Assembly (NCBI GenBank): GCA_963728565.1
Contig: CAVSLC010000015.1
Coordinates: 8,546 to 72,545 of the forward strand
From: an uncultured delta proteobacterium
GTDB taxonomy: Bacteria; Desulfobacterota; Binatia; UBA9968
Reading direction: 5' to 3'
Length of the DNA: 64,000 nt
Shown: positions 1 to 64,000 of the stretch, in pieces
How positions within the stretch are numbered: position 1 is the stretch's first letter
Layout of the letters: each line of letters begins with the position of its first letter
The notes under the pieces: model-generated
Told to the model about the DNA's origin: nothing
Database searches by the model: none
What the model saw: the letters and a program-made list of their open reading frames with translations, nothing else
Translations under genes and position numbers: made by a program

Positions 1-1
1 G

Positions 2-118
2 CCGATCGTCGAGTTCATGGGCAAGAGGCCGATACCGGTCGAGACCGTCGCTGATAATGGCATCCTCAACCGCCTGGAACGAGAGGGCTTCATCGACAAG
101 CTGTACGGCAAACGATAG
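2..118 (+). CDS. 3' end of an NMT1/SsuA-type substrate-binding protein (partial)
   Basis: Reads ...VADNGILNRLEREGFIDKLYGKR*, like the C-termini of other binding proteins in the window (e.g. ELDDSGYIDSLYK). Confidence 0.7.
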   Translation, partial: PIVEFMGKRPIPVETVADNGILNRLEREGFIDKLYGKR

Positions 119-207
119 CCCTGCTTAGATAAACACTTCGGTTGCTGACAACTGTTGGCGATCACATCCGGTACGGATCGCCTCGAACATCGTAGAAGGA
201 GACCCAG

Positions 208-591
208 ATGCCCAACAAAGAAATTATTCAGGTGAATCTTGCTGCGGCCAATCCGAATCTCTCACCCGCTACACGTTTCGGCGATCTCGTATTCGTCGCC
301 GGCCAAACCGGCCGGCATCCGATCAGCGGAGAGGTCGGCAGAGACGTTCGCGAACAGACCCGCTATGCCATCGAACGCATCAAGATGATTTTGGAAACCG
401 CGGGGACCTCTCTCGACAATGTCCTGACCGTGTTGACGCATCTGACCAAACGCGAGGACCTTGCGCCGTATAACGATGAGTATGCGAAATTTTTCCCGGC
501 CAACAAACCAGCCAGGACCACGGTGGAGGCGATGTTGAACTTCCCCGAGCTGCTTGTGGAGATAACCGTCACGGCTTGCATTCCCGACTAG
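208..591 (+). CDS. RidA/YjgF family enamine/imine deaminase
   Basis: LVFVAGQ, PARTTVE and LVEI motifs; 127 aa; AGGAGA RBS. Confidence 0.9.
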   Translation: MPNKEIIQVNLAAANPNLSPATRFGDLVFVAGQTGRHPISGEVGRDVREQTRYAIERIKMILETAGTSLDNVLTVLTHLTKREDLAPYNDEYAKFFPANKPARTTVEAMLNFPELLVEITVTACIPD

Positions 592-871
592 CAGCTCCAA
601 TGATTCAAGATCGATCGCGCTCTCTTAGTGTCTGCGAATAATCATTCACTTCTTTTTCATAGACCATCAGGTTCCGGTGCCCGGGCGTAAACTTCATGTT
701 GATCGTTCGAAAACTCACGTCGGATGGTGGGGTGACGCACTTGCGAGTGTTGAAAACTTTTATCGATACGCTGTGCAGTTTCCTATTGACGGCCATCCCT
801 GAGCGCGCCTAATGTGCCATCTCAGACCCGCTTGTTCCCGCGCGTCCGGGGCTTCGAAGGGAGGTTCGTCC

Positions 872-1909
872 ATGTATATCGACTGCGACTCGCATTACTT
901 TCCGGTTAAATTTCTCGAGCCGGTGAGCGCCAAGTATCGTCACTCACCCCGGGTGGTTCGCCAAGGCGACGATGTCAGATCGGTTCTGCCCGACGGAACT
1001 TTGATTAAAAACCAGGCGCCGAAAGGCCGCTGGCATCTCGATACTCGCGACCAGCATGTCGACTGGGAAGGCTTCGACGTTCACGTTCTCATTCCCGAAA
1101 ACCGCGAGCTGCTCTACACCTGGGATCGCGATCTCGGTTGCGAGCTCGCCCGCGCCTATAACGACGCCGTGGCACAAGACCTCAAGGAGTGCGCGCATCC
1201 GGAAAAATACATCGGTGTCGCCTGGGTGTTTCTGCCGGATGTCGAGGAATCCTGCCGCGAGGTCGAAAGAGCGGTAAAAACCCTCGGACTGAAAGCAGTC
1301 AAGTTCATGGGCGGATTTGAAGGGGCCAACCTGGGCGCGGAGAAGCTCTGGCCCTTCTACGATAAAATCTGCCAGCTCGATATTCCGATTCTCGTCCACG
1401 ATACCGCTTCGGACCGCGATGGCCATCCCAATCCCGCGCTCGTGGGCATAGAGCAGTTATTCCTGGAAGCGGACAATAATGCTCTGGCTTTTTTGCTCGC
1501 CTTCCCGTTCCGCTACATGGTCGATATCGGCAGCCTGATTCTGCGCGGAGCGTTGAAGGAATTTCCAAAGCTCAAGATCTGCTTCGTCGAAGGATCGGCT
1601 GCGTTTGTTCCCTGGCTGATGGAGAGGCTCGATATGGATGTCAAAGCGAAGGAACGGCTCGGCAAGCTGCCGAGCGAATTCTTCAATCAAATCTGGGTTT
1701 CGGCATTCGCCGCTGAGACCTCGCTAAAATATGCCTGCGATTTCTGGAAGGAGCATAACCTGACTGTGGGCAGCGATTATCCGCACGGCGATCCATCCGC
1801 GACTTGGAACATAGGCACCGTCAAGATGATAAAAGAGATGGACGGAATGGCCGCGAGCGACAAAGAAAAAATCCTCGGTGGCAACGCCATGCGCTTATTC
1901 GGCATGTAG
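872..1909 (+). CDS. Amidohydrolase_2 family (ACMSD/LigW-like metal-dependent decarboxylase or hydrolase)
   Basis: IDCDSH, ILVH, GSDYPHGD, KILGGNA motifs; GGAGG RBS before ATG 872. Confidence 0.9.
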   Translation: MYIDCDSHYFPVKFLEPVSAKYRHSPRVVRQGDDVRSVLPDGTLIKNQAPKGRWHLDTRDQHVDWEGFDVHVLIPENRELLYTWDRDLGCELARAYNDAVAQDLKECAHPEKYIGVAWVFLPDVEESCREVERAVKTLGLKAVKFMGGFEGANLGAEKLWPFYDKICQLDIPILVHDTASDRDGHPNPALVGIEQLFLEADNNALAFLLAFPFRYMVDIGSLILRGALKEFPKLKICFVEGSAAFVPWLMERLDMDVKAKERLGKLPSEFFNQIWVSAFAAETSLKYACDFWKEHNLTVGSDYPHGDPSATWNIGTVKMIKEMDGMAASDKEKILGGNAMRLFGM

Positions 1910-1994
1910 CGGCGGCATGCCGAGTACTGTTTAGACACTCTGCGGCCGGCGGCGCGCTGTCCGCCACTCGACGGAGTTCTCAAGGAGGCGAGCT

Positions 1995-3032
1995 ATGGCC
2001 GGCTATAGAATCGGTATTGTGGCGAGCGCGCTGTTTGCCGGGCTGGGTGCGTTTCATCAGTATGGCATCGCAGTATACGCTGCCGCGGCACCCCCCAAGG
2101 TTGTCATCTCGTTTGCCGGAGTGAATCCCCGACAGACTCCGCTCTGGATCGCGCAGGAACAGAAATTTTTCGCCAAGCATGGCGTTGACGCGGATGTTGT
2201 ATTTATTCGCACGGGGCCGATTCAAGTAGCTGCCGTAAGCTCCGGCGCCACCCAACTCGCCTACTCCGGCCCGGCATCGGTCCTCGGCGCAGCCGCCGGT
2301 GGAACCGATCTCCGGCTGATTGCTTCTTTCACCAACAAGCTGACTTACACAATGATCGCCAGGCCGGAAATCAAAAGGGCCGAAGACCTGCGCGGTAAAC
2401 GCTTCGGCGTCCAAGCCATCGGCGGATCTGTTTGGATGGGAGCGGTATTGGGGCTGGAACACCTGGGGCTCGAGCAGCGGCGCGATAATATCAACATCAT
2501 CAACGTCGGCGATCAGACGGTGCTGGCGCAGGCGATGGAGAGCGGAACGATCGATGTTACCGTGCTCGACGGCGTTTTCAGCCGCAGATTGAAGCAGAAA
2601 GGCTTCTCCGTCCTGGTCGAGCTTGCCGAGACGACCATTCCGTATGTCAGCAATACGATCGTTGGAACCCGGACATTTTTTCAACAGCAGCCCGAATTGA
2701 CCGAGAACATCATGAAAGGGCTGATCGAAAGTGTGGCGTTCATCATGGCGCCACGAAACAAAGCAATCGTGGTGAATACCATCATGAAGCGCCTGAAAAT
2801 CAGCGATCAAGCCGTGGCCGAGGAGGGATACCAGGACCTGGTTCAGATCTCCGACCCAAAACCGTACGTCTCCTTGGAAGGCCTGCGCAATATACAGCGG
2901 CTGATCAAAATCCAAAATCCGCCCATCGGCAACGTCAAGCTGGAGGAACTGATCGATAACCGGCCACTGAAGAAACTCGAAGACAGCGGTTTTCTTCAAA
3001 AGACTTATGCCGCCTACGGCGTCGTACGATAG
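1995..3032 (+). CDS. NMT1/SsuA-type ABC substrate-binding protein
   Basis: Signal peptide; LWIAQEQKFFAKHG, DLRGKRFGV. Confidence 0.85.
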   Translation: MAGYRIGIVASALFAGLGAFHQYGIAVYAAAAPPKVVISFAGVNPRQTPLWIAQEQKFFAKHGVDADVVFIRTGPIQVAAVSSGATQLAYSGPASVLGAAAGGTDLRLIASFTNKLTYTMIARPEIKRAEDLRGKRFGVQAIGGSVWMGAVLGLEHLGLEQRRDNINIINVGDQTVLAQAMESGTIDVTVLDGVFSRRLKQKGFSVLVELAETTIPYVSNTIVGTRTFFQQQPELTENIMKGLIESVAFIMAPRNKAIVVNTIMKRLKISDQAVAEEGYQDLVQISDPKPYVSLEGLRNIQRLIKIQNPPIGNVKLEELIDNRPLKKLEDSGFLQKTYAAYGVVR

Positions 3033-3683
3033 CTAGAGAGGGAAGAATCAGCAAGGTGATTGACGGCATGATGCATCGAGAAACATTCAGTGTTTCACTG
3101 CACAGCAGCGAGAGGACGGGTTATGTCAGCCGGTGGCTCTGCATCTGCTGCTGAACGCGGTTGCCGTTTCATTCTGAGTATCGCGTCAGCGCGGTTGTTC
3201 GCAAGCACAACCAATTTCACCTCCCAGGACAAAGATACCGACGAACTGCGATCAGCGACTAAACTGTTCTGATAATCCCATCTCCCGGCGACGTCTCTTG
3301 CACTTGGCACAGGATCCGTCGGGCGCCTTTCGGCTCAGCGCCGCGTCAATGTCCGCAGCACATTGCCAGGTTGTTTTTCTGCCTCGTGGTATTCGGCCAC
3401 GCTCATGCCGCGTTCGGGGTACTCGCGCTTGAACGGCTGCTTTCCAAGAAGCGCCGTAGCGGAATCGCTCCAGCAATCTTTGCCCGACGGGGCGCTGTTT
3501 ATTCACATTTTTTGCCCGCCTGAATCCATCATTTTCGTACGCTGTCGTACGGACCCACCCCATTTTGCCTGCGTTTTTGTCAGCTAATATGCCCTATCGC
3601 GGGCTTTTGCGCCTCCTCGCCGCCGGTGTCGATGCATGATTTAGGGGCATGGTCATTGCGGAGGTAGCCTTGTGCGGTGAGCC

Positions 3684-4355
3684 ATGCACTGTTCGTTTAC
3701 AAGATCGTCAATTTCGCCGGCCCATGTGTTCTGTTTTGAGTTGCGGATTAGCGCATGGATGATAACGGCGGCGCTGTTGTCGGCCGCTCCAGGCTGCAGC
3801 ACCATTTCAGATGCACCTCATCGATCGATAGCGACGAGCGCAGTGTTGCCGGCTGAGAGCCTGAGCGACAATCCTCCGGTGGACGAGCCACCGACCGACA
3901 TTCCCACGCTTGAGAGTTCATCTGCAGCGATTGTTCCGCGCTCTCCCGAGACGCAGGAAGCTCCGCCACCGCCAACTCTCCCCACGCCTGCGCCAGCGGC
4001 GATTATAGGAACCGGGCTCGCCTCTTGGTATGGAGCAAAACATCACGGCAAGCGGACCGCGAGCGGAGAAATCTTTGACCAGAATAAATTCACCGCCGCG
4101 CATCGAACTCTTCCGTGGGGCAGCATTGTAAGGGTGACTAATCTCGAGAATGGAAAAGCGGTGGAAGTGCGGATAAACGATCGCGGGCCGTTTACCAAAG
4201 GCCGGCTCATCGATCTCTCGCGCGCCGCGGCAAGAGCTGTGGGCATGTTGGAATCGGGAGTAACCCCGGTGCGAATGGAATTGCTTTCGCCTCGCGAAAA
4301 CTCAAGTGATCTGGTGCGGCAAAATAGCCAATCGTCTTCAACAGAGAGTCATTAG
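3684..4355 (+). CDS. rlpA: Septal ring lytic transglycosylase RlpA family (start uncertain)
   Basis: GLASWYG, TASGE, TAAHRTLP, VRINDRGPF, IDLS; Pro-rich linker. Confidence 0.9.
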   Translation: MHCSFTRSSISPAHVFCFELRISAWMITAALLSAAPGCSTISDAPHRSIATSAVLPAESLSDNPPVDEPPTDIPTLESSSAAIVPRSPETQEAPPPPTLPTPAPAAIIGTGLASWYGAKHHGKRTASGEIFDQNKFTAAHRTLPWGSIVRVTNLENGKAVEVRINDRGPFTKGRLIDLSRAAARAVGMLESGVTPVRMELLSPRENSSDLVRQNSQSSSTESH

Positions 4356-4636
4356 ATCCCGCATCTCTACACATCCTCATTCAGGCATCGCCAGGTTAGC
4401 TACGGGGGTGTTCGCAGTAATGGTTTTCCCCTACGTTTACTGCTTCTCCGCCACAGAATAGCCGCTTGAATCGGAAACGGATCGGGCGTGGGATGGTCTT
4501 GGAACAGTAACAAAAGATCGGATCGAGGAATTCTCGGCACCCAGGGATTCTGGAATACGAGCCGTCTGCCTTTTATGTTTAATAGCTTGTCCCTCTTCTT
4601 CTCCCGTTTGCTGTGTCGGCTCGTTTCGCGGCCCGG

Positions 4637-5269
4637 TCAGTAAAGCTCGGTCTTCAGGCGCTCGGCATATTTCTCGTTATAACTTCTGGCGTAGGCAGCA
4701 TCCTTGCCGTCGCGGGCGGCGGCGAAGTCGCCGTGAGTCGGCGCACCGCTCGGCCGCTCCTTCGCATCCCACAGCTTGGCCCGCACCAGAGCTTTGGGGC
4801 AGTGATTGAAGGCTTCCTCGACAGCGACGATCACGACCACGCGCGGCGGCTTGCCGCCCACCTCGAATCGCTTCAGCAACTCCGGGTCCGTGCTGATCGT
4901 CGCACTGCCAGTCACGCGGTAGGTTTCGTTCGATCCGGGGGTCATAAAAATGATACCGACCTTCGGATTGACAAGCAGGTTCTTCATCCCGTCGATGCGG
5001 TTGTTGCCCGGCCGGTCGGGAATCAGCAGTGTACGGTCGTCGAGCAGCTGCACAAATCCGGGCGCATCGCCTTTGGGCGAACAATCGATGCTGGTCCCGT
5101 TCGAGGTCCCGATCACCAGGAACGGCGATGCCGCGATGAAGGCGCGCCCGACCTCGGTGATGTGGTCGGTTTCCTTGGTGGCGACGTGGGGCAACGGCTT
5201 GGCATATATCTTCGCGAGATCGTCGAGTGAAGTAACGGTATAGGCATCGTTCCGGTCTATCGCGTCCAT
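4637..5269 (-). CDS. Pyridoxamine 5'-phosphate oxidase-like FMN-binding protein (MSMEG_1061 type)
   Basis: DCSPKGDAPGFV, PDRPGNNRID, HCPKAL. Confidence 0.88.
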   Translation of the reverse strand: MDAIDRNDAYTVTSLDDLAKIYAKPLPHVATKETDHITEVGRAFIAASPFLVIGTSNGTSIDCSPKGDAPGFVQLLDDRTLLIPDRPGNNRIDGMKNLLVNPKVGIIFMTPGSNETYRVTGSATISTDPELLKRFEVGGKPPRVVVIVAVEEAFNHCPKALVRAKLWDAKERPSGAPTHGDFAAARDGKDAAYARSYNEKYAERLKTELY

Positions 5270-5512
5270 GTCATATTCCTCCCCGCTCGGTGACGGTAGC
5301 AGTAGTCTTCGTTGAATTCTGCAATATCGATTGCTAACTGAGTCTTGTCAACATTGCAATTTGCCGCCCAGGCCGAACGGGGCAGCGAATCATATCCCCA
5401 AGGAACGGCCGCTTATTTCGACGTAATGAGTTTACTTCGGCGAAACGTAGCTGAACTCTTTTCTTCGCACTTATTTAGTCCCTCGCAACGCGCTGCACGC
5501 TACTCGACCGTG

Positions 5513-6001
5513 TTAATCAATGCTGACTCTTCGCCCAAAGAAAGTATCAGAAGCGACGGCCGGAGTATTCGAATCAAGGGGATCGTCATTGGGATTGAAA
5601 GCGCGCAACTCGAAGCTTCCTTCCATTTCGTCACACCTTTCAGCGAACCTCATGACAATATCGAGTCTGGCGATCTGCGACGGTGGAACACCACCGTTCA
5701 CGGGAGTCTCTTTGAAATTGAAGTCCAGGCCCCTCGCCCTGGCGTCCCGAGCGCCGCTTTTCTTCCACACACCTTGTATGTGGCTGAAGCCAAACGCCCT
5801 TTCGGCGGAGCTCGTAATCTGAAACCCACCGTCTTGTGACAGCGTCCAGAGACTTTGCGTGCCACTGCCTTCAACAACAAGATAAGTGCCGGGGAAACAG
5901 CCGCCCTGTGATCCAGTATCGCGCGAGCTAGCGCTGGTCGAACTCGATAAAAAAGCCGCGCTCGACAATATAAATGCCAGGATTACAAGTCGGTATTTCA
6001 T
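5513..6001 (-). CDS. Hypothetical secreted beta-rich protein
   Basis: MKYRLVILAFIL signal peptide, AAGGAG RBS, two Cys. Confidence 0.6.
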   Translation of the reverse strand: MKYRLVILAFILSSAAFLSSSTSASSRDTGSQGGCFPGTYLVVEGSGTQSLWTLSQDGGFQITSSAERAFGFSHIQGVWKKSGARDARARGLDFNFKETPVNGGVPPSQIARLDIVMRFAERCDEMEGSFELRAFNPNDDPLDSNTPAVASDTFFGRRVSID

Positions 6002-6252
6002 GGCGCGCTCCTTGTTGCGGTTATCGTGCAGACTTCTCGGAACACCGGCTTCTAGCATAGGATGCGCCGTCAAACAAATCCGTAACGTCGGTTGAGTCAA
6101 ATACCGCTGGATTCATCCATGAAGCTCTACGCGAGATCGGCGGCCAGTAACAATGCTTCTTTAACTGAAGACTATTCCCACCAGGGCGACCCGAGACGGT
6201 GAACTCGTTGTAGTCGTGGATTGAGTATGGTCGAGAGCGGTTTGTTTTTCTG

Positions 6253-6492
6253 TTAGTTCTTCTGCGCTAATCGAAGGTCCGCGATGATGGGCAGTTCGAA
6301 CAGATCGCTACGAAGGAGACGAGTTGAAAAAAACAGTACTTCGAGATTTTCGATTTCTCCCGTTTTCGGATTGAGCCTGGCGATAACCTCGTCCCCGAGT
6401 TCTTCGGACTCCTGTTCGGCATAGGGCGGCATCTTGTTGATGTAGAGAATGTCTCCTTGGCGGTCGTATTTAAACGTTAACTTCGCTTCCAT
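6253..6492 (-). CDS. DUF2283 family protein (putative antitoxin)
   Basis: KYDRQGDILYI...EIENLEVL pattern; overlaps the stop of the upstream toxin-like gene. Confidence 0.8.
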   Translation of the reverse strand: MEAKLTFKYDRQGDILYINKMPPYAEQESEELGDEVIARLNPKTGEIENLEVLFFSTRLLRSDLFELPIIADLRLAQKN

Positions 6493-6801
6493 TCCCCGTC
6501 TCCTTCTGGAATTCTCCTGGTAACATAAGCCGTGACAACCCAATCTCGACTCTTAGGGAGAGCCTCGCTAACGACAACAACGACCAAATGCTTCCCTTTC
6601 ACGAGATCATCATATCACTTTGAAAACAGACGCGCATTCGCAAAACGCCGGCTTCGCCGGACCTGATCTGGATCATGCAAAGTATCGCCGATCTGATCCT
6701 CATGCTCCGGGAGTAGCTCAGGGTGCGTTTCAGCGATGTGGCTCTCCCGTTCGTCTGAGAGCTCGACTTCACCGCCGAGATAGGGACACGGAAATGTTCA
6801 T
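6477..6801 (-). pseudogene. Toxin-like partner of DUF2283, inactivated
   Basis: Reads FPCPYLGGEVELSDERESHIAETHPEL...RLFSK*YDDLVKGKHLVVVVV...WVVTAY...EWKRS*; in-frame TGA and out-of-frame ATG. Confidence 0.65.
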
Positions 6802-6807
6802 CGGCTT

Positions 6808-6892
6808 ACAAAACTAACAAACCGCGAACCATCGAAGGCACATTAGCAATCGCGGTGAAGTAATGCAGTTCTGTGATATCCGCACGTTTCAT
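6808..6892 (-). pseudogene. N-terminal stub resembling DarT (DUF4433)
   Basis: MKRADITELHYFTAIANVPSM..., recalled similarity to DUF4433 N-termini; only about 28 codons. Confidence 0.4.
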
Positions 6893-6896
6893 TCGT

Positions 6897-7012
6897 CACT
6901 CAGCTTCCGCTTCTCGCACCGTACGGTATGTGATGTCTTAATTAATGATGGAGTCCAACTCCTCGTCCGTACGCTCGTATTGCCCGGCCAAGAGGCCCGT
7001 CGATTCATCTAC
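6897..7012 (-). pseudogene. C-terminal stub resembling Eco57I-like/type IIG restriction-modification protein
   Basis: LAGQYERTDEELDSIIN*DITYR resembles the recalled C-terminal motif HYGFTDEELDFIINYDIKYRMG. Confidence 0.45.
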
Positions 7013-7150
7013 TATAGCTTTGCGTCGTTTGGAATCGACTGAATCAATCAGCAGCCCGATCTTTCGCGATGACTCGTGTAGGACGAAAACATCTCGTCAA
7101 CTTCACTGATAATGCTTTTCAGTTTGCCTTTGTTTCGCTCTGAGGAGATG

Positions 7151-7530
7151 TAACGGGGACAGACTACTTTTTTATCTACTTCCTCATTTCGCTTAGAGCG
7201 GGTCGGCCCCGTAGAGCCATCGTACTCTCTGATTGCATGAATCGGCTCAGAGACTAATGTGCGAAGCTTCAATCACAAAGTGAAAGTGATTCGGCATTAG
7301 AGAAAGCAAGCATCTTAACTGGGTGCCGCGTTTTTGCTAGCGCGAGCATGGAAAGAAAGGCTTGGTAATCTTGAGCGTGATGGAAGATAGTTGCGCGACC
7401 GTTCCCTCGGTTAATTACATGATAAACAAAACCAGCCTGTTGCGCATGCGGGATTGTCGGCATGGCAGGCCTTTATTATATAGGCGAACGTGATCACAAC
7501 GATGAAAATAGCCTGTCACCTTTAATCCCC
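7151..7530 (-). mobile_element. RAYT family A, internally deleted element with terminal inverted repeats
   Basis: YHVINRGNGR N-terminus joined to the 3' end; ends taacggggacagactacttt / aaatagcctgtcacctttaa. Confidence 0.85.
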
Positions 7531-7710
7531 GTCACTCTCGGTTTTAGTGCCATGGTGCCGCGCGATCTCATTCACCAGCTATAATGGAATATGAAAGACC
7601 GCTTGACTCCCTCCTTCTTCAGCAAGCGACACGGAAGGTTCTCGCCAGTCGTACTCTGAGCAATTTCAACTGCTCCCAGATAACCTAAGCTCTAGATATC
7701 TGCCCGGCGA

Positions 7711-8763
7711 TTAATCGCCAAGCAGAATCGCCTTCATTTTGGCCACCAGAGCCGGCTCCAGATGGAAAAGGCTGTCGATGGCTCTTCCCGCATCCTCACC
7801 GGTGGTAGGATCTATCTCGAGATTGGATTTTTTTGCCTCAGCCAAAAAGTCTGCGTCTTTCATGGTCTCCATGAAAGATCTTTGCAGTACTCTTACCCGA
7901 TCTTTCGGCGTGCCTGGCGGGAGTGCATACAAGCGCGTTATCGGCGCTGTTGTCTGAACGCTGGCTGTGATTAATTTGCGTGCTTCGTCACTTTGAACCA
8001 GGTTGAGCGCGAGAGGAACTTTTGGCAGATCAGGAAGAGGCTCGTTAGTCAGTTGAACGACGATGTTCACGGTGCCTGCCTGTAAGCCGGCCCGCCAGGT
8101 AGGCTTGATCGACTCCCACTGCCAGCAACCGCCGGCCAATTCTCCACTCTCGGCGGCAAGCCGGATGGGTGCGGTGCCCGAATATCCCGAAACCAGTTGA
8201 ATAGGCAGGCCAACAACGTGCTTAAGAACCAACGCGGTATTGTCGGTTATGATCAATCTTCCAGTGCCGCCTAATTTAACCGGAGTCTTGGAGGCTTTCC
8301 ACGCTTCTATCGTAGTGATTCCACTTGCCTTGGTCAGCGCACAAACGATGTTGTCCTTGACCGGAACACCGAGCCACTCGAATTTCTGAAAGTCAAAGTC
8401 AACGCCAGGCTGGTTCAACAACCGTCCTAAGGCGATGTCGGCGATGAAGGTCCCAATCGTCAGCCCATCCGGCTTGGCTTGAAAAACATTCTTGGCCGCC
8501 ACCAGAGTCGCGGCGCCGGGCTGGTTTTCAATGATGATTTGCGGGTTGCCGGGAATATATTTGCCCCAGTGACGCGCGATTGCCCGCGCGTATACATCAA
8601 AACCGCCGCCGGGTGCAGTTCCTACGACTACTCTTACAATCTTGCCTTGATAGAAAGGACTCTGTTCCGCTGCCAGTCCAAGTTCAGGTAACGCCAAGCC
8701 GCTAACAGCTGCGACAAGGAAAATAAACAGCATCGTATAACGGACGTGACATTCAAGAGTCAT
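7711..8763 (-). CDS. Bug/TctC tripartite tricarboxylate transporter binding protein
   Basis: APGGGFDVYAR, ENQPGA, KPDGLTIG, AAESGEL. Confidence 0.88.
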   Translation of the reverse strand: MTLECHVRYTMLFIFLVAAVSGLALPELGLAAEQSPFYQGKIVRVVVGTAPGGGFDVYARAIARHWGKYIPGNPQIIIENQPGAATLVAAKNVFQAKPDGLTIGTFIADIALGRLLNQPGVDFDFQKFEWLGVPVKDNIVCALTKASGITTIEAWKASKTPVKLGGTGRLIITDNTALVLKHVVGLPIQLVSGYSGTAPIRLAAESGELAGGCWQWESIKPTWRAGLQAGTVNIVVQLTNEPLPDLPKVPLALNLVQSDEARKLITASVQTTAPITRLYALPPGTPKDRVRVLQRSFMETMKDADFLAEAKKSNLEIDPTTGEDAGRAIDSLFHLEPALVAKMKAILLGD

Positions 8764-8945
8764 CAGCTGACCTCCGCGGCAGTGCCCCATCAAACGGATT
8801 GTAAAAACTCTCCGGGCAGTGTGGGAAGAGATCTCAAAGGGAACCACGGGAATCGCTCCCTGAGAGCTTCGGCCCAGACGCAAACGGTTGATCCTGTCTC
8901 TTGATTCTGAACTGTTGGCGCGCTTAATACGTCGCAGCGAGTCGT

Positions 8946-9284
8946 TCAGACAGGCCATCCATGTTCAGAGATATCCACCCGATTGCCTTCGGGGTCCTGT
9001 ATCCAGCTCTCCGCAATGGCCCCGTAGACGTTTGAGTTCGCGGTGGTACCGACAAACTCTTCGACGGCTTTGACGCTGGTCACTACAAAACCAAAGTGAT
9101 GGATGCCCCAGGGAAGGTTCGGCGCATTGATCAGGGCAACGTCAACGAAGCCATCGGATAGATAAATCGTGCCATTCGGACCACGTTCCTTTTCTTCCAG
9201 CTTGAACACATCCTTGTAGTACTCGGCAGCTTTTTCGCGATCTTCAACGTTGATAGCGATATGGCGAATTCGTGGTCTATCCAT
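8946..9284 (-). CDS. VOC/glyoxalase family protein
   Basis: RHIAINV, HHFGFVV, DPEGNRVDI. Confidence 0.88.
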   Translation of the reverse strand: MDRPRIRHIAINVEDREKAAEYYKDVFKLEEKERGPNGTIYLSDGFVDVALINAPNLPWGIHHFGFVVTSVKAVEEFVGTTANSNVYGAIAESWIQDPEGNRVDISEHGWPV

Positions 9285-9401
9285 AATCAATCTCCTTCGA
9301 CAGCTTGCAACAAATAAGCGCAGACTGACATGTCTTTGGTGTTTCCTTCATCGAAGCGATTTGAACGGCCTGAACTTTTTGAACGAAAGTATTTTCCGCC
9401 C

Positions 9402-10091
9402 TTACCTCAAGCTATAACCCATCTCGTAATGGATGTAGATGCCGTCAAAAAAGAACCATCGCATCCGTGCGCTTTCGCGCGCGTAAGTGACCGCCATCTC
9501 CTGCAACTCGGGTGTAATCGCGTACTCGTCCAGTATGTCGAAACCTTTTCCACCGTGCTCTGTATCGGCTACCGCATGCAGCCAAAAGTGTTCTATGTCC
9601 TCCTCCTTCATCCGATAGATCTCGCGCAAGGCGGGAAGCACTTTGCTATAAAGAGGCGGCGATTGGGATTCGGTGCCAACGTTGGTCGCCGCTACGCTGG
9701 CAATGAAGGACTCCTCTTTGCACACGCGGTTGAAAAACGTCACCCATGCTTCCGTGGTCGGAAGGCCTCGGCTTCGCTTGACCTGCTCGACGTCGGCTCC
9801 ATTAGCGGCCGCAAATCTCAGAATGATATCGAGATGAGGACGCGCCGGATCGCTTTCCTCAAGATAATTTTCCAACAACAACCGTTGCACAGCCAACGGT
9901 GTATTCGCGGCTTTGAAGAGCTCGCCGCGGTAAATGTTGCTGATCCAGTGATATTGCTCGATGCCCCATCCCATTAATGCGTTGCGGCTGAGCTTTCCCG
10001 CAGCCCACTTTTCAGTCAACGGATGATTAACGCAATGGCGCTCCATCACGGCTGCCTCGAGTCGTTCGCGCAGAGCACTTTTGGTTGTCAT
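9402..10091 (-). CDS. Heme-oxygenase-like diiron oxidase (TenA/PqqC/CADD superfamily)
   Basis: EE-x6-H, E(SQ), H-x3-D-x2-H ligand set. Confidence 0.85.
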   Translation of the reverse strand: MTTKSALRERLEAAVMERHCVNHPLTEKWAAGKLSRNALMGWGIEQYHWISNIYRGELFKAANTPLAVQRLLLENYLEESDPARPHLDIILRFAAANGADVEQVKRSRGLPTTEAWVTFFNRVCKEESFIASVAATNVGTESQSPPLYSKVLPALREIYRMKEEDIEHFWLHAVADTEHGGKGFDILDEYAITPELQEMAVTYARESARMRWFFFDGIYIHYEMGYSLR

Positions 10092-10139
10092 GTTTAAGTC
10101 TCCATGTTTTAGATTTGCGACTAATTCAAAGTCGGATGA

Positions 10140-11165
10140 TCACTTGAGAACGTCTTTAAGCTTGGCCACGAGAGCCGGCTCCAGCTTAAAGATTCCGTCG
10201 ACTAATTTCTCCAGCTCCTCTCCCGATACTGGATCGATTTCCAAGGTCGATTTTTTTGCTTCCGCGATAAAACTCGGGTCATTCAGGGTTTCGAGAAACG
10301 CCTTACGCAAAAGCTGGACTCGTTCTTTGGGAGTTGCCGGCGGCAAAAGGTAGGGGCGTGTCATGGCGGCAGGATCATGGAGTCCCGCGCGAATCAGCTG
10401 GCGCGCCTCCTCGCTCTTGGCTTCGTCTATGGCGTTTGGAACCTGAGCCAGCTCCGGATGGCGTTTGGGATTCGTTTGGATGACTATCACCACCTCGCCT
10501 GCATCGAGGCCTTTGCGCCACGTAGTCTTGATCGATTCCCACTGAAAGCAAGCGCCCGCCAGCTCTCCGCTTTCCGCGGCAAGTCGCATATCGGCGGTGC
10601 CTTTGTAGCCCATTACGAGTTGAATGGGCAGGCTCAAAGCTTCCTTCAAAATTTTGGCATTGGTCGTGGTGGTATCTCCCGGGCCGCCCCCGCCCAATTT
10701 GACCGGTGTCTTGGAGGCCCTCCACTGCTCGAGACTGGTAATGCCACTCGCTTTGGTCAACGCACAGGCGCCGTTGTCCTTAACCGGAACTCCAATCCAT
10801 TCGAAGCGACGGGCGTCAAACTCGATACCGGGACTGCCAAGAACCTGATTAAGAATTTGGTTGCCGTGAATGTTCCCGATTGTGAGCCCGTCGGGTTTGG
10901 CAACTTTGAAGAGATGATTGGCGGCAACCAGGCTTGCCGCTCCCGTCATGTTCTCAACGACGACGCTCGGATTACCCGGGATGTGTTTACTCAGGTGACG
11001 CGCAATCGCGCGCGAATAGATATCGAAACCACCTCCCGCGGCAAAGCCGACGATTAATCGGACAGTTTTGTTCTTAAAGAAGTCGTCGCTTGCCGAGATC
11101 ACAGTACCCGGCATCAGAGTAAGGCTAAAAAGGAACGAACAAAGAACGGCAAAATTTCTCTTCAC
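10140..11165 (-). CDS. Bug/TctC binding protein
   Basis: AAGGGFDIYSR, ENMTGA, KPDGLTIG; close paralog of 7711-8763. Confidence 0.88.
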   Translation of the reverse strand: MKRNFAVLCSFLFSLTLMPGTVISASDDFFKNKTVRLIVGFAAGGGFDIYSRAIARHLSKHIPGNPSVVVENMTGAASLVAANHLFKVAKPDGLTIGNIHGNQILNQVLGSPGIEFDARRFEWIGVPVKDNGACALTKASGITSLEQWRASKTPVKLGGGGPGDTTTTNAKILKEALSLPIQLVMGYKGTADMRLAAESGELAGACFQWESIKTTWRKGLDAGEVVIVIQTNPKRHPELAQVPNAIDEAKSEEARQLIRAGLHDPAAMTRPYLLPPATPKERVQLLRKAFLETLNDPSFIAEAKKSTLEIDPVSGEELEKLVDGIFKLEPALVAKLKDVLK

Positions 11166-11496
11166 CGCGATTTCGCTTTCTTGAGCAGAGGCATTCGCAG
11201 TTGTACGTCCACTCGGTTGCGATAGGACTCCACTTGATGACAACACTTCGTCCGACACAAGCTAATCAAGACGCCTTTCGCTGTCAATCAAAAATTGTCA
11301 GCTGTGTTGTAGCAAAGCGATTATGTCAGATGACCGGCTAACAATCTGAGATCAAGAAAAAACCGCTAACGATAATCGAGAGAGTCTATCCAAGAGAGAC
11401 TCTGCTGCGCCATTGAACGTGGCGGGGTTTGTTCTCTAAGATATTTTCGAGTGAACCGTTAGGGCAACCTCTTGGGGTCTACCATTGGAATTGCGA

Positions 11497-11630
11497 GCCG
11501 CGGCAAGGGCTCTGGCATGGTGGAATCGGGAGTAAGCCTGATGCGAATGGAAATTGCTTCGCCTCACGAAATGTCAGATGAGCTGGTCTTACGAAACAGC
11601 CAATCCTGCTCGGGCCACAGACAGCATTAG
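11497..11630 (+). pseudogene. Degenerate copy of the rlpA 3' end
   Basis: Aligns with ~4224-4355 (gccgcggcaag...ggaatcgggagtaa...gcgaatggaa...cattag). Confidence 0.7.
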
Positions 11631-12058
11631 AACCCCCCCACACACACACATTTTCAGCCCTTGCGGTCGTTCAGACGTCGCTAAGCCCAAGTTACTGTAG
11701 AGGCTTCATAACCGCGTAGGTTTTTGTCTCTCAGTAACTAATGCCTATTTTGAAATTTTTTATGAGGAATCGAGATGTTAGACAGTCTGAGGCACATGAC
11801 GGCCCGGGAGTTTACCACGTCAGCTATGGACTCAGCGAAGACCTGTCGCTATCAGTTCCTTGTGGGTTTTTCATCTTGAAAATGCGTCGTTTTTACAAAA
11901 GTTGCCCACCAGCGAAAAGACTCTCCGTCTTCTATCCATGTGCCAACGAGAAGGGCTTCTTGATTGGAGATCATAATTTTACAGTTGGCCGTCCCTTGTA
12001 TGTGCGTATTGCCGTTAATGGCTGTGAACCCACCGCGGAACTCATTCCCTGCGGGATG

Positions 12059-12800
12059 TAAAGGGGACACGCTACTTCTTATCTACTTCCTCATTTTGCT
12101 GAAACCGGGTCGGCCCCATGAACGCATCGTACTCTCAGGTCCAATAGACCTGCAATCGACGTCTGCCAGTCTGGTTCTCCAAAAGGTCTTTAACGATTCA
12201 CTGACTAACGAATTGCAGCCAATTGCCGCGCTGATAGCGGTTCGTCCAAATGCGCCAGCCGGTCTGTCTCGACTTCGAAAGGACAGGGATCGGCCAGCTC
12301 GTTCCGACAGCAACTTGACTTACGGCCGATCATCTATCGACGCTGCCAAGCCTGATCTGACTGGATTCTGTAACACGTAGCGCACGACCATTAGCAAATG
12401 CTCATCGCGCTGCACTGGAAAACTTTTAAACCGGCCCTGCCAAACATGCCCGCTGCCGCCGTAATGCTTGTGATAACGCCGTACGTGACTGGTCAAGATC
12501 CCTTGCATGAATCGGCTCAGAGACTGGTGATGCGAAGCTCAATCAGAAAGTGAAAGTGATTCGGAATCAGAGAGAAAGCAAACAACTTAACTGGGTGCCG
12601 CGCTTTTGCTAGCGCGAGGATGCAAAGAAAGACTTGGTGATCTTGAGCTTGATGAAAGATAGTTACGCGACCGTTCCCTCGGTTGATCACATGATAAATA
12701 TAACCAGCCTGTTGCGCACGCGAGCTTCTTGGCATGGCAGGGCTTTATCATTTATGCGAACGTGATCACAAACGATGAAAGTCGCTTGTCCCTTAATCCC
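12059..12800 (-). mobile_element. RAYT family A element, near full length, transposase pseudogene (12083-12735)
   Basis: YHVINRGNGR, PNHFHF (HUH), GHVWQGRFKSFPV, RYVLQNPVR; frameshifts and stops; inverted repeats at both ends. Confidence 0.9.
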
Positions 12801-12835
12801 GTCAATCTCCCGATCTCCCTCGGCTGTCCTTAGAC

Positions 12836-13016
12836 GCTTTGAACGAGGCGCAGCGATCCAACGGCTTGAACGAAATCGTTTATTCCTCTGGCGCGCGGCA
12901 TCACTTGTTCATAGAACAAACATTCAATAAACGCTGCGTTCTCCACGTTGTGTTCCTGAGTTTCCTAAATTATTTGAACCAAGCGAAGCGGGTGAACGTT
13001 TGGAACGACTGGAACA
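12836..13016. repeat. Intergenic TTGAAC/TGGAAC short-unit repeat family
   Basis: ttgaacg..., gtgaacgtttggaacgactggaac; related units at 9352-9385, 31965-32112 (inverted) and ~53025-53055. Confidence 0.55.
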
Positions 13017-13049
13017 AGCCCGGGGTTATGGTCCGATGACACCCTGTTC

Positions 13050-14111
13050 TTATCGCATTGGCAGCGGCGTCGCTCCGGAAAAGGTCTTGAACAGGTCGAT
13101 CAATTCAGGGTCGCGAGGGGTATCTTGAATGGCCTTGGTCAAATCCTCCGGCATCAACGGACTTGCCTCTTCGCCAACCACCTTGCGGTATTCGCGATGA
13201 AAATCCGGATCTGTAAAAGTCTTGCGCATCGCCTCCTGAAGATCAGCAACACGATCTTTGGGTGTCCCGGGCGACAGAACGTAAGGTGAGCCGGTGAGCC
13301 TGAATGTTCGCGAGAGAGCGAGCAGCCTGCGTTCTCGTTCGGACTTAGCGAAGGTTTCGATCTCAGGAAGGTGGCCAAAGCGGGGGTGCTTGAGATCTTT
13401 GGGAATTGCATAGATCGCATGGAAATCCATTAGACCTTTTTCCACCCAATCAGGATTGCGATGCCAAACTGAGGTTGCGGTGTTCGCCCTGGCGTCGATC
13501 TCCCCACTCAGCAGTGCGACGTCCAAGTCCGGCGCCCCGTACCCCGGGATAAACTTCGGGTCCTTCAAAGCGAGAAAGTACGCAAAGAATCGTGCCGCTA
13601 TGTAGGCGCTATGTCCGACGGGCCGGGTTCCCACTCTGACTCCGGGAGTCGCTCTGAGTTTTTCCAAACTGTTCAAGCCCACGTCTTTTCGGGTATAGAA
13701 CACTAGATGGCTGGAGCTTTCCGGCGAGCCGAGATAGAGGAATTTATCAACATCGTACATCACTCCGGTCTCACGTAAGAGACTTAGTCCAATGACGCTG
13801 CTGCTGAACGCGCCGATCGTGAGCCCGTCAGGGCGGGCGTTGCGAAATAGGTGATTGCCCACTTGTCGACCACCGCCGCCGTCCATGTACTCGATGAGGA
13901 TTGTGGGATTTCCTGCAATGTATTTGCGCAGAAAAGGAACCGTAGCCTTGACCCGGTTGTCGCCAATTCCTCCGGGGGCGGTCGCGGCAATGATCTTTAT
14001 GGTCTTGCCTTGGTAATAGGGCGCTTGCGCAAAGGCGTACTCGGGTGAAAGACCGGTTAGCACCACCAGCACGCCAAAGACTGCTAGTCCAACGAGGGCC
14101 TTGGTAATCAT
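13050..14111 (-). CDS. Bug/TctC binding protein (divergent)
   Basis: Signal peptide, APGG, RPDGLTIG, LSPGTPKDRV. Confidence 0.82.
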   Translation of the reverse strand: MITKALVGLAVFGVLVVLTGLSPEYAFAQAPYYQGKTIKIIAATAPGGIGDNRVKATVPFLRKYIAGNPTILIEYMDGGGGRQVGNHLFRNARPDGLTIGAFSSSVIGLSLLRETGVMYDVDKFLYLGSPESSSHLVFYTRKDVGLNSLEKLRATPGVRVGTRPVGHSAYIAARFFAYFLALKDPKFIPGYGAPDLDVALLSGEIDARANTATSVWHRNPDWVEKGLMDFHAIYAIPKDLKHPRFGHLPEIETFAKSERERRLLALSRTFRLTGSPYVLSPGTPKDRVADLQEAMRKTFTDPDFHREYRKVVGEEASPLMPEDLTKAIQDTPRDPELIDLFKTFSGATPLPMR

Positions 14112-14540
14112 AGGAGACCACCCAATTTCTTTTTTTCAGTCGGCCGAAAGTTTAACAGAAATCTTTTGCCACACCGGATCTGTGCAAAGCCAACAGATTT
14201 GAAAACCTTCCTAACTGATCTGGCGGCTTATGTCCATGCATATGCGGCTGCCTACCGGGCGAATCTGAAACCAGTCATGAGCAACTGTAAGAGAAAAGAA
14301 CCGAAGGATGGAGTGGGACTTATTTAATAGGGCGGCGACAAGAAACTATCAAGTGAGTAGGCGTGACAAAACCAGGCAACGGCTGACCGCTCTGGATAGA
14401 GTACTCAGGAACAACCCCCCGCGCGTTGCGGCGGTTAAACAGATGCTAGATCGATCGGAAAATTTTAATCGTAGGGCGTCGCGCCATTAACGCTTCGCAG
14501 GAGCGACGTTGCAGCATAAGACCTGACACCAGGTTCTTGG

Positions 14541-14680
14541 GCCGCGCCCGTTCTCCCGGTTGATCGAATGATAAAACAAAACCTGCCTCTTGCGCGCGCG
14601 GGATTCTCGGCATGGCAGGGCTTTATCATATAGGCGAACGGGATCACAACGATGAAAGTAGCCTGTCCCCTTTAATCCCC
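14541..14680 (-). mobile_element. RAYT family A 5'-end fragment
   Basis: Shares cggcatggcagggctttatcatataggcgaacg...aagtagcctgtcccctttaatcccc with the other copies. Confidence 0.8.
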
Positions 14681-14937
14681 TTCGAAAGTAAATGATCATG
14701 GCTCAACGACGCGGTGCCGTTCTCCGGCTCATTCGAAGTTAAACTCATTTTCAGAACACGCAGTCGATTAAAGCATCTAGGTACTGTGGCTCAACTAGCT
14801 AACTCCATACTTGACTTAAATGAAAAGCAGATGTTGCGAGCTGCACCTCGCAAATTGGGCGGTGACGGTCTCTAATGGACCAACATATTAACAGGCTGAC
14901 TCTGTGAGGAGTCGCCTAAGCCTAAAGGAGGTGCAGC

Positions 14938-16022
14938 ATGAAAGAGTATATAGGAGTGGACCTGGGGAAGCACAAGGCCGTGGTGGTAAAGAAAGATCGA
15001 CAGGGAAAGACAACCAGCAAGGTTACTGTACCTGTGACTCAAGCAGCATTGGAAAGTTATTTTTCGAAGCAGGACCGTCGAAGCCAGGTGGTGGTGGAGG
15101 CCACGGGGAACTGGATGTATCTCTACGAGACCATCGAGCGCTACACACCGGAGGTCGTCTTGGCACACCCACTTAAGACCCGGGCGATTGCCGAGGCACG
15201 GATTAAGACCGACACCATTGATGCGACGACCTTAGCGGAACTGCTACGTCTAGATGGCATCCCGAAAGCGTATATACCACCTCGTGAGGTTCGTGACATT
15301 CGAGAGTTGTTGCGTTACCGGGCCTCGCTGGTATCGATACGAGTCGGTATCAAGAACAAGATTCATGCGGTGCTGACCAAGAACGGCATCGATTGCACGT
15401 TCAGTGATATTTTGGGGAAATCCTCCCGGCAGTGGCTGAAGAGTCTAGCCGTGCGTGCTTGCTATCGGCTAGAGATTGATGGGTATCTACGGATCGCGGA
15501 GGCGTTGGCGATTTCGATTGGAGAGATCACAAAAACGATAAAGGCCGAGGTAGCTGAAAACCCACAGGCTCAACTATTGATGGGTATTCCGGGTATCAGC
15601 TACTACTCGGCTCTGTTAATCCTCAGTGAGATTGGTGAGGTAGACCGTTTTCCCAATGCCAAGCGATTGTGTTCGTATGCCGGCTTGGTTCCCAGTATCT
15701 ATAGCTCGGGAAGCAAGAGCTACAGCGGATCACCAAACAGGGTTCACGGTGGCTGCGATGGATTTTGGTAGAGATCAGCATCCATGCCGCCAACGGGGAT
15801 TCGAACTTTCAGAAAGTGTACCGCAGAGTGAGTCGACGACGCGGTCCTAGCACGGCGAGAGTGGCGGTAGCGCGAAAGATCCTCACTGTCATTTACGCCA
15901 TGCTAAAGCGAAGTGAGTCGTTTAACCGTCACAGACCTCGGCAACGACTTATGGCTGTACCTGGGCGAAAAAAAGTGACCGACGTCTCTGGTCATCCTCC
16001 TGGGGTCATGGTCCCGGCCTAA
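14938..16022 (+). pseudogene. IS110 transposase/recombinase with a frameshift near 15728
   Basis: DEDD motifs GVDLG, VEATG, KTDTIDA; SSG; ITKQGSRWLRWILVE restored in the next frame. Confidence 0.88.
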
Positions 16023-16200
16023 ACCGGAGATCCGAAGATTTGATTAGGAGACCAGAGTCGAATTCAATAATGTGCCGAAGAGCACGGATGAGTGACTGAC
16101 CGATTGGTCGACCGAGACCGAACAGAACTCTGGTCGCAAACAACGGCAGTGTGGGTGATTAGACTAACCCCACGCCTCCCGTGAAGAGGTGCATCTAAAC
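15984..16200 (+). ncRNA. Putative bridge/seek RNA of IS110 element 1
   Basis: Stem ctctggt/accagag plus ctcct/aggag enclosing ggggtca (reverse complement of target tgacccc); atgagtgact (16088) equals the donor junction. Confidence 0.65.
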
Positions 16201-16449
16201 GAGACCTTGACAAGTTTCTTTTCATGAGTGACCCCTTGATCCACCTCTCAGTTTTGTACAGACGCACAGCCACCAACAGGCAGTTCGTGGTGCCCTTTTC
16301 ACTGTTGACCTGCGCATCGTTGATCGGGTAATACGATTTCGGGACTACGTCCTTTACGAGTGGCTGCGAGCCTGGTCCCACGTAACAACGTGTACACAGT
16401 TTTCAAAGCCCGGCTCTGACCGAGAAAGCTTTAGGGTAAGGGAGACAAG

Positions 16450-17415
16450 GTGAAAGCATTCATCAGCATATTGATCCCAACTCAAGGTCGAATCGATCAA
16501 CTGAGGCGGCTGTTGCGTAGCTTGTCGCGGCTGGACGGTCGAGAAAATGTTGAACACGAAATCATCGTCTGCAACAACGCGCCGGACGATGTGAAAGCCC
16601 GCTCCGTAGAAGGTATCGTCAAGTATTACGTTGCAAAAGAGCCGAAACGATGGCACCTGGCGCGAGAACCCTTGCCTGGTAAAAGCCGCGCCTTAAATAA
16701 GATTATTCCGCTTTCAAGAGGGCAGATCCTGGGATTCTTAGACGATGACGTGGAGGTAAATTCCTCATGGCTGCAAGCTACTTGCAATTTCTTTTCTCAT
16801 CATTCCTTTGACGTAATGCAAGGATCTATTCTCGTACCGCCGGAGATGGCTGGTGATGAAAAGTTTCTTAAGCTGCTGAATCGTTATCGAACGATCTGTT
16901 ACTACCAGAAGCCTGGATTGGAAGTCAGGGAGATCCGCACTCTCAATGCAGCCAATATCGCGTTCAGACGCGAACTTCTTGAGAAGACAGATCTTTTCGA
17001 CGAGCGCATCGGTCCAGGTCAGTCGGGAACCTCAATGGATGTGGAGTTTGGCGAAAGAGTCCTGAGGAACGGAGGACGGATTGGCTACGATCCCAGTTCT
17101 ATTGTATACCACGAGGTCGACTGGAATCGCCTCACTGAGGATTATTTTCGTTTGCGTCATGAGAGGCAAGGAAGAAGCCGCCTCCTTTATAAATCCAGTT
17201 CACTACCAACTATTATGGGAGATTTGATCCGGGCTACGTGCGGTCTGGGTCTCTATTCGCTATTGAACGACGAACGTAAAAAGTATCGCGCCAAAGGCCG
17301 GTATTTTCATTATCGGGCCATGCTTGGCGAGAAAATTCGCCGCTCAGCTTGGCGCATGCGGCAGGTGCAGGGCGAACTATCACGTGAGCCAAGTGGCCGG
17401 CCGCCGTCGCTGTGA
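16450..17415 (+). CDS. Glycosyltransferase family 2
   Basis: ISILIPT, GKSRALN, FLDDD, FDERIG, DVEF. Confidence 0.9.
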   Translation: MKAFISILIPTQGRIDQLRRLLRSLSRLDGRENVEHEIIVCNNAPDDVKARSVEGIVKYYVAKEPKRWHLAREPLPGKSRALNKIIPLSRGQILGFLDDDVEVNSSWLQATCNFFSHHSFDVMQGSILVPPEMAGDEKFLKLLNRYRTICYYQKPGLEVREIRTLNAANIAFRRELLEKTDLFDERIGPGQSGTSMDVEFGERVLRNGGRIGYDPSSIVYHEVDWNRLTEDYFRLRHERQGRSRLLYKSSSLPTIMGDLIRATCGLGLYSLLNDERKKYRAKGRYFHYRAMLGEKIRRSAWRMRQVQGELSREPSGRPPSL

Positions 17416-17481
17416 TTGTCGACTGCGAATTGTTTGTATCGGTCACTGTCGGACTCAATCACTGCCGAGGTTAGTTTTCGT

Positions 17482-18591
17482 ATGAGATCGCCTTCATCAC
17501 GTTATTCGAATCGCGAGAGCCGGTTTCGCGTGATGTACATAGTTAAAAATTATCCACAGATGTCCGAGACTTATATCAAAACCGAGATCGAAGCCGTTGC
17601 TGAGCGCTGCGACGTTAGCGTCTTAGCAACAAGAAAAGCTAACTTGCCGGCAAAAGAGCATATGCCATTCAAGTTGGTTGAGGATACTTCAGCAATTGGT
17701 GAAGCCATAGAGGCGTTCCAGCCGGATGTTCTTCACAGTCACTGGTTAAATTCGGTGAAGATACTCGGCAAATTCGCGCGAAAGCTGAATATTCCGTTCA
17801 CAGTGAGGGCGCATTCTTTCGACTCGATTTGGCAGGAGAATAAGACGGCCTTTGACTTTCTGCCCTTTGTTCGTTCGTTCCGTCTACCATCTCGAATCCG
17901 CCGGGCCGTATCCCTTATCAACGACGACCTCTGTCTTGGTATTCTCGCGTTTCCCTTCGCCCGTGCCCGCTTGGAGAGGGCGGGCATTCGCGGTGACAAG
18001 ATCGTTGATTGCTATCCGGTGGTGAATTACCGTCGGTTTCATGACGAATCGCCAAACGGCGAAGCCATCATGAACGTTGGCGCGGCTATTCGGAAAAAAA
18101 AGATGGAGGACTTCATTGAGCTAAGCACCCTGGCTCCCAAGTTACAGTTCAATCTCTACGCTTTAGGATATAATGTGGAGCAGTTGCGGCAACTCAGCAT
18201 CGACAAAGCAAGCCCAGTCAATTTTATTTCACCCATCGAATTGGAGGATATGCCTGCCGAGTATAAGAAACACCGCTGGTTGGTTTATACAGCCGCAAAA
18301 GACGGAAGAGTCGGCTGGCCCATGTCTGTCGCAGAAGCTCAGGCGGCCGGGGTCGGTGTCTGCATGGCAAATATCCGGCCGGATTTGCGTGAGTATGTGG
18401 GTCCGGCCGGCTTTTTGTACGATTCACTCAGTCAAGTGCTGGAGATCATCTCCAAACCGTTTCCGGCGGAATTGCGAGAGATGGGCTTTGAGCACGCAAA
18501 GAAATCCGACATTTTTTCGCACCGCGCCTCGCTGTTCAAGCTTTGGCAAAAGGCGAACTCAGCTCACTCAGTTCAAGGTTCCCTATCATAG
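17482..18591 (+). CDS. GT-B fold (GT4-like) glycosyltransferase
   Basis: YPQMSETYI, HSHW, VGWPMSVAEAQAAG. Confidence 0.75.
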   Translation: MRSPSSRYSNRESRFRVMYIVKNYPQMSETYIKTEIEAVAERCDVSVLATRKANLPAKEHMPFKLVEDTSAIGEAIEAFQPDVLHSHWLNSVKILGKFARKLNIPFTVRAHSFDSIWQENKTAFDFLPFVRSFRLPSRIRRAVSLINDDLCLGILAFPFARARLERAGIRGDKIVDCYPVVNYRRFHDESPNGEAIMNVGAAIRKKKMEDFIELSTLAPKLQFNLYALGYNVEQLRQLSIDKASPVNFISPIELEDMPAEYKKHRWLVYTAAKDGRVGWPMSVAEAQAAGVGVCMANIRPDLREYVGPAGFLYDSLSQVLEIISKPFPAELREMGFEHAKKSDIFSHRASLFKLWQKANSAHSVQGSLS

Positions 18592-18616
18592 CCGAGCATT
18601 CTCGGTCATCACACGC

Positions 18617-19188
18617 CTGGGTCAGGCATGAGTTATTGACTTGTTGAGCCAACGCTGCAACTCCGATTCTGATCGCTTGTCCCGTTTCTCCACATACGCC
18701 GCGTGCAGCCGGCTAATCATCGATGCGTCGCGATGGAGGTGTTCTGCCGAACTCTCCATTTGATCCCGCATCACTCCCGCGCCGCATAGACCAACAACGA
18801 TCGCGGCTCTGCCCAGCTTCGCTTGCGTTCCGTGCGCAGCAGTCGCCCTGCTTCAATGCTATACAGCGACGCCACCCGCTCCACCAAGCGGGTAAATTTA
18901 ACCTTAACCTTTGCCGGCTCCGTTTCCTTTGTCTTCTTCTCAACTTCGTTGACAAACCGCTCGTCGCCTAAAAATCGTTGCTCTACCGTCTGATAGAGAC
19001 GATCCAGGTGCCCCTGACCCAGTCCCTCTTTGATAAAACCATGATACCCTCTTCGGGCAACGCTCGGATTGGACCCGAACTGCTTCAGCACGGAGCTGCT
19101 CTGAATCGTGACCGGAGTGTGTTCTCCGGCATAGGCCCGATGGCTGCTCCAGCGTGGCGCAACTAGCTAACTCCATACTTGACCCCTT
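18617..19188 (-). mobile_element. RAYT family B, internally deleted element (C-terminal half with helical tail)
   Basis: WSSHRAY, FLGDERFV, DASMISR; ends gggtcaggc ... cttgacccc. Confidence 0.7.
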
Positions 19189-19406
19189 AACCCCCTCCGC
19201 CGTGGAAAAGCAGCCGCCTGTTTCGTAGCCGTCGAACCGCGGAAACAACTTGAGCGGCATTGATTCAGAGAGCTAGAGAGGCTAAATCTTTGGTTAGCAT
19301 AATCAGTTCTCCTACAGAATGCTGTGCCCAGATAGGCGACTAAGCGTCAACCAAGACTAATTTCTATTTGCTATCAGCGATTTCATAGACAGAAAGAAGA
19401 AGCAAA

Positions 19407-19664
19407 ATGGATTTCGAAAAAGCAAAGCTGAATCCCGCAGCCGTTTTTAAGAGCCCTCAAGAAGTGGTTTCAAGTCAAGAATTGTCGCGCCAGCAAAAAA
19501 TTGAAATCCTTCAGCGATGGGAACAGGACGCGACGTTGATGGAAGTCGCGGAGGAAGAAGGCATGCCCGGCCCGCAACCCAAACTGCTACAGCCGATCCG
19601 CGACGCTCTGCACGCCCTCGATTATTGGCCGGATACTGAGAACTCGGGCCCCAGCAAAGTCTGA
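19407..19664 (+). CDS. Small hypothetical protein
   Basis: 85 aa; PAAVFKSPQEV...KIEILQRW...EEGM; looks coding. Confidence 0.65.
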   Translation: MDFEKAKLNPAAVFKSPQEVVSSQELSRQQKIEILQRWEQDATLMEVAEEEGMPGPQPKLLQPIRDALHALDYWPDTENSGPSKV

Positions 19665-19785
19665 GAAGCGGACCGCAAGAAAGTCGCGATGCGCAAAGCA
19701 ACTCCGTTCAACCTGACCCCTCAATGCCTTATCCAGGCTCGTCCGTTAAGTCGAGGTTAGGCCAACTCCGCAGGTTTACCTCCGC

Positions 19786-19814
19786 TTGACACAGTGCCCC
19801 GCCGTGCTTACCTT
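19786..19814 (+). promoter_or_regulatory. Sigma70-like promoter of the Hsp20 gene
   Basis: TTGACA-N17-TACCTT with an extended TG. Confidence 0.5.
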
Positions 19815-19855
19815 CTCATCAGCTTAAAGAAAAGGTTTAAAAAGGAGCGCTAATT

Positions 19856-20302
19856 ATGGAACTAGTAAGATGGGAACAGGTTGAAGGTGTAAACAGAATT
19901 CAGTCCCGGATCAACGAGCTATTCGAAGACGCGTTGGGTCGTACACGGGCGCAACAGAGTGCTGCTGCTGGAGTTTGGTATCCTCCCGTGGACATTCTTG
20001 AAAGTAAGGATTCGTATCTCATTCGCGCCGAGCTGCCCGGGATGAGAAACGAGGATCTCAAAACGGAAGTAAACGAGGGCATATTGACACTCAGTGGCGA
20101 GAGAAGGCTTGAAGAGCCGGCCAGTGGGGTCGAGTACCACCGGGTCGAGCGGGTTACAGGTAAATTTTCTCGATCCTTCCACGTGCCGCAAACCGTGAAC
20201 CCCGATGGCATCAAAGCGACCTATAGGGATGGCATACTTGAAGTACAAGTTCCCAAAGCCGATGAGGCCAAGCCGAGACAAATCGCTATAAGCTTGAATT
20301 GA
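19856..20302 (+). CDS. Hsp20/alpha-crystallin small heat-shock protein
   Basis: PPVDILE, AELPG, HRVER..GKFSRSF, YRDGILEV. Confidence 0.95.
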   Translation: MELVRWEQVEGVNRIQSRINELFEDALGRTRAQQSAAAGVWYPPVDILESKDSYLIRAELPGMRNEDLKTEVNEGILTLSGERRLEEPASGVEYHRVERVTGKFSRSFHVPQTVNPDGIKATYRDGILEVQVPKADEAKPRQIAISLN

Positions 20303-20330
20303 TTCATCGCAGAACCGTCAAACAGATACT

Positions 20331-20366
20331 CAGGGGGGAAAGCCAAGCGCTTCCTCCCTGTTTTCT
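20331..20366 (+). terminator. Intrinsic terminator after Hsp20
   Basis: caggggggaa...ttcctccctg stem followed by ttttct. Confidence 0.65.
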
Positions 20367-20399
20367 GGTAACCCCGCCAAAAAGCACTTAGCTTAGTAT

Positions 20400-20500
20400 C
20401 GAACACGTAATGCTCGCTCTTATGAAACACCGCGGCACGACCGTTGCCGCGGTTTATTATGGCGCAGAGCAGTTTGTCGACCACGCGTATTCCCTGCATA
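20400..20500 (-). mobile_element. Diverged RAYT A-like 5' fragment
   Basis: IINRGNGRAAVFHK. Confidence 0.55.
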
Positions 20501-20875
20501 AGCGGCTTCTAACATAGCCGGCGAGTTCGTCGCGATATTTGATTCTCATCCTCAATCAATCTCCGATCTGAGTTTGAGCGCGCCGGCATGGGGAATCTTC
20601 GCGGTCGACGGTGCTATGCCTTAGCCATTTCAACAGCTTTGTCCCAAGGAATCGTGTTTTCTGGCCTTAGCGCATCATTTGACCGGCAAATTCGCTGTCC
20701 TAAAAGTTTCTGAAATTAGCGCCGCTATGCAACCGATAGCACTGGATCAATAACTTTCTCTGCTTCGACTCGCCGGTAACCAAGTCCTGATACCATCATG
20801 AACGAGTTTGGAGCTATTGTCCCGATCACAAGAATTGGACAAGATAAGGAAGCCCCCGAAAAGGAGGATCCTGCG

Positions 20876-21157
20876 ATGCACTTGTTCCTGATCGTCGCAT
20901 TAGGGTTAGCGATTCTAACGGTCATCTTTGCACTGCAGAATCCTATTCCCGTTGGTGTGACTTTTTTTATTTGGAAATTTGAAGGCTCGTTGGCTCTAGT
21001 GCTGATATTAACATTTGCCCTGGGAGTTTTAGTGACTTTGTTGATATCGATCCCCGCTATAGTAAAAAGAAGATCGTCGACTTCACGTCAGACGAAGAAA
21101 ATAGAGGAGCTGGAGACTCGATCCCGCGAAAGGACCCCACCGCCCCCGTCACTATGA
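20876..21157 (+). CDS. LapA/DUF1049 family membrane protein
   Basis: FALQN..PV.V.F, two hydrophobic segments, basic tail; AGGAGG RBS. Confidence 0.8.
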   Translation: MHLFLIVALGLAILTVIFALQNPIPVGVTFFIWKFEGSLALVLILTFALGVLVTLLISIPAIVKRRSSTSRQTKKIEELETRSRERTPPPPSL

Positions 21158-21180
21158 CAGTTACGCTGCGGCAATAATAC

Positions 21181-21413
21181 ATCAGAGAGAAAGCAAACAT
21201 CTTAACTGGGTACCGCGCTTTGCTAGCGCACGGATGGAAAGAAAGGCTTGGTAATCTTGAGCTTCAAAAGGTCGTTCTGCGACCGTTCCTCGGTTGATCA
21301 CATGATAAACAAAACCAGCCTGTTGCGCATGCGGGATTCTCGGCAGGGCAGGGCTTTATCAAATAGACGCACGTGATCACAAACGAGAAAAGTAGCCTGT
21401 CCCCTTTAATCCC
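21181..21413 (-). mobile_element. RAYT family A 5'-end fragment
   Basis: Closely matches the other copies; ends aaaagtagcctgtcccctttaatccc. Confidence 0.85.
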
Positions 21414-21483
21414 GGTGGAAGTGATGGAGCCGGACGCGCGGCTTTGTTTTCCTTTGGACGGGCCATCGTTCATCTTAACGGGC

Positions 21484-22494
21484 TTATTCCCGTTTCTCCC
21501 ACCGTGCGATCAAGCCCAGCAAATCGCAGACGCGATTGGAGTATCCCCATTCATTGTCGTACCAACTGAGACACTTTAGATATCTACCGCCCGTAACGCT
21601 GGTAAATGCCGGGTCGAAAATAGAGGAGTGCGAATTCCCTATGACGTCGGATGATACGACGGGTGTTTCCATGAGTTGCAAAATGCCTTTCATCCGTTTC
21701 GAGTCCGCCGCGGATTTTATCGCGCCATGAACGTCCTCGGCACTAATACGTTTCTGGAGCTCGACGAACAAGTCGACCACGGAGCCATCGGGTACCGGTA
21801 CCCGCGCGGCGATTCCGTCCAGCCGTCCTTTCAATTCAGGCAAGACCTCGCCCACCGCCTTGGCCGCTCCGGTGGATGTCGGTATGATATTTTCCGCCGC
21901 GGCGCGGCTCCGCCGCCAATCCGAGTGCGGCACGTCGGCGAGGCGCTGATCGTTGGTGTAGGCGTGCACGGTATTGATGATTCCTTCCACGATACCGAAA
22001 GAATCGTGGAGCACCTTGGCCAGCGGCGCAAGACAATTCGTGGTGCAGCTCGCGTTAGAAATCATCCTGTGCTCGGGCTTGAGCCCGTCATCGTTGACGC
22101 CGATTACGACGGTATAATCGATCTCATCCTTCGCCGGAACGGTCAGCACCACTCGCTTGGCTCCCGCATCCAGATGCTTGGCAAGTTGTTCCCTGCTAGT
22201 GAATATTCCCGTCGATTCGATGACGACATCGATGTCGATCTCGCGCCAGGGCAGTTTGAGCGGGTCCTTTTCACGAAGCATGCGCGTCCGACCGTGCGAT
22301 GTCACCAGTTCATTGCCTTCGAGTCGCAGGGCGCCCTCAAAACGACCCATTACGGTGTCATAGTTGAGCAAGTATCGCAGCGCGTCATGGTCGAAGAGGT
22401 CATTGATCGCAACCAGTTCGGCGTCCGCCCGCTTATCGAGAATGCGGAACACAGAACGGCCGATTCGACCGAATCCATTAATGGCAACTCTCAT
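21484..22494 (-). CDS. gap: Type I glyceraldehyde-3-phosphate dehydrogenase
   Basis: INGFGRIGR, SNASCTTNCLAP, WYDNEWGYSNR. Confidence 0.95.
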   Translation of the reverse strand: MRVAINGFGRIGRSVFRILDKRADAELVAINDLFDHDALRYLLNYDTVMGRFEGALRLEGNELVTSHGRTRMLREKDPLKLPWREIDIDVVIESTGIFTSREQLAKHLDAGAKRVVLTVPAKDEIDYTVVIGVNDDGLKPEHRMISNASCTTNCLAPLAKVLHDSFGIVEGIINTVHAYTNDQRLADVPHSDWRRSRAAAENIIPTSTGAAKAVGEVLPELKGRLDGIAARVPVPDGSVVDLFVELQKRISAEDVHGAIKSAADSKRMKGILQLMETPVVSSDVIGNSHSSIFDPAFTSVTGGRYLKCLSWYDNEWGYSNRVCDLLGLIARWEKRE

Positions 22495-23510
22495 CGCCCA
22501 CCTCCGATCGTATCGAGGGTGCTGTAGTGCCGGACCACTTCGAGCACGCGGCACGCATGCCCCAGGCTCTCATACCAGGCCAGCACTTTGATTATTCTTT
22601 TTCCTGCTTTAATGGTGGCGAGCGAATCGAAGAGCAAGGATTGCCGGCAACCGATGACATCCGAAGAAACAATCGGATCATCGGTCACGCCGATCAACGT
22701 CGGATGATCGGCAGCGGCGGCGCGCATAGCTCCGCTCACTTGCTCGGCCGTGACGGTGCCAGCCTGCATGACGCAGTTAACATCGAGCAATGATCCGCGT
22801 TGGACCGGCACGTTAAGGGCGTAACCGCTCAACTTTCCCTCAAACTTGGGCAGAACAAGCTCCACCCATCGCGCGGACTCATTGTTGTTGGGGATGATAT
22901 TCTCCGCCGCGGACCGGCTGCGCCGGAAATCTTTGTGTGCATAATTCTGCAGCGACTGATCGCTACTATAGGCGTGGACCGTCGTCATCGATGCGCAGTC
23001 GACTCCTAAGGCCTGATCCAGAGATTGCAATAAAAGCGCAAATGCATTGGTGGTCGCGGAACCGGCCGAAATCATTTTGTCCGCGGCGGCGGCGCTCCCT
23101 TCATTGATTCCCGGTACTACGATACGGTCGATTGATTCCGCCGGCAGCGACGCCAGAATGACCCGCGGGGCACCGGCGCGCAGATGGGCCTCCATGTCCC
23201 GACGACTCTTATATCTGCCTGTGGCATCGACGACGCAGTGGACATCCAGAACATCCCATGGAACCTCCTCCGGCCGGACAAGCTGGAGCATTCTTGTGCG
23301 GAACTTCTCGTTGATCAGGTAATTGTCCTGGAGCTCGCAGGGCGCCTCGTCCACGCCGTCGCTATTGAGCAGATACTGAATGATTTCAGGTTTGCCGATA
23401 TCGGCCACCGCGACGATTTCGATATCATCTATTTCCCGCGCAAGGTGATACAGATGCCGCCCAATTTGGCCCAATCCCATAATGCCGATTCGGATTTTAC
23501 CATTACGCAT
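22491..23510 (-). CDS. GAPDH-like protein lacking the catalytic Cys
   Basis: GLGQIGR; SAGSATTNA in place of SNASCTTNC; VHAY; WYE. Confidence 0.88.
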   Translation of the reverse strand: MRNGKIRIGIMGLGQIGRHLYHLAREIDDIEIVAVADIGKPEIIQYLLNSDGVDEAPCELQDNYLINEKFRTRMLQLVRPEEVPWDVLDVHCVVDATGRYKSRRDMEAHLRAGAPRVILASLPAESIDRIVVPGINEGSAAAADKMISAGSATTNAFALLLQSLDQALGVDCASMTTVHAYSSDQSLQNYAHKDFRRSRSAAENIIPNNNESARWVELVLPKFEGKLSGYALNVPVQRGSLLDVNCVMQAGTVTAEQVSGAMRAAAADHPTLIGVTDDPIVSSDVIGCRQSLLFDSLATIKAGKRIIKVLAWYESLGHACRVLEVVRHYSTLDTIGGGR

Positions 23511-23632
23511 TTGGCCGCCTCCGTTTCCGCAAAATTAAGCGCTCGAAGTTGGCGTTATCCATAGCCGAGAACTCTAACAACCGATCAACCAAAAGAAAAT
23601 GCTTTTCTGAGGAAATCGTCAAACTGGAGGTG

Positions 23633-23950
23633 TAAAGGGGAGAGGCTACTTTTTATCTACTTCCTCATTTCGCTGAGACTGGTGATGCGAAGCTTCAATC
23701 AGAAAGTGCAAGTGATTCGGCATCAGAGCGAAAGCAAACATCTTAACTGGGTGCCGCGCTTTGCTAGCGCGAGGATGGAAAGAAAGACTTGGTAATCTTG
23801 AGCTTTATCAGAGATAGTTGCACGACCGTTACCTCGATTGATCACATGATAAATGAAACCAGCCTGTTGCGCACGTCGGCATGGCAGGGCTTTCATACAG
23901 GCGAACGTGATCACAGACGATGAAAGTAGCCTATCCCCTTTAATCCCCCC
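23633..23950 (-). mobile_element. RAYT family A miniature element (both ends, internal deletion)
   Basis: taaaggggagaggctactttt ... aagtagcctatcccctttaa. Confidence 0.85.
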
Positions 23951-24170
23951 GATTTGAACATGGTTCGCGCCCGAGTGGTTACGCATCCCTGTGATTGGAC
24001 ACACAGCGGCGCATCGCGAAGTCATTGAAAGTGGCGGTACATATGAGCTCCGGGAGCAGACTCAAAGTTATGGGTCCAATTTCGGCGGTTAAATGAGGTG
24101 CTAAGCTTGGATATACTAGCTTCTGGAACGAAGATTTAAACCTAGTGCAACTTAGGCTTGGTCCGACCCC
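23951..24170 (+). mobile_element. RAYT family C deleted fragment with an intact cttggtccgacccc end
   Basis: Matches 26399-26451 joined to ~26687-26850. Confidence 0.75.
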
Positions 24171-24289
24171 GGACTTCTAGTTTCACCCGGTAGGGTCGCA
24201 GGCTACTGCAGTAGAGCCGGCGGAGTATATGGGCGCGGCAAAATCCTTTTGAGCTGCCAAGAGCCCCGTACGGCAAACTTCAGGGTGAA

Positions 24290-25759
24290 TTACCGTATGA
24301 ACCCTAACAGTCTCCAATAAGGAACACTGACGCCTAACGCTAAAAAGTTCGCAGCGCATCGTACCACCATGAGTTTCCGAGCTTGCGCATGTGAAAACGC
24401 ATTGCCGTCTGTACTGTAAAAGGCGATTTGATAAGCATCGTTCTGAGATAGAAGAAACCAGCTCTCATTTGCCATAAGGATGGTGATTAGAAGAATTCCG
24501 GGATGCACCCCCAGCTCCTGCCCCCAAGAACTTAGCCCGAGAGTGGATAAGAGAATAACGGTTGGTGTTTTACCGAGAAAGAAACGAATGAAGTACACGG
24601 CTACTGAAACAACCGTCAGAAAAGCCAAAGGACCCAACGCCACATAAGAAAAGTATGGACCGATAGATGCCATGAGCCACTGATCGATTTTTAGATGACG
24701 CATGATGCCGTCGAAACTCGAAATCACACCTAAGAAAAAGAGGAAACCCCAATCTATTCTGGCTTTGAAATCGTCTTTTTCGAGTACTCTGGTTAGAAGG
24801 AAAACTGAGAGCGCGCCCAACGCAACCCATGTCTCGCTCAATCCATGCATTGGCTTTGATAACCACCCGACAAGCGCGAACATCAGTATTCCGAGACTAA
24901 GCCGTTCATTACGGGTTAATGATTTCGGCCTATCGAGAGGATGATCTGGTTGTTTCACTTGGCTAGACCGTGAAATGACTTCGGTCGGGAACAGGTAGTG
25001 TACTCCGAGGAGTAGGCATCCCAGTGTAACGACTCCCGCCGGAAGCGCGGCCACAGCCCAAGTCGTCCAGCCAAAATCCAATTTGGCTGCTTGCGGAAGT
25101 AAGTTCCATCCGATCAAGCAGGAGGTCGCTCCTGTAAGGAACATAAATGCACATTGGGTAAAACCGACATACGCTGAGAGGCCTATTCCCGCCGAGCCGT
25201 TCGAGCGCCTTTCAAATCCCATTGTTTCCGAGATCGTTCTACTGAGAGGTGCTGCTATCGCCATACGAGCCTTACTCGTTGGCATCACCGGGGTAACTAT
25301 GAGACCAGATATGGTGAGTAACCAGGTGTACATCCGGTAATTAGGCGAGATCCGGCGCAGAGTTTCTAAAGCTATACTATGAAACAGCCCAGATTTGTTG
25401 ACGGCAACAGCGATCCCAAGAACTGCAACAACAAAGCACCATGACGTCTTGGAGAACCCGGCCAGCGCTACTTCTGAGGGCACGGCATCCGAAACTACCC
25501 AAAAAAGCAACATCAATATGCCGACAAGATACTCGTCGTATACGTTGAACATGAGAAGCAGCGTTCCGGCGGTAAGACTACCGAGAAAATAGAGTCCGCT
25601 CGCATCCAGGAGGGCGGGGGTCGGAAGCTGCATGACTAGCCAACCCATCGTCAAAGCGATCATCAGGCCAATAAGTTTTCCATCAAATATCTGCGCCGCG
25701 TTCCGTGCTGACCACAACGAGTCCGTTATCGGCTGGAGAGTCTGGCTGCGATTCATCAA
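24290..25759 (-). CDS. SLC13/DASS family anion transporter
   Basis: Many hydrophobic segments; LAGFS, PTSKAR, FLTG, IDWGFL, PYWRLLGFI. Confidence 0.85.
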   Translation of the reverse strand: MMNRSQTLQPITDSLWSARNAAQIFDGKLIGLMIALTMGWLVMQLPTPALLDASGLYFLGSLTAGTLLLMFNVYDEYLVGILMLLFWVVSDAVPSEVALAGFSKTSWCFVVAVLGIAVAVNKSGLFHSIALETLRRISPNYRMYTWLLTISGLIVTPVMPTSKARMAIAAPLSRTISETMGFERRSNGSAGIGLSAYVGFTQCAFMFLTGATSCLIGWNLLPQAAKLDFGWTTWAVAALPAGVVTLGCLLLGVHYLFPTEVISRSSQVKQPDHPLDRPKSLTRNERLSLGILMFALVGWLSKPMHGLSETWVALGALSVFLLTRVLEKDDFKARIDWGFLFFLGVISSFDGIMRHLKIDQWLMASIGPYFSYVALGPLAFLTVVSVAVYFIRFFLGKTPTVILLSTLGLSSWGQELGVHPGILLITILMANESWFLLSQNDAYQIAFYSTDGNAFSHAQARKLMVVRCAANFLALGVSVPYWRLLGFIR

Positions 25760-26314
25760 CGAACCACGTCAAATGCTAGGCCGCACTGCGAAGGTGTTTC
25801 TTCGGCATTTGACAACTGTTCAAAGAGAATTTTAGTCATCGCTTCAATAACAATTTGTCCGCCCATTATATCTTTCCGGCTTTCTAAGCTTGAGTAGCCA
25901 TTCATGTTAACATCTCTTCAGTGACAAAACCCTTTCCTTCACAACGAGCTACGTCTTCCGGTTCCCCCGGATGACACCCGCGCTACGTAGAAACGTTCTC
26001 CTATAGCTGCATCTTGTTTCGGATCAGGCGGGAACTGCCAACCAAAACAGATAAGGCAAAGCCGATGCCGTTTACTGATCGGAGTTTTAACCGTTTGTCG
26101 GTAAACCGTGGCACTGCTGGGGTGACGATAAATGCCAAAAGTGACTGTCGCTGCACAAAAGCGTCGTCTGATTTTCTACTCGGCACGTTGGGAAGCTGAG
26201 AAACCGCACTGACTCAAGAGTAACATCGATGGAGGGAGGTGGGCCGGTTAGCGCTTATGGCGGATATTTCCAACATAAATACCAAACTGCATCAACCCAG
26301 CAATCCTGAGATGT

Positions 26315-26850
26315 TTCGTCACGGCGCATTTTGGAGACCGCTATCATGCCACGGCCATCGAGATTAACGAGCAACTTCAACATTGTCTCGTTTACATCGA
26401 TTTGAATATAGTTCGCGCCGGAGTCGTTACGCATCCCTGTAATTGGACACACGCGGGTTATCGAGAGATGCAGAAACCCCCCGAAGCGCTACGGGATTAT
26501 CGATCTACCGGAGTTAAGTTCGCTATGTGGATTCGGCGACGTTGCAACATTTCAGCAAGCACATCGTCGGTGGGTAGATGATTCACTCGCGCGCGAGGCG
26601 ATGGCAAGAGAAGGTGCGTGGTCAGAAGCGATTGCGGTCGGCAATTTGAATTTTGTTGATAAGGTGCAGAACGAACTCGGATACAAAGCGGCACACCGCG
26701 AAGTCATTGAAAGTGGCGGTACATATGAGCTCCGGGAGCAGACTGAAAGTTATGGGTCCAATTTTAGCGGTCAAAATGAGGTGCTAAGCTCGGAGAACAC
26801 TAGATTTTGGAACGAAAGTTCCGAAGTTACTGCAACTTAGCTTGGTCCGA
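26315..26850 (+). pseudogene. RAYT family C transposase, 3' half
   Basis: AFW..RYHATAIE, CLVYIDLNIVRAGVVTHP..W, WSEAIAVG. Confidence 0.8.
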
Positions 26851-26928
26851 TAATCATCTAGCAGGCTCCTTCGATAGGCCGTAACGTGCGGGGACATCAA
26901 CCCACACCCGCTCAAAGGAGGAAGCGAG

Positions 26929-27945
26929 ATGAAATTGTACGGAGCTATTGATTTGCATTCCAACAACAACGTGACGGTGGTGATCAACGAGCAAGATCAA
27001 GTGTTGTATCAGAAGCGCTTGCCCAACGATCTTTCGTTGATCGCGCAGCAACTCTCGAGCTATCGCAGATCGCTACAGGGAATCGTGGTGGAGTCTACCT
27101 ATAACTGGTACTGGCTGGTCGATGGACTGATGGAGAAGGGCCATCAAGTTCATCTGGCCAACACCGCGGCGATCCAGCAATACAATGGGCTGAAGTACAC
27201 CGATGACCACAGCGACGCGCGGTGGCTGGCCCATCTGCTGCGGCTAGGGGTCTTACCCGAGGGCTACATTTATCCCAAGGAAGAGCGAGCGGTGCGTGAT
27301 TTGTTGCGCAAGCGCGGCCAGCTCGTGCATCAGAGGACGGCTAATCTTCTCAGTATCCAGAGTCTAATCAGCCGGACCACGGGAAACTCGATCGGCACCC
27401 AGTACATCAAAGCGCTCAATATCGAACATCTGGATGGAGTCTTACCTAACCCGGATCACATCCTTGCACTCAAAGCCAATCTGGCAGTCATGAAAAGCGC
27501 TGATGCCCAGATCGAGATCTTGGAAAAAGCCGTCCAGGACCGAGTCAAGCTACGACCTCAGTTCGGATTTCTAAAGACGGTACCCGGAATCGGGCCGATC
27601 CTGGCGCTGACGATCATGCTCGAGACCGGAGAGATCGAGAGATTTGCCTGTGTCGGCAATTACGCTTCGTACTGTCGCTGTGTGGGGAGCCAGAAGATCA
27701 GCAACGGCAAACGTAAAGGAATCGGCAATACCAAAAACGGCAACAAGTATTTGGCCTGGGCGTTTGTAGAGGCTGCCAATTTTGCGATCCGGTTTAATTC
27801 GAAGATCAAAGGCTTCTATCAGAAAAAGAAATCTAAGAGCAATGGGATTGTGGCAATCAAAGCGGTGGCCCACAAGCTCTGCCGGGCTTGCTACTACATT
27901 ATCAAAGATCAGGTGGCTTTTGATCTCACCAAAGCGTTTGCTTAG
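26929..27945 (+). CDS. IS110 transposase/recombinase, intact
   Basis: AIDLH, VVEST, TDDHSDA, VPGIG, SNG, NKYLAWAFVEAA. Confidence 0.93.
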   Translation: MKLYGAIDLHSNNNVTVVINEQDQVLYQKRLPNDLSLIAQQLSSYRRSLQGIVVESTYNWYWLVDGLMEKGHQVHLANTAAIQQYNGLKYTDDHSDARWLAHLLRLGVLPEGYIYPKEERAVRDLLRKRGQLVHQRTANLLSIQSLISRTTGNSIGTQYIKALNIEHLDGVLPNPDHILALKANLAVMKSADAQIEILEKAVQDRVKLRPQFGFLKTVPGIGPILALTIMLETGEIERFACVGNYASYCRCVGSQKISNGKRKGIGNTKNGNKYLAWAFVEAANFAIRFNSKIKGFYQKKKSKSNGIVAIKAVAHKLCRACYYIIKDQVAFDLTKAFA

Positions 27946-27959
27946 CAGATCGATTTAAC

Positions 27960-28320
27960 GGTTGGGATGGGATAGTGAGCCTTGGCTGGGGTTGGCTTAG
28001 AACCACATGGTCCGATTTGGCGGCTCTCCCGTCCCTGATCATATGGACAACTCGGCGGTGCTGTGATTCGATGGACGCCCACGCCGTGAGCCACAATAGG
28101 GTTGGCCCCCAACAGGGAGAGCCACAGGATCTGTGATCCTATAACCTTGGACGCGGCGTGGTACCGATAGTTTTCTGGGGCAATTAAGATTGCCAGGGGC
28201 GCGAGATCGCTGCCCGAGAGGACAGCTCTCAAAGCCTTGAACCTGATGGGTGACTGGTGCGTACCTACGGTCCGACACCAACTGATTGAAAACAGGGGCG
28301 CGTCAATCAGGGATCACATA
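27960..28320 (+). ncRNA. Putative bridge/seek RNA of IS110 element 2
   Basis: Stem gggatggga/tcccgtccc plus gagcc/ggctc enclosing ggggttgg and tggtccga, both matching the target; further hairpins downstream. Confidence 0.65.
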
Positions 28321-28582
28321 GTCGGCGAGGGTTCAAAAAGGGAATAAGAAAAATTCTCACAGGAACGTCTGTGCCTCTTGACCTGCCTGCTAATGGGCGA
28401 CCCAACGCTTTGTACGCAAAACTGACTTTCACCATGGGCTGCTAAACGTGGAGAGCCTCGAACAAACGCTTGGGGGAGACTCAGAGAGAAGCCGCCCATT
28501 GAAAAGTAGGCCGTTTGGCTTTCCCCATCAGAGTGGCGTGGGATCTGATGGGGAAAGCCGCGACCAGAACACTCGACAATCG

Positions 28583-29914
28583 CTAAAACCGAGCATTGGC
28601 CCAGTTGGCGACATAGTTCCACGTATTGAGCAGCACGTTAACATAAGGGCCCGTACCGTGGTAAGCAGCGCATTCATTGCAGTTCCCGCCGCCGTGGGTC
28701 GCCCCCTCCACGACGATAAACTCCTTATTGATGGCGGCCGCATTCTCGAAGATCTCCTCGCCATCACGAATGAAATAGTGGCCTTGGTGCGCCAAAACCA
28801 GGGTGGGCACCGAGATCACCCGAACCGCGCAGACCGTAGAGTTATTGGTCGAGCACCAATCCAGGTCATCAAGCGCATGGTGAGAGCGGATTGCATTGGC
28901 ACTTAAGAATGATGTGATTGTGAATTCCTCGGGGCTGTTTTCATCGTCGTCCTTGATATCTGGAGTAGGAACTCTGACGGTACGAATGATCTGCGGGGCC
29001 GAGAGCTCCCCGGTCGCGTCCTGTAGAAGTTTCGTTGGATTCAGCGTGCAGCAGTGAACCTGGGTGGTAAGTTGCACCAAACGCGCGTTGACGCGGTTAA
29101 GAACAAATGCGTCATCAGCCGGGTCATGCAACCCAAGCTCCATTTTGCGCCTGATTGTTAGAGCATCCCTAATCAGATTGTTCATACGTCTTGACTGCGC
29201 AAGAGAGTATTTGTCGACAAAATGATCCGAGTAGGTTGAATCGCCATCCGGTTCGTGGTCTGGCGGGAGGCCGTTGTAGCCGTTTGCCGGGTCGAAAGGG
29301 TCGAGCGTTTTATTGATCGCAGGACCGAATGGTTGGTTTTCATTGACGACAGATGCGTTAACCGAACGCAGCCCATTGACCCCGACTCCCGGATGCGCGT
29401 CAGTAAAAACGATTCCGTTAGCTCTATCCGCAGCGTTGAAATCTGTGTCTGTAAAAGGGCACTCAGTAATTTTCTTAGGCCCCTGGCAGTAAGATGGGCC
29501 ATTTTCCGCTAACGCCTGGTAGTAGGACGTGCTCGGACCACCCCCACTGCGCCCAACTAGAATGACGCTTGTGTGTCCTTTGCTTCTTAGGAATCGCACT
29601 CCATTCCGTATATCGAGAGCGATTAGCTCGAAGTTGACGGCGGCTTCGCTATTGCCGAACCTAGTTCTGATACCAAGAGTGCCAAAGCCTCGATTTGCCA
29701 ACTCCACAGATGACTGATGGTTTCGATAGTCATTGGTGCGATGGATAGAAAGGAACGCGATGCGAGGCACTGGCCCCACCGCTGGAACCCGATAACGGCC
29801 AAGCGCGCCGTCACCCAAATTAACTTCTTCGATAGTTACCTGGGCAGAAGCGTTGGTCATTCCGAGAACTATGCCCAAACCAACGATGAATGACAAAATC
29901 TTTAATCTTACCAT
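28583..29914 (-). CDS. Secreted alpha/beta hydrolase fold protein
   Basis: Signal peptide; GRSGGG nucleophile elbow; EGATH. Confidence 0.75.
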   Translation of the reverse strand: MVRLKILSFIVGLGIVLGMTNASAQVTIEEVNLGDGALGRYRVPAVGPVPRIAFLSIHRTNDYRNHQSSVELANRGFGTLGIRTRFGNSEAAVNFELIALDIRNGVRFLRSKGHTSVILVGRSGGGPSTSYYQALAENGPSYCQGPKKITECPFTDTDFNAADRANGIVFTDAHPGVGVNGLRSVNASVVNENQPFGPAINKTLDPFDPANGYNGLPPDHEPDGDSTYSDHFVDKYSLAQSRRMNNLIRDALTIRRKMELGLHDPADDAFVLNRVNARLVQLTTQVHCCTLNPTKLLQDATGELSAPQIIRTVRVPTPDIKDDDENSPEEFTITSFLSANAIRSHHALDDLDWCSTNNSTVCAVRVISVPTLVLAHQGHYFIRDGEEIFENAAAINKEFIVVEGATHGGGNCNECAAYHGTGPYVNVLLNTWNYVANWANARF

Positions 29915-30184
29915 AGAAACCTCCCTTGACTCTGTATGCCACTCTTAATACGCCACCACCGTTACCGTCAAATTCTTTTTATGAAAGCAGCCATTTGATT
30001 TTTTAATGCCTGCACGGGGGAATCAAAAGCCTGAGATTTCCGCAAATCGAACCAACATCAATGGCGAGGAAAAGCACTCTTAAGCCGCAGTTTGTTCAAC
30101 ACCAAACCATTACGCTAGAGATTTCAACATGAACTTTTCGCAACCTTAAAACTGGTCGCCGACACTTACACGGCTCAAGAGCCA

Positions 30185-30457
30185 TTGCATGAATCGGCTC
30201 AGAGACTGGTGATGCGAAGCTTCAATTACAAAGTGAAAGTGATTCGGCATCAGAGCGAAGCAAACCTTAACTGGGTGCCGCGCTTTGCTAGCGCGAGGAT
30301 GGAAAGAAAGGCTTGGTAATCTTGAGCTTTATGAAAGATAGTTGCGCCGACCGACCGTGATTGATCACATGATAAACAAAACCAGCCTGTTGCGCGCGCG
30401 GATTCTCGGCATGACAGGGGCTTTATCATATAGGCGAACGGGATCACAAACGATGAA
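30185..30457 (-). mobile_element. RAYT family A 5' fragment
   Basis: ATIFHKAQDYQAFLSILALAK; closely matches the other copies. Confidence 0.85.
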
Positions 30458-31255
30458 GGACGAGTGCGGGAGTAATGAACTTCGTGCGGATGTCCGCTTC
30501 GGTGAGTTCCTTTTTATTCATGCCAAGTAGCAGCTCGAAGGACCGGCAGGGTTAAAGTATCGCTCATACCGGGATGGGAGCTCGGGAAATACTAATCGAA
30601 GTGGCTGGAATTGCGCAAGACTTCTCAGAAGGCAGGGTCATCAGGTTGCCGCGTGAGTTATTGATTTGTTTGCCTGCAACTACCCACTTTGGAGATCGCA
30701 GCCGTTCAAAGGTTCAACGAAAGACAAGTCAGATGCGAACTCCACGTTTCGAGAATTCCCGAAATGTCGAAATGGCAATTCTAATACCGACCTGGAAATT
30801 GGAAAACTTCTCGTCGCCAGCTAACGGGTTCCCATCTTTGTATTTTGACGTTTTCGTTTTCTGTTGGGTCTCACCACGTGGTCAACGTGAGAGCACCGTC
30901 CTTTGTTTCAGTTTGGACGAATTCTTCGGGATAACCCAACAAACCCGGCAGAAGGCCTGATGAGTACCGGAGATCGATCGTGTTAAGTCTATCTAAAAGC
31001 ACTATTTCTAGCCCGCGCACCGCCATCCACCCGGCGATCAGTGCCGCAGTCACCGGGGCAAACTGAACCGTGCCCATCGGCACCCGGCACCGTCCGCGCA
31101 GCGCGGGAAGACCATGGGCTTAGGCATGAGTCGGGATTATCATTATATTGACCACGCGGGAGGTGGATGCTAGCGTTTGGGCCTGGTAGAGGATCACTAT
31201 CGAGCGGCTGCTGTTGTGCTGTGAACGGGGCTATCAAGCCCGGGAAGGAGCTCTT

Positions 31256-31780
31256 ATGGCACTTCAATCTCACACCACGAACACACCCACCGTCGTTTCT
31301 GAATCTACAGAGATTTCTGGCGTGTACGTCGAAGGTCTCGTTGCCGGCCTGATCGGCGCGGCGACGATTGCCGTATGGTTCTTCATCATCGATCTTTATA
31401 ACGGTAGACCCTTTTACACGCCGAGCGTTTTGGGCGCCGCGCTGTCTCTTTCCGGAGCCGTCCGTGAATCTGCAACGGTTCCGATCTCGATGGAGTTCAT
31501 CATATTCTATTCCTGGATTCACGGTTTAGTGTTTTGTGTGATTGGCGGATTGGCCGCCAAACTACTCTCACTCGCAGAACGCGACCTTAACTACGGATTT
31601 GGTATCTTGCTGCTATTCATCATCTTTGAATTTGGATTTGTTGCCGTCACCATGGTTTTTGCCGAACCCATACTGCGAACTCTGACATGGCCGGCGGTCC
31701 TGCTCGGCAATCTACTCGCGGCGGTTGCGATGGCGGTCTATTTTTGGCGCCATCATCCGACGCTGCGGATCTTACCGTAA
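31256..31780 (+). CDS. Hypothetical integral membrane protein
   Basis: About 4 hydrophobic segments; EGLVAGLIGA, PFYTPSVLG; AGGAG RBS. Confidence 0.75.
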   Translation: MALQSHTTNTPTVVSESTEISGVYVEGLVAGLIGAATIAVWFFIIDLYNGRPFYTPSVLGAALSLSGAVRESATVPISMEFIIFYSWIHGLVFCVIGGLAAKLLSLAERDLNYGFGILLLFIIFEFGFVAVTMVFAEPILRTLTWPAVLLGNLLAAVAMAVYFWRHHPTLRILP

Positions 31781-32315
31781 GTGAGCAGGGCGCCCCGCAG
31801 TGGAATCGAGTCTGTCATCTGGATAAGGAAATCCATGGCAGTGCAACATCAATTTTGATGTATATGCCGGCCTATAAGCCGACTTTGAGAGCGATTAAGC
31901 TATCGCTCAGGCAGTTTCTGGACCTCAATGTTTTACTTTGTTGTGCGGCTCAGTCCGGATAAAGCCGTTCAACAGTTCAACGAAAGATGAGTGGGAATGA
32001 GACCGTTCCAGATGTTTCGATGGCTCAGCCAATATTCGATATAGAACGCGTTCGACCCGTTCAACCACTTCGCTCCATCCAACATGGCGGCGCCCGTTTC
32101 CAACGGTTCCAAGGCCGTGTTCGTGGGTGAAAGGCAAGGATAATTATGAAAGATGAAAGTTTAAACAGAGCAAAAGATTCTCCGAATGGCTGCTAAGCCT
32201 TCATAAACCGCTCATAGTGAGCTGGTCGACCATGGAACGCCTGCCATATGTAACGACTTGAGTGATTTTAAAGCGCCGGCAGAATTCGCAGCGAATAGAT
32301 AAACGCCAGTCTCAT

Positions 32316-32474
32316 TCACGGCTTTTCGGCGACGACTTTCCCGTTCTCCCAGATATAGATCGGCGTGCCATGCATGCGTGCGGTCTTGCGGGCGACCTTG
32401 GCGGCGCGGCGAAGGGCGCGGCCGACGGCGGCAGAGAATTCCTTACTTGTTTGTAGTTTGGCTTTTGGCTTCAT
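32316..32474 (-). CDS. Small basic partner of the zeta-like ATPase (52 aa, not in the ORF track)
   Basis: MKPKAK...RRAAKVARKTARMHGTPIYIWENGKVVAEKP; ATGA overlap with the ATPase. Confidence 0.7.
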   Translation of the reverse strand: MKPKAKLQTSKEFSAAVGRALRRAAKVARKTARMHGTPIYIWENGKVVAEKP

Positions 32475-33001
32475 GGCGACCTTTCCAACAATACTGGATT
32501 CCGACCGGAGTTATCATACACACTCCACCTATCCGCTAAAAGCCGGTAGTGATGCTCGAAATTATCGCGGCTGCGCGTGAAGCGGCGCAGAACATCCCTT
32601 CGCGGGACGTTGTGACCACCTTGTTTGACCCGGGCCGCAATACGACGCAGCGCGAGCTGCGGCGACGAGATGCGCAAATAGACGATTTCAATTCGCCGGC
32701 CGGCAGCTTTCCAACGCTTTAATCTACTTAGATAATTGAGGCCACTCAACGTGCTCTCGAAGGCAAAATCACTTCCCGCGTCGGCAAGCCGATCGAGTTC
32801 TTGGAGAAACAAGCGTCCGGCGGCAAACGCGGCCAATTCCGGTCGCAATGGGGAGAGCCCAGTGGCGATTAAATCCGGATTGACGAAATGGATTACAGCC
32901 GCCTCCTTGGCCAAGAACTCACGCGCAAAGGTGGTCTTTCCTGCTCCGTTGGGTCCCGCAATGATGATGCATCTTGGAGATAAAAGCCCCTGTTTATTCA
33001 T
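32471..33001 (-). CDS. Zeta-toxin-like P-loop ATPase/kinase
   Basis: AGPNGAGKTT, FVNPD, FESTLSG, RVKQGGH, YDNS. Confidence 0.88.
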   Translation of the reverse strand: MNKQGLLSPRCIIIAGPNGAGKTTFAREFLAKEAAVIHFVNPDLIATGLSPLRPELAAFAAGRLFLQELDRLADAGSDFAFESTLSGLNYLSRLKRWKAAGRRIEIVYLRISSPQLALRRIAARVKQGGHNVPRRDVLRRFTRSRDNFEHHYRLLADRWSVYDNSGRNPVLLERSP

Positions 33002-33133
33002 GGGCGCGATTCTAAGTACGGCAGCCTACATTACACAACTTCTCGCTCCGACCATTCAACCGATTCGACAGGCGTCACATCCATGTTTTATGACGCGACT
33101 CGTTTCGCCTGCTCCGGACCGCAACCTTTGCCC

Positions 33134-33556
33134 TCAGCTGCCGCTCGTGCGGTTCTGCGGCCCGACTTTTTCAATCGTGAGACGGATGGCAATACGCCCT
33201 TCAGCGAGAGTCTTCTTGCGGATCTCGTCCCAGCTTGCGGGCTCGCCGCGAATTTGACGGTGCCAGTCGAGCACGATGTCCATCGCCTGCGGCTGCGCAA
33301 TCACCTCCGCCTTGCCGTCAATCTGTATATAGTTCGAGCCATTGAACTTTTCCCCATATACCAACAAGGATACTTGAGGATTACGCCTGATGTTTTTGAC
33401 TTTGTAGGTGCTCTCGCGCGCCGTAATTGTGACCCTGCCGTCGCCGCCGATCACCGGCGAGACCAGCGTCATCTGCAACGAGCCGTCGCGCTTGCGCGCC
33501 ACCAGCACGCCATGATGATTGTGCCTTAGAAACTCTTGAGCGTCCGCAATGTCCAT
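33134..33556 (-). CDS. PPOX-class (putatively F420-dependent) split-barrel oxidoreductase
   Basis: KRDGS.Q, KVKNIRRNPQVSL. Confidence 0.85.
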   Translation of the reverse strand: MDIADAQEFLRHNHHGVLVARKRDGSLQMTLVSPVIGGDGRVTITARESTYKVKNIRRNPQVSLLVYGEKFNGSNYIQIDGKAEVIAQPQAMDIVLDWHRQIRGEPASWDEIRKKTLAEGRIAIRLTIEKVGPQNRTSGS

Positions 33557-33645
33557 AGAACCTCCGTTTCAGTTGTGATGCCGCTCGCTGAGTAAGGATG
33601 ATTCGAGATTAGACTGTGGCTTGTAAATTCGATGGAGCCGGCGGG

Positions 33646-34602
33646 TTACTTCTTCTTCAACACTTCGTCGACCAGCGACGGGTCCGCCACTTGCTCCCAC
33701 GAGACGTTTGCGGCGCCTTCCGATTGCAAAACGGCTTTAACAGCGGCGCCGGAGACACGAACATCCTCGACGATCAGCGGGACATATATATTATACGATT
33801 CGACCGCAGTCGCTTCATCGGTGGAAAAAAACTCGCGCAAGAACCGGATCGCGTCGGCCTTTTGGCTCTTGATCCAATGCATCGCATCGATTTGCCCTCG
33901 GATCATCCGTTTCACTTGCTCCCGGTTGCGCTCGATCTTGGCGGCCGTGGTTGAGATTCCGGTAAAAGGAATATTGAGAACATCTCCGGCCGAGCCGAGA
34001 AAACGAAAGCCTTGTTGCTTGGCGATCACCGAGTGCGGTAAAGAAAGCGTCGCCGCATCCATTTGCCCGGCGAGCAAAGCTTGATAGCGCGTCTCCGACC
34101 CGCCCATCGAGATCACGGCGGCGTCTCTTTTCGGATCCAGGCCGGCTTTTTGAAGCAGAGCACGAGCCACCAAGTCGTCGGTGGCGCCGATATTCGAGAT
34201 CGCGATCTTCTTGCCGCGTAGCTCGTTGATCGACTGCAAATTCGGCCGCGCCACTAAAGTGTGAAAAGATGACTTGAGGCCGATCGTAACCAGCTTGAGC
34301 GGAATACCCTTGGAAGCCGCCCGGATGACCGTGCCGGTCATCCAACTGTAGTCGATCTCACCGGCGTGCAGAGCGACCGCCGAAAGGTTGGGCCGAATCG
34401 TGATGACTTCCGATTCGATACCGTGTTTGCGAAAAAACCCCTTTTCATGCGCGACCCAGGGATCGAAGAAGCCGATGGACTTGGATGAAACACCGATCAG
34501 CACCCGTTCGCGGCCGGATTCAGCCGCCGGCGCCGTTCCATTACCGATGGCGCATAAAACTAAAACAGCTATTGCCGCACTTTGGAGAAATAACATCAAC
34601 AC
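33646..34602 (-). CDS. NMT1/SsuA-type binding protein
   Basis: Signal peptide; EKGFFRKHG, LRGKKIAI. Confidence 0.85.
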   Translation of the reverse strand: MLMLFLQSAAIAVLVLCAIGNGTAPAAESGRERVLIGVSSKSIGFFDPWVAHEKGFFRKHGIESEVITIRPNLSAVALHAGEIDYSWMTGTVIRAASKGIPLKLVTIGLKSSFHTLVARPNLQSINELRGKKIAISNIGATDDLVARALLQKAGLDPKRDAAVISMGGSETRYQALLAGQMDAATLSLPHSVIAKQQGFRFLGSAGDVLNIPFTGISTTAAKIERNREQVKRMIRGQIDAMHWIKSQKADAIRFLREFFSTDEATAVESYNIYVPLIVEDVRVSGAAVKAVLQSEGAANVSWEQVADPSLVDEVLKKK

Positions 34603-35057
34603 CTACTTCGAGGTTTCGGGAAGTTTCACCGCAGAGACGCGGAGTACGCCGAGTTTCGAGAGAATGTTATTGTCAACGCCTGTGTATCTCCGGACTAAGC
34701 CCGGACTCCGCAGTCAAACCACGAATGCTGGACGCGAGGTGGAATCCTGGAGCAGCGAAGGCGCCCGACGTGAAGTTTCAAAGTGGTTTTGCGCTCTCGC
34801 ACGTCGTTGCTATGAGGCTTAAACATCCCATTCGAAGCACCGCTGAGCGATGTCTGCTCAGAGGCAGAAACCCATCGACTTCGCTGCGGAAGGATTGTGC
34901 CTCGCGCTTTCTGTCAAATCGCAACTGCGGAATCCGGGCTGAGTGCTACTTCGGAATTGCCGCCTACAATTCCATCGGAGTTTTATCGCAGGAGGCGCGG
35001 CGTGGCGCCGAGTTGAAAAAATCTTTTCCGCGGCAAAATATCTTTGCACTATGGTTA

Positions 35058-36083
35058 TTACCTCTTCGGCAGAAGAACTTCTTTCAATTTCGCAACAGTG
35101 TCTGGCTGGAGATCAAAAAGAGTGCCGAACTTCTTGGCAATGGTTGGTCCGTCAATGACTTCGATATCGAGCTTGGATTTGTTAGCTTCAGCCAAAAACT
35201 CGGTATCTTTCAGAGTGTCAACGAAAGCCTTCTGTAAGAGGTCGAGGCGGTCCTTGGCCATGCCCGGCGGAACGGTGTAGGGGAACTGCGCGCCGTGGGC
35301 GCTGTCGGCGACGGTGACTAGCTGCTTGGCCAAATCTGTCTTGGCGTAGTTGATCGCCAGCGGCACTTTCTTGTACCTCGGATGCGACTGGAGCGATGCT
35401 TGCAGGACGGCATGAATCTTTCCGCTCTCATAGGCGTTGCGCCAAACCGTTTCGACGGTCTGCCAGGAACCGCAATAGCCGTCGACCTCGCCCGATTCGA
35501 CGGCTAGCCGCGCATCGGCGCCGCCCTTATAGCCTTCGAGTACGTCGAGCGGCAGGTTCAACGCAGCTTTGAGGAGTCTGGGAATATCCGAAGTGCTCGT
35601 CCCCGGGCCTATGGAGGAAATCTTCATGGGACGCTTTGCCTTGAACCAATCGTCTATCGTCGCGATGCCGCTCTTGTCGTTGAACGTGCAAACCGTGTCG
35701 TAAGGGCTTGGCACGCCGAGATAGCCGAATTTTCGCGCATCGAACTTGACCGCCTCATTGCCCATGATCTGCTGCAGCACCAGGGGCGCGGCCCAGGCGC
35801 CGATAGTGAGACCATCAGGCTTGGCGATATTGTAAAGATGATTCGCCGCAATGATGCCGCTGGCGCCGGTCATGTTCTCTACCAGAGTGGTGGGATTACC
35901 GGGAACATGCTTTGAGAAATGGCGCGCAATCACCCGGGTGTAGAGATCAAAGGAACCGCCCGCCGAATAGCCGACGATAAAGCGGATGGTCTTGTCCTTA
36001 TGGAATTCCTGCGCCCCAGCCGGTTTCCCGGGAAGCGCTGCTAAAAATATCAAAGCGATCCATGTTGAAACAATCCGTCGCAT
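35058..36083 (-). CDS. Bug/TctC binding protein
   Basis: SAGGSFDLY, ENMTGA, KPDGLTIG. Confidence 0.88.
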   Translation of the reverse strand: MRRIVSTWIALIFLAALPGKPAGAQEFHKDKTIRFIVGYSAGGSFDLYTRVIARHFSKHVPGNPTTLVENMTGASGIIAANHLYNIAKPDGLTIGAWAAPLVLQQIMGNEAVKFDARKFGYLGVPSPYDTVCTFNDKSGIATIDDWFKAKRPMKISSIGPGTSTSDIPRLLKAALNLPLDVLEGYKGGADARLAVESGEVDGYCGSWQTVETVWRNAYESGKIHAVLQASLQSHPRYKKVPLAINYAKTDLAKQLVTVADSAHGAQFPYTVPPGMAKDRLDLLQKAFVDTLKDTEFLAEANKSKLDIEVIDGPTIAKKFGTLFDLQPDTVAKLKEVLLPKR

Positions 36084-36100
36084 AGTCCTCCTCCAAGTTG

Positions 36101-36703
36101 CTAGCCCCTGCCGATGAAAGGAATAGTTTTCTTTTCCGTGCGCTCGAGATAGCGCACAAAGGTGTATTTATTCTCGGCAAGATCGGTGTTCGGTCTCGGG
36201 ATCTCGCGATGCAGCAAGCTTTCTTCGACTTTACAAACAAAGAATGCCAGCTCATTGCCGGCTAAAGCATCGATGCCATGCTTTTTGAAGTCTTCAATAT
36301 CGCGTATCGTGCGCGCGCTCTTGATGCCCGCGCCTTTAGCCATCGCTTCCAGATCCGTGTTTCCGGAAGTTGCCGTGGCATAGCTGATGCGGCTGCCGCT
36401 GTAGACGCCGTTGTCAAAGACATAAACGATAAGGTTCTTAGGCTGCAGATTGCCCAGAGTGGCGAGATTGAACAACGACAACAGCACGCTGCCGTCGGAG
36501 TCGAGCACGATCACCTTGCGGTGCGGCAGAGCTAGCGCCAAGCCCATGCCGACGCCGATGGCACATCCCATCATGCCCACCAACAAATTGCCTTGGTGTT
36601 TCGACAAGTGCGACCACTCGATACGCTGGCCGCTCTGGGAGGTCACCAGTAATTGATCGGTTATGTTCGCGGCCAGCAGTTCCAGGCATTGGTAGCGAAT
36701 CAT
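36101..36703 (-). CDS. ThDP-dependent decarboxylase beta subunit (ComE-like)
   Basis: GMMG, DSDGS...VFDN ThDP/Mg motif. Confidence 0.85.
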   Translation of the reverse strand: MIRYQCLELLAANITDQLLVTSQSGQRIEWSHLSKHQGNLLVGMMGCAIGVGMGLALALPHRKVIVLDSDGSVLLSLFNLATLGNLQPKNLIVYVFDNGVYSGSRISYATATSGNTDLEAMAKGAGIKSARTIRDIEDFKKHGIDALAGNELAFFVCKVEESLLHREIPRPNTDLAENKYTFVRYLERTEKKTIPFIGRG

Positions 36704-37206
36704 AGCGAAAACTCCCCGGCAAACAGCAGCGCAAAGGGCGCTCGCAAAGCATTCATGCCGCGCACTGCGTCTTTGATTTTGATCTCCAGCCGGTCGCCGT
36801 CTTCGAGCAGCATGTGCTCGATGCCCAATCCCTGCAGAACCGGAATCGTATGATTGCCGATGGTGGCGTATAGAAAACTATTGCGCTGATCGGCGACCCC
36901 GCCCAAGAATCCCACAACCAGCAGTATCGGCACACCCAATTGCTTGCCCACCGCGAGCAGGCTGTAGCTGGACACATAGATGCCGGTATTTTCCATATAC
37001 ACGGCGGCCTGCTTGCCGCCGAGAGTGGCGCCGCCGGCAATCGTCACCGCTTCCTGCTCGCTTGCCGCTGCAATCAACTCCATCTCGGGGTCGTCTCGAA
37101 TCAGGGGAACGATCTGGCTAAGCCGGGTTTCCGGCAGGTAAGTAACGAAGTTGACCCCAGCGTCTTTGAGACCCCGAACGATCCGTTTGGCTAGTTCGTC
37201 TGTCAT
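36700..37206 (-). CDS. ThDP-dependent decarboxylase alpha subunit (ComD-like)
   Basis: SEQEAV catalytic Glu region, MENTG; ATGA coupling to beta. Confidence 0.85.
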   Translation of the reverse strand: MTDELAKRIVRGLKDAGVNFVTYLPETRLSQIVPLIRDDPEMELIAAASEQEAVTIAGGATLGGKQAAVYMENTGIYVSSYSLLAVGKQLGVPILLVVGFLGGVADQRNSFLYATIGNHTIPVLQGLGIEHMLLEDGDRLEIKIKDAVRGMNALRAPFALLFAGEFSL

Positions 37207-37290
37207 AGATGGTGTGATGAATTACCAAATGAACAACCCCGTGGCAAACTGTCGAGGTATGAAGCGGCCCTCAGATTTTCCCCCCGGGTT

Positions 37291-37366
37291 GTCATCCTCC
37301 TGACTGTTTTAATCGGGGATCCAGTCCTACTCGCCTGGATTTCCGCTGTAAGCATGCGGGAATGAC
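37291..37366. repeat. REP-like palindrome (GTCAT...ATCCAG/CTGGAT...GGAATGAC)
   Basis: Nested inverted repeats in intergenic DNA. Confidence 0.6.
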
Positions 37367-37470
37367 GGACTCTAGCAGAGCCTCCAACTGCCGTTGCGCA
37401 TCAACGTGCGTGGAATTGAGATGAAAGTTACTTCCTCACAGCGGCCGACTAAAGTTTCACCTTTCCGCTT

Positions 37471-39732
37471 TCAGCTTTCATCCTTGTTTTTCTTCGCCTG
37501 TAAGGCGAGTAAAACCTTCTCGGCCGTGATCGGCAAATCATAGATGCGCACGCCGACCGCGTCATGCACGGCGTTGGCGATGGCCGCCGCGGTTGGGATA
37601 ACCGGCGGCTCGCCGATGCTCATGGCGCCGTACGGTCCATTGCCTACCGGATTCTCCTGGATAATCGTCTGCAGCGGCGGGATATCCATGATCGATGGAA
37701 TCTTATTGTCGCCGAAGTTGGTGGTCATCACCCTACCGCCATCGATCATCACCTCTTCCATGAGCGCGTAACCGATGCCCATGACGACGCCGCCGTCGAT
37801 CTGGCCTTGATGCATGAGCGGGTTGAGTACGGTTCCGGTGCTGTGCGCGCTGGTAAACCGCTTGACGGTTACCTGGCCGGTTTCACGATCGACCTCTACT
37901 TCGGCGATCTGAGCGCAAAGCGCAGCCTCGGGACCGGATTCGAAATTCTTGTAGAAGCCGTGGCCGCGAATTCCCTCGCCGCTGGCTTGAGCGATCTCGC
38001 CATAGCGGATGCTCTTGCCCGCCGGGGTCCGCGCCGTTCCGTCTCCAGCCAGAAACAGCTCTTCCTTGGCAACACTCAATTTGTAGCTGGCAAGCTGAAG
38101 CAATTGTTCTTTGGCTTGCGCCGCAGCGAGCCGGGTTGCGTGTCCGAAAATGCGCGTGCCCCGACTTGCGCCGATTCCGGTATCCGGGCCGACCTCGCTG
38201 GTATCCAACGTCGCCACCCGGATCTTCTCCAGCGGCAGCTTGAGTTCTTCGGCCGCCACCAGCCGCATTGCGGTGTGGGTTCCCGCCCCTTGATCGAGCA
38301 TCGCGGTAGCAACGGTAGCCGTCCCCTGGCCATCGATCGTGACCAGCGCGTGGCACTCACCACCCAGCGGCAGCCACTGGGCCAAGCCGATTCCACGGCC
38401 GGTATTTTTTCGCTTGGGCCGGCGATAGCCCGACTTTTCCACGATGCTTTCGACGAGCTCGGCGCTTTTGATATGCGGAATGACGTGGCCGATCGGCGAA
38501 AGCTCACCGTCGTGGAGCAAATTCTTTTGCCTGAAAGCCACCGGATCCATGCCGAGCTGCCTGGCGATAAGATCCATCTGCGATTCGTTGGCGAAAAAGC
38601 CCTGGGGATCTCCCGGCGCGCGCATATGCCCGCAGGGAATTTTGTTGGTGTAAACGATTTGCTCGCGGATAAAAACGTTGGGAATGCGGTAAGGTCCGGC
38701 GGCCTCTTTGGGGCCGACCAGATAACCCTGCGGCTTGAAAGCGCCGTAGGCGCCGCTGTCGAATACATAGTCCATGCGATGAGCGATCAGCCGGCCGTCT
38801 TTGTTGATTCCGGTTTTTACCCGGACGATTGCAGCGTGACGCGGATTTCCGGCGACGAATTCTTCCGAATAATCCATCACCATCTTCACCGGGCGACCGC
38901 TCTTAAGCGACAGCAGATAGCAGACCGGCACATCCATGAAATCGCCTTTGCCGCCGAAGCAACCGCCGATATAACAAGGATGCACCGTGAAATGCTCAAA
39001 ACCTTTGCCGAACGCTGTTGCCAACTGTTCGCGCAGCGCGAAGGGCACTTTCGAGCAGGCCCAGATGTCGGCATTATTTTCAGCTTGTGCTTGGACGACG
39101 CAAGCGTGCGGCTCTATATAAGCCTGATGGACCGGTCTGGTGGTAAAAACATTTTCGACGACGATGTCGGATTCGCGGAACCCCGCTTCGACATCGCCCT
39201 TCTTCCAGTTCATGTCGACAAAAACGTTGCTCGGCGTTTGAATTGGATGAAGCAGGCCGCGATAATCGGTTACGTTCGGATGAAGCAGCGCCGCGTCCGG
39301 TTTGATCGCATCGAGCGGATCGAGCAGCGCTTCCAGCTCTTCGTACTCGACGTTGATCAATTCCACCGCCTGTTCGGCAATCGCCTCGCTGTCGGCCGCC
39401 ACCGCCGCCACTTTCTCGCCGATGAACCTGACAACGCCGTCGGCGAGGATCGGCATATCGTAGATTTTCCGGCCGATCAAAAGACCTTTGACATCTTCGC
39501 CGGTGGCAACCGCGCGCACGCCGGGCAAAGCCAACGCGCGGCTGGTATCGATCTTGGTGATGCGGCCGTAGGAAATCGGGCTGCGCAAAACTTTACACCA
39601 GAGCATTTCCGGCAACACTACGTCAGTGGCATAAAGCGCGCGGCCCGATACTTTTTCCGGACCTTCCAGACGCTGTGTCGGCGTGCCGATGATATTGCGG
39701 AATTTATGATTTAGAGGATCGACCGCTTTCAC
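37471..39732 (-). CDS. Xanthine dehydrogenase/CoxL family molybdopterin-binding subunit
   Basis: HQAYIEPH, IGGCFGGK, MRAPG, GQIDGG, IGEPP; GTG start overlaps the upstream stop. Confidence 0.92.
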   Translation of the reverse strand: MKAVDPLNHKFRNIIGTPTQRLEGPEKVSGRALYATDVVLPEMLWCKVLRSPISYGRITKIDTSRALALPGVRAVATGEDVKGLLIGRKIYDMPILADGVVRFIGEKVAAVAADSEAIAEQAVELINVEYEELEALLDPLDAIKPDAALLHPNVTDYRGLLHPIQTPSNVFVDMNWKKGDVEAGFRESDIVVENVFTTRPVHQAYIEPHACVVQAQAENNADIWACSKVPFALREQLATAFGKGFEHFTVHPCYIGGCFGGKGDFMDVPVCYLLSLKSGRPVKMVMDYSEEFVAGNPRHAAIVRVKTGINKDGRLIAHRMDYVFDSGAYGAFKPQGYLVGPKEAAGPYRIPNVFIREQIVYTNKIPCGHMRAPGDPQGFFANESQMDLIARQLGMDPVAFRQKNLLHDGELSPIGHVIPHIKSAELVESIVEKSGYRRPKRKNTGRGIGLAQWLPLGGECHALVTIDGQGTATVATAMLDQGAGTHTAMRLVAAEELKLPLEKIRVATLDTSEVGPDTGIGASRGTRIFGHATRLAAAQAKEQLLQLASYKLSVAKEELFLAGDGTARTPAGKSIRYGEIAQASGEGIRGHGFYKNFESGPEAALCAQIAEVEVDRETGQVTVKRFTSAHSTGTVLNPLMHQGQIDGGVVMGIGYALMEEVMIDGGRVMTTNFGDNKIPSIMDIPPLQTIIQENPVGNGPYGAMSIGEPPVIPTAAAIANAVHDAVGVRIYDLPITAEKVLLALQAKKNKDES

Positions 39733-40490
39733 TGTGATCCCCTGCCGGCTGAGTCCAGAGCGGCTTGCAGGCATACGCCGTGCAGATCCACGGCCGTCAG
39801 CCCGCAATATTCCAGACTATAGCCGGGCCGCGCGGTGGCCATCCCGTCCTCAAAGAGCCGCTGCAAAACCAGCCGTCTGAAACTGCCGTGACCCATCACG
39901 CCATCGTGCTCCTCGAGGTCGGCCTCTTCATGAGTCGAAAAATAGACCGCCTGCTCGCGGCTCAGCCCGTAATGTCCGGTCAGCGCTTTAAAAAATTCCG
40001 CCGACCAGTAGCCGGTCTGCTCTTCGGTCGCCCCCGCGGCATAGAACTCGGCGACGGTTCCCTCCCAGAGGATCGATCGTTTGAAATCGAGCTTGGCGCG
40101 AAACTCGGCCAGCATCGGCGCGAGAAAAATCTCATCTTCTGTAATGCCCAGCGCCTTGGCGGTTTCCACTACGACATGGACATGACCCGGAGGCTTGGGG
40201 TGAATCAACTCATCGGCCAGCTTTGCCGCCATCGGACCCATGAGATCGCGATGCTTGCGGAAAAAAGAAATGTGCTTGTGGTAAGACGCAGCCTCCAGCG
40301 TGTTGATCTCGATGGTATACGAACCCCAGTTCTTAAAAAAAATCCTCAAGGCATTCTCGGAAAGCTTTCCGGCCCGCAACTGCTTCATGAACGATCCGTC
40401 GGTCACTCTCTCCTGCCAGCGCTTGGCGACTTTGCGGTAATGCTCATCGACTAGGTTTTTGGCCTGCTGGCTTTCCATCGAGGTTGTCAT
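39729..40490 (-). CDS. Heme-oxygenase-like diiron enzyme (TenA/PqqC-like)
   Basis: DE-x8-H, TEEQ, H-EEA-D-LEE-H. Confidence 0.75.
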   Translation of the reverse strand: MTTSMESQQAKNLVDEHYRKVAKRWQERVTDGSFMKQLRAGKLSENALRIFFKNWGSYTIEINTLEAASYHKHISFFRKHRDLMGPMAAKLADELIHPKPPGHVHVVVETAKALGITEDEIFLAPMLAEFRAKLDFKRSILWEGTVAEFYAAGATEEQTGYWSAEFFKALTGHYGLSREQAVYFSTHEEADLEEHDGVMGHGSFRRLVLQRLFEDGMATARPGYSLEYCGLTAVDLHGVCLQAALDSAGRGSQ

Positions 40491-40716
40491 TGATTATCCT
40501 TTATTAATCCTAATCCGACGTTATTCTAAGCCCGCGACGCCAGCGAGCCCTACAGCCGTGGGCAATGGGACAGTGCCTTCAAGGCCGGCCCCGCATTCCC
40601 CACGGGTGATGTTTTGTGCGTCGAGGCCTTATAGTCAACTGCGCGTTCGGTGCCCACGGCTTCCGGTCTCGCCGTCCTCGCTCACTGCTGACGATGTCGA
40701 CCATTGTGGGATAGGG

Positions 40717-41317
40717 TTAACCGTGACTGCGGACGATCCTTTTTCCTTCGGTTCGTTCAAGATACCGAACGAATACATACTTGTTCTCCAGCGGGTCCAT
40801 ATCCGTCCGCGGGATGTTGCGATGCTCTTTGCTTTCTTCCACCTTGCATACGACAAATTTCAACCGGTTTTCATTCATCGCCGCCGTCATCTCCTGTTTG
40901 AACGATTCAAGGTCGCGCACAGTCACAGCATTTTCAATACCGGCGGCTTGCGCCATCCTGGCGAGATCGGTTTTTCCCGCAGTGGCCGTCGGTTCGCTGA
41001 TCCGGGTGCCGCTGTAGGCAGCGTTGTCGAAAACCAAAACTATCAAGTTGTTCAGATCGAGATTGGCTAGGGTCGGCAGATTGAACAAAGATAAAAGAAC
41101 GCTGCCGTCCGATTCCAAGACGATAACTTTTCGCTGCGGCAGAGCCACAGCCAAGCCCATAGCCGACGCCAAGCGCGGTTCCCATAGTCCCGACCAGAAG
41201 ATTGCCTTCGTGCTTGGATAAGTGCGCCCACTCGATTTTCTGACCGCTTAACGAAGTCACGACAATCTGGTCGGTAATCAGCGGCGCGAGGAGCTCGAGA
41301 CAATGGAAGCGGATCAT
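40717..41317 (-). pseudogene. ComE-like beta subunit with a frameshift near 41164
   Basis: Two ORFs (MIRFHCLELL... and ...AMGLAVALP...ESDGS...VFDN) join into a paralog of 36101-36703. Confidence 0.85.
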
Positions 41318-41820
41318 CGGGTAAAATCTCCGCTAAACAGAAGAGCCACCGGCAGCTTGAGCGCCTGGGTGTAGCGCGCCGCGTCTTTGATGCAAACTTC
41401 CAGATTATTACCGGTTTCCACCAGCCGGTATTGAATCTCCAGGGCGTCGAGCACCGGCGTGACATACGCTCCCGAAAGCGCGTAGACGGAATTGTTGCGC
41501 TGATCGGCAAAACTGCCCAGATGGGCGATCAGCAGCAGAAGCGGCACTCCGAAACGTTTGGCAATCGATAAAATGCCGTAGCAGGAGACGTAGAGCCCGG
41601 TGCATTCCATGTAAACTGCAACTTGCTTGCCGCCCAAAGCCGCGCCGGCGCCGATCGTGATCGCCTCGGCTTCGCTGGACACCGCAATGAGCTTGAACGA
41701 ATCGTCGCTTCTAATCAGCGGCAGGATCTGGCTCAGCCTGGTTTCAGGAAGATAGGTGATCACGTCGATGCCGGCCTCACGTAAGCCGGTGACCAGTTTT
41801 TGCGCCAGTTCTTGTTCCAT
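41314..41820 (-). CDS. ComD-like alpha subunit
   Basis: YLPETRLSQI, SEAEAI. Confidence 0.85.
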   Translation of the reverse strand: MEQELAQKLVTGLREAGIDVITYLPETRLSQILPLIRSDDSFKLIAVSSEAEAITIGAGAALGGKQVAVYMECTGLYVSCYGILSIAKRFGVPLLLLIAHLGSFADQRNNSVYALSGAYVTPVLDALEIQYRLVETGNNLEVCIKDAARYTQALKLPVALLFSGDFTR

Positions 41821-42118
41821 ACGGTCACTGCTTTCTTCAGCGACGGAATTGCGCTCTCATCCCGGAGCGCTCACCCGATGATTCATGACACCAAGCCGCT
41901 GTAACAGCGACGGAGCGAGGCTGGAAAGGCGAAGTCGGGCGACCGCAGAAGTCCGACGATTTGGCTGGCGCTCGGCCAGCGGTTCTAAGCACTCTGCAGG
42001 GTCGCTTGTCCACGGTCCCCGAGGCACACTCCAAGGCACAAACCTTTCGCCTGGCCTTCGAAGCCTTGCCCCGCCAGCAGCATCACAGGGAGATTTAGCC
42101 GGCGCGGGGGAGTATTCG

Positions 42119-43115
42119 TCACTTCACCCCCAGTTCCTGATTAACCTCGCGCTGCAGTGAAAAATCGAAAATCTTCGACGCGTGAAACCGGCTCCTTCAG
42201 TTTGAGAAGCTCGGCTTCGGACTTGAGAAACTCCTCGATCTCTTTATCAGAAGGGATACCGTTCAAAGTGAACGCCGGTTTTGCCAGGCGGTAGGATTCC
42301 ACCGCCACGGGCAGCTCAACGTTCTGATATTTTGCCAGGACTTCGCTGGTGCCGCGCTCATTTTCCATGAAGTAACGGTTCGCCCGCATGCGCGCGCGCA
42401 AGACCCGCTTCAGCACATCTCTTTTTTCGCGCAGAAATTTTTCCGTCACTGCTGTGCCATTCTGAAGGTTGGCCAGATCTTCCATTGCCGAACCGAGAAC
42501 GTTCATGTTGTACTTGTCCCGCGCCAGGATAACGGTCGGCGGCGAAAGCGCCGCGGCATCGATGGTTCTACCGACCAGGCTTTGCAGCTGAGCCGGGACG
42601 TCGCCGCCGACGACCACGGTAATATCCTTTTCGTCGACCCCGCCTTTGCGTATCAGACGCATAGCCGCCGAGTGCTGCGAGCCGCCCAACGTGGTGGTGC
42701 CCAAGGTTTTACCTTTGAGCTGAGCAATCGAGGTGATTTCCGGCCTGGATACCAGCCAGAAGAGGTTGCGTTTGAGACTGACAGTCAAGATCTTCATGGG
42801 GAGCTCGCTGCGCTCCAGAGCTCGGATGACCGTGCCGACGCCGTTGGTAGCTTGAACCTGCCCGCTCAAGGCCGCGGCGATGGCAACGTTGCCGCGAATC
42901 TGAACGATGTCGACATCGAGCCCTTCGTCGCGGAAGAACCCGCGATCTCTGGCGATATAAAGATCGATGGCGGCAATGCTGCGGCTCGGAATCGAGAAGA
43001 TCAGCTTCTCGGCGGCTTGGGCCGGCGCCGACTCGATCGAAAATAAAACCGCGAGCAGGCACAGAACCGCAGGGAAACCGGCGGCATGGAATTTTTGGCT
43101 AAGGGTAATCAGCAT
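42119..43115 (-). CDS. NMT1/SsuA-type binding protein, frameshift near 42182
   Basis: DRGFFRDEGL; family-like end SKIFDFSLQREVNQELGVK* lies in the adjacent frame. Confidence 0.8.
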
Positions 43116-43172
43116 GAAAGCCTCGGTCGTATGATGTTGTCGCCCGATGATCGCGCTCAGTGGCAGCCGCAG

Positions 43173-44147
43173 CTACTTAGGGGCCTCGCCCATTTCCTTC
43201 AAAATCTCGCGCACGATAGTAAAATCAAATACGTCGTCCACCGCGACGTTCCTCTTGGTTTCAACATTCCAGCGCGTGCTCTCGATCACATTTTCAAGCG
43301 TCGGCCGCGACACCAGCAGATTACGGCTATAGTTCTTGTAGTTGTGCTGATAGGCCTCCTCGGCGACTTCCAGTTTCGATCTGCCCCAAGCGGCAAGAAT
43401 CTTGATCGCCCCCTTGGGGTTATCCAAAATAAACCGGTTGGCCCGCAGCAGAGCGCGGGTTATTTTTTTTACCTCGTCTCGTTCGTTCCTGAGCTTCTGC
43501 TCGTGCAGCCCGATGCCGTTCACCGGAAAAGCAAACAGATCGCGGACATTCAGTAATGTTTTGAAGCCGGCGGCTTCGGCCCGCAGATTTCCCGGCGGCG
43601 TTAGAAAAGCCGCCTGAACAACGCCGGTTTGCAATTGCGTCAGTCGCGCCGAGCTGCTGCCGGCGGCAACATACTGGACATCGCTTTTCGGGTCGAGTTT
43701 GAAGTGAGCCGATGTCAGCCGGGCGAGGATATCGACCAGAGAGCCGAACGAGCTAATCGCGATCTTCTTGCCTTTAAGATCAGCAAACTTCTGGATGCTC
43801 GGGTGAACCACCACAGCATGGTTAGGCCGCTCGATCAATATGCCGGTAACTTTGAGCGGCAGCCCGCGAAGATTCGCGGTGACGACGGATTGCAAGATAA
43901 GATTGTAATCGATATTGCCGGCCGCCAGAGCCGCAACCGACACATTGGCGTTCATCTGCAGCACGTCGACGTCCAGCCCCTCGTCTTTGAAGTAGCCTTG
44001 AAAATGAGCGACACCGCCGCTCAGAAACGACATGTCGGGATTGGACACACCGATATAAATCGTTTTGGCTTCGATGCGCTGCGCTCCAAAAGCGAACAGA
44101 ACCAACACAATCAAAAAGCCTTTTATCGCACACACTCCACGTTTCAT
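43173..44147 (-). CDS. NMT1/SsuA-type binding protein
   Basis: GYFKDEGLDV, DLKGKKIAI. Confidence 0.85.
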   Translation of the reverse strand: MKRGVCAIKGFLIVLVLFAFGAQRIEAKTIYIGVSNPDMSFLSGGVAHFQGYFKDEGLDVDVLQMNANVSVAALAAGNIDYNLILQSVVTANLRGLPLKVTGILIERPNHAVVVHPSIQKFADLKGKKIAISSFGSLVDILARLTSAHFKLDPKSDVQYVAAGSSSARLTQLQTGVVQAAFLTPPGNLRAEAAGFKTLLNVRDLFAFPVNGIGLHEQKLRNERDEVKKITRALLRANRFILDNPKGAIKILAAWGRSKLEVAEEAYQHNYKNYSRNLLVSRPTLENVIESTRWNVETKRNVAVDDVFDFTIVREILKEMGEAPK

Positions 44148-44197
44148 CTTTCATTCTCTCCGTTTGAGCAAGTTGATTGTAACTAGTAAAGTCCCTG

Positions 44198-44320
44198 CAG
44201 GCTGCTCAAAAGATCTCATAGGCGAGGCGCGCGATGACCGACGAGCCGAAGCGTACGTTGTGAGTACGTTGAGCGAGTCGGGCGAGTGCAACGAAGCCTA
44301 TGAGGCTTTTCAGCAGCCTG
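44198..44320. repeat. Dispersed ~125-bp palindromic repeat
   Basis: caggctgc...gcagcctg ends; core gcgaggcgcgcga...gtacg...gtacg...gcaacgaagc shared with 57956-58079; looser inverted relative at 51863-52004. Confidence 0.7.
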
Positions 44321-44327
44321 TAGCCTG

Positions 44328-44834
44328 CTAATCGGTAAATTCGCCGGTGAACAATAGGGCCACCGGCAACTTCAAAGCATTCATCATGCGCACGGCGCCG
44401 TCGATTCGCGCCTCGAGATGATCCCCTGATTCGACCAGCACGTGTTCGATGCCGATGGTCTTTAGCAGGCTCATCGTTTTGATGCCATAGTGAGAAAACA
44501 AAAAAGAGTTTCGCTGATCATCGAAGCTGCCGACGAAGGCTACTATCAGAAGCATCGGCACGCCATAGCGCTCGCCGACGGTAAGAAGGTTGTAAGCGGA
44601 GACAAACAGGCCGGTGCCTTCCATGTAGACTGCCGCGCGTTTGCCGCCTAAAGCGGCCCCCGCGGCAATGCCGACTGCCTCCGCTTCACTGGATACCGGC
44701 GCGAGGGTAAAAGCCTCGTCCGCTTTCATCACCGGAAGGATCTCGCTCAATCTGGTTTCGGGAATGTAACTGACGAAATCGATTCCGGCGCGTTTAAGTG
44801 CGGCAACCGTTTTCTGAGCCAATTCCGGTTTCAT
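44328..44834 (-). CDS. ComD-like alpha subunit
   Basis: YIPETRLSEI, SEAEAV. Confidence 0.85.
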   Translation of the reverse strand: MKPELAQKTVAALKRAGIDFVSYIPETRLSEILPVMKADEAFTLAPVSSEAEAVGIAAGAALGGKRAAVYMEGTGLFVSAYNLLTVGERYGVPMLLIVAFVGSFDDQRNSFLFSHYGIKTMSLLKTIGIEHVLVESGDHLEARIDGAVRMMNALKLPVALLFTGEFTD

Positions 44835-44842
44835 AATCCCGG

Positions 44843-45442
44843 CTACCCACGCCCATGAAAAATCGTTTTGCCTTCGGTGCGTTCGAGATAACGCACGAAA
44901 CGATACTTTGTTTCCAACAGATCGACGTTGCTTCTGGTAATTTGTCGATGGCCGACGCTCTCTTCGATCTTACAGACAACGAAACGTAAGCCGTTTTGAT
45001 CAAGGGCTCCTGTCGCCTCGGCTTTGAAATCCTCCAACTCCGAGACCGTCACCGAATGCTCGATGCCCGATCCTCGAGCCACGGCGGCCAGATCCGTCTT
45101 GCCTGCGGTAGCGCTCGGGTAACTGATTCGCGTGCCGCTGTAAGCCTGATTGTCGAAAACGAATACCGCCAGATTCGCCGGGTTCAGATTGGCCAAAGTC
45201 GGCAGGTTGAAGAGCGAAAGCAGCACGCTGCCATCGGACTCGAAGACGAACACTTTTCGGTGTGGCAGCGCCAGCGCCAGACCGATGCCGACCGCAAGGG
45301 CATTGCCCATGGAGCCGAGATTGAGGTCGGCCTCTCGCTTCGACAGATGCCCCCATTCGACTCTCTGGCCGCTCAGCGACGTGACCACCAGCTGATCGGT
45401 CATGAGCGGCGCCAGCCATTCGAAACAATCGTACCGAATCAT
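44843..45442 (-). CDS. ComE-like beta subunit
   Basis: GSMG, ESDGS...VFDN. Confidence 0.85.
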   Translation of the reverse strand: MIRYDCFEWLAPLMTDQLVVTSLSGQRVEWGHLSKREADLNLGSMGNALAVGIGLALALPHRKVFVFESDGSVLLSLFNLPTLANLNPANLAVFVFDNQAYSGTRISYPSATAGKTDLAAVARGSGIEHSVTVSELEDFKAEATGALDQNGLRFVVCKIEESVGHRQITRSNVDLLETKYRFVRYLERTEGKTIFHGRG

Positions 45443-45945
45443 AAGGTAAAGTCCTCTGTGAACAACAAGGCGACCGGCTGTTTGAGCGCGTTCATCATGC
45501 GCACGGCGTTTTTAACTTTGCGCTCGAGCCCTGCGCCGCCGCGGATCACATGATACTGCACATCGAGTGCTTCCAATTGCGGGATCAGCTTGATGCCGCG
45601 CTGGACATATAGAAAGCTGTTTCGGTGGTCTTCCAGACTGCCGACGTAGCTTACCAACAGCAACATCGGCACGCCGTAGCGAACCCCGACCGTCAGAATG
45701 TTGTAGCAAGCGACGTACACCCCGGTTCCTTCCATGTAGCTGGCAACGACTTTGCCACCGAGAGCGGCGCCGGCCGCGATCGACACCCCTTCGGCTTCGC
45801 TGCCCACCGGCGCCAGTTGGAAATGGCTATCGTTTTGTAGCAACGGTATGATCTGGCTGAGCCGGGTCTCAGGCAGATACGTGATAAAATCGATTCCCGC
45901 CGCCCGCAACGAATGCACCAGGCTCTGCGCCAGGGTTTCCTGCAT
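45439..45945 (-). CDS. ComD-like alpha subunit
   Basis: YLPETRLSQI, SEAEGV. Confidence 0.85.
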   Translation of the reverse strand: MQETLAQSLVHSLRAAGIDFITYLPETRLSQIIPLLQNDSHFQLAPVGSEAEGVSIAAGAALGGKVVASYMEGTGVYVACYNILTVGVRYGVPMLLLVSYVGSLEDHRNSFLYVQRGIKLIPQLEALDVQYHVIRGGAGLERKVKNAVRMMNALKQPVALLFTEDFTL

Positions 45946-45947
45946 CC

Positions 45948-46952
45948 CTATTTCGCCTTGCCTTTATAGAGGCTGTCGATGTAACCGCTGTCATCGAGTT
46001 CTTTGATGAAACGGGTATCGACGAATTGCTCGGGACGCGCCGACTTGGCCTTGGGATTTTCATCGGCGATGGCGTCTAGAACCGTCTGAATTCCCGGCAA
46101 TGCCGGATATTGCTTACGCGAATATTTATCGTCCGTGGACGAGAGCTCGTAACTTCTTTCGAGAATTTCTTTATTGGCGGTCTGCCGCAGATACTTGCCG
46201 AGCACGGCGACGCTGGTTTTGCGATCGGTCTTCATCAGGTGGACTGCTTCAACTTGGGCCTTGACGTAGCGCCTTGCCGTTTCTGGATTATCCCGGACAA
46301 AGCGGCGCGATGCCGCAATGCCATTATGCAAAAACGGCAATCCCAGAGCGCCGACATCGGCAAGCACGTTGAATCCTTCTCGCTCCGCGACGATGCTGGT
46401 GGGCGGACTGAGAAGCGTGGCTTGCAGGCGCTTGTTGCGCATCGAGATCAGCCGCTCCGGCGTGCCGCCGATAACGATGAATTTGACGTCCTTCGTATTC
46501 AAGCCAAGTTTTTGCAGTGCGAATTCTGTGGCTACCAATGATGCGCCGCGAATCGAAGCAAGTCCGACGACTCCGCCCTTGAGCATTTCGGCTGTTTTAA
46601 TTTCCGGCTGGCTCATAAAAATAAAATCCAGGGTGGCCATACCGCCGGCGATGTAAACCAGGTCCGAGCCCCTGAGAGCGCTCTCGAGAACGACCGGACC
46701 CGAAGCCTGGATGAAATCCAGCTCGCCGGAAAGAAGCGCCATGACCCCGATGGTGGTGCGAACGCGGACGAGGTCAGCGTCCAAGCCATTTTTGGCAAAA
46801 ATCCCGGCTTCACGAGCCAGCCACGTGACCAGCGATCCCGGCGCATCGGAACTGTAGCCCACCTTGATCTTCTTGGCCTGGGACCAGGCCCCGGTAGGAT
46901 TGCAGATAGATGCAACTGTGACCGCGCAGATCAGTGCTTTTATAAGGTTCAT
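45948..46952 (-). CDS. NMT1/SsuA-type binding protein
   Basis: EAGIFAKNGL; ELDDSGYIDSLY. Confidence 0.85.
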   Translation of the reverse strand: MNLIKALICAVTVASICNPTGAWSQAKKIKVGYSSDAPGSLVTWLAREAGIFAKNGLDADLVRVRTTIGVMALLSGELDFIQASGPVVLESALRGSDLVYIAGGMATLDFIFMSQPEIKTAEMLKGGVVGLASIRGASLVATEFALQKLGLNTKDVKFIVIGGTPERLISMRNKRLQATLLSPPTSIVAEREGFNVLADVGALGLPFLHNGIAASRRFVRDNPETARRYVKAQVEAVHLMKTDRKTSVAVLGKYLRQTANKEILERSYELSSTDDKYSRKQYPALPGIQTVLDAIADENPKAKSARPEQFVDTRFIKELDDSGYIDSLYKGKAK

Positions 46953-47048
46953 TAAACGTAACTCCGAGCCGGAATTATCATGTTGTGTTTGTCAGCCGGG
47001 CGCTTTTCGTATCGAAACGCGCCGGCAGATTAGCAAGTCCGCATATTG

Positions 47049-48704
47049 CTACTTCTTTTCACCGGCTTGTTTCTTAAACTTTTCAATTTCTTCGGCCATG
47101 TACTTTTTCTTGAGATCCATAAACTTCGTGCCTTTGGGCACTTTGATACCCTGCTTCGAACTGAACTCGGCATTCACGCTGTGATTGCCGGCGACTGCGT
47201 TGCCGGCCTGGATTGCCGCTTCCTCCGGCCATAAACCGAGTGAATATCCGGACCAGGGCGGGCGCGGATTCAATTTCGGCAAGCCCAACTCCACCCAGAT
47301 CTCGCGGGCGCGCTCCATGAACGGCCGCTGCGGCAGCGCCACCGGCGGAAATGCCGCCTTCAAAGTCGCGTCGACCAGCAACGTCGAATCGGTCACATCA
47401 TAATGCTCTCCATCTGCGACATATCGAATAGGGTTCCAAGGCAGAGGGCGGTTCGGCACGATCCGCATGTCGCGGTGCGGCTGGCAGCGATTTGCTATCG
47501 CCCATAGCAGAGATTGGGCATCGTGCGGATCGATGTCTTCATCGACGCAAACGATCAGCTTGTGAATCACCCGCGACGGCAGCAGTCCTTCGAGCGCGCG
47601 CCAGGTATCATCGGGCTTTTCCTTTTTGATCTGAATCACCGCCACCTGGCGGTTGAGCAGATCTTCGTAGAGCGCGACACGGGTTGCTTTCACGCCGAGG
47701 TCTTTATTGAGATGCTTTAACGCCAGAGTCTCATAGGCGGATTGCTTGATTTTGCTCGACTCGCTCGGCGTTAGCTGGCTGATCATCGAGACGTAAATGG
47801 GATTCTTGCGGTGCGTGATGCAGGTGACTTCGAATACCCCGTTCAGATCTCCCGGGTCGAGATAACCGTGCGCCTCGCCAAACGGCCCGTCGGGTTCGAG
47901 ATAATCCCACGGAATCTTCCCCTCGATAACGATATCGGCATGCGCCGGAACTTCGAGATCGACTGTCTTGCAGCGAACCATCTCCAACGGGCTGCGCGCC
48001 AACCCGCCTGCCAGCGCCACTTCGTCGACCCCGTAGGGAACCGGCTGCACCGCTGCGTAAGTAATACACGGCGGGCCGCCGAGGACGATTGCGGCATCGA
48101 GCGGAATTCCCCTCTCGTTGCATTTCTCCCAGTGGATCGCGGTATGCTTGAGGCTTCCCCACATGATGCCGGTCTTGAGAGGACCTTTGATTTGCCCCCG
48201 GTACACACCCATATTTCTGACGCCGGTTTCCGGATCCTTGGTGATCCAGCATCCCGCCGTTAGATAAGGCGCATTGTCAAAGCCCGGCGTGGAAATCGGA
48301 ATCGGTAGTTGGTAAAGGCCGCCCTTGCGAATCAGCTCTTCTCCGTGCCAGACGACTTCTTGTACCGGGCCTTCCTTTACCAGAACCGGGTCGATGGGCT
48401 TCTCCAATGCTTGCGACCAGATCTCTTCGACTTCCGATTCTTTGCACATCAACCCCAAAGCATAAATCCTCTGCGAAGCCGCAAGCCCGCCGATAAGAAC
48501 AGGAATGTCGTACTGTTTGCCTTTGGCGTCATAGATATTCTCAAACAGGAAAGCCTTTCTTTGCTCCTCCTCGAGGCCGCGGAACTGCCAACGAACCAGC
48601 GGGTGCATCTCGGTATCTTTATTGATGGCTTTGTCGATCCGGATCAGCAGGCCTTCTCGCTCGAGAACCTGCACATATTCAGAAAGGCTTTTGTAGTACG
48701 GCAT
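47049..48704 (-). CDS. UbiD family (prFMN-dependent) decarboxylase, long type
   Basis: NMGVYR, DGPFGE, VDEDIDP. Confidence 0.9.
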   Translation of the reverse strand: MPYYKSLSEYVQVLEREGLLIRIDKAINKDTEMHPLVRWQFRGLEEEQRKAFLFENIYDAKGKQYDIPVLIGGLAASQRIYALGLMCKESEVEEIWSQALEKPIDPVLVKEGPVQEVVWHGEELIRKGGLYQLPIPISTPGFDNAPYLTAGCWITKDPETGVRNMGVYRGQIKGPLKTGIMWGSLKHTAIHWEKCNERGIPLDAAIVLGGPPCITYAAVQPVPYGVDEVALAGGLARSPLEMVRCKTVDLEVPAHADIVIEGKIPWDYLEPDGPFGEAHGYLDPGDLNGVFEVTCITHRKNPIYVSMISQLTPSESSKIKQSAYETLALKHLNKDLGVKATRVALYEDLLNRQVAVIQIKKEKPDDTWRALEGLLPSRVIHKLIVCVDEDIDPHDAQSLLWAIANRCQPHRDMRIVPNRPLPWNPIRYVADGEHYDVTDSTLLVDATLKAAFPPVALPQRPFMERAREIWVELGLPKLNPRPPWSGYSLGLWPEEAAIQAGNAVAGNHSVNAEFSSKQGIKVPKGTKFMDLKKKYMAEEIEKFKKQAGEKK

Positions 48705-48767
48705 GGCGAATCCTTTGGGCGAATACTCTTGAGTAAATTAGCAAATTGATGGCGCCGATGATGCGGA

Positions 48768-49619
48768 TTAGATAGTTAAGAAGTTTTCCCAGCCATAGCG
48801 CGCTTTGAAGCCGAGCATTTTTTCGGCTTTTGCCGAATTGACGCCGCTCCAGTTGCCGGCGCGAGCGTTTCTCACCGGGATGCCATGGCCGAGATATTTC
48901 TCGATTAATTCCACAGTCGGCTCCCGCATGCTGCTCGTCGGCGCGGCGACGATCATGACCTCATGTCCGGCAAAATCCGCCTCGATCGCCAAGCGACAAG
49001 CGGTTGCCGCGTCGCGGCCGTCGATGTATGCCCATGACGTGTTGGCGCGGGCGCCGGGATCTTTCCAACGGTCGCGCACCGACTCGTAGGAGACATCGAA
49101 CACCACGCCCGGAAAGCGCAAACTGCTGATCGTCACATCGCCGTGCAGCAGCGCTACGGAATCGGCGATCTGCTCGCCGACGACTTTAGACAATCCGTAC
49201 GGGTCCTGCGGCCTGGACGGATGTTGCTCGTCCAACGGCAAGTATTCAGGAATCATGCGCTGCAAAGCGTAAATAAACCCGAAAGCCGCCGTGCTCGAGG
49301 CCATCACCACTTTCTTGACGCCGAGATCGGCAGCGGCTTTGAGCACGTTGTAACTTGCCGTCACATTGTTGCTGAATACTTCCGCATCCGGCGCCAGCCC
49401 GGGCGCTTGATACGCGCCCAGGTGCACGACGCCGTAAGCCCCCGTGAGAGCCTGATACAGATCACCCGAACAGCGCAAGTCGGCGATCCAGCTCGGACAC
49501 GCGTTCATTGCCGGCCGCACCCGATCCAAGGAAAGAACCTGGTACTCGTGAGATAGAAGTTCCTGGATGACGAGCTGTCCCAGCCGGCCGCTGCCACCGG
49601 TTACCACGATTCTTTGCAC
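48768..49619 (-). CDS. NAD-dependent epimerase/dehydratase (extended SDR)
   Basis: TGGSGRLG, YGLSK. Confidence 0.9.
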   Translation of the reverse strand: MQRIVVTGGSGRLGQLVIQELLSHEYQVLSLDRVRPAMNACPSWIADLRCSGDLYQALTGAYGVVHLGAYQAPGLAPDAEVFSNNVTASYNVLKAAADLGVKKVVMASSTAAFGFIYALQRMIPEYLPLDEQHPSRPQDPYGLSKVVGEQIADSVALLHGDVTISSLRFPGVVFDVSYESVRDRWKDPGARANTSWAYIDGRDAATACRLAIEADFAGHEVMIVAAPTSSMREPTVELIEKYLGHGIPVRNARAGNWSGVNSAKAEKMLGFKARYGWENFLTI

Positions 49620-49704
49620 GAGGCTCCTAGTTACCTTCGCTCCATGAGCTGAGTCAACGATTTTCCCTCAAGATTTTTTAAACTGTGTATCAAATACTTT
49701 TAAA

Positions 49705-49734
49705 TTGACACTGCGTTAAACGCCGCCCTATGAT
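49705..49734 (+). promoter_or_regulatory. Sigma70-like promoter of the cupin operon
   Basis: TTGACA-N18-TATGAT. Confidence 0.55.
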
Positions 49735-49771
49735 CACCACCCAATCACGGATGAAATGCAGGAGGTTCATC

Positions 49772-50857
49772 ATGCAGAGCCAACCCGCTTATACTCAACG
49801 AGCCTACGGAGAAAAAACTTCTTTCGATCAATTCCTCGATTCTGAAGAAATTCCCGTTGTCAGAAACTTCGTCGTAGGTGATATCAGAAAGCTAGAAGTT
49901 ACTCCATGGCGCAGGCGCGGCGGCCTGGGCTGCTACATCATCTTGGGCCATCCCAAGGAGGCCCCGAACTCGGCGGCTTACGTGTGCGAGATTCCACCGC
50001 GAGAAAGCCTGCAACCGCAAAAGCAAATGTTTGAAGAAATGATCTTTGTTTTGAAAGGACGCGGCGCAACTAGCGTTTGGCTCGATAACGGCAAAAAGCA
50101 GACCTTCGAGTGGCAGGAGCGCTCACTATTTTCCATTCCTCTCAACGCTTGGCATCAACATTTCAACGGGCAGGGAGATGAATCGATCCGATTTATCGGC
50201 TATACCAACGCGCCGTCGGTATTCAACTTATATCACAACTGGGACTTCGTATTTAATAACAGCTATCAATTCACCGATCGGTTTCGCGGCGAAGACAATT
50301 ACTTCAGCGGCAAGGGAGTCGCAATTCCCGAAAAGCGGGTGTGGGATACCAGCTTCATCGCCGACATCGAAAAGCTCCAATTTCATGACTGGACCAAAAA
50401 AGGCCCCGGAGCGACCAATGTCGAGCTGGAATTCTGCGACAACATCATCTCGGCGCACATCACCCGCTCTCCCGTGGGCGCTTACAAGAAAGCGCACCGG
50501 CATGGGCTTGGCGCCGACATTCTCGTTCTCGAAGGCAAAGGGTACTCGCTCATGTGGCTTGAGGGAACGAAAATGGAACGATACGACTGGGGGCCGTTTA
50601 GCATGTTCTCGCCCCCCCACATGTGGTTTCACCAGCACTTCAATACGGCAAAAGAACCGCTGAAGATGCTGGCATTCAAGCCGTTCGGTCAGAAGTTCCG
50701 GATCTTCGATTACGAAAAATTGTTCGTGAGCACCAGCGGAGGAGGTCACTTGATCGAACTGGAAGATGAAGACCCCAAGATCCGGAGCATGTTTCAGGAA
50801 GAACTCGAGAGCGAAGGAATTCCGTTCAACATGCCGCCCGTCACTTACCGACGCTGA
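49772..50857 (+). CDS. Bicupin protein (gentisate 1,2-dioxygenase-like fold)
   Basis: WHQHFN, YKKAHRHG, WFHQHFN; GGAGG RBS. Confidence 0.8.
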   Translation: MQSQPAYTQRAYGEKTSFDQFLDSEEIPVVRNFVVGDIRKLEVTPWRRRGGLGCYIILGHPKEAPNSAAYVCEIPPRESLQPQKQMFEEMIFVLKGRGATSVWLDNGKKQTFEWQERSLFSIPLNAWHQHFNGQGDESIRFIGYTNAPSVFNLYHNWDFVFNNSYQFTDRFRGEDNYFSGKGVAIPEKRVWDTSFIADIEKLQFHDWTKKGPGATNVELEFCDNIISAHITRSPVGAYKKAHRHGLGADILVLEGKGYSLMWLEGTKMERYDWGPFSMFSPPHMWFHQHFNTAKEPLKMLAFKPFGQKFRIFDYEKLFVSTSGGGHLIELEDEDPKIRSMFQEELESEGIPFNMPPVTYRR

Positions 50858-50868
50858 GGAAATCATCT

Positions 50869-51843
50869 ATGAGCATTCGCAACATTCTTCTTGGGCTTGT
50901 AGCGTTATCATTCTTGCCCACGGTTGCAGTCCACTCGATGGAAAAAGCTGTCCTCGGCTATAGCGGGGTCGGCTCCGGCGAGGAAGTCAATCATTTTGCC
51001 AAGGAAAGCGGTGTCTTCAAAAAACATGGGTTGGACGTTGAGATCGTCTATATCCCCGGTGGCTCCACGGTGGTTCAAGCCATGATTTCCGGCGGTGTCC
51101 AGTTTGGACGCGGCTCCGCTACCGAAGTCGTGAGCTCGCATTTGGCGGGTTATCCATTGAAAATCTTGGCAGCCCTCATCAACAAATTCGTTTATAGCTT
51201 CGTCACCTCCCTAGAAATTTCCCAGCCTCAGGATCTCAAGGGCAAGGCGGTTGCAGTTAGCCGGTTTGGTTCCGGCTCCGATTTTATCACCCGCATGGCT
51301 TTGAAATCGTGGGGGTTGGAGCCGGTTAGGGACGTCACAATCTTGCAGATAGGCAATTCTCCGGAACGGCTGGCGGCGATCTCATCTGGAAAAGTTCACG
51401 GCTCCATTCTATCGCTGTCACAAACTCCCCGTGCCAAGAAACTTGGTCTGCGCGTTTTGGCAGACTTATCACAGATCGATGCGGAATACCCTCAAGGCGT
51501 TCTTTATGCGCCGTTATCTTTGATCGAAAAGAGACCCGACCTCGTCAGGACATTTGTGAAGGCTTACGTTGAGGCGATTCACCAGTTCAAAACAAACAGA
51601 CAATTATCTTATCGAATTATCTCCAGGAGCAGTGGTCTGACAGATCAGGCCGACATCGAAGAATACTTCAATCTATTGACCGGCCGATTCCTCCTCGATT
51701 ACCCGATGCCAACCGTGGCGGGAATGAAAACTGTGTTGGACGATTTAGGAGCAAGAAATCCCAAGATTCGAGACGTGAAACCTGAAGATCTTCTCGATAC
51801 CAGGTTCTTGCGCGAACTCAAGACAAGCGGCGCAGTCAAGTAG
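50869..51843 (+). CDS. NMT1/SsuA-type binding protein
   Basis: FKKHGLDVE, DLKGKAVAVSRFGS. Confidence 0.85.
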   Translation: MSIRNILLGLVALSFLPTVAVHSMEKAVLGYSGVGSGEEVNHFAKESGVFKKHGLDVEIVYIPGGSTVVQAMISGGVQFGRGSATEVVSSHLAGYPLKILAALINKFVYSFVTSLEISQPQDLKGKAVAVSRFGSGSDFITRMALKSWGLEPVRDVTILQIGNSPERLAAISSGKVHGSILSLSQTPRAKKLGLRVLADLSQIDAEYPQGVLYAPLSLIEKRPDLVRTFVKAYVEAIHQFKTNRQLSYRIISRSSGLTDQADIEEYFNLLTGRFLLDYPMPTVAGMKTVLDDLGARNPKIRDVKPEDLLDTRFLRELKTSGAVK

Positions 51844-52009
51844 GCAATTGTCACTGCATCAGCAGGCTGCTGAAAAATCCATGTGTTTAGTTGCGCTCAA
51901 TCATCTCGCGTCGGCGAACCACCCGATGTACGACTCCCCGTCGATCTCGCGCGCATCACATCTGGATCTCTTTGAGCAGCTGAAAGAGTTTTTTTCAGCG
52001 ACCTAGGGC

Positions 52010-52957
52010 TCAAGTACCGTAAAGCTCGTCGATAAAACCGCTGTCATCGATCTCCCTCAGGTAATGAAGATCCCACGGTTCAAGCGGCGCCACGCGAGCC
52101 ATGGCGGGATCTTTCGCCACGTCCAGTTCATATACATTTTGTATAGCGGCCGGGAGCGGGTAAGGTTTGATCAAAAGCAGCTTTGCCCATTCCTTCTGCA
52201 GGTGCTGATAGTACTGTTCCTCGGTTAAACCATAATAGGCGGTCAGGTTTTTTTGCAGAATAGCAGTCACCTTCGTCGGGTTTGTCTTGAAAAAATGAAT
52301 CGTCTCAATCAACGCCTTTAGAAAGTCTATGACGTTCTCTCTGTTGTCTCGGATATAATCGGTCGTGCTCAAAATGGTCGTGTTGTGAATCACCGGACGG
52401 TCAGGTAGCTCAATGATCTTTAATCCTGAGTTTTTGCCATAGAGATCAAAGGGCATGTCCACCAATGTCGCGCTGGCGTCACCCGCCACAACCCGGTCCA
52501 CATAGCGGCGCCGGTCTGCTGCCATGCTCTCGATGGGTTCGATACGGATCTCATCATCGCGAAATCCGAACTGTTTAAGGATCGCCGTGAAGTTGCCGAG
52601 AACGCAGGGCGCCTTGGAATGACACACGATTTTGCGGCCACGGAGATCCTGGACTCCGTTGATTTCCGAGGCGGCGACGAGGCGGTCATCCCATCGGTTC
52701 TGAGTCTGCGCCAAATACACGAGCCGCTTGTCGCCTCTGCTTCGGGCCCGATAAGTCTCATGATGCAATCCGCTGACGAAATCGATTTCGCCCGCAAAGA
52801 TCAGGCTCGTGCGGTGCCCCATCGTTGGGGCTTTCGCCCCGCCGACAACGTCGAGCTCAATTTCGAAATCATATTTTTGGGTGACGCCGCATTCCCTAAA
52901 TACAGTGAGAAGCGGCAGGTGCGAGGAATCGCTGGCGAGCAGGGCAACTTGACGCAT
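52010..52957 (-). CDS. NMT1-like binding-fold protein without an obvious signal peptide
   Basis: DLRGRKI, EIDDSGFIDELY; no hydrophobic N-terminal leader. Confidence 0.75.
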   Translation of the reverse strand: MRQVALLASDSSHLPLLTVFRECGVTQKYDFEIELDVVGGAKAPTMGHRTSLIFAGEIDFVSGLHHETYRARSRGDKRLVYLAQTQNRWDDRLVAASEINGVQDLRGRKIVCHSKAPCVLGNFTAILKQFGFRDDEIRIEPIESMAADRRRYVDRVVAGDASATLVDMPFDLYGKNSGLKIIELPDRPVIHNTTILSTTDYIRDNRENVIDFLKALIETIHFFKTNPTKVTAILQKNLTAYYGLTEEQYYQHLQKEWAKLLLIKPYPLPAAIQNVYELDVAKDPAMARVAPLEPWDLHYLREIDDSGFIDELYGT

Positions 52958-53119
52958 ATAGATACCTCAGGTTCTAACGATCATCAGACTGCTGGAAAAA
53001 TTCTACACTACGCTTGCTCTTGGGAATTGTTCCAGCCGTTGCAAACGTGCAAGTCGTGACAGACAGACTCGGCATCCGAGAACTGGTTGCAGCCGTACTA
53101 CAGAGTTTCAACCAAACCG

Positions 53120-54547
53120 CTATGACAGGATCTGCTTGCCCCATTTCTCTCTGACTTGCCGCGCCAAGTCTTGGGGCACGATCACCGAAGCGGGAAAATC
53201 TTTGAGCCATTCATAGGGCCGGCAGGCATCGATGACAGCGCGGGAATTGAAGCCCTTTTTGCCTCTTTGAATAATCGGGTCCAGGGGGCCGCTCAAACAG
53301 CGACGTAGAATTTCAATGTCTTCGGCGGGATCGCAGCGGGTCGTCATCGCCCACCATACATCTTTCATGTCGGTGGGATCGATGTCTTCGTCGACGACAA
53401 CGGTGAAGCGGCCCAAGTAGGCGGCGGCGTGACACTGCGAAGCGATCAATCCGGCCTGACGCGCGTGACCGGGGTAGCGCTGGCGAATGGCGACGACGGT
53501 AAGTAGTCGGGTATTGCCCTCGGGCGGACAGTAGACGCCGACGACGTCCGGCACACCGGCGCGCTCCAGTTCTTCCCAAACCATCGCCGAACGCCAAAAG
53601 CTCTTGTAAAAAGTCGCTTCCGTCGGCGGGCGGCTCGGCGGCGCGCCGGCCATAATCGGGTCATTGCGAAAATACACACGGCGGATTCGGATGACGGGTT
53701 CCTCGCGGACGTGACTCGCATAGTATCCGGTCCACTCGCCAAAAGGCCCTTCGGTCTTTACGTCTCCGGGCGAACACTCTCCCTCGATAACGACTTCCGC
53801 GCTGGCCGGCACCTGAAGTCCGGTTTGCGCTAATTTGACGACGTCGATCGGCTCGCCTTTCAAGCCACCGGCAAAGTCATACTCCGACAGGCCATACGGA
53901 ACTTCGAAAGCGGAGGCCATAAAAAGAAGCGGGTCGTGTCCCAAGGAAAGCGCCACCGGCATGGCACGTTTCTGAGCGAAATATTTTTCCATCTGAATGC
54001 GCGCGTGCCGTCCCGGCGAAATGTAAAGCCCCAACGACTTGCTGTCATGAACCACGACTCGATAAGTGCCAATGTTGAGCCAACCCTCTTCCGGATCTCT
54101 GGTAATCGTCAGATGGCCGGTACCGATGTAGCGACCGCCGTCGCCGATGTTGTAGCGCGGCGTCGGAAAGCGCAGAACGTCCACATCTTTTTCTTCCCAG
54201 ACATTCTCCATGAACGGTCCTTCTTTAACCTCGCGCGGCACAATCGGCTTCAGGTCCTTGATTTTCTTCCGCATGCTACGGACCAGATCCATGGTCGCCA
54301 TGTCCGTCGGCATACCGCAGGTGAGCGCAACCCGTTTGATCGAGTTGAGCTGGCCGGCCACGATCCGCAACCCCTTGGCAAAGCCTTTGATGGAATCAAA
54401 AAGCAGGCATGGCGCCACCTGAGACTCCTTGCGCGCCATCTCGATGATCGCGCCGATCTCCAAATCCCAATCCGCGCCTTCCACGGTTTTGAGCTCGCCC
54501 AACTGATTGACTTGATCCAGCCACTCCCGCAAATCTCGGTACGCCAT
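53120..54547 (-). CDS. UbiD family decarboxylase
   Basis: DGGRY, NIGTYR, EGPFGEWTGYY, VDEDIDP. Confidence 0.93.
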   Translation of the reverse strand: MAYRDLREWLDQVNQLGELKTVEGADWDLEIGAIIEMARKESQVAPCLLFDSIKGFAKGLRIVAGQLNSIKRVALTCGMPTDMATMDLVRSMRKKIKDLKPIVPREVKEGPFMENVWEEKDVDVLRFPTPRYNIGDGGRYIGTGHLTITRDPEEGWLNIGTYRVVVHDSKSLGLYISPGRHARIQMEKYFAQKRAMPVALSLGHDPLLFMASAFEVPYGLSEYDFAGGLKGEPIDVVKLAQTGLQVPASAEVVIEGECSPGDVKTEGPFGEWTGYYASHVREEPVIRIRRVYFRNDPIMAGAPPSRPPTEATFYKSFWRSAMVWEELERAGVPDVVGVYCPPEGNTRLLTVVAIRQRYPGHARQAGLIASQCHAAAYLGRFTVVVDEDIDPTDMKDVWWAMTTRCDPAEDIEILRRCLSGPLDPIIQRGKKGFNSRAVIDACRPYEWLKDFPASVIVPQDLARQVREKWGKQILS

Positions 54548-54556
54548 TACTGCCCC

Positions 54557-55630
54557 CTATCGGTACAACGTTTGAAACAATCCCTGCTGCTCGAGCTCCG
54601 CCACCAAACTATTATCGACGAAATCACTCGCCTTGACTCCCGTCGCCGTTTTTACCTCGGAGCGCAACACTTCTTCGACGGCATCGAGCCTCACCCTTGG
54701 AATAGGCTCGAGGTACTTGACGCCGTAGATTCGATAAAGCTCGGCGAGGATCTCCGGGTCATCGACTTTTGTATATCTTGAAAGCACCTTCATCGTTCCT
54801 TCTTTATCCGTCCTGACCCGATGAATGCCCTCGGAATAGGCGCGCAACACGCGCAACGCTGTGCTCCGATTCTTGTCGAGGAACTGTTGCGACGTTGCCA
54901 GGGGCGAATTGGGGTAAACGATGCCAATTTCGCCAAAATCGACCAGCTCCCTGAGGCCAAGCTTCGCGGCAGTCAAGTTGGTCGGCGGCGACACCACGCC
55001 GGCATCGACAATGCCAGCAGTGATTGCCCCGAGCAGTTGCGGCATGCCGCCCGTCTGGATGACCGCAACCTCGGAACCGCGGCGCATTCCCCATTGTTTG
55101 AGCGCGAGATCCAGAGCGAAATCCGTCGAGCCGCCGAGACGGGTCACGCCGATTTTTTTCCCCTTCAAATCCCTGGCCGTTTGATTTTCCGGGCGCGCCA
55201 TAAGCGAGAACACCAGCGTATTGATGGTATTGCCAATCATCTTAAGGCTCGCTCCTCTGAGCGAAGCCTGGACAACGGAATTGGCGCCGAGGCGAACGAA
55301 CTGCACATCGCCACCGATCAGCGCCTGAGTCACCACCGACCCGCCGCCGATATAGAGAAGCTGTACATCCAATCCCTGGCGGCGAAAGTAGCCGTAATCA
55401 TGCGCCACCCACAACGGCGCCATCGCGCCGCTGATCGCGCTGTAAGCTAATCGAACCGGCTCCGCTTGGACAATTGAGAAAAAACAGGCCTGCGCCAGTG
55501 TCGCAAAGAAAACTAGACAAAAAAGGGTTCGAACCTTGGTTAGGACGGCTTTGATGGCAGGATTGGTTAGGCTCAAACGACTAACGTTCGAGCCGCATTT
55601 CGCTCTAGCGGGAATAACGGCTTCGTTCAT
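54557..55630 (-). CDS. NMT1/SsuA-type binding protein (start may be later)
   Basis: YSAISGAMAPLW, DLKGKKIGVTRLG. Confidence 0.85.
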   Translation of the reverse strand: MNEAVIPARAKCGSNVSRLSLTNPAIKAVLTKVRTLFCLVFFATLAQACFFSIVQAEPVRLAYSAISGAMAPLWVAHDYGYFRRQGLDVQLLYIGGGSVVTQALIGGDVQFVRLGANSVVQASLRGASLKMIGNTINTLVFSLMARPENQTARDLKGKKIGVTRLGGSTDFALDLALKQWGMRRGSEVAVIQTGGMPQLLGAITAGIVDAGVVSPPTNLTAAKLGLRELVDFGEIGIVYPNSPLATSQQFLDKNRSTALRVLRAYSEGIHRVRTDKEGTMKVLSRYTKVDDPEILAELYRIYGVKYLEPIPRVRLDAVEEVLRSEVKTATGVKASDFVDNSLVAELEQQGLFQTLYR

Positions 55631-55672
55631 AGGCGTAACGGATGTCGATCGGCAAGAGTTTAAGAATCGCGT

Positions 55673-56563
55673 TCACTGCCCAAGAATGCCGGCCTCCCTC
55701 AAATCGCGCTCCAGCTTCATGACCTCATCCTTGGGCATCTGCTCGGTTTCCCACTTCGGGAAGCGTTTTACCGCGAAGCCGCGCATACGAAAAACTTCCT
55801 GCAACGGAACACGGCCATACTTGCGCAAGCGCGCGGCGACGATTCGCGTCGCGGTATCGACCCGCTTCTGCGCTTCCACGGCGCGCGGGTAGTCTTGGCT
55901 GTCGAGAGCCTTGAACAAATCGACGCAGAGCTCGGGCACGAAGCTCGTCGGCGGATTGATCATACCGGCAACACCGAAGGGAACCAGCCCAAATAAATCT
56001 GCGTTTCCGGTAAAAACCGATATATCGGGCAGTAGTCTCACGTATTCGAGCAATGCGCCCTGACCGTAGGCGACTTTGATGCCTTTGAGCGCCGGCACCT
56101 GCTCTTTCATGCGCACGGCCAAGCCCGGCGGAATAGAGATACCGGAGTACTTGGGATTTTCATAAATGAAGATCGGCAGCGGCACAGCTTTGTGTACGGC
56201 TTTGTAGTGCGCGATGATCTCATATTCGGTGTGATCGGAATAGTAATAGGGCGGCACGATAGCCACCGCGTCGGCCTTGTGCGCGGCGGCATGCTCGGCC
56301 AACTCCACCGCGCTGCCCGCATCGGCGGTGCCGACGTGAATGATCACCGGCACTCGGGACTTCGCCTGATCGAGCGCGACGGCGGCGGTCTGCTTGCGCT
56401 CTTCGACGGTCATGGCGGGGCCCTGGCCGGTGGAGCCAAGCACGAACAATCCCTGCACGCCGGCTTTGATGTGAAAATCGACCAACTGCCGCATCATCTG
56501 TTCATCGAGCCGAATTTTTTCGTCGAACGGCGTGATAACGGGCAACAAAACTCCACGAATCAT
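55673..56563 (-). CDS. DapA/NAL family aldolase or lyase
   Basis: ITPF, LGSTGQ, IYEN, GIK Schiff-base Lys. Confidence 0.9.
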   Translation of the reverse strand: MIRGVLLPVITPFDEKIRLDEQMMRQLVDFHIKAGVQGLFVLGSTGQGPAMTVEERKQTAAVALDQAKSRVPVIIHVGTADAGSAVELAEHAAAHKADAVAIVPPYYYSDHTEYEIIAHYKAVHKAVPLPIFIYENPKYSGISIPPGLAVRMKEQVPALKGIKVAYGQGALLEYVRLLPDISVFTGNADLFGLVPFGVAGMINPPTSFVPELCVDLFKALDSQDYPRAVEAQKRVDTATRIVAARLRKYGRVPLQEVFRMRGFAVKRFPKWETEQMPKDEVMKLERDLREAGILGQ

Positions 56564-56686
56564 TCATTTCTCCTTACTAAAATCAGTTCCTAACTTCGGA
56601 ATGACGAGTCCCAGCGAATGTCTCCGAGGAGCGCAGCAACGAAGCATCTGCTTTCTTGAACCTCACAAAAAGTCTGCGTCCGTAAC

Positions 56687-57922
56687 CTAGCGGGATCTCT
56701 TGGTCCGCAGTCCCACCTGAGTATCCAACCGATACACCTCAGTCGCTTGTTTTTTATCGACGATGCCCTTGGGCGTGCCGCCGTTTAGCGCTGTCTCGAT
56801 CGCATCCACCACGATCTTGCGAAATTTGATCACACCGCGATCGGACACGCCGAGCTGTTCGCTGCGCTCGCCGAGCAAACCCTGCGTCCCCTGCGTAACC
56901 AGATCCTCCTTGCGAATGTTCCCCTTATAGGGCATGAACTGGCGCTTGTCGTACGGCTTTACTTCCTGCGCGGGCATCTCCTTTGCGCGAAGCGTTTTGA
57001 GTTTTTCGAAGAAATTCTCCTCCGGACCGCGGTAATTGTCGGCGGTGAAAAGCATGAAGTGGTCGTCGTCATTAGGGGTGACAAACATCCAGTGCTCGCA
57101 CTGCGAACCTTCCTTGACCAGTGCCGCGGCATCGATTTTAGCATGCACGAATTCGGTATCGCCGACCTGGACGATACTCGGCAAAGCCAGGCTCATTTCA
57201 TCGACGAATTCGGTGCCCGGCTCCGGGCCGGGCTTGGTCATGACGACTTTCATGCCGTAGTCCATTTCGACAAATTCGAAGTGCGGCATGTCCGTATAAC
57301 TGAAAAACTGATTGCCCCAGGATTGTTGGCCATAGCCGGCAGTCCGGTGAAGGATACAGACGTGGGCAGGGTCCGCGGAGTTTTCGAAAAAGTTGAACCA
57401 ATTGTAGTCGGCGTGACGCACTGGCTCGATCTGCCACTGGCTGCCGCGGTCCACAAGCGGCGAATATTTTGGCAGCGGCGGCGGATCATTTTGATTATCC
57501 CCCATGTAGGCGAAGATCAAGCCGCCCTGCTCACGCACCGGATAGGACAAGTGCTTCACCTTCTGCGGAAACTTGCTGTCCTTGGGTTCCGCCGGCATTT
57601 CCAAACATTGTCCAGCGACGTTAAACAACCAGCCATGATATGGGCAGCGAATCCCGCCATCTTCGATGTCGCCGTATTCTAAGGACGTTCCACGATGGGG
57701 GCAGTGCAATCCCAGCAGGCCGAGCTTACCGAACTCGTCGCGAAACAGCACCAACTCTTCTCCTAGAACTTTTACCGCCTGGGGAATGTCGTGCAGGTCT
57801 TGAGTCGTCCCAACTACCAGCCAGTATTTACGAAACCACTCACCGGCCGGAGTCCCCGGCCCAACCCGCGGGATATCCGCCAACGAAACCTTCTTAGTTT
57901 TTCTCTTGGTAACTACTTTCAT
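56687..57922 (-). CDS. Rieske non-heme iron oxygenase (phthalate 4,5-dioxygenase/LigXa-like)
   Basis: CPHRG...CPYHG; ENSADPAH.xxLH; ED. Confidence 0.92.
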   Translation of the reverse strand: MKVVTKRKTKKVSLADIPRVGPGTPAGEWFRKYWLVVGTTQDLHDIPQAVKVLGEELVLFRDEFGKLGLLGLHCPHRGTSLEYGDIEDGGIRCPYHGWLFNVAGQCLEMPAEPKDSKFPQKVKHLSYPVREQGGLIFAYMGDNQNDPPPLPKYSPLVDRGSQWQIEPVRHADYNWFNFFENSADPAHVCILHRTAGYGQQSWGNQFFSYTDMPHFEFVEMDYGMKVVMTKPGPEPGTEFVDEMSLALPSIVQVGDTEFVHAKIDAAALVKEGSQCEHWMFVTPNDDDHFMLFTADNYRGPEENFFEKLKTLRAKEMPAQEVKPYDKRQFMPYKGNIRKEDLVTQGTQGLLGERSEQLGVSDRGVIKFRKIVVDAIETALNGGTPKGIVDKKQATEVYRLDTQVGLRTKRSR

Positions 57923-57955
57923 CCGACCCGCTCCTAACCCCAATTCGTCTTTTTC

Positions 57956-58079
57956 CGAGCCGTCAGAAAGATCTCAGATGCGAGGCGCGCGATGATCGGC
58001 GAGCGCAGGCGTACGTGCCTAGTACGTCGGAGCGAGGCGATCGAGCGCAACGAAGCAGGTGAGGCTTTATGACGGCTCG
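57956..58079. repeat. Dispersed ~125-bp palindromic repeat
   Basis: cgagccgtca...tgacggctcg ends; same core as 44198-44320. Confidence 0.7.
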
Positions 58080-59456
58080 CTATTTGAATCCGTATTCCTT
58101 CCATCTTTTCAACACACTCTCCCGCATGGCCGCGGTCGGCTCCGCCACTTCGCCGCGGAAATTTTTCTTGATGGTCAGATCGAGCATCAATTTCGAAGTC
58201 AATCCATCGACCGTCGCCGATGGCTCGAGCGAGCTGGTGATGCCGCGCGGGATGATGAACATATCGGTAGCGGGCTGGAAACGGGTGGTCAAGGCCCACA
58301 GCACTTCGTTGGGATCTTCAAGGACGACATCTTCGTCGAGAACAAACACATGTTTCCACTTGCCGCTTCGCGTGTACAGCGAAGCGGCAAGAATGTTATC
58401 GACGATGCCCGGTCTCATCAGCCGCTTTTCAAGCTGCAACAGCAAAACAATCGAAACACCCCAGGGCGGCGCGTAGGCTTTCTTCAACGCCGGATAAGCC
58501 GGCTTCAACTCTTGATAAGCCGCGACCGCATAGGTCAGCGCGTCGACATAGAGATGCTCGTGCGGCGGCTTGCCAAGCCAGATGTTGTGGTAGACGGGAT
58601 TTTTGCGATGCGTCACGGCTTTGACAGTCATGATGCGCTCGTTCGGCACTTGCGCCGTCGTGTAGCCGCAAAACTCGCCGAACGGCCCCTCATCGCCGGT
58701 TTTCGCCGGAATCGTCAGTTCTCCTTCGAGAACGATCTCCGCAAGCGCCGGCACTTCGAGATCGATAGTCCGGCACTTCACCACCTCGACGGGCTCACCG
58801 ACAAACCCGCCGGCAATGTCTAATTCATAGACGCCGATGCGCGGTTCGAACTGAGATGCCACATAAACCGCTGGCGGCACGCCGATGCAAACCGCGACTT
58901 CAAATTTCTTCTGGCCGCGCTTCTCGGCGTTTTTCATGAAATCATAACCGTCATGACCCGGTGTAAAACGAAGTGTGACTTCGTTCTTTGACACCAGCAT
59001 CATCCGGTAAATCGAAAGATTCATGCCATATTCGGGGTCTTTGATAATTACATGACCGGCGGTGATATAGGGCCCGCCATCGCGCGGATTATTGGTGCAA
59101 AGCGGTAATGTGGTGAGATCGACGTCGGCGCCTTCAAGTACTACGTCCTGGGAGGCGCCTTTGGAAACCAACTTCGGCGCAATCGGATTGCTCGCCCTTT
59201 GCACGCTCTCGTTAAACACATTTTCTTGGGATAGCCCAAGCGCCAGGGCCACGCGCCGGTCACTCGCCAGCAATTGGCCGACCACCGGAATGGTATGACC
59301 TTTAACGTTTTCAAAGAGCAGCGCCGGACTGTTCGGCCGCTCATTGTGAATCTTACAAATCGCTCCGAGCTCGTGCTTCGGATCGACTTCAACTTTGATT
59401 TTTTGCAGCTCGTGCTCTTCTTCCAAAACCTTTAAAAACTCTCTCAAATCCATCAT
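58080..59456 (-). CDS. UbiD family decarboxylase
   Basis: DGGPYIT, NLSIYR, EGPFGEFCGY, LDEDV. Confidence 0.93.
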   Translation of the reverse strand: MMDLREFLKVLEEEHELQKIKVEVDPKHELGAICKIHNERPNSPALLFENVKGHTIPVVGQLLASDRRVALALGLSQENVFNESVQRASNPIAPKLVSKGASQDVVLEGADVDLTTLPLCTNNPRDGGPYITAGHVIIKDPEYGMNLSIYRMMLVSKNEVTLRFTPGHDGYDFMKNAEKRGQKKFEVAVCIGVPPAVYVASQFEPRIGVYELDIAGGFVGEPVEVVKCRTIDLEVPALAEIVLEGELTIPAKTGDEGPFGEFCGYTTAQVPNERIMTVKAVTHRKNPVYHNIWLGKPPHEHLYVDALTYAVAAYQELKPAYPALKKAYAPPWGVSIVLLLQLEKRLMRPGIVDNILAASLYTRSGKWKHVFVLDEDVVLEDPNEVLWALTTRFQPATDMFIIPRGITSSLEPSATVDGLTSKLMLDLTIKKNFRGEVAEPTAAMRESVLKRWKEYGFK

Positions 59457-59494
59457 GTCAAAATGGCTCCCTCACATCACTGGAATATAAATGC

Positions 59495-60379
59495 TCAGTC
59501 GACCAAAGAACAACGCGGCTCAAAACGCAACAACCTCTTCGCCTTGTCGATACTGTATGCGCTGCTGCGATCATCCAGTCCGCTGCGCAGATCTGTTACC
59601 CGAGGCAAGTAGCGTGCGACTAACTCGCGCGTGGGTGTGTCCATGATGGTCGAAGACGCGCAGACGTTAAAAGTTTGATGGCCGCCGACCTCGGCTTCGA
59701 GGGCCAGCCGGCAGGCGCGCGCCGCGTCGCGGGCGTCGATATAGCTCCACAGCGCGCCCGTCCCTCGTGCGAGAGGATTCTTCTTGCGGTCGAGCAACAT
59801 CGAGCGATGCGCCTCGGTATAGATTCCGGCAAATCTAAGACTTGAGACCTGCGCGCCGGTCTTCTGGCTGAAAACATCACAGAGTTTTTCGCCTATGAGC
59901 TTGGTCATGCCGTAAGCATCTTGCGGCCGCAACGGATGATCTTCATCGACCGGGAGATAAGCCGGCTGCAGCTCGGTGCAAGAATAGTAAAAGCCATACA
60001 CGGCCAGGCTCGAGCCGCAGACGACTTTCTTGACCGCGCACGCTTGCGCCGCAGCCAGGACATTGTTCGTCATCGCGATATTGCGATTGAAACGTTCGGC
60101 ATCCCCTGCGATGTCGGCGAACTCCCACTTGTGCTCGGCCACGTTGTAGCCATTCTCCGTATAAGGGAAACGCACCCGGGCAAGATGCACCAGCGCATCG
60201 GCGTTGTTCAAATGTTCGACGAAAGAGTCGATCTTCATCAGATCGACGGTGTAGGTCGGGCATAAACACTCACGCGGTTTTATCGCGTCCAGGGCGGCCA
60301 CCGCATGGTTATGGGTAAACAGTTCCCGAGCAACGTACTGCCCCAACCGCCCGGAACCTCCTGTGATCACGACCCGCAT
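59495..60379 (-). CDS. NAD-dependent epimerase/dehydratase (extended SDR)
   Basis: TGGSGRLG, YGMTK; paralog of 48768-49619. Confidence 0.9.
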   Translation of the reverse strand: MRVVITGGSGRLGQYVARELFTHNHAVAALDAIKPRECLCPTYTVDLMKIDSFVEHLNNADALVHLARVRFPYTENGYNVAEHKWEFADIAGDAERFNRNIAMTNNVLAAAQACAVKKVVCGSSLAVYGFYYSCTELQPAYLPVDEDHPLRPQDAYGMTKLIGEKLCDVFSQKTGAQVSSLRFAGIYTEAHRSMLLDRKKNPLARGTGALWSYIDARDAARACRLALEAEVGGHQTFNVCASSTIMDTPTRELVARYLPRVTDLRSGLDDRSSAYSIDKAKRLLRFEPRCSLVD

Positions 60380-60382
60380 GAA

Positions 60383-61379
60383 CTAACGATCCAACGTTTT
60401 GAACCAGCCGCTCTGTTCGAGATCTTTCAACAGACTATTGTCGACGAAATTGCCGGCTTTGGCTTCACGCGCTTCTTTTCCCGGCGTGCGTTTGAGAATC
60501 TCATCCACGCCTTCCGTGCGCACGTAAGGGATGCGATCGCCGCTATAGCGCACGCCGTAAGTCTGATGGAGTTGGGCCAAGGTTTCGCTGTCGGTGACTT
60601 TGGTATACTTGGATAGAACTTTCATACTGAACTCTTTATCATTGCGCAGGCGATTGAGACCTTGGCTGAAACCTCGCATAAATCGCAATGCGGTATCCCG
60701 AGTTCCTTTGATGAACGATTGTGTCGTCGAGAGTGGCGTGTTGGGGAAAACGATTTTCAATTGGCCGACATCGACCAGTTCGTGCATGCCGGCTTTCGCC
60801 GCTCTGAAATTGCTGGGCGGCGAGAGTACCACAGCATCCAAGCCGCCTGCCATCAAACCAGCCAGCCCTTCAGGCATGCCCCCGGTTTGAATCACAGTAA
60901 TCTCGCGCCGCTCAAGCCCCCACTGCTTCAATGCCGCGTCGAGCGCCCAATCGGTGGAGCCGCCAAGGCGCGTCACACCGACTTTTTTGCCTTTGAGATT
61001 TGCCGGCTGTTTGATTTCCGGGCGGGACATGATCGAGAACACCAAAGAATTACCGGTGTTGCCGACTAGAACGAGATCGGCGCCGCGAAGGGAAGCATTG
61101 ATCACCGGCACTGACGGTCCATATGCAAACGGCACATCGCCGCTGATCATCGATTGGATCAACAGCGAGCCGCCGCCGATATAAAGCAACTCGACATCCA
61201 GCCCCTCGCGCTTGAAGTAGTCCCGCTTCTTGCGCTACCCAGAGTGACGACATGGCGCCGCTGATGGCGCTGTAGGCGACGCGCAGCGGCGCGGCTTCGA
61301 CCGCGCTGGCAAGCGAAAGCATCCCGAGAAACAGTGACATCAGAAAAGGCAAGAGTGTTGGCGAAAATTTAAAAATCAA
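60383..61379 (-). pseudogene. NMT1-type binding protein with a frameshift near 61220
   Basis: N-terminus (YSAISGAMSSLWVAQEAG) and remainder (YFKREGLDVELLYIGGGS) are in different frames; paralog of 54557-55630. Confidence 0.82.
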
Positions 61380-62608
61380 AAGACTCCTTTGGCTCTAATA
61401 CCGGTGAACGAGTCGATATCGATCACCTTGGCAGATTCTTCGCGCAGAGGAACCCCGTTCGGAACTCCTCCTTTTTGCATCGTCTCAATCGCGCCGAGAA
61501 TGATTTTTCGCAGCAGGATGACGCCCTTGTCCGAAGTTCCAAGCTGCTCTTTACGCTCGGCGATGGTTCCCTGCGTTGACTGGCTCATAATGTCTTCGCT
61601 GCGGACGCTGCCGCGAAAAGGCGAGTACCGGCGCTGGTCGTAATCTTTCTTTTGCAGTTTCGGCGCAATGCGACGGCTCGGCTCAAGCTTCTGAAAAAAA
61701 TCCGGATCGGGACCGGTGTAATGGTTGACGGTGAACAGCGTGAAATGATCATCGTCGCTGGGCGTCACAAACATAAAATGCGCGTTGTGCGAGCCTGCGG
61801 TCAGCGCCTCTTTGGATTTTTCAAAATGGGTAAATTCGGTATCGCCGATTTGCAAGATACTCGGCAGAGCAAAGCTCTTCTCATCGACGTACTCAGTATC
61901 GGCTGTCGGTCCTGGTTTGCGCGATATTACTTTCATGCCGTAGGAAGTTTCCACCGCGTCAAAAGGCGGAATGTCTTTGAAATTAAAAAACCAGCTGCGC
62001 CAGGTGCCGTCGTTGGGATCCGCGCGATGGAGGATCGAAAAGTGCGCCGGGTCGGCGCCATTCTCGATGAAATTAAACCAATTATAATCATACTGGCGGG
62101 TCGCTTCTAAAGATCTCTGCCCATTTGGGTCGACCAAAGCTCTATACTGCGGCAATGGCGGCGGCCTTTCTTGCTCGGGACCCATATAGGCGAAAATCAA
62201 TCCGCCGAGTTCCGCAACGGGATAGGAGAGATGCTTTACTTTGCGGCAAAAAATACTTCCCTCAGGTTCCGCCGGTTGCTCCAAGCATTGACCGGAGACA
62301 TCGAACAACCACCCGTGATACGGGCAGCGAATCCCGCCGTTCTCGATATCGCCATACTCCAGAGAGCTGCCGCGGTGCGGGCAGTGAAGGCCAAGTAACC
62401 CAATACTGCGGCGATCGTCGCGAAACAAAACCAATTCCTCACCCAGCACTCTAACGGCTCGAGGGATGTCCCGCAGCTCACCGGCGACGCCAACGGCCAG
62501 CCAATAGCGGCGAAACCAATCTCCCGCGGGAGTGCCACGACCGACGCGGCACAGGTCGCTTAGAGAAGCTTTGCCTGATTTCTCCATTGTGTCCCGTGGA
62601 CTCCTCAT
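61376..62608 (-). CDS. Rieske non-heme iron oxygenase, paralog of 56687-57922
   Basis: CPHRG...CPYHG; ENGADPAHFSILH; SEDIM. Confidence 0.92.
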   Translation of the reverse strand: MRSPRDTMEKSGKASLSDLCRVGRGTPAGDWFRRYWLAVGVAGELRDIPRAVRVLGEELVLFRDDRRSIGLLGLHCPHRGSSLEYGDIENGGIRCPYHGWLFDVSGQCLEQPAEPEGSIFCRKVKHLSYPVAELGGLIFAYMGPEQERPPPLPQYRALVDPNGQRSLEATRQYDYNWFNFIENGADPAHFSILHRADPNDGTWRSWFFNFKDIPPFDAVETSYGMKVISRKPGPTADTEYVDEKSFALPSILQIGDTEFTHFEKSKEALTAGSHNAHFMFVTPSDDDHFTLFTVNHYTGPDPDFFQKLEPSRRIAPKLQKKDYDQRRYSPFRGSVRSEDIMSQSTQGTIAERKEQLGTSDKGVILLRKIILGAIETMQKGGVPNGVPLREESAKVIDIDSFTGIRAKGVF

Positions 62609-62649
62609 CTACCGCCGATCCTATCGAGGCAGTTGAACTGGTGTCAATC

Positions 62650-62683
62650 TTAATTTACTTAATGATCAGTTTAATTTTTCTAA
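62650..62683. promoter_or_regulatory. Putative LysR binding sites in the divergent promoter
   Basis: T-N11-A boxes ttaatttacttaa (62650) and ttaatttttctaa (62671). Confidence 0.5.
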
Positions 62684-62693
62684 AGTATTTTTT

Positions 62694-63709
62694 ATGGAGA
62701 TCAGGCAGCTAAATAGTTTTTGTTGGATCGTAAAAAGCGGCTCCTTAAAGGATGCCGCCAAGCGTTGTTTTCTCACTCCTTCCGCTTTATCCCTGCAGAT
62801 CAAGGCACTAGAACAGGAGCTCGCCTTGAAGCTTTTCGATCATAAGGGACGCAAGCTGGAGCTCACGCCGCAAGGTGAAATCTTCTATGTTGAAGCCAGA
62901 AAGGTACTCAACTCGGTCGAGGAGGCAAAAGAAAAACTAAAAATCATGCCGCCGATTTTAGCGGGAAAATCTCTCTGGCGGCTCCGGCATGCCTGCGTTA
63001 TTTCTATCTGCCGAGCTTTGCCCGTTTCCGCGCCGCGTACCCTGCCATCAAATTAAGCATTCTTGCCAGGAGCCACGCCAATGCAATCTCGATGGCGCGG
63101 TCGGGTGACGCCGATCTGGCGATGGGTCTGTTCCCGCATTCTTCTGTCGATCTCGAAGAGATTCCGCTGATTACGCCCAAATTAACCTTGATTATTCCGC
63201 GCCGAGGCGTGCGCTTTACCTTCAGACAAATCGGCTTGAAAGAGCTGTCGCAGCAACCGATGGTCTTGCTGCAGCCTGTCACTACCACAAGAGCAGTGAT
63301 CGACGGGGCATTCCGGAAAAACAATCTCAAGATGCGCGCTGAAATGGAAGCGAGCACTTGCGTCGAAATCAAGCGCTATGTCGCCAGTGCGATCGGCATC
63401 GGCATTATTCATGACATCTGCCTCGAACCGGAGGACAACAGCCGATTTCGCAGCGTAAATCTCGAAAATATTTTTCCTCATCCTGGAGCAAGGCTGATCT
63501 ACAACCCATCGAAAAGCCTGAGCGACTCACATCAGAAGCTCATCGAGCTTCGTTCGCTTTGTCTCGGGCTGATGCGCGCCTTCGGTGCCTTGCAATTATT
63601 ATGTTGCTCTCGCTGCTCGTCGCCGCCGTACGTGATCTTGACGGGGCTACTTCCTCTTCGGACTCCAGTATTTGGTAGGAAAGTAGTCGCAGAACCCTCG
63701 AGATGGTAG
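62694..63709 (+). pseudogene. LysR-type regulator with a frameshift in the A-run near 62940 (3' end uncertain)
   Basis: HTH AAKRCFLTPSALSLQIKALE; substrate-binding domain continues in another frame. Confidence 0.85.
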
Positions 63710-64000
63710 CACGGCTACGGGTGTGGTCTTCAAAGAGCCAATATCTTTTCGGACATGGCGAAACAAGGCTTCATAAACCGACTTATCTTTGCTAAATGTC
63801 TTCGGTCGGTCAACGGCAAGGTTTTACAAGCTTCTTTCAAACTCTGAGACGCTTGGGCTTCTCTCGTTAGAGTAGATCGCGCTGCGGTTTTATTGAGAAG
63901 TCGTTCTAGACTAAAGTTGGGCGAACATAATCTCCAAGGCGGCCGCAGATGGATATGTCGATGCACCTGGAGAGCGTGTGATTAAAAGTATTGTAATTGT

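Follow-up and report, generated by a model that had tools for sequence, protein, structure and literature searches.

Few enzymes have been studied as much as GAPDH, which in bacteria is regarded as a homotetramer. In the window, i.e., the whole 64-kb stretch of DNA that was analysed, a canonical GAPDH gene (product P0002) is preceded by a gene for a GAPDH-like protein without the nucleophile Cys (P0001). Both Pfam domains and the fold of P0001 are common to type I GAPDH (GapA, EC 1.2.1.12, TIGR01534, Geobacillus stearothermophilus 1gd1), and P0001 also keeps the GxGxxG motif, the ribose-binding Asp, the catalytic His, the S-loop and the dimer-interface residues of this enzyme, while the nucleophile Cys, Arg231 and the Pi-site Thr-Gly are missing and the subgroup to which it belongs lacks the Asn of the WYDNE motif. 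A profile of the clade of Cys-less copies matches 1gd1 at E 6e-127.

The engineered Cys-to-Ala GAPDH of G. stearothermophilus (PDB 1npt/1nqa) has Ala, as P0001 does, in place of the nucleophile (ISNASATTNC in the alignment), and its crystallisation indicates that the substitution is compatible with the fold. This mutant is reportedly a tetramer that binds NAD and substrate without reacting. It was, however, made in the laboratory by a single substitution in an enzyme otherwise left intact, whereas P0001 is natural, is also without the phosphate sites, evolves under selection and has a separate active partner encoded with it.

Heteromeric forms of GAPDH are exemplified by the chloroplast enzyme, which is regulated via the C-terminal extension of the GapB subunit. 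In land plants the paralogous GapA and GapB subunits form an A2B2 heterotetramer (10.1101/2021.11.21.469434; PMC11025378). Both chloroplast subunits are catalytic, whereas in the window pair one protein is catalytically dead and, at 339 vs. 336 aa, carries no extension. In NAD-isocitrate dehydrogenase and in the PPi-phosphofructokinase of plants, the former active site of one paralogous subunit is now allosteric. The likeness of the gene pair to these enzymes is one of principle only, the ligand of the dead GAPDH copy being hypothetical.

A catalytically dead paralog that forms a working complex with an active enzyme, the prozyme of trypanosomatid AdoMetDC, is described in PMC6221367. P0001 is prozyme-like as a paralog without catalytic residues, under purifying selection and constantly co-occurring with an active paralog, but P0001 and the prozyme differ in fold and in domain of life. 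For the prozyme, activation of the enzyme by its dead paralog was shown, whereas the effect of P0001 on its partner is putative. No description of a Cys-less GAPDH subunit was found in full-text literature searches, with subscription journals outside their coverage, or in passages of PMC12041015. Since distantly related bacteria carry this gene pair too, the textbook enzyme GAPDH probably has an undescribed two-protein form.

A Cys-less GAPDH-like gene and its canonical partner

P0001 contains both GAPDH domains, Gp_dh_N (PF00044, 1.3e-15) and Gp_dh_C (PF02800, 3.4e-38), and is 39% identical to P0002 (128/328, E 3e-74). Its nucleophile Cys is replaced by Ala (SAGSATTNA vs. SNASCTTNC in the partner), as is the second active-site Cys; the phosphate-site Arg (Arg231) is replaced by Asn (LNVPV vs. 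ARVPV) and the Pi-site Thr-Gly by NE (NNESARW vs. STGAAKA). The C-terminal motif reads WYES-LG vs. WYDNEWG. Retained are the Rossmann motif GLGQIGR (GxGxxG), the NAD-ribose Asp, the catalytic His (TTVHAYS) and the S-loop (DFRRSRSAAENIIP), including its arginines (RRSR). Judging by these residues, GAPDH chemistry, with its thioacyl intermediate, is no longer possible for P0001. The initial annotation had pointed to the 339-aa ORF with its altered SAGSATTNA and WYES motifs and its kept Rossmann motif, His and S-loop, and to the ATGA overlap with gap; both observations hold when the ORFs, motifs and junction are inspected.

Profile scores separate the two proteins. P0002, which retains every catalytic and phosphate-site residue, passes the curated cut-off of TIGR01534 (421.1 vs. 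367.2 bits), and P0001 falls below it (246.2 bits). Neither reaches the cut-offs of TIGR01532 for erythrose-4-phosphate dehydrogenase (176 for P0001 and 332 for P0002 vs. 530.6) or of NF033735 for ArsJ-associated GAPDH (182 and 335 vs. 450). A search of the ESM Atlas returned generic GAPDH clusters only. A 356-aa ORF starting with GTG was considered for the partner and rejected as an upstream extension of the gene that starts at the ATG listed in Table 1.

Table 1. Positions in the window of the gene pair, its junction and start signals, and the flanking repeat copies
Feature	Positions	Strand	Details
Cys-less GAPDH-like gene (P0001), upstream member of the pair	22491..23510	-	339 aa
Canonical type I GAPDH gene (P0002), downstream member of the pair	21484..22494	-	336 aa, ATG at 22494
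ATGA overlap of the P0001 stop and P0002 start	22491..22494	-	4 nt; + strand reads tcat
GGAGG Shine-Dalgarno-like motif in the 3' end of the P0001 gene	22501..22505	-	6 nt before the P0002 ATG; read from sequence
GGAGG Shine-Dalgarno-like motif before the P0001 gene	23518..23522	-	7 nt before the P0001 ATG; read from sequence
Repeat copy just downstream of the P0002 gene	21180..21480 (copy of about 235 nt: 21180-21413)	+	69-aa degenerate RAYT-like ORF fragment 21264-21473 (-)
Repeat copy 211 nt upstream of the pair	23721..24093 (copy of about 235 nt: 23721-23947)	+	100-aa degenerate RAYT-like ORF fragment 23723-24025 (-)

The ATGA overlap is a predicted translational coupling of the two genes. 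A 4-nt overlap occurs at 34 of the 45 related-pair junctions and a spacing between -1 and +2 nt at nine others, and GG[TA]G-type motifs are found at the equivalent place in most of the junctions listed. The overlap and the GGAGG motif inside the end of the first gene imply that both proteins would be made at the same place and in approximately equal amounts.

Contigs from all four soil metatranscriptome runs (4/4) lie on both genes, and one of them, 221 nt long (22447-22667), crosses the P0001/P0002 junction; DNA carry-over into such contigs is possible, and a single transcript is not provable from them. In a promoter and terminator scan the ends of the pair showed no site on the minus strand, and the counts were near the shuffled expectation.

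Genomic context and flanking repeats

Neighbours of the pair in the window are genes for a LapA-domain protein, an Hsp20 protein, a DASS transporter and IS110 transposases. Neither pgk nor tpi occurs near the pair in the window, and the neighbour annotation thus bears out the absence of these genes beside the pair, as had been noted initially. The pair has no conserved neighbours, the flanks differing between the loci compared; genes of sugar metabolism or glycolysis (pyruvate kinase, class II aldolase, ROK, TrmB, GH1/3/57) are only sometimes found near related pairs. The upstream DASS transporter was considered as an ArsJ-like partner and rejected, as its linkage to the pair is not conserved and the NF033735 cut-off is not reached. 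Three further canonical GAPDH genes are present in the same genome.

The GC content of the pair is 0.567, vs. about 0.49-0.52 in the flanks and 0.545 in the genome, a difference too weak to call horizontal transfer. Mis-binning of the contig is not supported by its GC content (0.545) and by its tetranucleotide correlation of 0.994 with the remaining genome.

The pair is bracketed by two copies of a repeat with a unit of about 235-300 nt; these copies are 84% alike, and the 64-kb window contains at least six copies. The same repeat directly follows the pair at three other loci (L001, L002, and L004). The initial annotation had taken the flanks for copies of a RAYT gene. The bracketing by two copies of about 235 nt stands, while their short ORF fragments match no Pfam family (E up to 5) and no NCBIfam family (E up to 0.01). 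A 133-aa homologue of the upstream fragment, located beside the pair in L001 (L001:8165-8566), matches the model of REP-associated tyrosine transposase, NF047646, with E 2e-15 and a score of 56.9 bits, short of the cut-off (80). Intact RAYT genes are absent from the flanks, which are degenerate repeat fragments.

Linkage, phylogeny and selection

A search for conserved tandem pairs had been proposed for this locus, and such pairs are the rule: the gene immediately downstream is the canonical partner at all 12 related genome loci and at all 31 metagenome loci that contain a Cys-less copy and enough downstream DNA. Conversely, a Cys-less copy without a partner was found at none of these loci (0/31 metagenome, 0/12 genome, with enough downstream DNA). 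The same gene order is seen in G062 and G194, genomes of another class. Within the class of the window organism the module is patchy, being present in 2 of the 121 genomes sampled, and it is dispensable. The carriers include Binatia-like bacteria of soils and, in marine settings, Marinimicrobia/SAR406; some of the records bear the names Marinimicrobia or Binatia.

The partners form one clade (SH support 97 in FastTree, 96 in IQ-TREE), and the Cys-less copies form a separate one (99) with the same subgroups. The two trees have 15 of 32 bipartitions in common, whereas 1000 label shuffles gave 0.22 on average and at most three, and the pairwise identities of Cys-less copies and partners correlate with r = 0.96. 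Adjacent genes have a common history regardless of any interaction, and co-diversification is no proof of contact. Origin by a recent tandem duplication was rejected, as P0001 and P0002 belong to different deep clades. P0001 belongs to an old separate lineage of upstream type, located almost always directly before a dedicated canonical GAPDH, and the pair is an old, conserved, translationally coupled and co-diversifying two-gene module. Some deeper relatives of the upstream gene, also sited upstream of canonical genes, retain the Cys (L116, L092, P0155, and P0389). A profile search and a search for longer proteins revealed no genuine fusion of the two genes; P0273 (673 aa) and P0389 (677 aa), which look like fusions, were rejected as frameshift read-throughs, with an out-of-frame stretch between the GAPDH units.

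Among the matches listed, all 120 close homologues of P0001 carry Ala at the Cys position, Asn in place of Arg231, N-E in place of Thr-Gly and Ala at the second Cys. The 34 paired relatives have Ala (18) or Ser (16) at the nucleophile position, and none of these homologues thus retains the Cys. Arg231 and the Thr after IIP are replaced by Asn in 34/34, and the Thr-Gly pair by N, T, S or A followed by a variable residue. His179, the NAD-ribose Asp and the GxG..R motif are invariant (34/34), as are 12 of the 30 S-loop residues; in total, 37 columns are invariant in the clade, whose members diverge down to 36% identity. The former active site remains a conserved pocket formed by Ser, Ser, Ala/Ser, Thr and His, with the replacements Asn208 and Asn233 invariant in 34/34. 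The adenosine half of the Rossmann site is also conserved, while drift has affected half of the positions that contact the cofactor (Q, R, E, H or S stands at the Arg of GFGRIGR, and the nicotinamide surroundings are variable), which makes NAD binding by the Cys-less subunit uncertain. In the 34 partners, C150, H177, R195, R197, T208, G209, R231 and N314 are invariant.

Neutral evolution, raised initially as a possibility, does not describe the gene. The median dN/dS of the Cys-less copy is 0.117 (range 0.067-0.236) vs. 0.060 for the partner (NG86; 123 usable of 136 pairs, 17 close sequences). The Cys-less copy evolves about twice as fast as the partner and is the more diverged of the two in 696 of 703 comparisons. 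The gene is open and full-length in 38 of the 39 pairs examined in full, with a frameshift only in L077. P0001 is under purifying selection and is not a decaying gene.

Possible role of the Cys-less protein

The monomer model of P0001 has an overall pLDDT of 87.7 and resembles solved GAPDHs with TM 0.86-0.88. The S-loop (residues 182-203) is the sole part of the model with low confidence (pLDDT < 50), which fits a segment ordered only within an oligomer. The predicted complex of P0001 and P0002 reached an ipSAE of 0.79 (runs 0.79, 0.80, and 0.76), compared with 0.01 for the best of three controls, a result that rests on likeness to solved GAPDH homotetramers. Of 157 solved complexes, 116 attain the threshold of the prediction tool, as do 2 of 215 mismatched pairs; all contacts (100%) are shared among the runs, and the pLDDT of the partner is at least 91. 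Since solved homotetramers exist, any two GAPDH paralogs would probably give a passing model. The 44 residues predicted to lie at the interface include 15 of the 37 columns that are invariant in the Cys-less clade (odds ratio 6.4, Fisher p 6e-6).

Taken with the models, these data make it reasonably probable that P0001 and P0002 form a mixed GAPDH oligomer in which P0001 is the non-catalytic subunit. The pair would be co-transcribed and translationally coupled, and the two proteins would co-assemble into a mixed oligomer, for which an (alpha-beta)2 tetramer is assumed by analogy. In it, the dead subunit would contribute the dimer interface and an S-loop packing against the cofactor site of its neighbour, and substrate turnover would take place only at the sites of the partner. 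The pocket of the dead subunit may have become an allosteric ligand site, as indicated by conservation of the pocket and of the adenosine half of the Rossmann site. We infer the physical assembly, its stoichiometry and any regulatory or stabilising effect.

A further-reaching version of this proposal is less likely than not. GAPDH of the module carriers might be an obligate, widespread and unrecognised (alpha-beta)2 form with hard-wired half-of-the-sites activity, in which two sites are dead and their pocket, with the invariant Asn208 and Asn233, is re-used as an allosteric sensor of nucleotide or triose phosphate tuning the two live sites. The Cys-retaining upstream relatives listed above would then be ancestral, the heteromer having come first and catalytic decay later, more than once.

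It is rather unlikely that the Cys-less protein acts alone as a homo-oligomer linked to its partner only functionally, either as a binding protein or sensor for triose phosphate or adenine nucleotide, or as a thiol-independent enzyme using the His. The conserved pocket with its invariant Asn208 and Asn233 has the look of a new specificity rather than of mere loss, GxGxxG and the ribose-binding Asp are kept, the interface residues would be equally useful in a homotetramer, and operon partners are often pathway neighbours and not subunits. However, the alternation of Ala and Ser at the nucleophile position leaves no covalent chemistry that could be common to the clade, no Cys-less copy occurs without a partner at the loci with enough downstream DNA, and a dedicated co-diversifying partner clade with a 4-nt overlap at most junctions exceeds what is usual for pathway neighbours.

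Still less probable is a transient assembly or protection factor, whose binding to the partner would be confined to folding or stress (e.g., oxidation of the catalytic Cys) and which would be no permanent subunit. Both active-site cysteines are absent, and oxidants could therefore not inactivate P0001; the gene is also accessory in a genome with three other GAPDHs and has an Hsp20 gene nearby in the window. This neighbour is, however, not conserved at other loci, and a chaperone-like factor would not usually be made in the approximately equal amounts that translational coupling implies. A decaying or neutral duplicate merely surviving beside gap, as the loss of catalytic residues, the doubled evolutionary rate and the greater divergence might suggest, can be practically dismissed given the full-length genes in 38/39 pairs, dN/dS of 0.07-0.24, 37 invariant columns down to 36% identity and presence in RNA libraries.

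The module is found in abundant uncultured lineages. If P0001 and P0002 co-assemble as proposed, the annotations "type I GAPDH" and "NAD-binding domain-containing protein" would need correcting, as would the counts of gap genes in metabolic reconstructions. The pair would then represent a natural system for half-of-the-sites reactivity and subunit cooperativity, and would show how a heteromer lets one subunit lose catalysis.

Predicted catalytically inactive GAPDH-like gene preceding a canonical GAPDH gene

The genes for P0001, the upstream protein, and P0002, the canonical GAPDH downstream, lie head to tail on the minus strand. The plus strand reads tcat at the junction, so the P0001 stop and the P0002 start make an ATGA, and a GGAGG precedes both start codons. 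A 356-aa ORF with a GTG start in the mechanical ORF list is only an upstream extension of P0002. The ORFs, motifs and overlap sequence confirm the initial annotation, which described a GAPDH-like ORF with a Cys-to-Ala change overlapping gap by ATGA.

Features of the gene pair, its surroundings and the other GAPDH genes of the assembly
Feature	Position	Strand	Remarks
P0001, upstream gene	22491-23510	minus	339 aa
P0002, downstream gene	21484-22494	minus	336 aa; real start, ATG at 22494
ATGA overlap	22491-22494	minus	P0001 stop / P0002 start
GGAGG inside P0001 gene	6 nt before P0002 ATG	minus	sequence reading
GGAGG before P0001 gene	7 nt before P0001 ATG	minus	sequence reading
DASS / Na-sulfate symporter family transporter	24290-25759	minus	489 aa; TTG start; upstream of pair, same strand
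IS110-family transposase (DEDD_Tnp_IS110, Transposase_20)	14938-15771	+	shorter, 277 aa
IS110-family transposase (DEDD_Tnp_IS110, Transposase_20)	26929-27945	+	
Zeta-toxin / AAA_33 kinase-like ORF	32471-33001	minus	176 aa
~235-nt repeat copies	~7299-7532, 12566-12801, 14544-14680, 21180-21480, 23721-24093, 30248-30457		same orientation; 80-87% alike
~235-nt repeat, partial copies	26398-26456, 26679-26775		
Three canonical GAPDH genes (G000 contig C23)	L018:7341-8351, L018:11691-12704, L019:7270-8283		one tight clade

Gp_dh_N and Gp_dh_C domains were found in both proteins, which are 39% identical (128/328). P0002 scores above the type I GAPDH equivalog model TIGR01534 (421 bits, cut-off 367), whereas P0001 is below it (246 bits vs 367) and above the cut-off of no other NCBIfam model. 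P0001 carries SAGSATTNA against SNASCTTNC in its partner, both cysteines being replaced by Ala, LNVPV against ARVPV, with Asn for the phosphate-site Arg, NNESARW in place of STGAAKA and WYES-LG in place of WYDNEWG. The residue names Cys149, His176, Arg195 and Arg231 follow the G. stearothermophilus numbering. Retained are GLGQIGR, the Asp of VADI, the His of TTVHAYS and the S-loop DFRRSRSAAENIIP. P0001 thus departs from the GAPDH family at its defining points: Cys, phosphate sites and model cut-off.

A search of a 5.8-billion-protein set listed at least 120 homologues with 79-95% identity among its matches. The initial annotation named retention of the Cys in homologues as a refuting result; all 120 listed have Ala at both Cys positions, Asn in place of the Arg, and N-E where the Thr-Gly would stand. 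The few with names are labelled Candidatus Binatia, Deltaproteobacteria, Nitrospirota or Chloroflexota MAGs. Among 17 close sequences (pairwise Nei-Gojobori; 123 of 136 pairs usable, dS between 0.05 and 2.5), median dN/dS was 0.117 (range 0.067-0.236) for the dead copy and 0.060 (0.024-0.138) for the partner. Relative to the partner the dead copy thus changes at about double the rate, yet it is clearly under purifying selection, and the neutral evolution for which a check had also been proposed was not seen. Together with the 120/120 fixed substitutions, these values speak strongly against chance or decay.

In 34 paired relatives with 36-97% identity to P0001, the dead copy has 37 invariant columns. 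Among them are G12, G14 and R18 of the Rossmann motif, the ribose-binding Asp D37, S148, S151, H179, Y181 and Q185 around the old active site, S-loop positions R196, S198, R199, A201, N204, I205, I206, P207 and N208, and N233, V234, P235, G239, S240, D243, V281, S282, D284, D295 and K308. The replacement residues Asn208 (for Thr) and Asn233 (for Arg) are thus invariant themselves; the nucleophile position is Ala in 18 and Ser in 16, and variation is seen at several cofactor contacts close to the nicotinamide and at the Arg of GFGRIGR. In the partners, every catalytic residue is invariant (34/34). We read the interface and S-loop as probably the most constrained parts of the dead copy, which appears to have kept the adenosine half of the cofactor site and a remodelled pocket, with the catalytic machinery gone. 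The reading of P0001 as a pseudo-enzyme is well supported.

Conserved two-gene module and predicted heteromer

A canonical gene directly follows the Cys-less gene in all 12 loci from species-representative genomes, whose record titles are Binatia, Deltaproteobacteria, one Verrucomicrobia MAG and one Syntrophobacteraceae MAG. Two genomes of another class (G062 and G194), which turned up in a sample of 201 genomes of the window's phylum, have an upstream copy 38-42% identical, with Ser for Cys and Asn for Arg, and then a canonical gene. Scanning metagenomes with an 8-sequence alignment gave 80 loci, 34 with an unambiguous Cys-less copy; three of these stop at the contig edge, and in the remaining 31/31 a same-strand GAPDH gene comes next, although two contigs hold only its first 95 and 138 residues. 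At a thirty-fifth locus (L078) the upstream copy is truncated and the gene after it is canonical, and the other 45 are canonical genes matching the search patterns. Conserved tandem pairs, another proposed check, were found in genomes and metagenomes alike. The overlap is 4 nt at 34 of 45 junctions, the distance is -1 to +2 nt at nine and above 100 nt at two, in one of which (L077) the upstream gene is frameshifted.

The database "fusions" of two GAPDH units, P0273 (673 aa) and P0389 (677 aa), are gene-calling read-throughs from a frameshift in the upstream gene; the L077 frameshift resembles them, and occasional real decay or assembly error could explain these frameshifts. No flanking genes are conserved among the compared loci, the DASS transporter included; sugar-metabolism neighbours (pyruvate kinase, class II aldolase, ROK kinase, TrmB regulators, glycoside hydrolases) occur in some only.

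The AlphaFold model of P0001, built on 34 relatives (pLDDT 87.7, pTM 0.88; S-loop 182-203 not confident), superposes on solved GAPDHs with TM 0.86-0.88. Modelled with P0002 from two 34-row alignments, it scored 0.79 (runs 0.79, 0.80, 0.76), and the best of three controls 0.01. The 0.79 shows likeness rather than proof, since solved GAPDH homotetramers may drive it; the mark for this score was attained with 116 of 157 solved complexes and with 2 of 215 mismatched pairs. Contact agreement between runs was 100%, partner pLDDT was at least 91, and the modelled interface is the GAPDH dimer interface, including S-loop residues 195-207. Fifteen of the 37 invariant columns fall within its 44 residues (odds ratio 6.4, p 6e-6); these positions are conserved in ordinary GAPDH too, so the overlap indicates retained competence to oligomerise, not partner preference. 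P0001 is built like a GAPDH subunit and is predicted to work like one. Given the comparative evidence and a model that may pass by likeness, a P0001-P0002 heteromer is the best explanation and is moderately likely.

The closest known arrangements are plant A2B2 GAPDH, whose two kinds of subunit are both active, unlike the dead copy here (10.1101/2021.11.21.469434, PMC11025378), and, as a dead-paralog partner, the trypanosome AdoMetDC prozyme (PMC6221367). There is no solved structure of a natural Cys-less GAPDH of this type, the nearest being the engineered Cys-to-Ala mutant 1npt. Full-text literature searches, whose reach ended at subscription journals, returned no description of such a subunit, nor do passages of a 2025 review on the GAPDH-like superfamily contain one (PMC12041015).

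Genomic context and expression

The assembly (4.5 Mb, 80.6% complete, 5.8% contamination) encodes five GAPDH-family genes. Besides the pair there are three canonical genes, closely related to one another and located on a different contig: one follows a phosphofructokinase gene, another stands alone, and the remaining one has CBS-domain genes next to it. Also beside this last gene are a P-type ATPase that carries a PTS EIIA domain at its N-terminus and a pair of genes for a cytochrome c552 (NrfA-like) and NapC/NirT. Four predicted-active gap genes in a single 4.5-Mb genome are unusual. The composition of the window's contig agrees with the rest of the genome. The module is patchy, occurring in two of 121 sampled genomes of the class (G000, the window's own assembly, and G206, of the same family; E <= 1e-75). 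Given this patchiness and the three other canonical genes, the pair is an accessory rather than the housekeeping GAPDH here.

Part of the window is carried by 20 public runs, including six soil metatranscriptomes. In 4/4 RNA runs examined, from four studies, both genes are matched by near-identical contigs, DNA carry-over being possible; one 221-nt contig (22447-22667) crosses the overlap, a contig being no proof of a single transcript.

The pair was initially annotated as flanked by RAYT-A copies. Repeats do flank it, but they hold only degenerate RAYT-like ORF fragments within a lineage-specific ~235-nt repeat. Copies of this repeat lie next to the pair in its closest relatives (L001-L004) too, and L005-L012 lack it. 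Within the assembly the family occurs only on this contig, cutting the 7-31 kb region into cassette-like blocks, and "goes back ~2.5 kb" joints in two RNA runs reflect it. With two IS110 genes, the repeats mark the surroundings of the pair as rich in mobile elements.

Shared history of the two genes

In trees, paired proteins without the Cys group in one clade (SH-like 99) and the partners in another (97 in FastTree; 96 in IQ-TREE, LG+C20 mixture model), and identical subgroups recur in both. Separate trees of 35 non-identical pairs share 15 of 32 bipartitions (1000 label shuffles: mean 0.22, maximum 3), and the pairwise identities of the upstream and downstream genes correlate with r = 0.96. 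Separate clades with matching histories rule out the dead copy as a recent duplicate of P0002; the two genes have travelled together since before the subgroups split. Identity to P0002 is 59-70% for partners across subgroups and 45-58% for most of the canonical genes of the same scan that are unpaired. Names in the marine subgroup are Candidatus Marinimicrobia and Neomarinimicrobiota (P0304, P0327, P0338).

Marinimicrobia-type dead copies (P0130 and about 50 profile matches) are annotated at 420 vs 338 aa, some 80 extra residues lying at the N-terminus. In L051 the start of the GAPDH-like part is an internal ATG; the extra residues may thus be an artefact of gene calling, or a true addition specific to the lineage. 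In L023 (G028) and L029 (G067) two Cys-bearing GAPDH genes stand in tandem, the first with SSASCTTHC and the second with SNASCTTNC. In the tree they are nearest to each other, and they represent a separate, recent tandem duplication that has nothing to do with the dead-copy module.

The mixture-model tree places the clade of paired Cys-less proteins within a larger "upstream-type" group (97), which also takes in other Cys-less representatives, whose residue at this position is Asn, Val, Gly, Pro, Ala or Ser. The Cys is kept by P0155, the first half of P0389 and the upstream genes of L116 (L116:4001-6033; Cys, His and Arg all retained) and L092 (L092:4-1679; Cys and His retained, Asn for Arg), possible living intermediates on the way to a dead subunit. 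In L091, L092, L100 and L116 the upstream-type gene also stands directly in front of a canonical gene. Such Cys-retaining genes before canonical ones suggest that the tandem, probably heteromeric, arrangement came first, and that catalysis was lost by one subunit later, more than once.

Follow-up and report, generated by a model that had tools for sequence, protein, structure and literature searches.

Positions 26850 to 28399 of the window (the entire 64,000-nucleotide stretch of DNA that was analyzed) are occupied by an intact insertion sequence of the IS110 family, belonging to the IS1111 group and to an ISGsu4-like subfamily. Very probably, the element encodes a bridge or seek RNA that reads the target as well as the element's own right end, as mapped in Table 1. 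The anatomy of the element, its conservation, the co-variation within helices and the co-variation between guides and DNA are directly supported. According to a preliminary description of this DNA, the IS1111-type element is intact and its 3' non-coding region encodes a guide RNA; protein domains, ends and guide/DNA co-variation bear this out.

Table 1. Positions of the insertion sequence, its target and the predicted RNA elements in the window
Feature	Position	Strand	Remarks
Empty target site CTTGGTC-CG-ACCCC	24157..24170	+	paralogous; tail of second copy of the same repeat unit
Left target flank (LT, CTTAGCTTGGTC) and left CG core copy	26836..26849	+	
Insertion sequence	26850..28399	+	1,550 bp; boundary ambiguous by 3 nt
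Left end	26850..26866	+	terminal extension ATAATCATC; left subterminal inverted repeat TAGCAGGC (26859-26866)
Transposase/recombinase gene tnp	26929..27945	+	intact, 338 aa; AGGAGG 7 nt upstream
Hairpin 1, target-binding loop (seekRNA)	27964..28035	+	
Hairpin 1 5' guide GGGGTTG	27988-27994	+	predicted to pair with top strand of core and right flank
Hairpin 1 3' guide TGGTC-CG-AT	28008-28016	+	equals left flank, core and first 2 nt of left end (handshake)
Strand X	28071..28078	+	pairs with 28259-28267 (long-range helix, pseudoknot with helix B) or, via 28075-78, with 28300-03
Hairpin 2	28079..28160	+	outer stem 28079-87/28152-60
Helix B	28170..28293	+	GTTTTC 28170-75 with GAAAAC 28288-93; encloses P3, P4 closing helix, donor guide and P5
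P3	28179-83/28190-94	+	
P4 closing helix	28196-200/28234-38	+	
Left-donor guide ATGGG, core TG, handshake AC	28246..28254	+	equals right junction, with U for C at the core
P5 hairpin	28256..28279	+	3' strand carries second GGTCCGAC (28269-28276)
Right end	28378..28399	+	TTGACC (-35-like, 28378-83), right subterminal inverted repeat GCCTGCTA (28385-92), AATGGG, core CG (28398-99)
Right target flank ACCCAACGC	28400..28408	+	

The element combines a DEDD transposase, 8-bp subterminal inverted repeats and a shared CG(A) core. The tnp product matched PF01548 (the N-terminal DEDD, RuvC-like domain; E = 3.8e-14) and PF02371 (the C-terminal domain; E = 4.7e-16). Matches in the PDB were to the transposases of ISCro4 and IS621; these were weak (E = 5e-8 and 6e-6) and lay in the C-terminal domain. 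Seventy-five intact relatives aligned with the protein from end to end, and the D8, E55, D..D and S-N-G positions were invariant. The conserved serine of its KISNG motif, which corresponds to the S of the G..P....S(G) motif of the group, aligned with the serine of ...ESG in ISCro4, the following residue being N, not G. Annotated relatives at 53% identity carry the name ISGsu4 family. As in other IS1111 elements, the non-coding stretch downstream of tnp (454 nt) is longer than that upstream (78 nt). The subterminal inverted repeats (8 bp here, 8-12 bp in relatives) agree with the 7-17 bp and short terminal extensions that define the IS1111 group.

The left junction reads CTTGGTC-CG/ATAATC (26841-26855) and the right junction AATGGG-CG/ACCCAAC (28392-28406). 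Since CGA is present at both junctions, the boundary can be shifted by 3 nt. A paralogous empty site, CTTGGTCCGACCCC, begins at 24157; the junctions, this empty allele and the sequence motifs of the NCR had been given in the preliminary description, and all were found in place. A comparison of the occupied site with the empty allele shows no target duplication beyond the shared core, as in site-specific insertion. A contig from an RNA library of another sample runs from 26800-26850 into CCCCTGAG (CCCC...), which is the uninterrupted, unoccupied site, and therefore fixes the left boundary independently. RNA-library contigs of other samples diverged beyond 28403, in the right flank. Conserved ends of the form YG-ATAATCATCTAG...sTIR and sTIR-TA-ATGGG-YG were present in 65 of 81 sequences, and in 112 of 161 in a larger set. 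Among the eight closest aligned sequences (the window and seven loci), the base preceding GA was the same in the left flank and the right end in 7/7 sequences with both ends.

The insertion site of the element, LT-CG-RT, belongs to the tail of a degenerate IS200/RAYT-like repeat (LT and RT are the left and right target flanks; LD denotes the right end of the element and RD its left end). The empty site at 24157 is the sole exact occurrence of TGGTCCGACCC in the 4.5-Mb assembly, and sites with one mismatch were not enriched there (51, versus 82 with a reversed-pattern control). The assembly contains one full element, one exact empty site and one decayed remnant of 213 nt, which we counted against the explanation that we favor. 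A promoter would likely be created when the ends are joined in a circle. GATAAT at the tip of the left end is a candidate -10 box in the circle junction, and by analogy with the junction promoters published for IS1111 elements (PMC11187229), TTGACC of the right end and GATAAT may act together across the joined ends. The two would be separated by a 15-nt spacer here, and by 17 nt in those relatives whose repeats are longer.

The non-coding region (NCR) extends from 27946 to 28399 (454 nt). Comparison with relatives (up to 160 loci, out of more than 1,100 relatives seen) predicts that ~350 nt of it form a conserved structured RNA. This comparison is the main support for an RNA, not the fold of the single sequence, which gave a modest z = -2.41 against shuffles, 1 of 100 shuffles being as good. 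In the proposed helices, 93.7% of cells were paired, versus 74.4% in shuffles, and 25 of 33 pairs had compensatory changes; the corresponding values for an alternative structure were 92.3% paired and 28/39 pairs. Helix B, P3 and P4 were 91%, 97% and 97% paired, with compensatory changes in all, and the two alternative pairings of strand X were each ~95-96% paired, again with compensatory changes. The preliminary description had pointed to the long, multi-hairpin NCR of this copy, but 390-470 nt with the same helices are the rule in the subfamily, of which a long multi-loop RNA is typical.

Rfam contained no match to the window at the gathering score; at E <= 10 the only hit was STAXI, below threshold (20.6 bits, cutoff 40.5) and on the other strand. 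Parts of tnp and of the NCR were matched by contigs, 90-100% alike, that come from the RNA libraries of other soil samples; DNA may be present in such libraries, and the contigs carry no strand information. The empty Rfam search and the indirect nature of the RNA evidence for this copy would also fit a reading in which the conserved blocks are DNA sites, such as protein-binding sites or a promoter. We consider this extremely unlikely, as seven helices show compensatory base-pair changes by the dozen, which suit RNA pairing and not DNA sites, and the homologous regions of IS1111 members tested in the study described in PMC11187229 yield transposase-bound RNA.

The distal part of the NCR (~28191-28399) could alternatively be a hitch-hiking module that lies outside the guide RNA and is mobilized by the transposase. 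Precedent comes from ISPpu9 and its ssr9 (as described in PMC12288879), which resemble the present case in belonging to the IS110 family and in having an extra RNA-coding sequence downstream of tnp with solo copies elsewhere. On another contig, a solo 213-nt copy of the same part, 84% identical, adjoins a Y1_Tnp gene. However, in contrast to the published system, the distal part is here bound to the proximal part by co-varying helices: helix B and the helix between 28075-78 and 28300-03 span the supposed boundary and show compensatory changes. The distal part was also contiguous with the rest in all relatives. In the single solo copy the right end is decayed and a left-end-like box is missing; the copy therefore resembles a truncated fossil. 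In view of the boundary-crossing helices and this fossil-like copy we rejected a separate module, which we regard as very unlikely.

In published IS1111 elements, the seekRNA is located directly downstream of tnp, and its match to the top strand lies 5' of its match to the bottom strand, the two overlapping in the target (PMC11187229). In hairpin 1, GGGGTTG(G) starts at 27988 and TGGTCCGA at 28008; these are guides to opposite target strands that overlap at the core, within a hairpin loop of the NCR. TGGTCCGA occurs six times in the window on both strands (2.03 expected), and ~0.007 occurrences are expected per 455 nt of one strand. At the occupied site, the 5' guide pairs at 6 of 7 positions, with one G.A mismatch and two positions resting on the core; on the empty allele it fits 7/7. 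The outer stem had compensatory changes in 13 of 14 pairs, and pairing in the hairpin was 76.4%, versus 63.9% in shuffles; the measure 'pairs changed on both sides' was equaled by 122 of 500 shuffles. A covariance model, R1, scored hairpin 1 at 64.5 bits (E = 2.6e-15).

The guides of hairpin 1 co-vary with the target across orthologues. An unbiased column scan of 62 loci connected LT-1/-2/-4 with 28009-28012 and RT+3/+5 with 27988-27990, and own-versus-other tests of the two guides yielded p = 7e-8 and p = 1e-6. When the register was tested with 75 loci, LT-1 to LT-5 were paired at 0.79-0.99, versus 0.48-0.79 after permutation (0/1000); for the 5' guide, RT+1, +3, +4 and +5 gave 0/500 permutations. 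The permutation tests ignore relatedness, for which only the test with independent neighbor pairs controls. In 25 such pairs, the guide differed at 21 of the 34 positions at which the flanks differ and at 6 of the 66 at which they are the same (p = 5e-8). The column scan also revealed a handshake, RD+2 with 28017 (0.97 paired versus 0.71). The published IS1111 order and the co-variation with both flanks thus uphold the earlier proposal that hairpin 1 contains two target guides.

The donor strand ATGGGTGAC is, as judged from co-variation, the guide counterpart of the right end. ATGGGTGA(C) at 28246 comprises the left-donor guide followed by two handshake nucleotides for the right flank; it co-varies with the right end and with the right flank, including the first right-flank base (A/T/C/G). 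Here the column scan (62 loci) connected LD-3/-4 with 28247 and RT+1 with 28253; the own-versus-other test gave p = 3e-5. Donor variants in relatives, namely GAG and GGC (right end) and TG-TC/TT/CG/CT/GC, fit their own ends and flanks. The preliminary description was therefore right to take atgggtga at 28246 for a donor guide. Handshake guides were defined in PMC11208158 (Hiraizumi 2024); nucleotides that match the non-cognate partner beside the core were found at RD+2/28017 and RT+1/28253.

A guide for the left end (RD) was not found by the column scan or in own-versus-other windows, in both senses. The power of this search was low, since RD is nearly invariant. Candidates inspected without success were CGATAG (28165), GTTTTC-TGG, GTGATT (28064) and AATCC of hairpin 2; CGATA is lost in relatives with a TG core, and GTTTTC is the 5' strand of helix B. 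A second ggtccgac at 28269 had been read as a further guide, a reading that did not survive. GGTCCGAC occurs twice in the window (2.19 expected), and this copy is the 3' strand of the conserved stem P5 (88% paired; compensatory changes in 6 of 10 pairs). It did not track the left flank: relatives with quite different left flanks retain (G/A)(G/A)TCCGACACC at the P5 strand.

The preliminary description had suggested that the RNA possibly has more than two guide loops. Hairpin 2 is kept in all aligned relatives, and its stem (CACGCCG/CGGCGTG; 28080-86 and 28154-60) was 91% paired, with compensatory changes in 8 of 9 pairs. With GTGAGCC at 28086 and GGGTTGG at 28099, it has the motifs GTGAGCC...GGGTTG-G...GCCA in common with hairpin 1. 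The 5' strand GGGTTG (28099-28104) is complementary to the core and right flank, and the 3' strand GGATC-TG (28127-28133) resembles the left flank and core. This target-like complementarity is short (~4+2+4 nt) and the co-variation with the flanks is weak but measurable; a third guide-bearing loop is therefore possible. The R1 model had no match in hairpin 2 at E <= 10 with filters off, and its 15 other matches (E 0.24-9.9) were noise; we rejected the idea that homology between the two hairpins can be detected.

We see an even chance that hairpin 2 does no more than bind protein, as a scaffold for the recombinase dimer on the donor side. Shared protein-recognition motifs and an old duplication would then account for its likeness to hairpin 1, and the target-like nucleotides would be those of the commonest target of the subfamily (AAGACC-TG-ACCCC), preserved as a frozen copy. 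Consistent with this, GTGAGCC, TTGG and (A/G)CCA, common to both hairpins, are nearly invariant, and GGATYTG with GGGGT-TG matches the commonest flanks 7/7. This sequence is also unchanged in many retargeted relatives (24 of 34 differing positions). A frozen copy should stay fixed, however, whereas hairpin 2 changes with the flank in the clade with ACTTTT, in the pairs L052/L067 and L150/L154 and in L117, L071, L032 and L152.

These changes are accommodated by a reading that we consider rather unlikely, namely that hairpin 2 is a real third loop that binds the target flanks with short guides, beside the target loop and the donor strand. Such a loop may, for example, keep flanks or junctions in place while excision proceeds or once strands have been exchanged. 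The presence of the hairpin in all aligned relatives and its co-varying stem fit such a role. The 5' strand is complementary to the core and RT+1 to RT+4, and it reads AAAAGT/CAAAGT instead of GGGGT in the clade with the ACTTTT right flank (5 loci). Pairing at RT+3 and RT+4 exceeded all 500 permutations, and a T or C as the first flank base is matched by A or G in hairpin 2. Pairing of the 3' strand with LT-1, -2 and -4 was above all 1000 permutations (mean 3.71 versus 3.17 pairs, 0/2000). Hairpin 2 was nearer to its own hairpin 1 guide than to those of others (longest common substring 5.33 versus 4.65; p = 2e-4), and in the 25 independent pairs changes occurred at 10/34 flank-differing versus 6/66 flank-same positions (p = 0.011). 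Other results argue against a third loop. The wobble-tolerant own-versus-other tests, noisy for short guides (baseline 6.3-7 of 9), gave p = 0.19 and p = 0.52, and for the 5' strand p was 0.17 with independent pairs and 0.12 in the resemblance test. In this element, the 3' strand fits the left flank at only 5/7 positions. GGAT also pairs with a downstream ATCC to form a small hairpin in this clade, which in part explains its constancy. The missing R1 match counts against a third loop as well, and gene conversion between the hairpins, or RNA-RNA pairing with the donor TG-AC, would give the same pattern. Moreover, a single-loop seekRNA of 82 nt is enough in ISEc11 (as described in PMC11187229).

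We propose that the NCR would be transcribed with or after tnp to yield the bridge/seek RNA. The 5' strand of hairpin 1 would pair with the top strand of the core and right flank, and its 3' strand with the bottom strand of the left flank and core, followed by 2 nt that match the left end; this extension would be a handshake that stabilizes the exchanged strand. A second, multi-helix domain (28068-28303) would present ATGGG-TG-AC in a multi-loop for pairing with the bottom strand of the right end and core, with a handshake to the first 2 nt of the right flank. Hairpin 2 would most simply be the scaffold for a second recombinase dimer, with short target-like strands retained. RNA processing, recombinase binding and the order of strand exchange are steps that we infer. 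Two helix sets, 28071-78 with 28259-67 and P5 plus 28075-78 with 28300-03, are mutually exclusive. It is unlikely, in our estimate, that the RNA of this widespread IS1111 subfamily has three DNA-reading places (a long-guide target loop, a multi-loop donor strand and a short-guide hairpin 2 that co-evolves with both flanks) together with these two exclusive, equally co-varying helix sets. If it does, the helix sets could act as a switch, with states such as excision and insertion.

The element resembles ISEc11, ISPa11 and ISKpn4, as described by Siddiquee et al. 2024 (PMC11187229), in its DEDD transposase (330-350 aa), subterminal inverted repeats and long downstream NCR. A hairpin follows the stop codon in these elements too, its 5' segment corresponding to the top and its 3' segment to the bottom target strand, with overlap at the insertion point, and their targets are often the ends of other repeats or mobile elements. 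The published seekRNAs are shorter, 82-96 nt (short) or 148-172 nt (long), whereas ~350 nt are conserved here in the 454-nt NCR. Co-variation of a donor-end guide and of handshakes, found here, is absent from the consulted text of that paper (figures and supplements aside), and the transposase is only distantly related.

As in the bridge RNAs of IS621 and ISCro4 described in PMC11208160 and PMC11208158, target and donor are read around a shared core, with guides on both strands and 2-nt handshake guides beside the core that match the non-cognate partner (PMC11208158). Hairpin 1 and the donor strand have the same guide order as the IS621 bridge RNA when read on the opposite DNA strand. In contrast to these IS110-group RNAs as described there, the RNA lies 3' and not 5' of tnp, and the donor guide lies in a multi-helix junction and not in a simple internal loop; multi-loop donor binding has been reported for many IS1111 bridge RNAs (Durrant et al. 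2024, PMC11208160). The extra target-like hairpin, the mutually exclusive helices and the pseudoknot are further differences, as is the second donor guide, which was not found here.

The element is thus an ordinary one of a known kind: published accounts of RNA-guided IS110/IS1111 recombinases and of their bridge/seek RNAs date from 2024. What the comparison with relatives adds is a worked map of an IS1111-subfamily RNA in which target guides, donor guide and handshakes are each backed by co-variation, and evidence that the handshake rule of IS621 holds in the IS1111 group as well. It also raises the question of the second target-like hairpin and the alternative helices. If hairpin 2 reads DNA, this would matter for our picture of flank recognition by IS1111 elements in excision and for designing editing RNAs based on IS1111.

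The preliminary description of the sequence was exact at the junctions, the motifs and the empty site. The left junction reads ...CTTGGTC-CG-ATAATCATC and the right junction ...CTAATGGG-CG-ACCCAAC. Between them the insert measures 1,550 bp (26850-28399); CGA is common to both junctions, which leaves a boundary ambiguity of 3 nt. The subterminal inverted repeats (TAGCAGGC/GCCTGCTA) are 8 bp long and set 9 and 7 nt in from the tips. The transposase contains PF01548 (DEDD_Tnp_IS110) and PF02371, and its C-terminal domain matches the solved transposases of ISCro4 (E = 4.8e-8) and IS621 (E = 5.7e-6). Seventy-five intact relatives align with it end to end, and the invariant D8, E55, D..D and S-N-G are kept.

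Features of the window and of the RNA encoded by the 3' non-coding region
Feature	Position	Strand	Remarks
Direct-repeat family	7299-7520, 12566-12792, 14555-14670, 21180-21403, 23721-24170, 26400-26850, 30245-30470		
Element 1 (second, unrelated IS110-family element)	14700-16050		
Two adjacent glyceraldehyde-3-phosphate dehydrogenase genes	21484-23510	minus	PF00044 and PF02800
Paralogous unoccupied site CTTGGTC-CG-ACCCC	24157		
tnp (transposase) ORF	26929-27945		338 aa; strong AGGAGG site upstream
Hairpin 1	27964-28035		
Hairpin 2	28079-28160		
Helix B	28170-75 with 28288-93		GTTTTC with GAAAAC
Helix 28071-78/28259-67	28071-78 with 28259-67		95% paired, 6/8 pairs compensatory; pseudoknot with helix B
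P5	28256-65 with 28269-79		88% paired, 6/10 compensatory
Helix 28075-78/28300-03	28075-78 with 28300-03		96% paired

A repeated unit resembling a degenerate IS200/RAYT-type gene has the occupied site at the tail of one copy and the empty site at that of another; a related copy of this unit, located on a different contig, contains a Y1_Tnp ORF. The direct repeats of the window, 85-200 nt in length and 60-94% alike, contain pieces similar to the C-terminal portion of Y1 transposases of the IS200/RAYT type. Since the target CTTGGTCCGACCC stands at the end of two of these copies, what the IS targets is the tail of a different repeated element. The glyceraldehyde-3-phosphate dehydrogenase pair sits just upstream of the repeat containing the empty target site. 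Element 1 has an ORF of 277 aa (14938-15771) with PF01548 and a truncated PF02371; the remaining C-terminal domain continues in another frame after ~15770, so the gene looks frameshifted. A long non-coding stretch precedes this ORF, as in the IS110 group.

The element's own assembly (4.5 Mb, 28 contigs) holds one full copy. On contig C10 (L002 1501-1716) it also has 213 nt from the distal 3' non-coding region (NCR) and right end, standing alone and decayed, with 84% identity to 28191-28403. This remnant lies directly against an IS200-like Y1_Tnp ORF and probably records a second insertion. The exact empty site TGGTCCGACCC occurs once in the assembly, and sites with one mismatch were not enriched (51 versus 82 in a reversed-pattern control).

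Relatives are very common, being encoded in 557 of 599 candidate stretches of genome contigs and 579 of 599 of metagenome contigs; the best 80 from each source were used for comparison. Plasmid relatives at 53% identity are annotated 'IS110-like element ISGsu4 family'. In the closest relatives the whole NCR is alignable at 75-93% identity, and distant ones keep a counterpart of 28075-28305 with the near-invariant block GCCTTGAWCCTGATGGGTGACTGG. Element ends were placed by conserved motifs, both being found in 65/81 and later 112/161 sequences. The left-end consensus is YG-ATAATCATCTAG plus the repeat, the right-end consensus CTTGAC...repeat-TA-ATGGG-YG, and the most frequent flanks are AAGACC-TG-ACCCC. 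Both ends are present in seven of the eight closest sequences (the window and seven loci); in all seven the core Y is the same in left flank and right end, the core being CG in the window and L003 and TG in the other five.

The predicted target-binding loop is hairpin 1, in which left flank plus core recur as the 3' strand TGGTC-CG-AT (28008-16), and the 5' strand GGGGTTG (27988-94) is a wobble-tolerant complement of core plus right flank. The guides follow the order of IS1111 seekRNAs, where the segment matching the top strand comes 5' of the one matching the bottom strand, with overlap between them in the target (PMC11187229). That this hairpin is a target guide had been proposed from the sequence, and co-variation of flank and guide across relatives supports it. 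We scanned all NCR columns against all flank and end columns in 62 loci (L019, L044 and L050, with doubtful ends, were excluded). The scan picked left-flank positions LT-1/-2/-4 with 28009-12 and right-flank positions RT+3/+5 with 27988-90. In register-anchored tests (75/82 loci), LT-1 to -5 were paired in 0.79-0.99 of loci versus 0.48-0.79 after permutation (0/1000), and pairing at RT+1, +3, +4 and +5 was reached in 0/500 permutations. Among 25 nearest-neighbour pairs using every locus only once, the 3' guide differed at 21/34 flank-differing versus 6/66 flank-identical positions (p = 5e-8) and the 5' guide at 3/13 versus 1/87 (p = 0.0065). Compensatory changes occur in 13 of the 14 outer-stem pairs; this count was equalled in 122/500 shuffles, the cells paired and the covariation score in 0/500. 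A covariance model of hairpin 1 scored 64.5 bits at the window copy and found no second copy in the element's own genome.

Over the two nucleotides that follow the core, the 3' guide matches the donor, not the target: it reads AT if the left end starts ATAAT and AA if it starts AAAAT or AAGAT. Left-end position RD+2 and 28017 were paired in 0.97 versus 0.71 in the column scan. This corresponds to the 'handshake' as defined for IS621 (PMC11208158). The suggested donor match of ATGGGTGA (28246) was likewise borne out: the strand ATGGG-TG-AC (28246-54) equals right end, core and the first two right-flank bases, with U in the RNA in place of the end's C in the window, which makes a G.U pair, and it co-varies with the right end and the first flank base. 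It follows right-end variants (GAG in L025, L042 and L056; GGC in L019 and L127) and the flank, with TG-TC where the flank begins with T, TG-TT in L067, TG-CG in L037, TG-CT in L118 and TG-GC in L033, L057 and L149; the fit to the first flank base fails in L058, L061, L065 and L142. The scan picked right-end positions LD-3/-4 with 28247 and RT+1 with 28253, and an own-versus-other test gave p = 3e-5. On the opposite DNA strand, the order in hairpin 1 and the donor strand becomes that of the IS621 LTG / RTG+HSG and RDG+HSG; this accounts for the 'reversed order' described for IS1111. Neither the scan nor the own-versus-other test found a guide for the left-end side, where the near-invariant end gives little power.

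Domain 2 (28068-28303) was aligned in 52 of 59 distinct sequences, after seven carrying a deletion or large insertions had been set aside. Pairing is 91-97% in the hairpin 2 stem, helix B, P3 and the P4 closing helix, with many compensatory changes; overall, 93.7% of cells are paired versus 74.4% in shuffles, and 25/33 pairs are compensatory. The donor strand is unpaired, within a junction closed by helix B. Two mutually exclusive helix sets both co-vary in the 52 relatives (28071-78/28259-67 versus P5 plus 28075-78/28300-03) and may form a conformational switch. The second ggtccgac (28269-76), previously taken as a possible further guide, is the 3' strand of P5. It is kept in relatives with unrelated left flanks, in a region without flank tracking, and its match to the target is a coincidence of the clade's CG core and GGTC flank.

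More than two guide loops, which had been raised as a possibility, would involve hairpin 2, where co-variation with the flanks stands against several null tests. Hairpin 2 is found in every aligned relative and repeats the hairpin 1 motifs GTGAGCC ... GGGGT-TG-G ... (A/G)CCA, and a third guide-bearing loop is a tentative reading. The 5' strand of hairpin 2 complements core plus RT+1 to +4. In the ACTTTT clade this strand is AAAAGT or CAAAGT in four of five loci and AAAAGG in one; it has A at the matching place where the flank begins with T and is changed also for CG (L037). Pairing at RT+3 and RT+4 exceeded 500/500 permutations, but p was 0.17 in independent pairs and 0.12 in the likeness test. 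For the 3' strand (GGATC-TG in the window), pairing at LT-1, -2 and -4 exceeded 1000/1000 permutations, with a mean of 3.71 pairs with the left flank versus 3.17 permuted. This strand is closer to the hairpin 1 guide of its own locus than to others' (p = 2e-4) and changes at 10/34 flank-differing versus 6/66 flank-identical positions (p = 0.011, 25 pairs). Against this, an initial test with more noise gave no significance (p = 0.19 and 0.52), only 5/7 positions of the 3' strand fit the left flank in the window element, GGAT can pair with a downstream ATCC, and the covariance model of hairpin 1 does not recognise hairpin 2. An identical pattern would also arise from gene conversion, or if hairpin 2 formed RNA-RNA pairs with the donor strand's TG-AC.

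One metagenome clade (L130, L131, L138, L149, L150 and L154) is retargeted to the right flank ACTTTTCC, and GGGG is changed to AAAA accordingly in both hairpins; the match between its left-flank guides and the left flanks observed is poor.

At least one third of the element's words were found in each of 14 soil-metagenome DNA runs. Parts of tnp and NCR are covered, at 90-100% likeness, by contigs that three studies assembled from four soil RNA libraries, for example 28028-28180 with zero differences, 28096-28312 with one, and 27800-28102 crossing the tnp stop codon. These contigs, which come from other samples, are strandless and may include DNA, give a weak hint of transcription. In the texts covered on IS1111-group RNA, we met neither a structure nor a loop-by-loop analysis, and a second target-like loop was nowhere described; the figures and supplements of two 2024 papers may show comparable folds.

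An NCR of 390-470 nt is typical of the subfamily, and the long NCR is therefore not peculiar to the window copy. Having several hairpins in the RNA is also a trait of the subfamily, and the intact element belongs, as an ordinary member, to an RNA-guided family that is already known.
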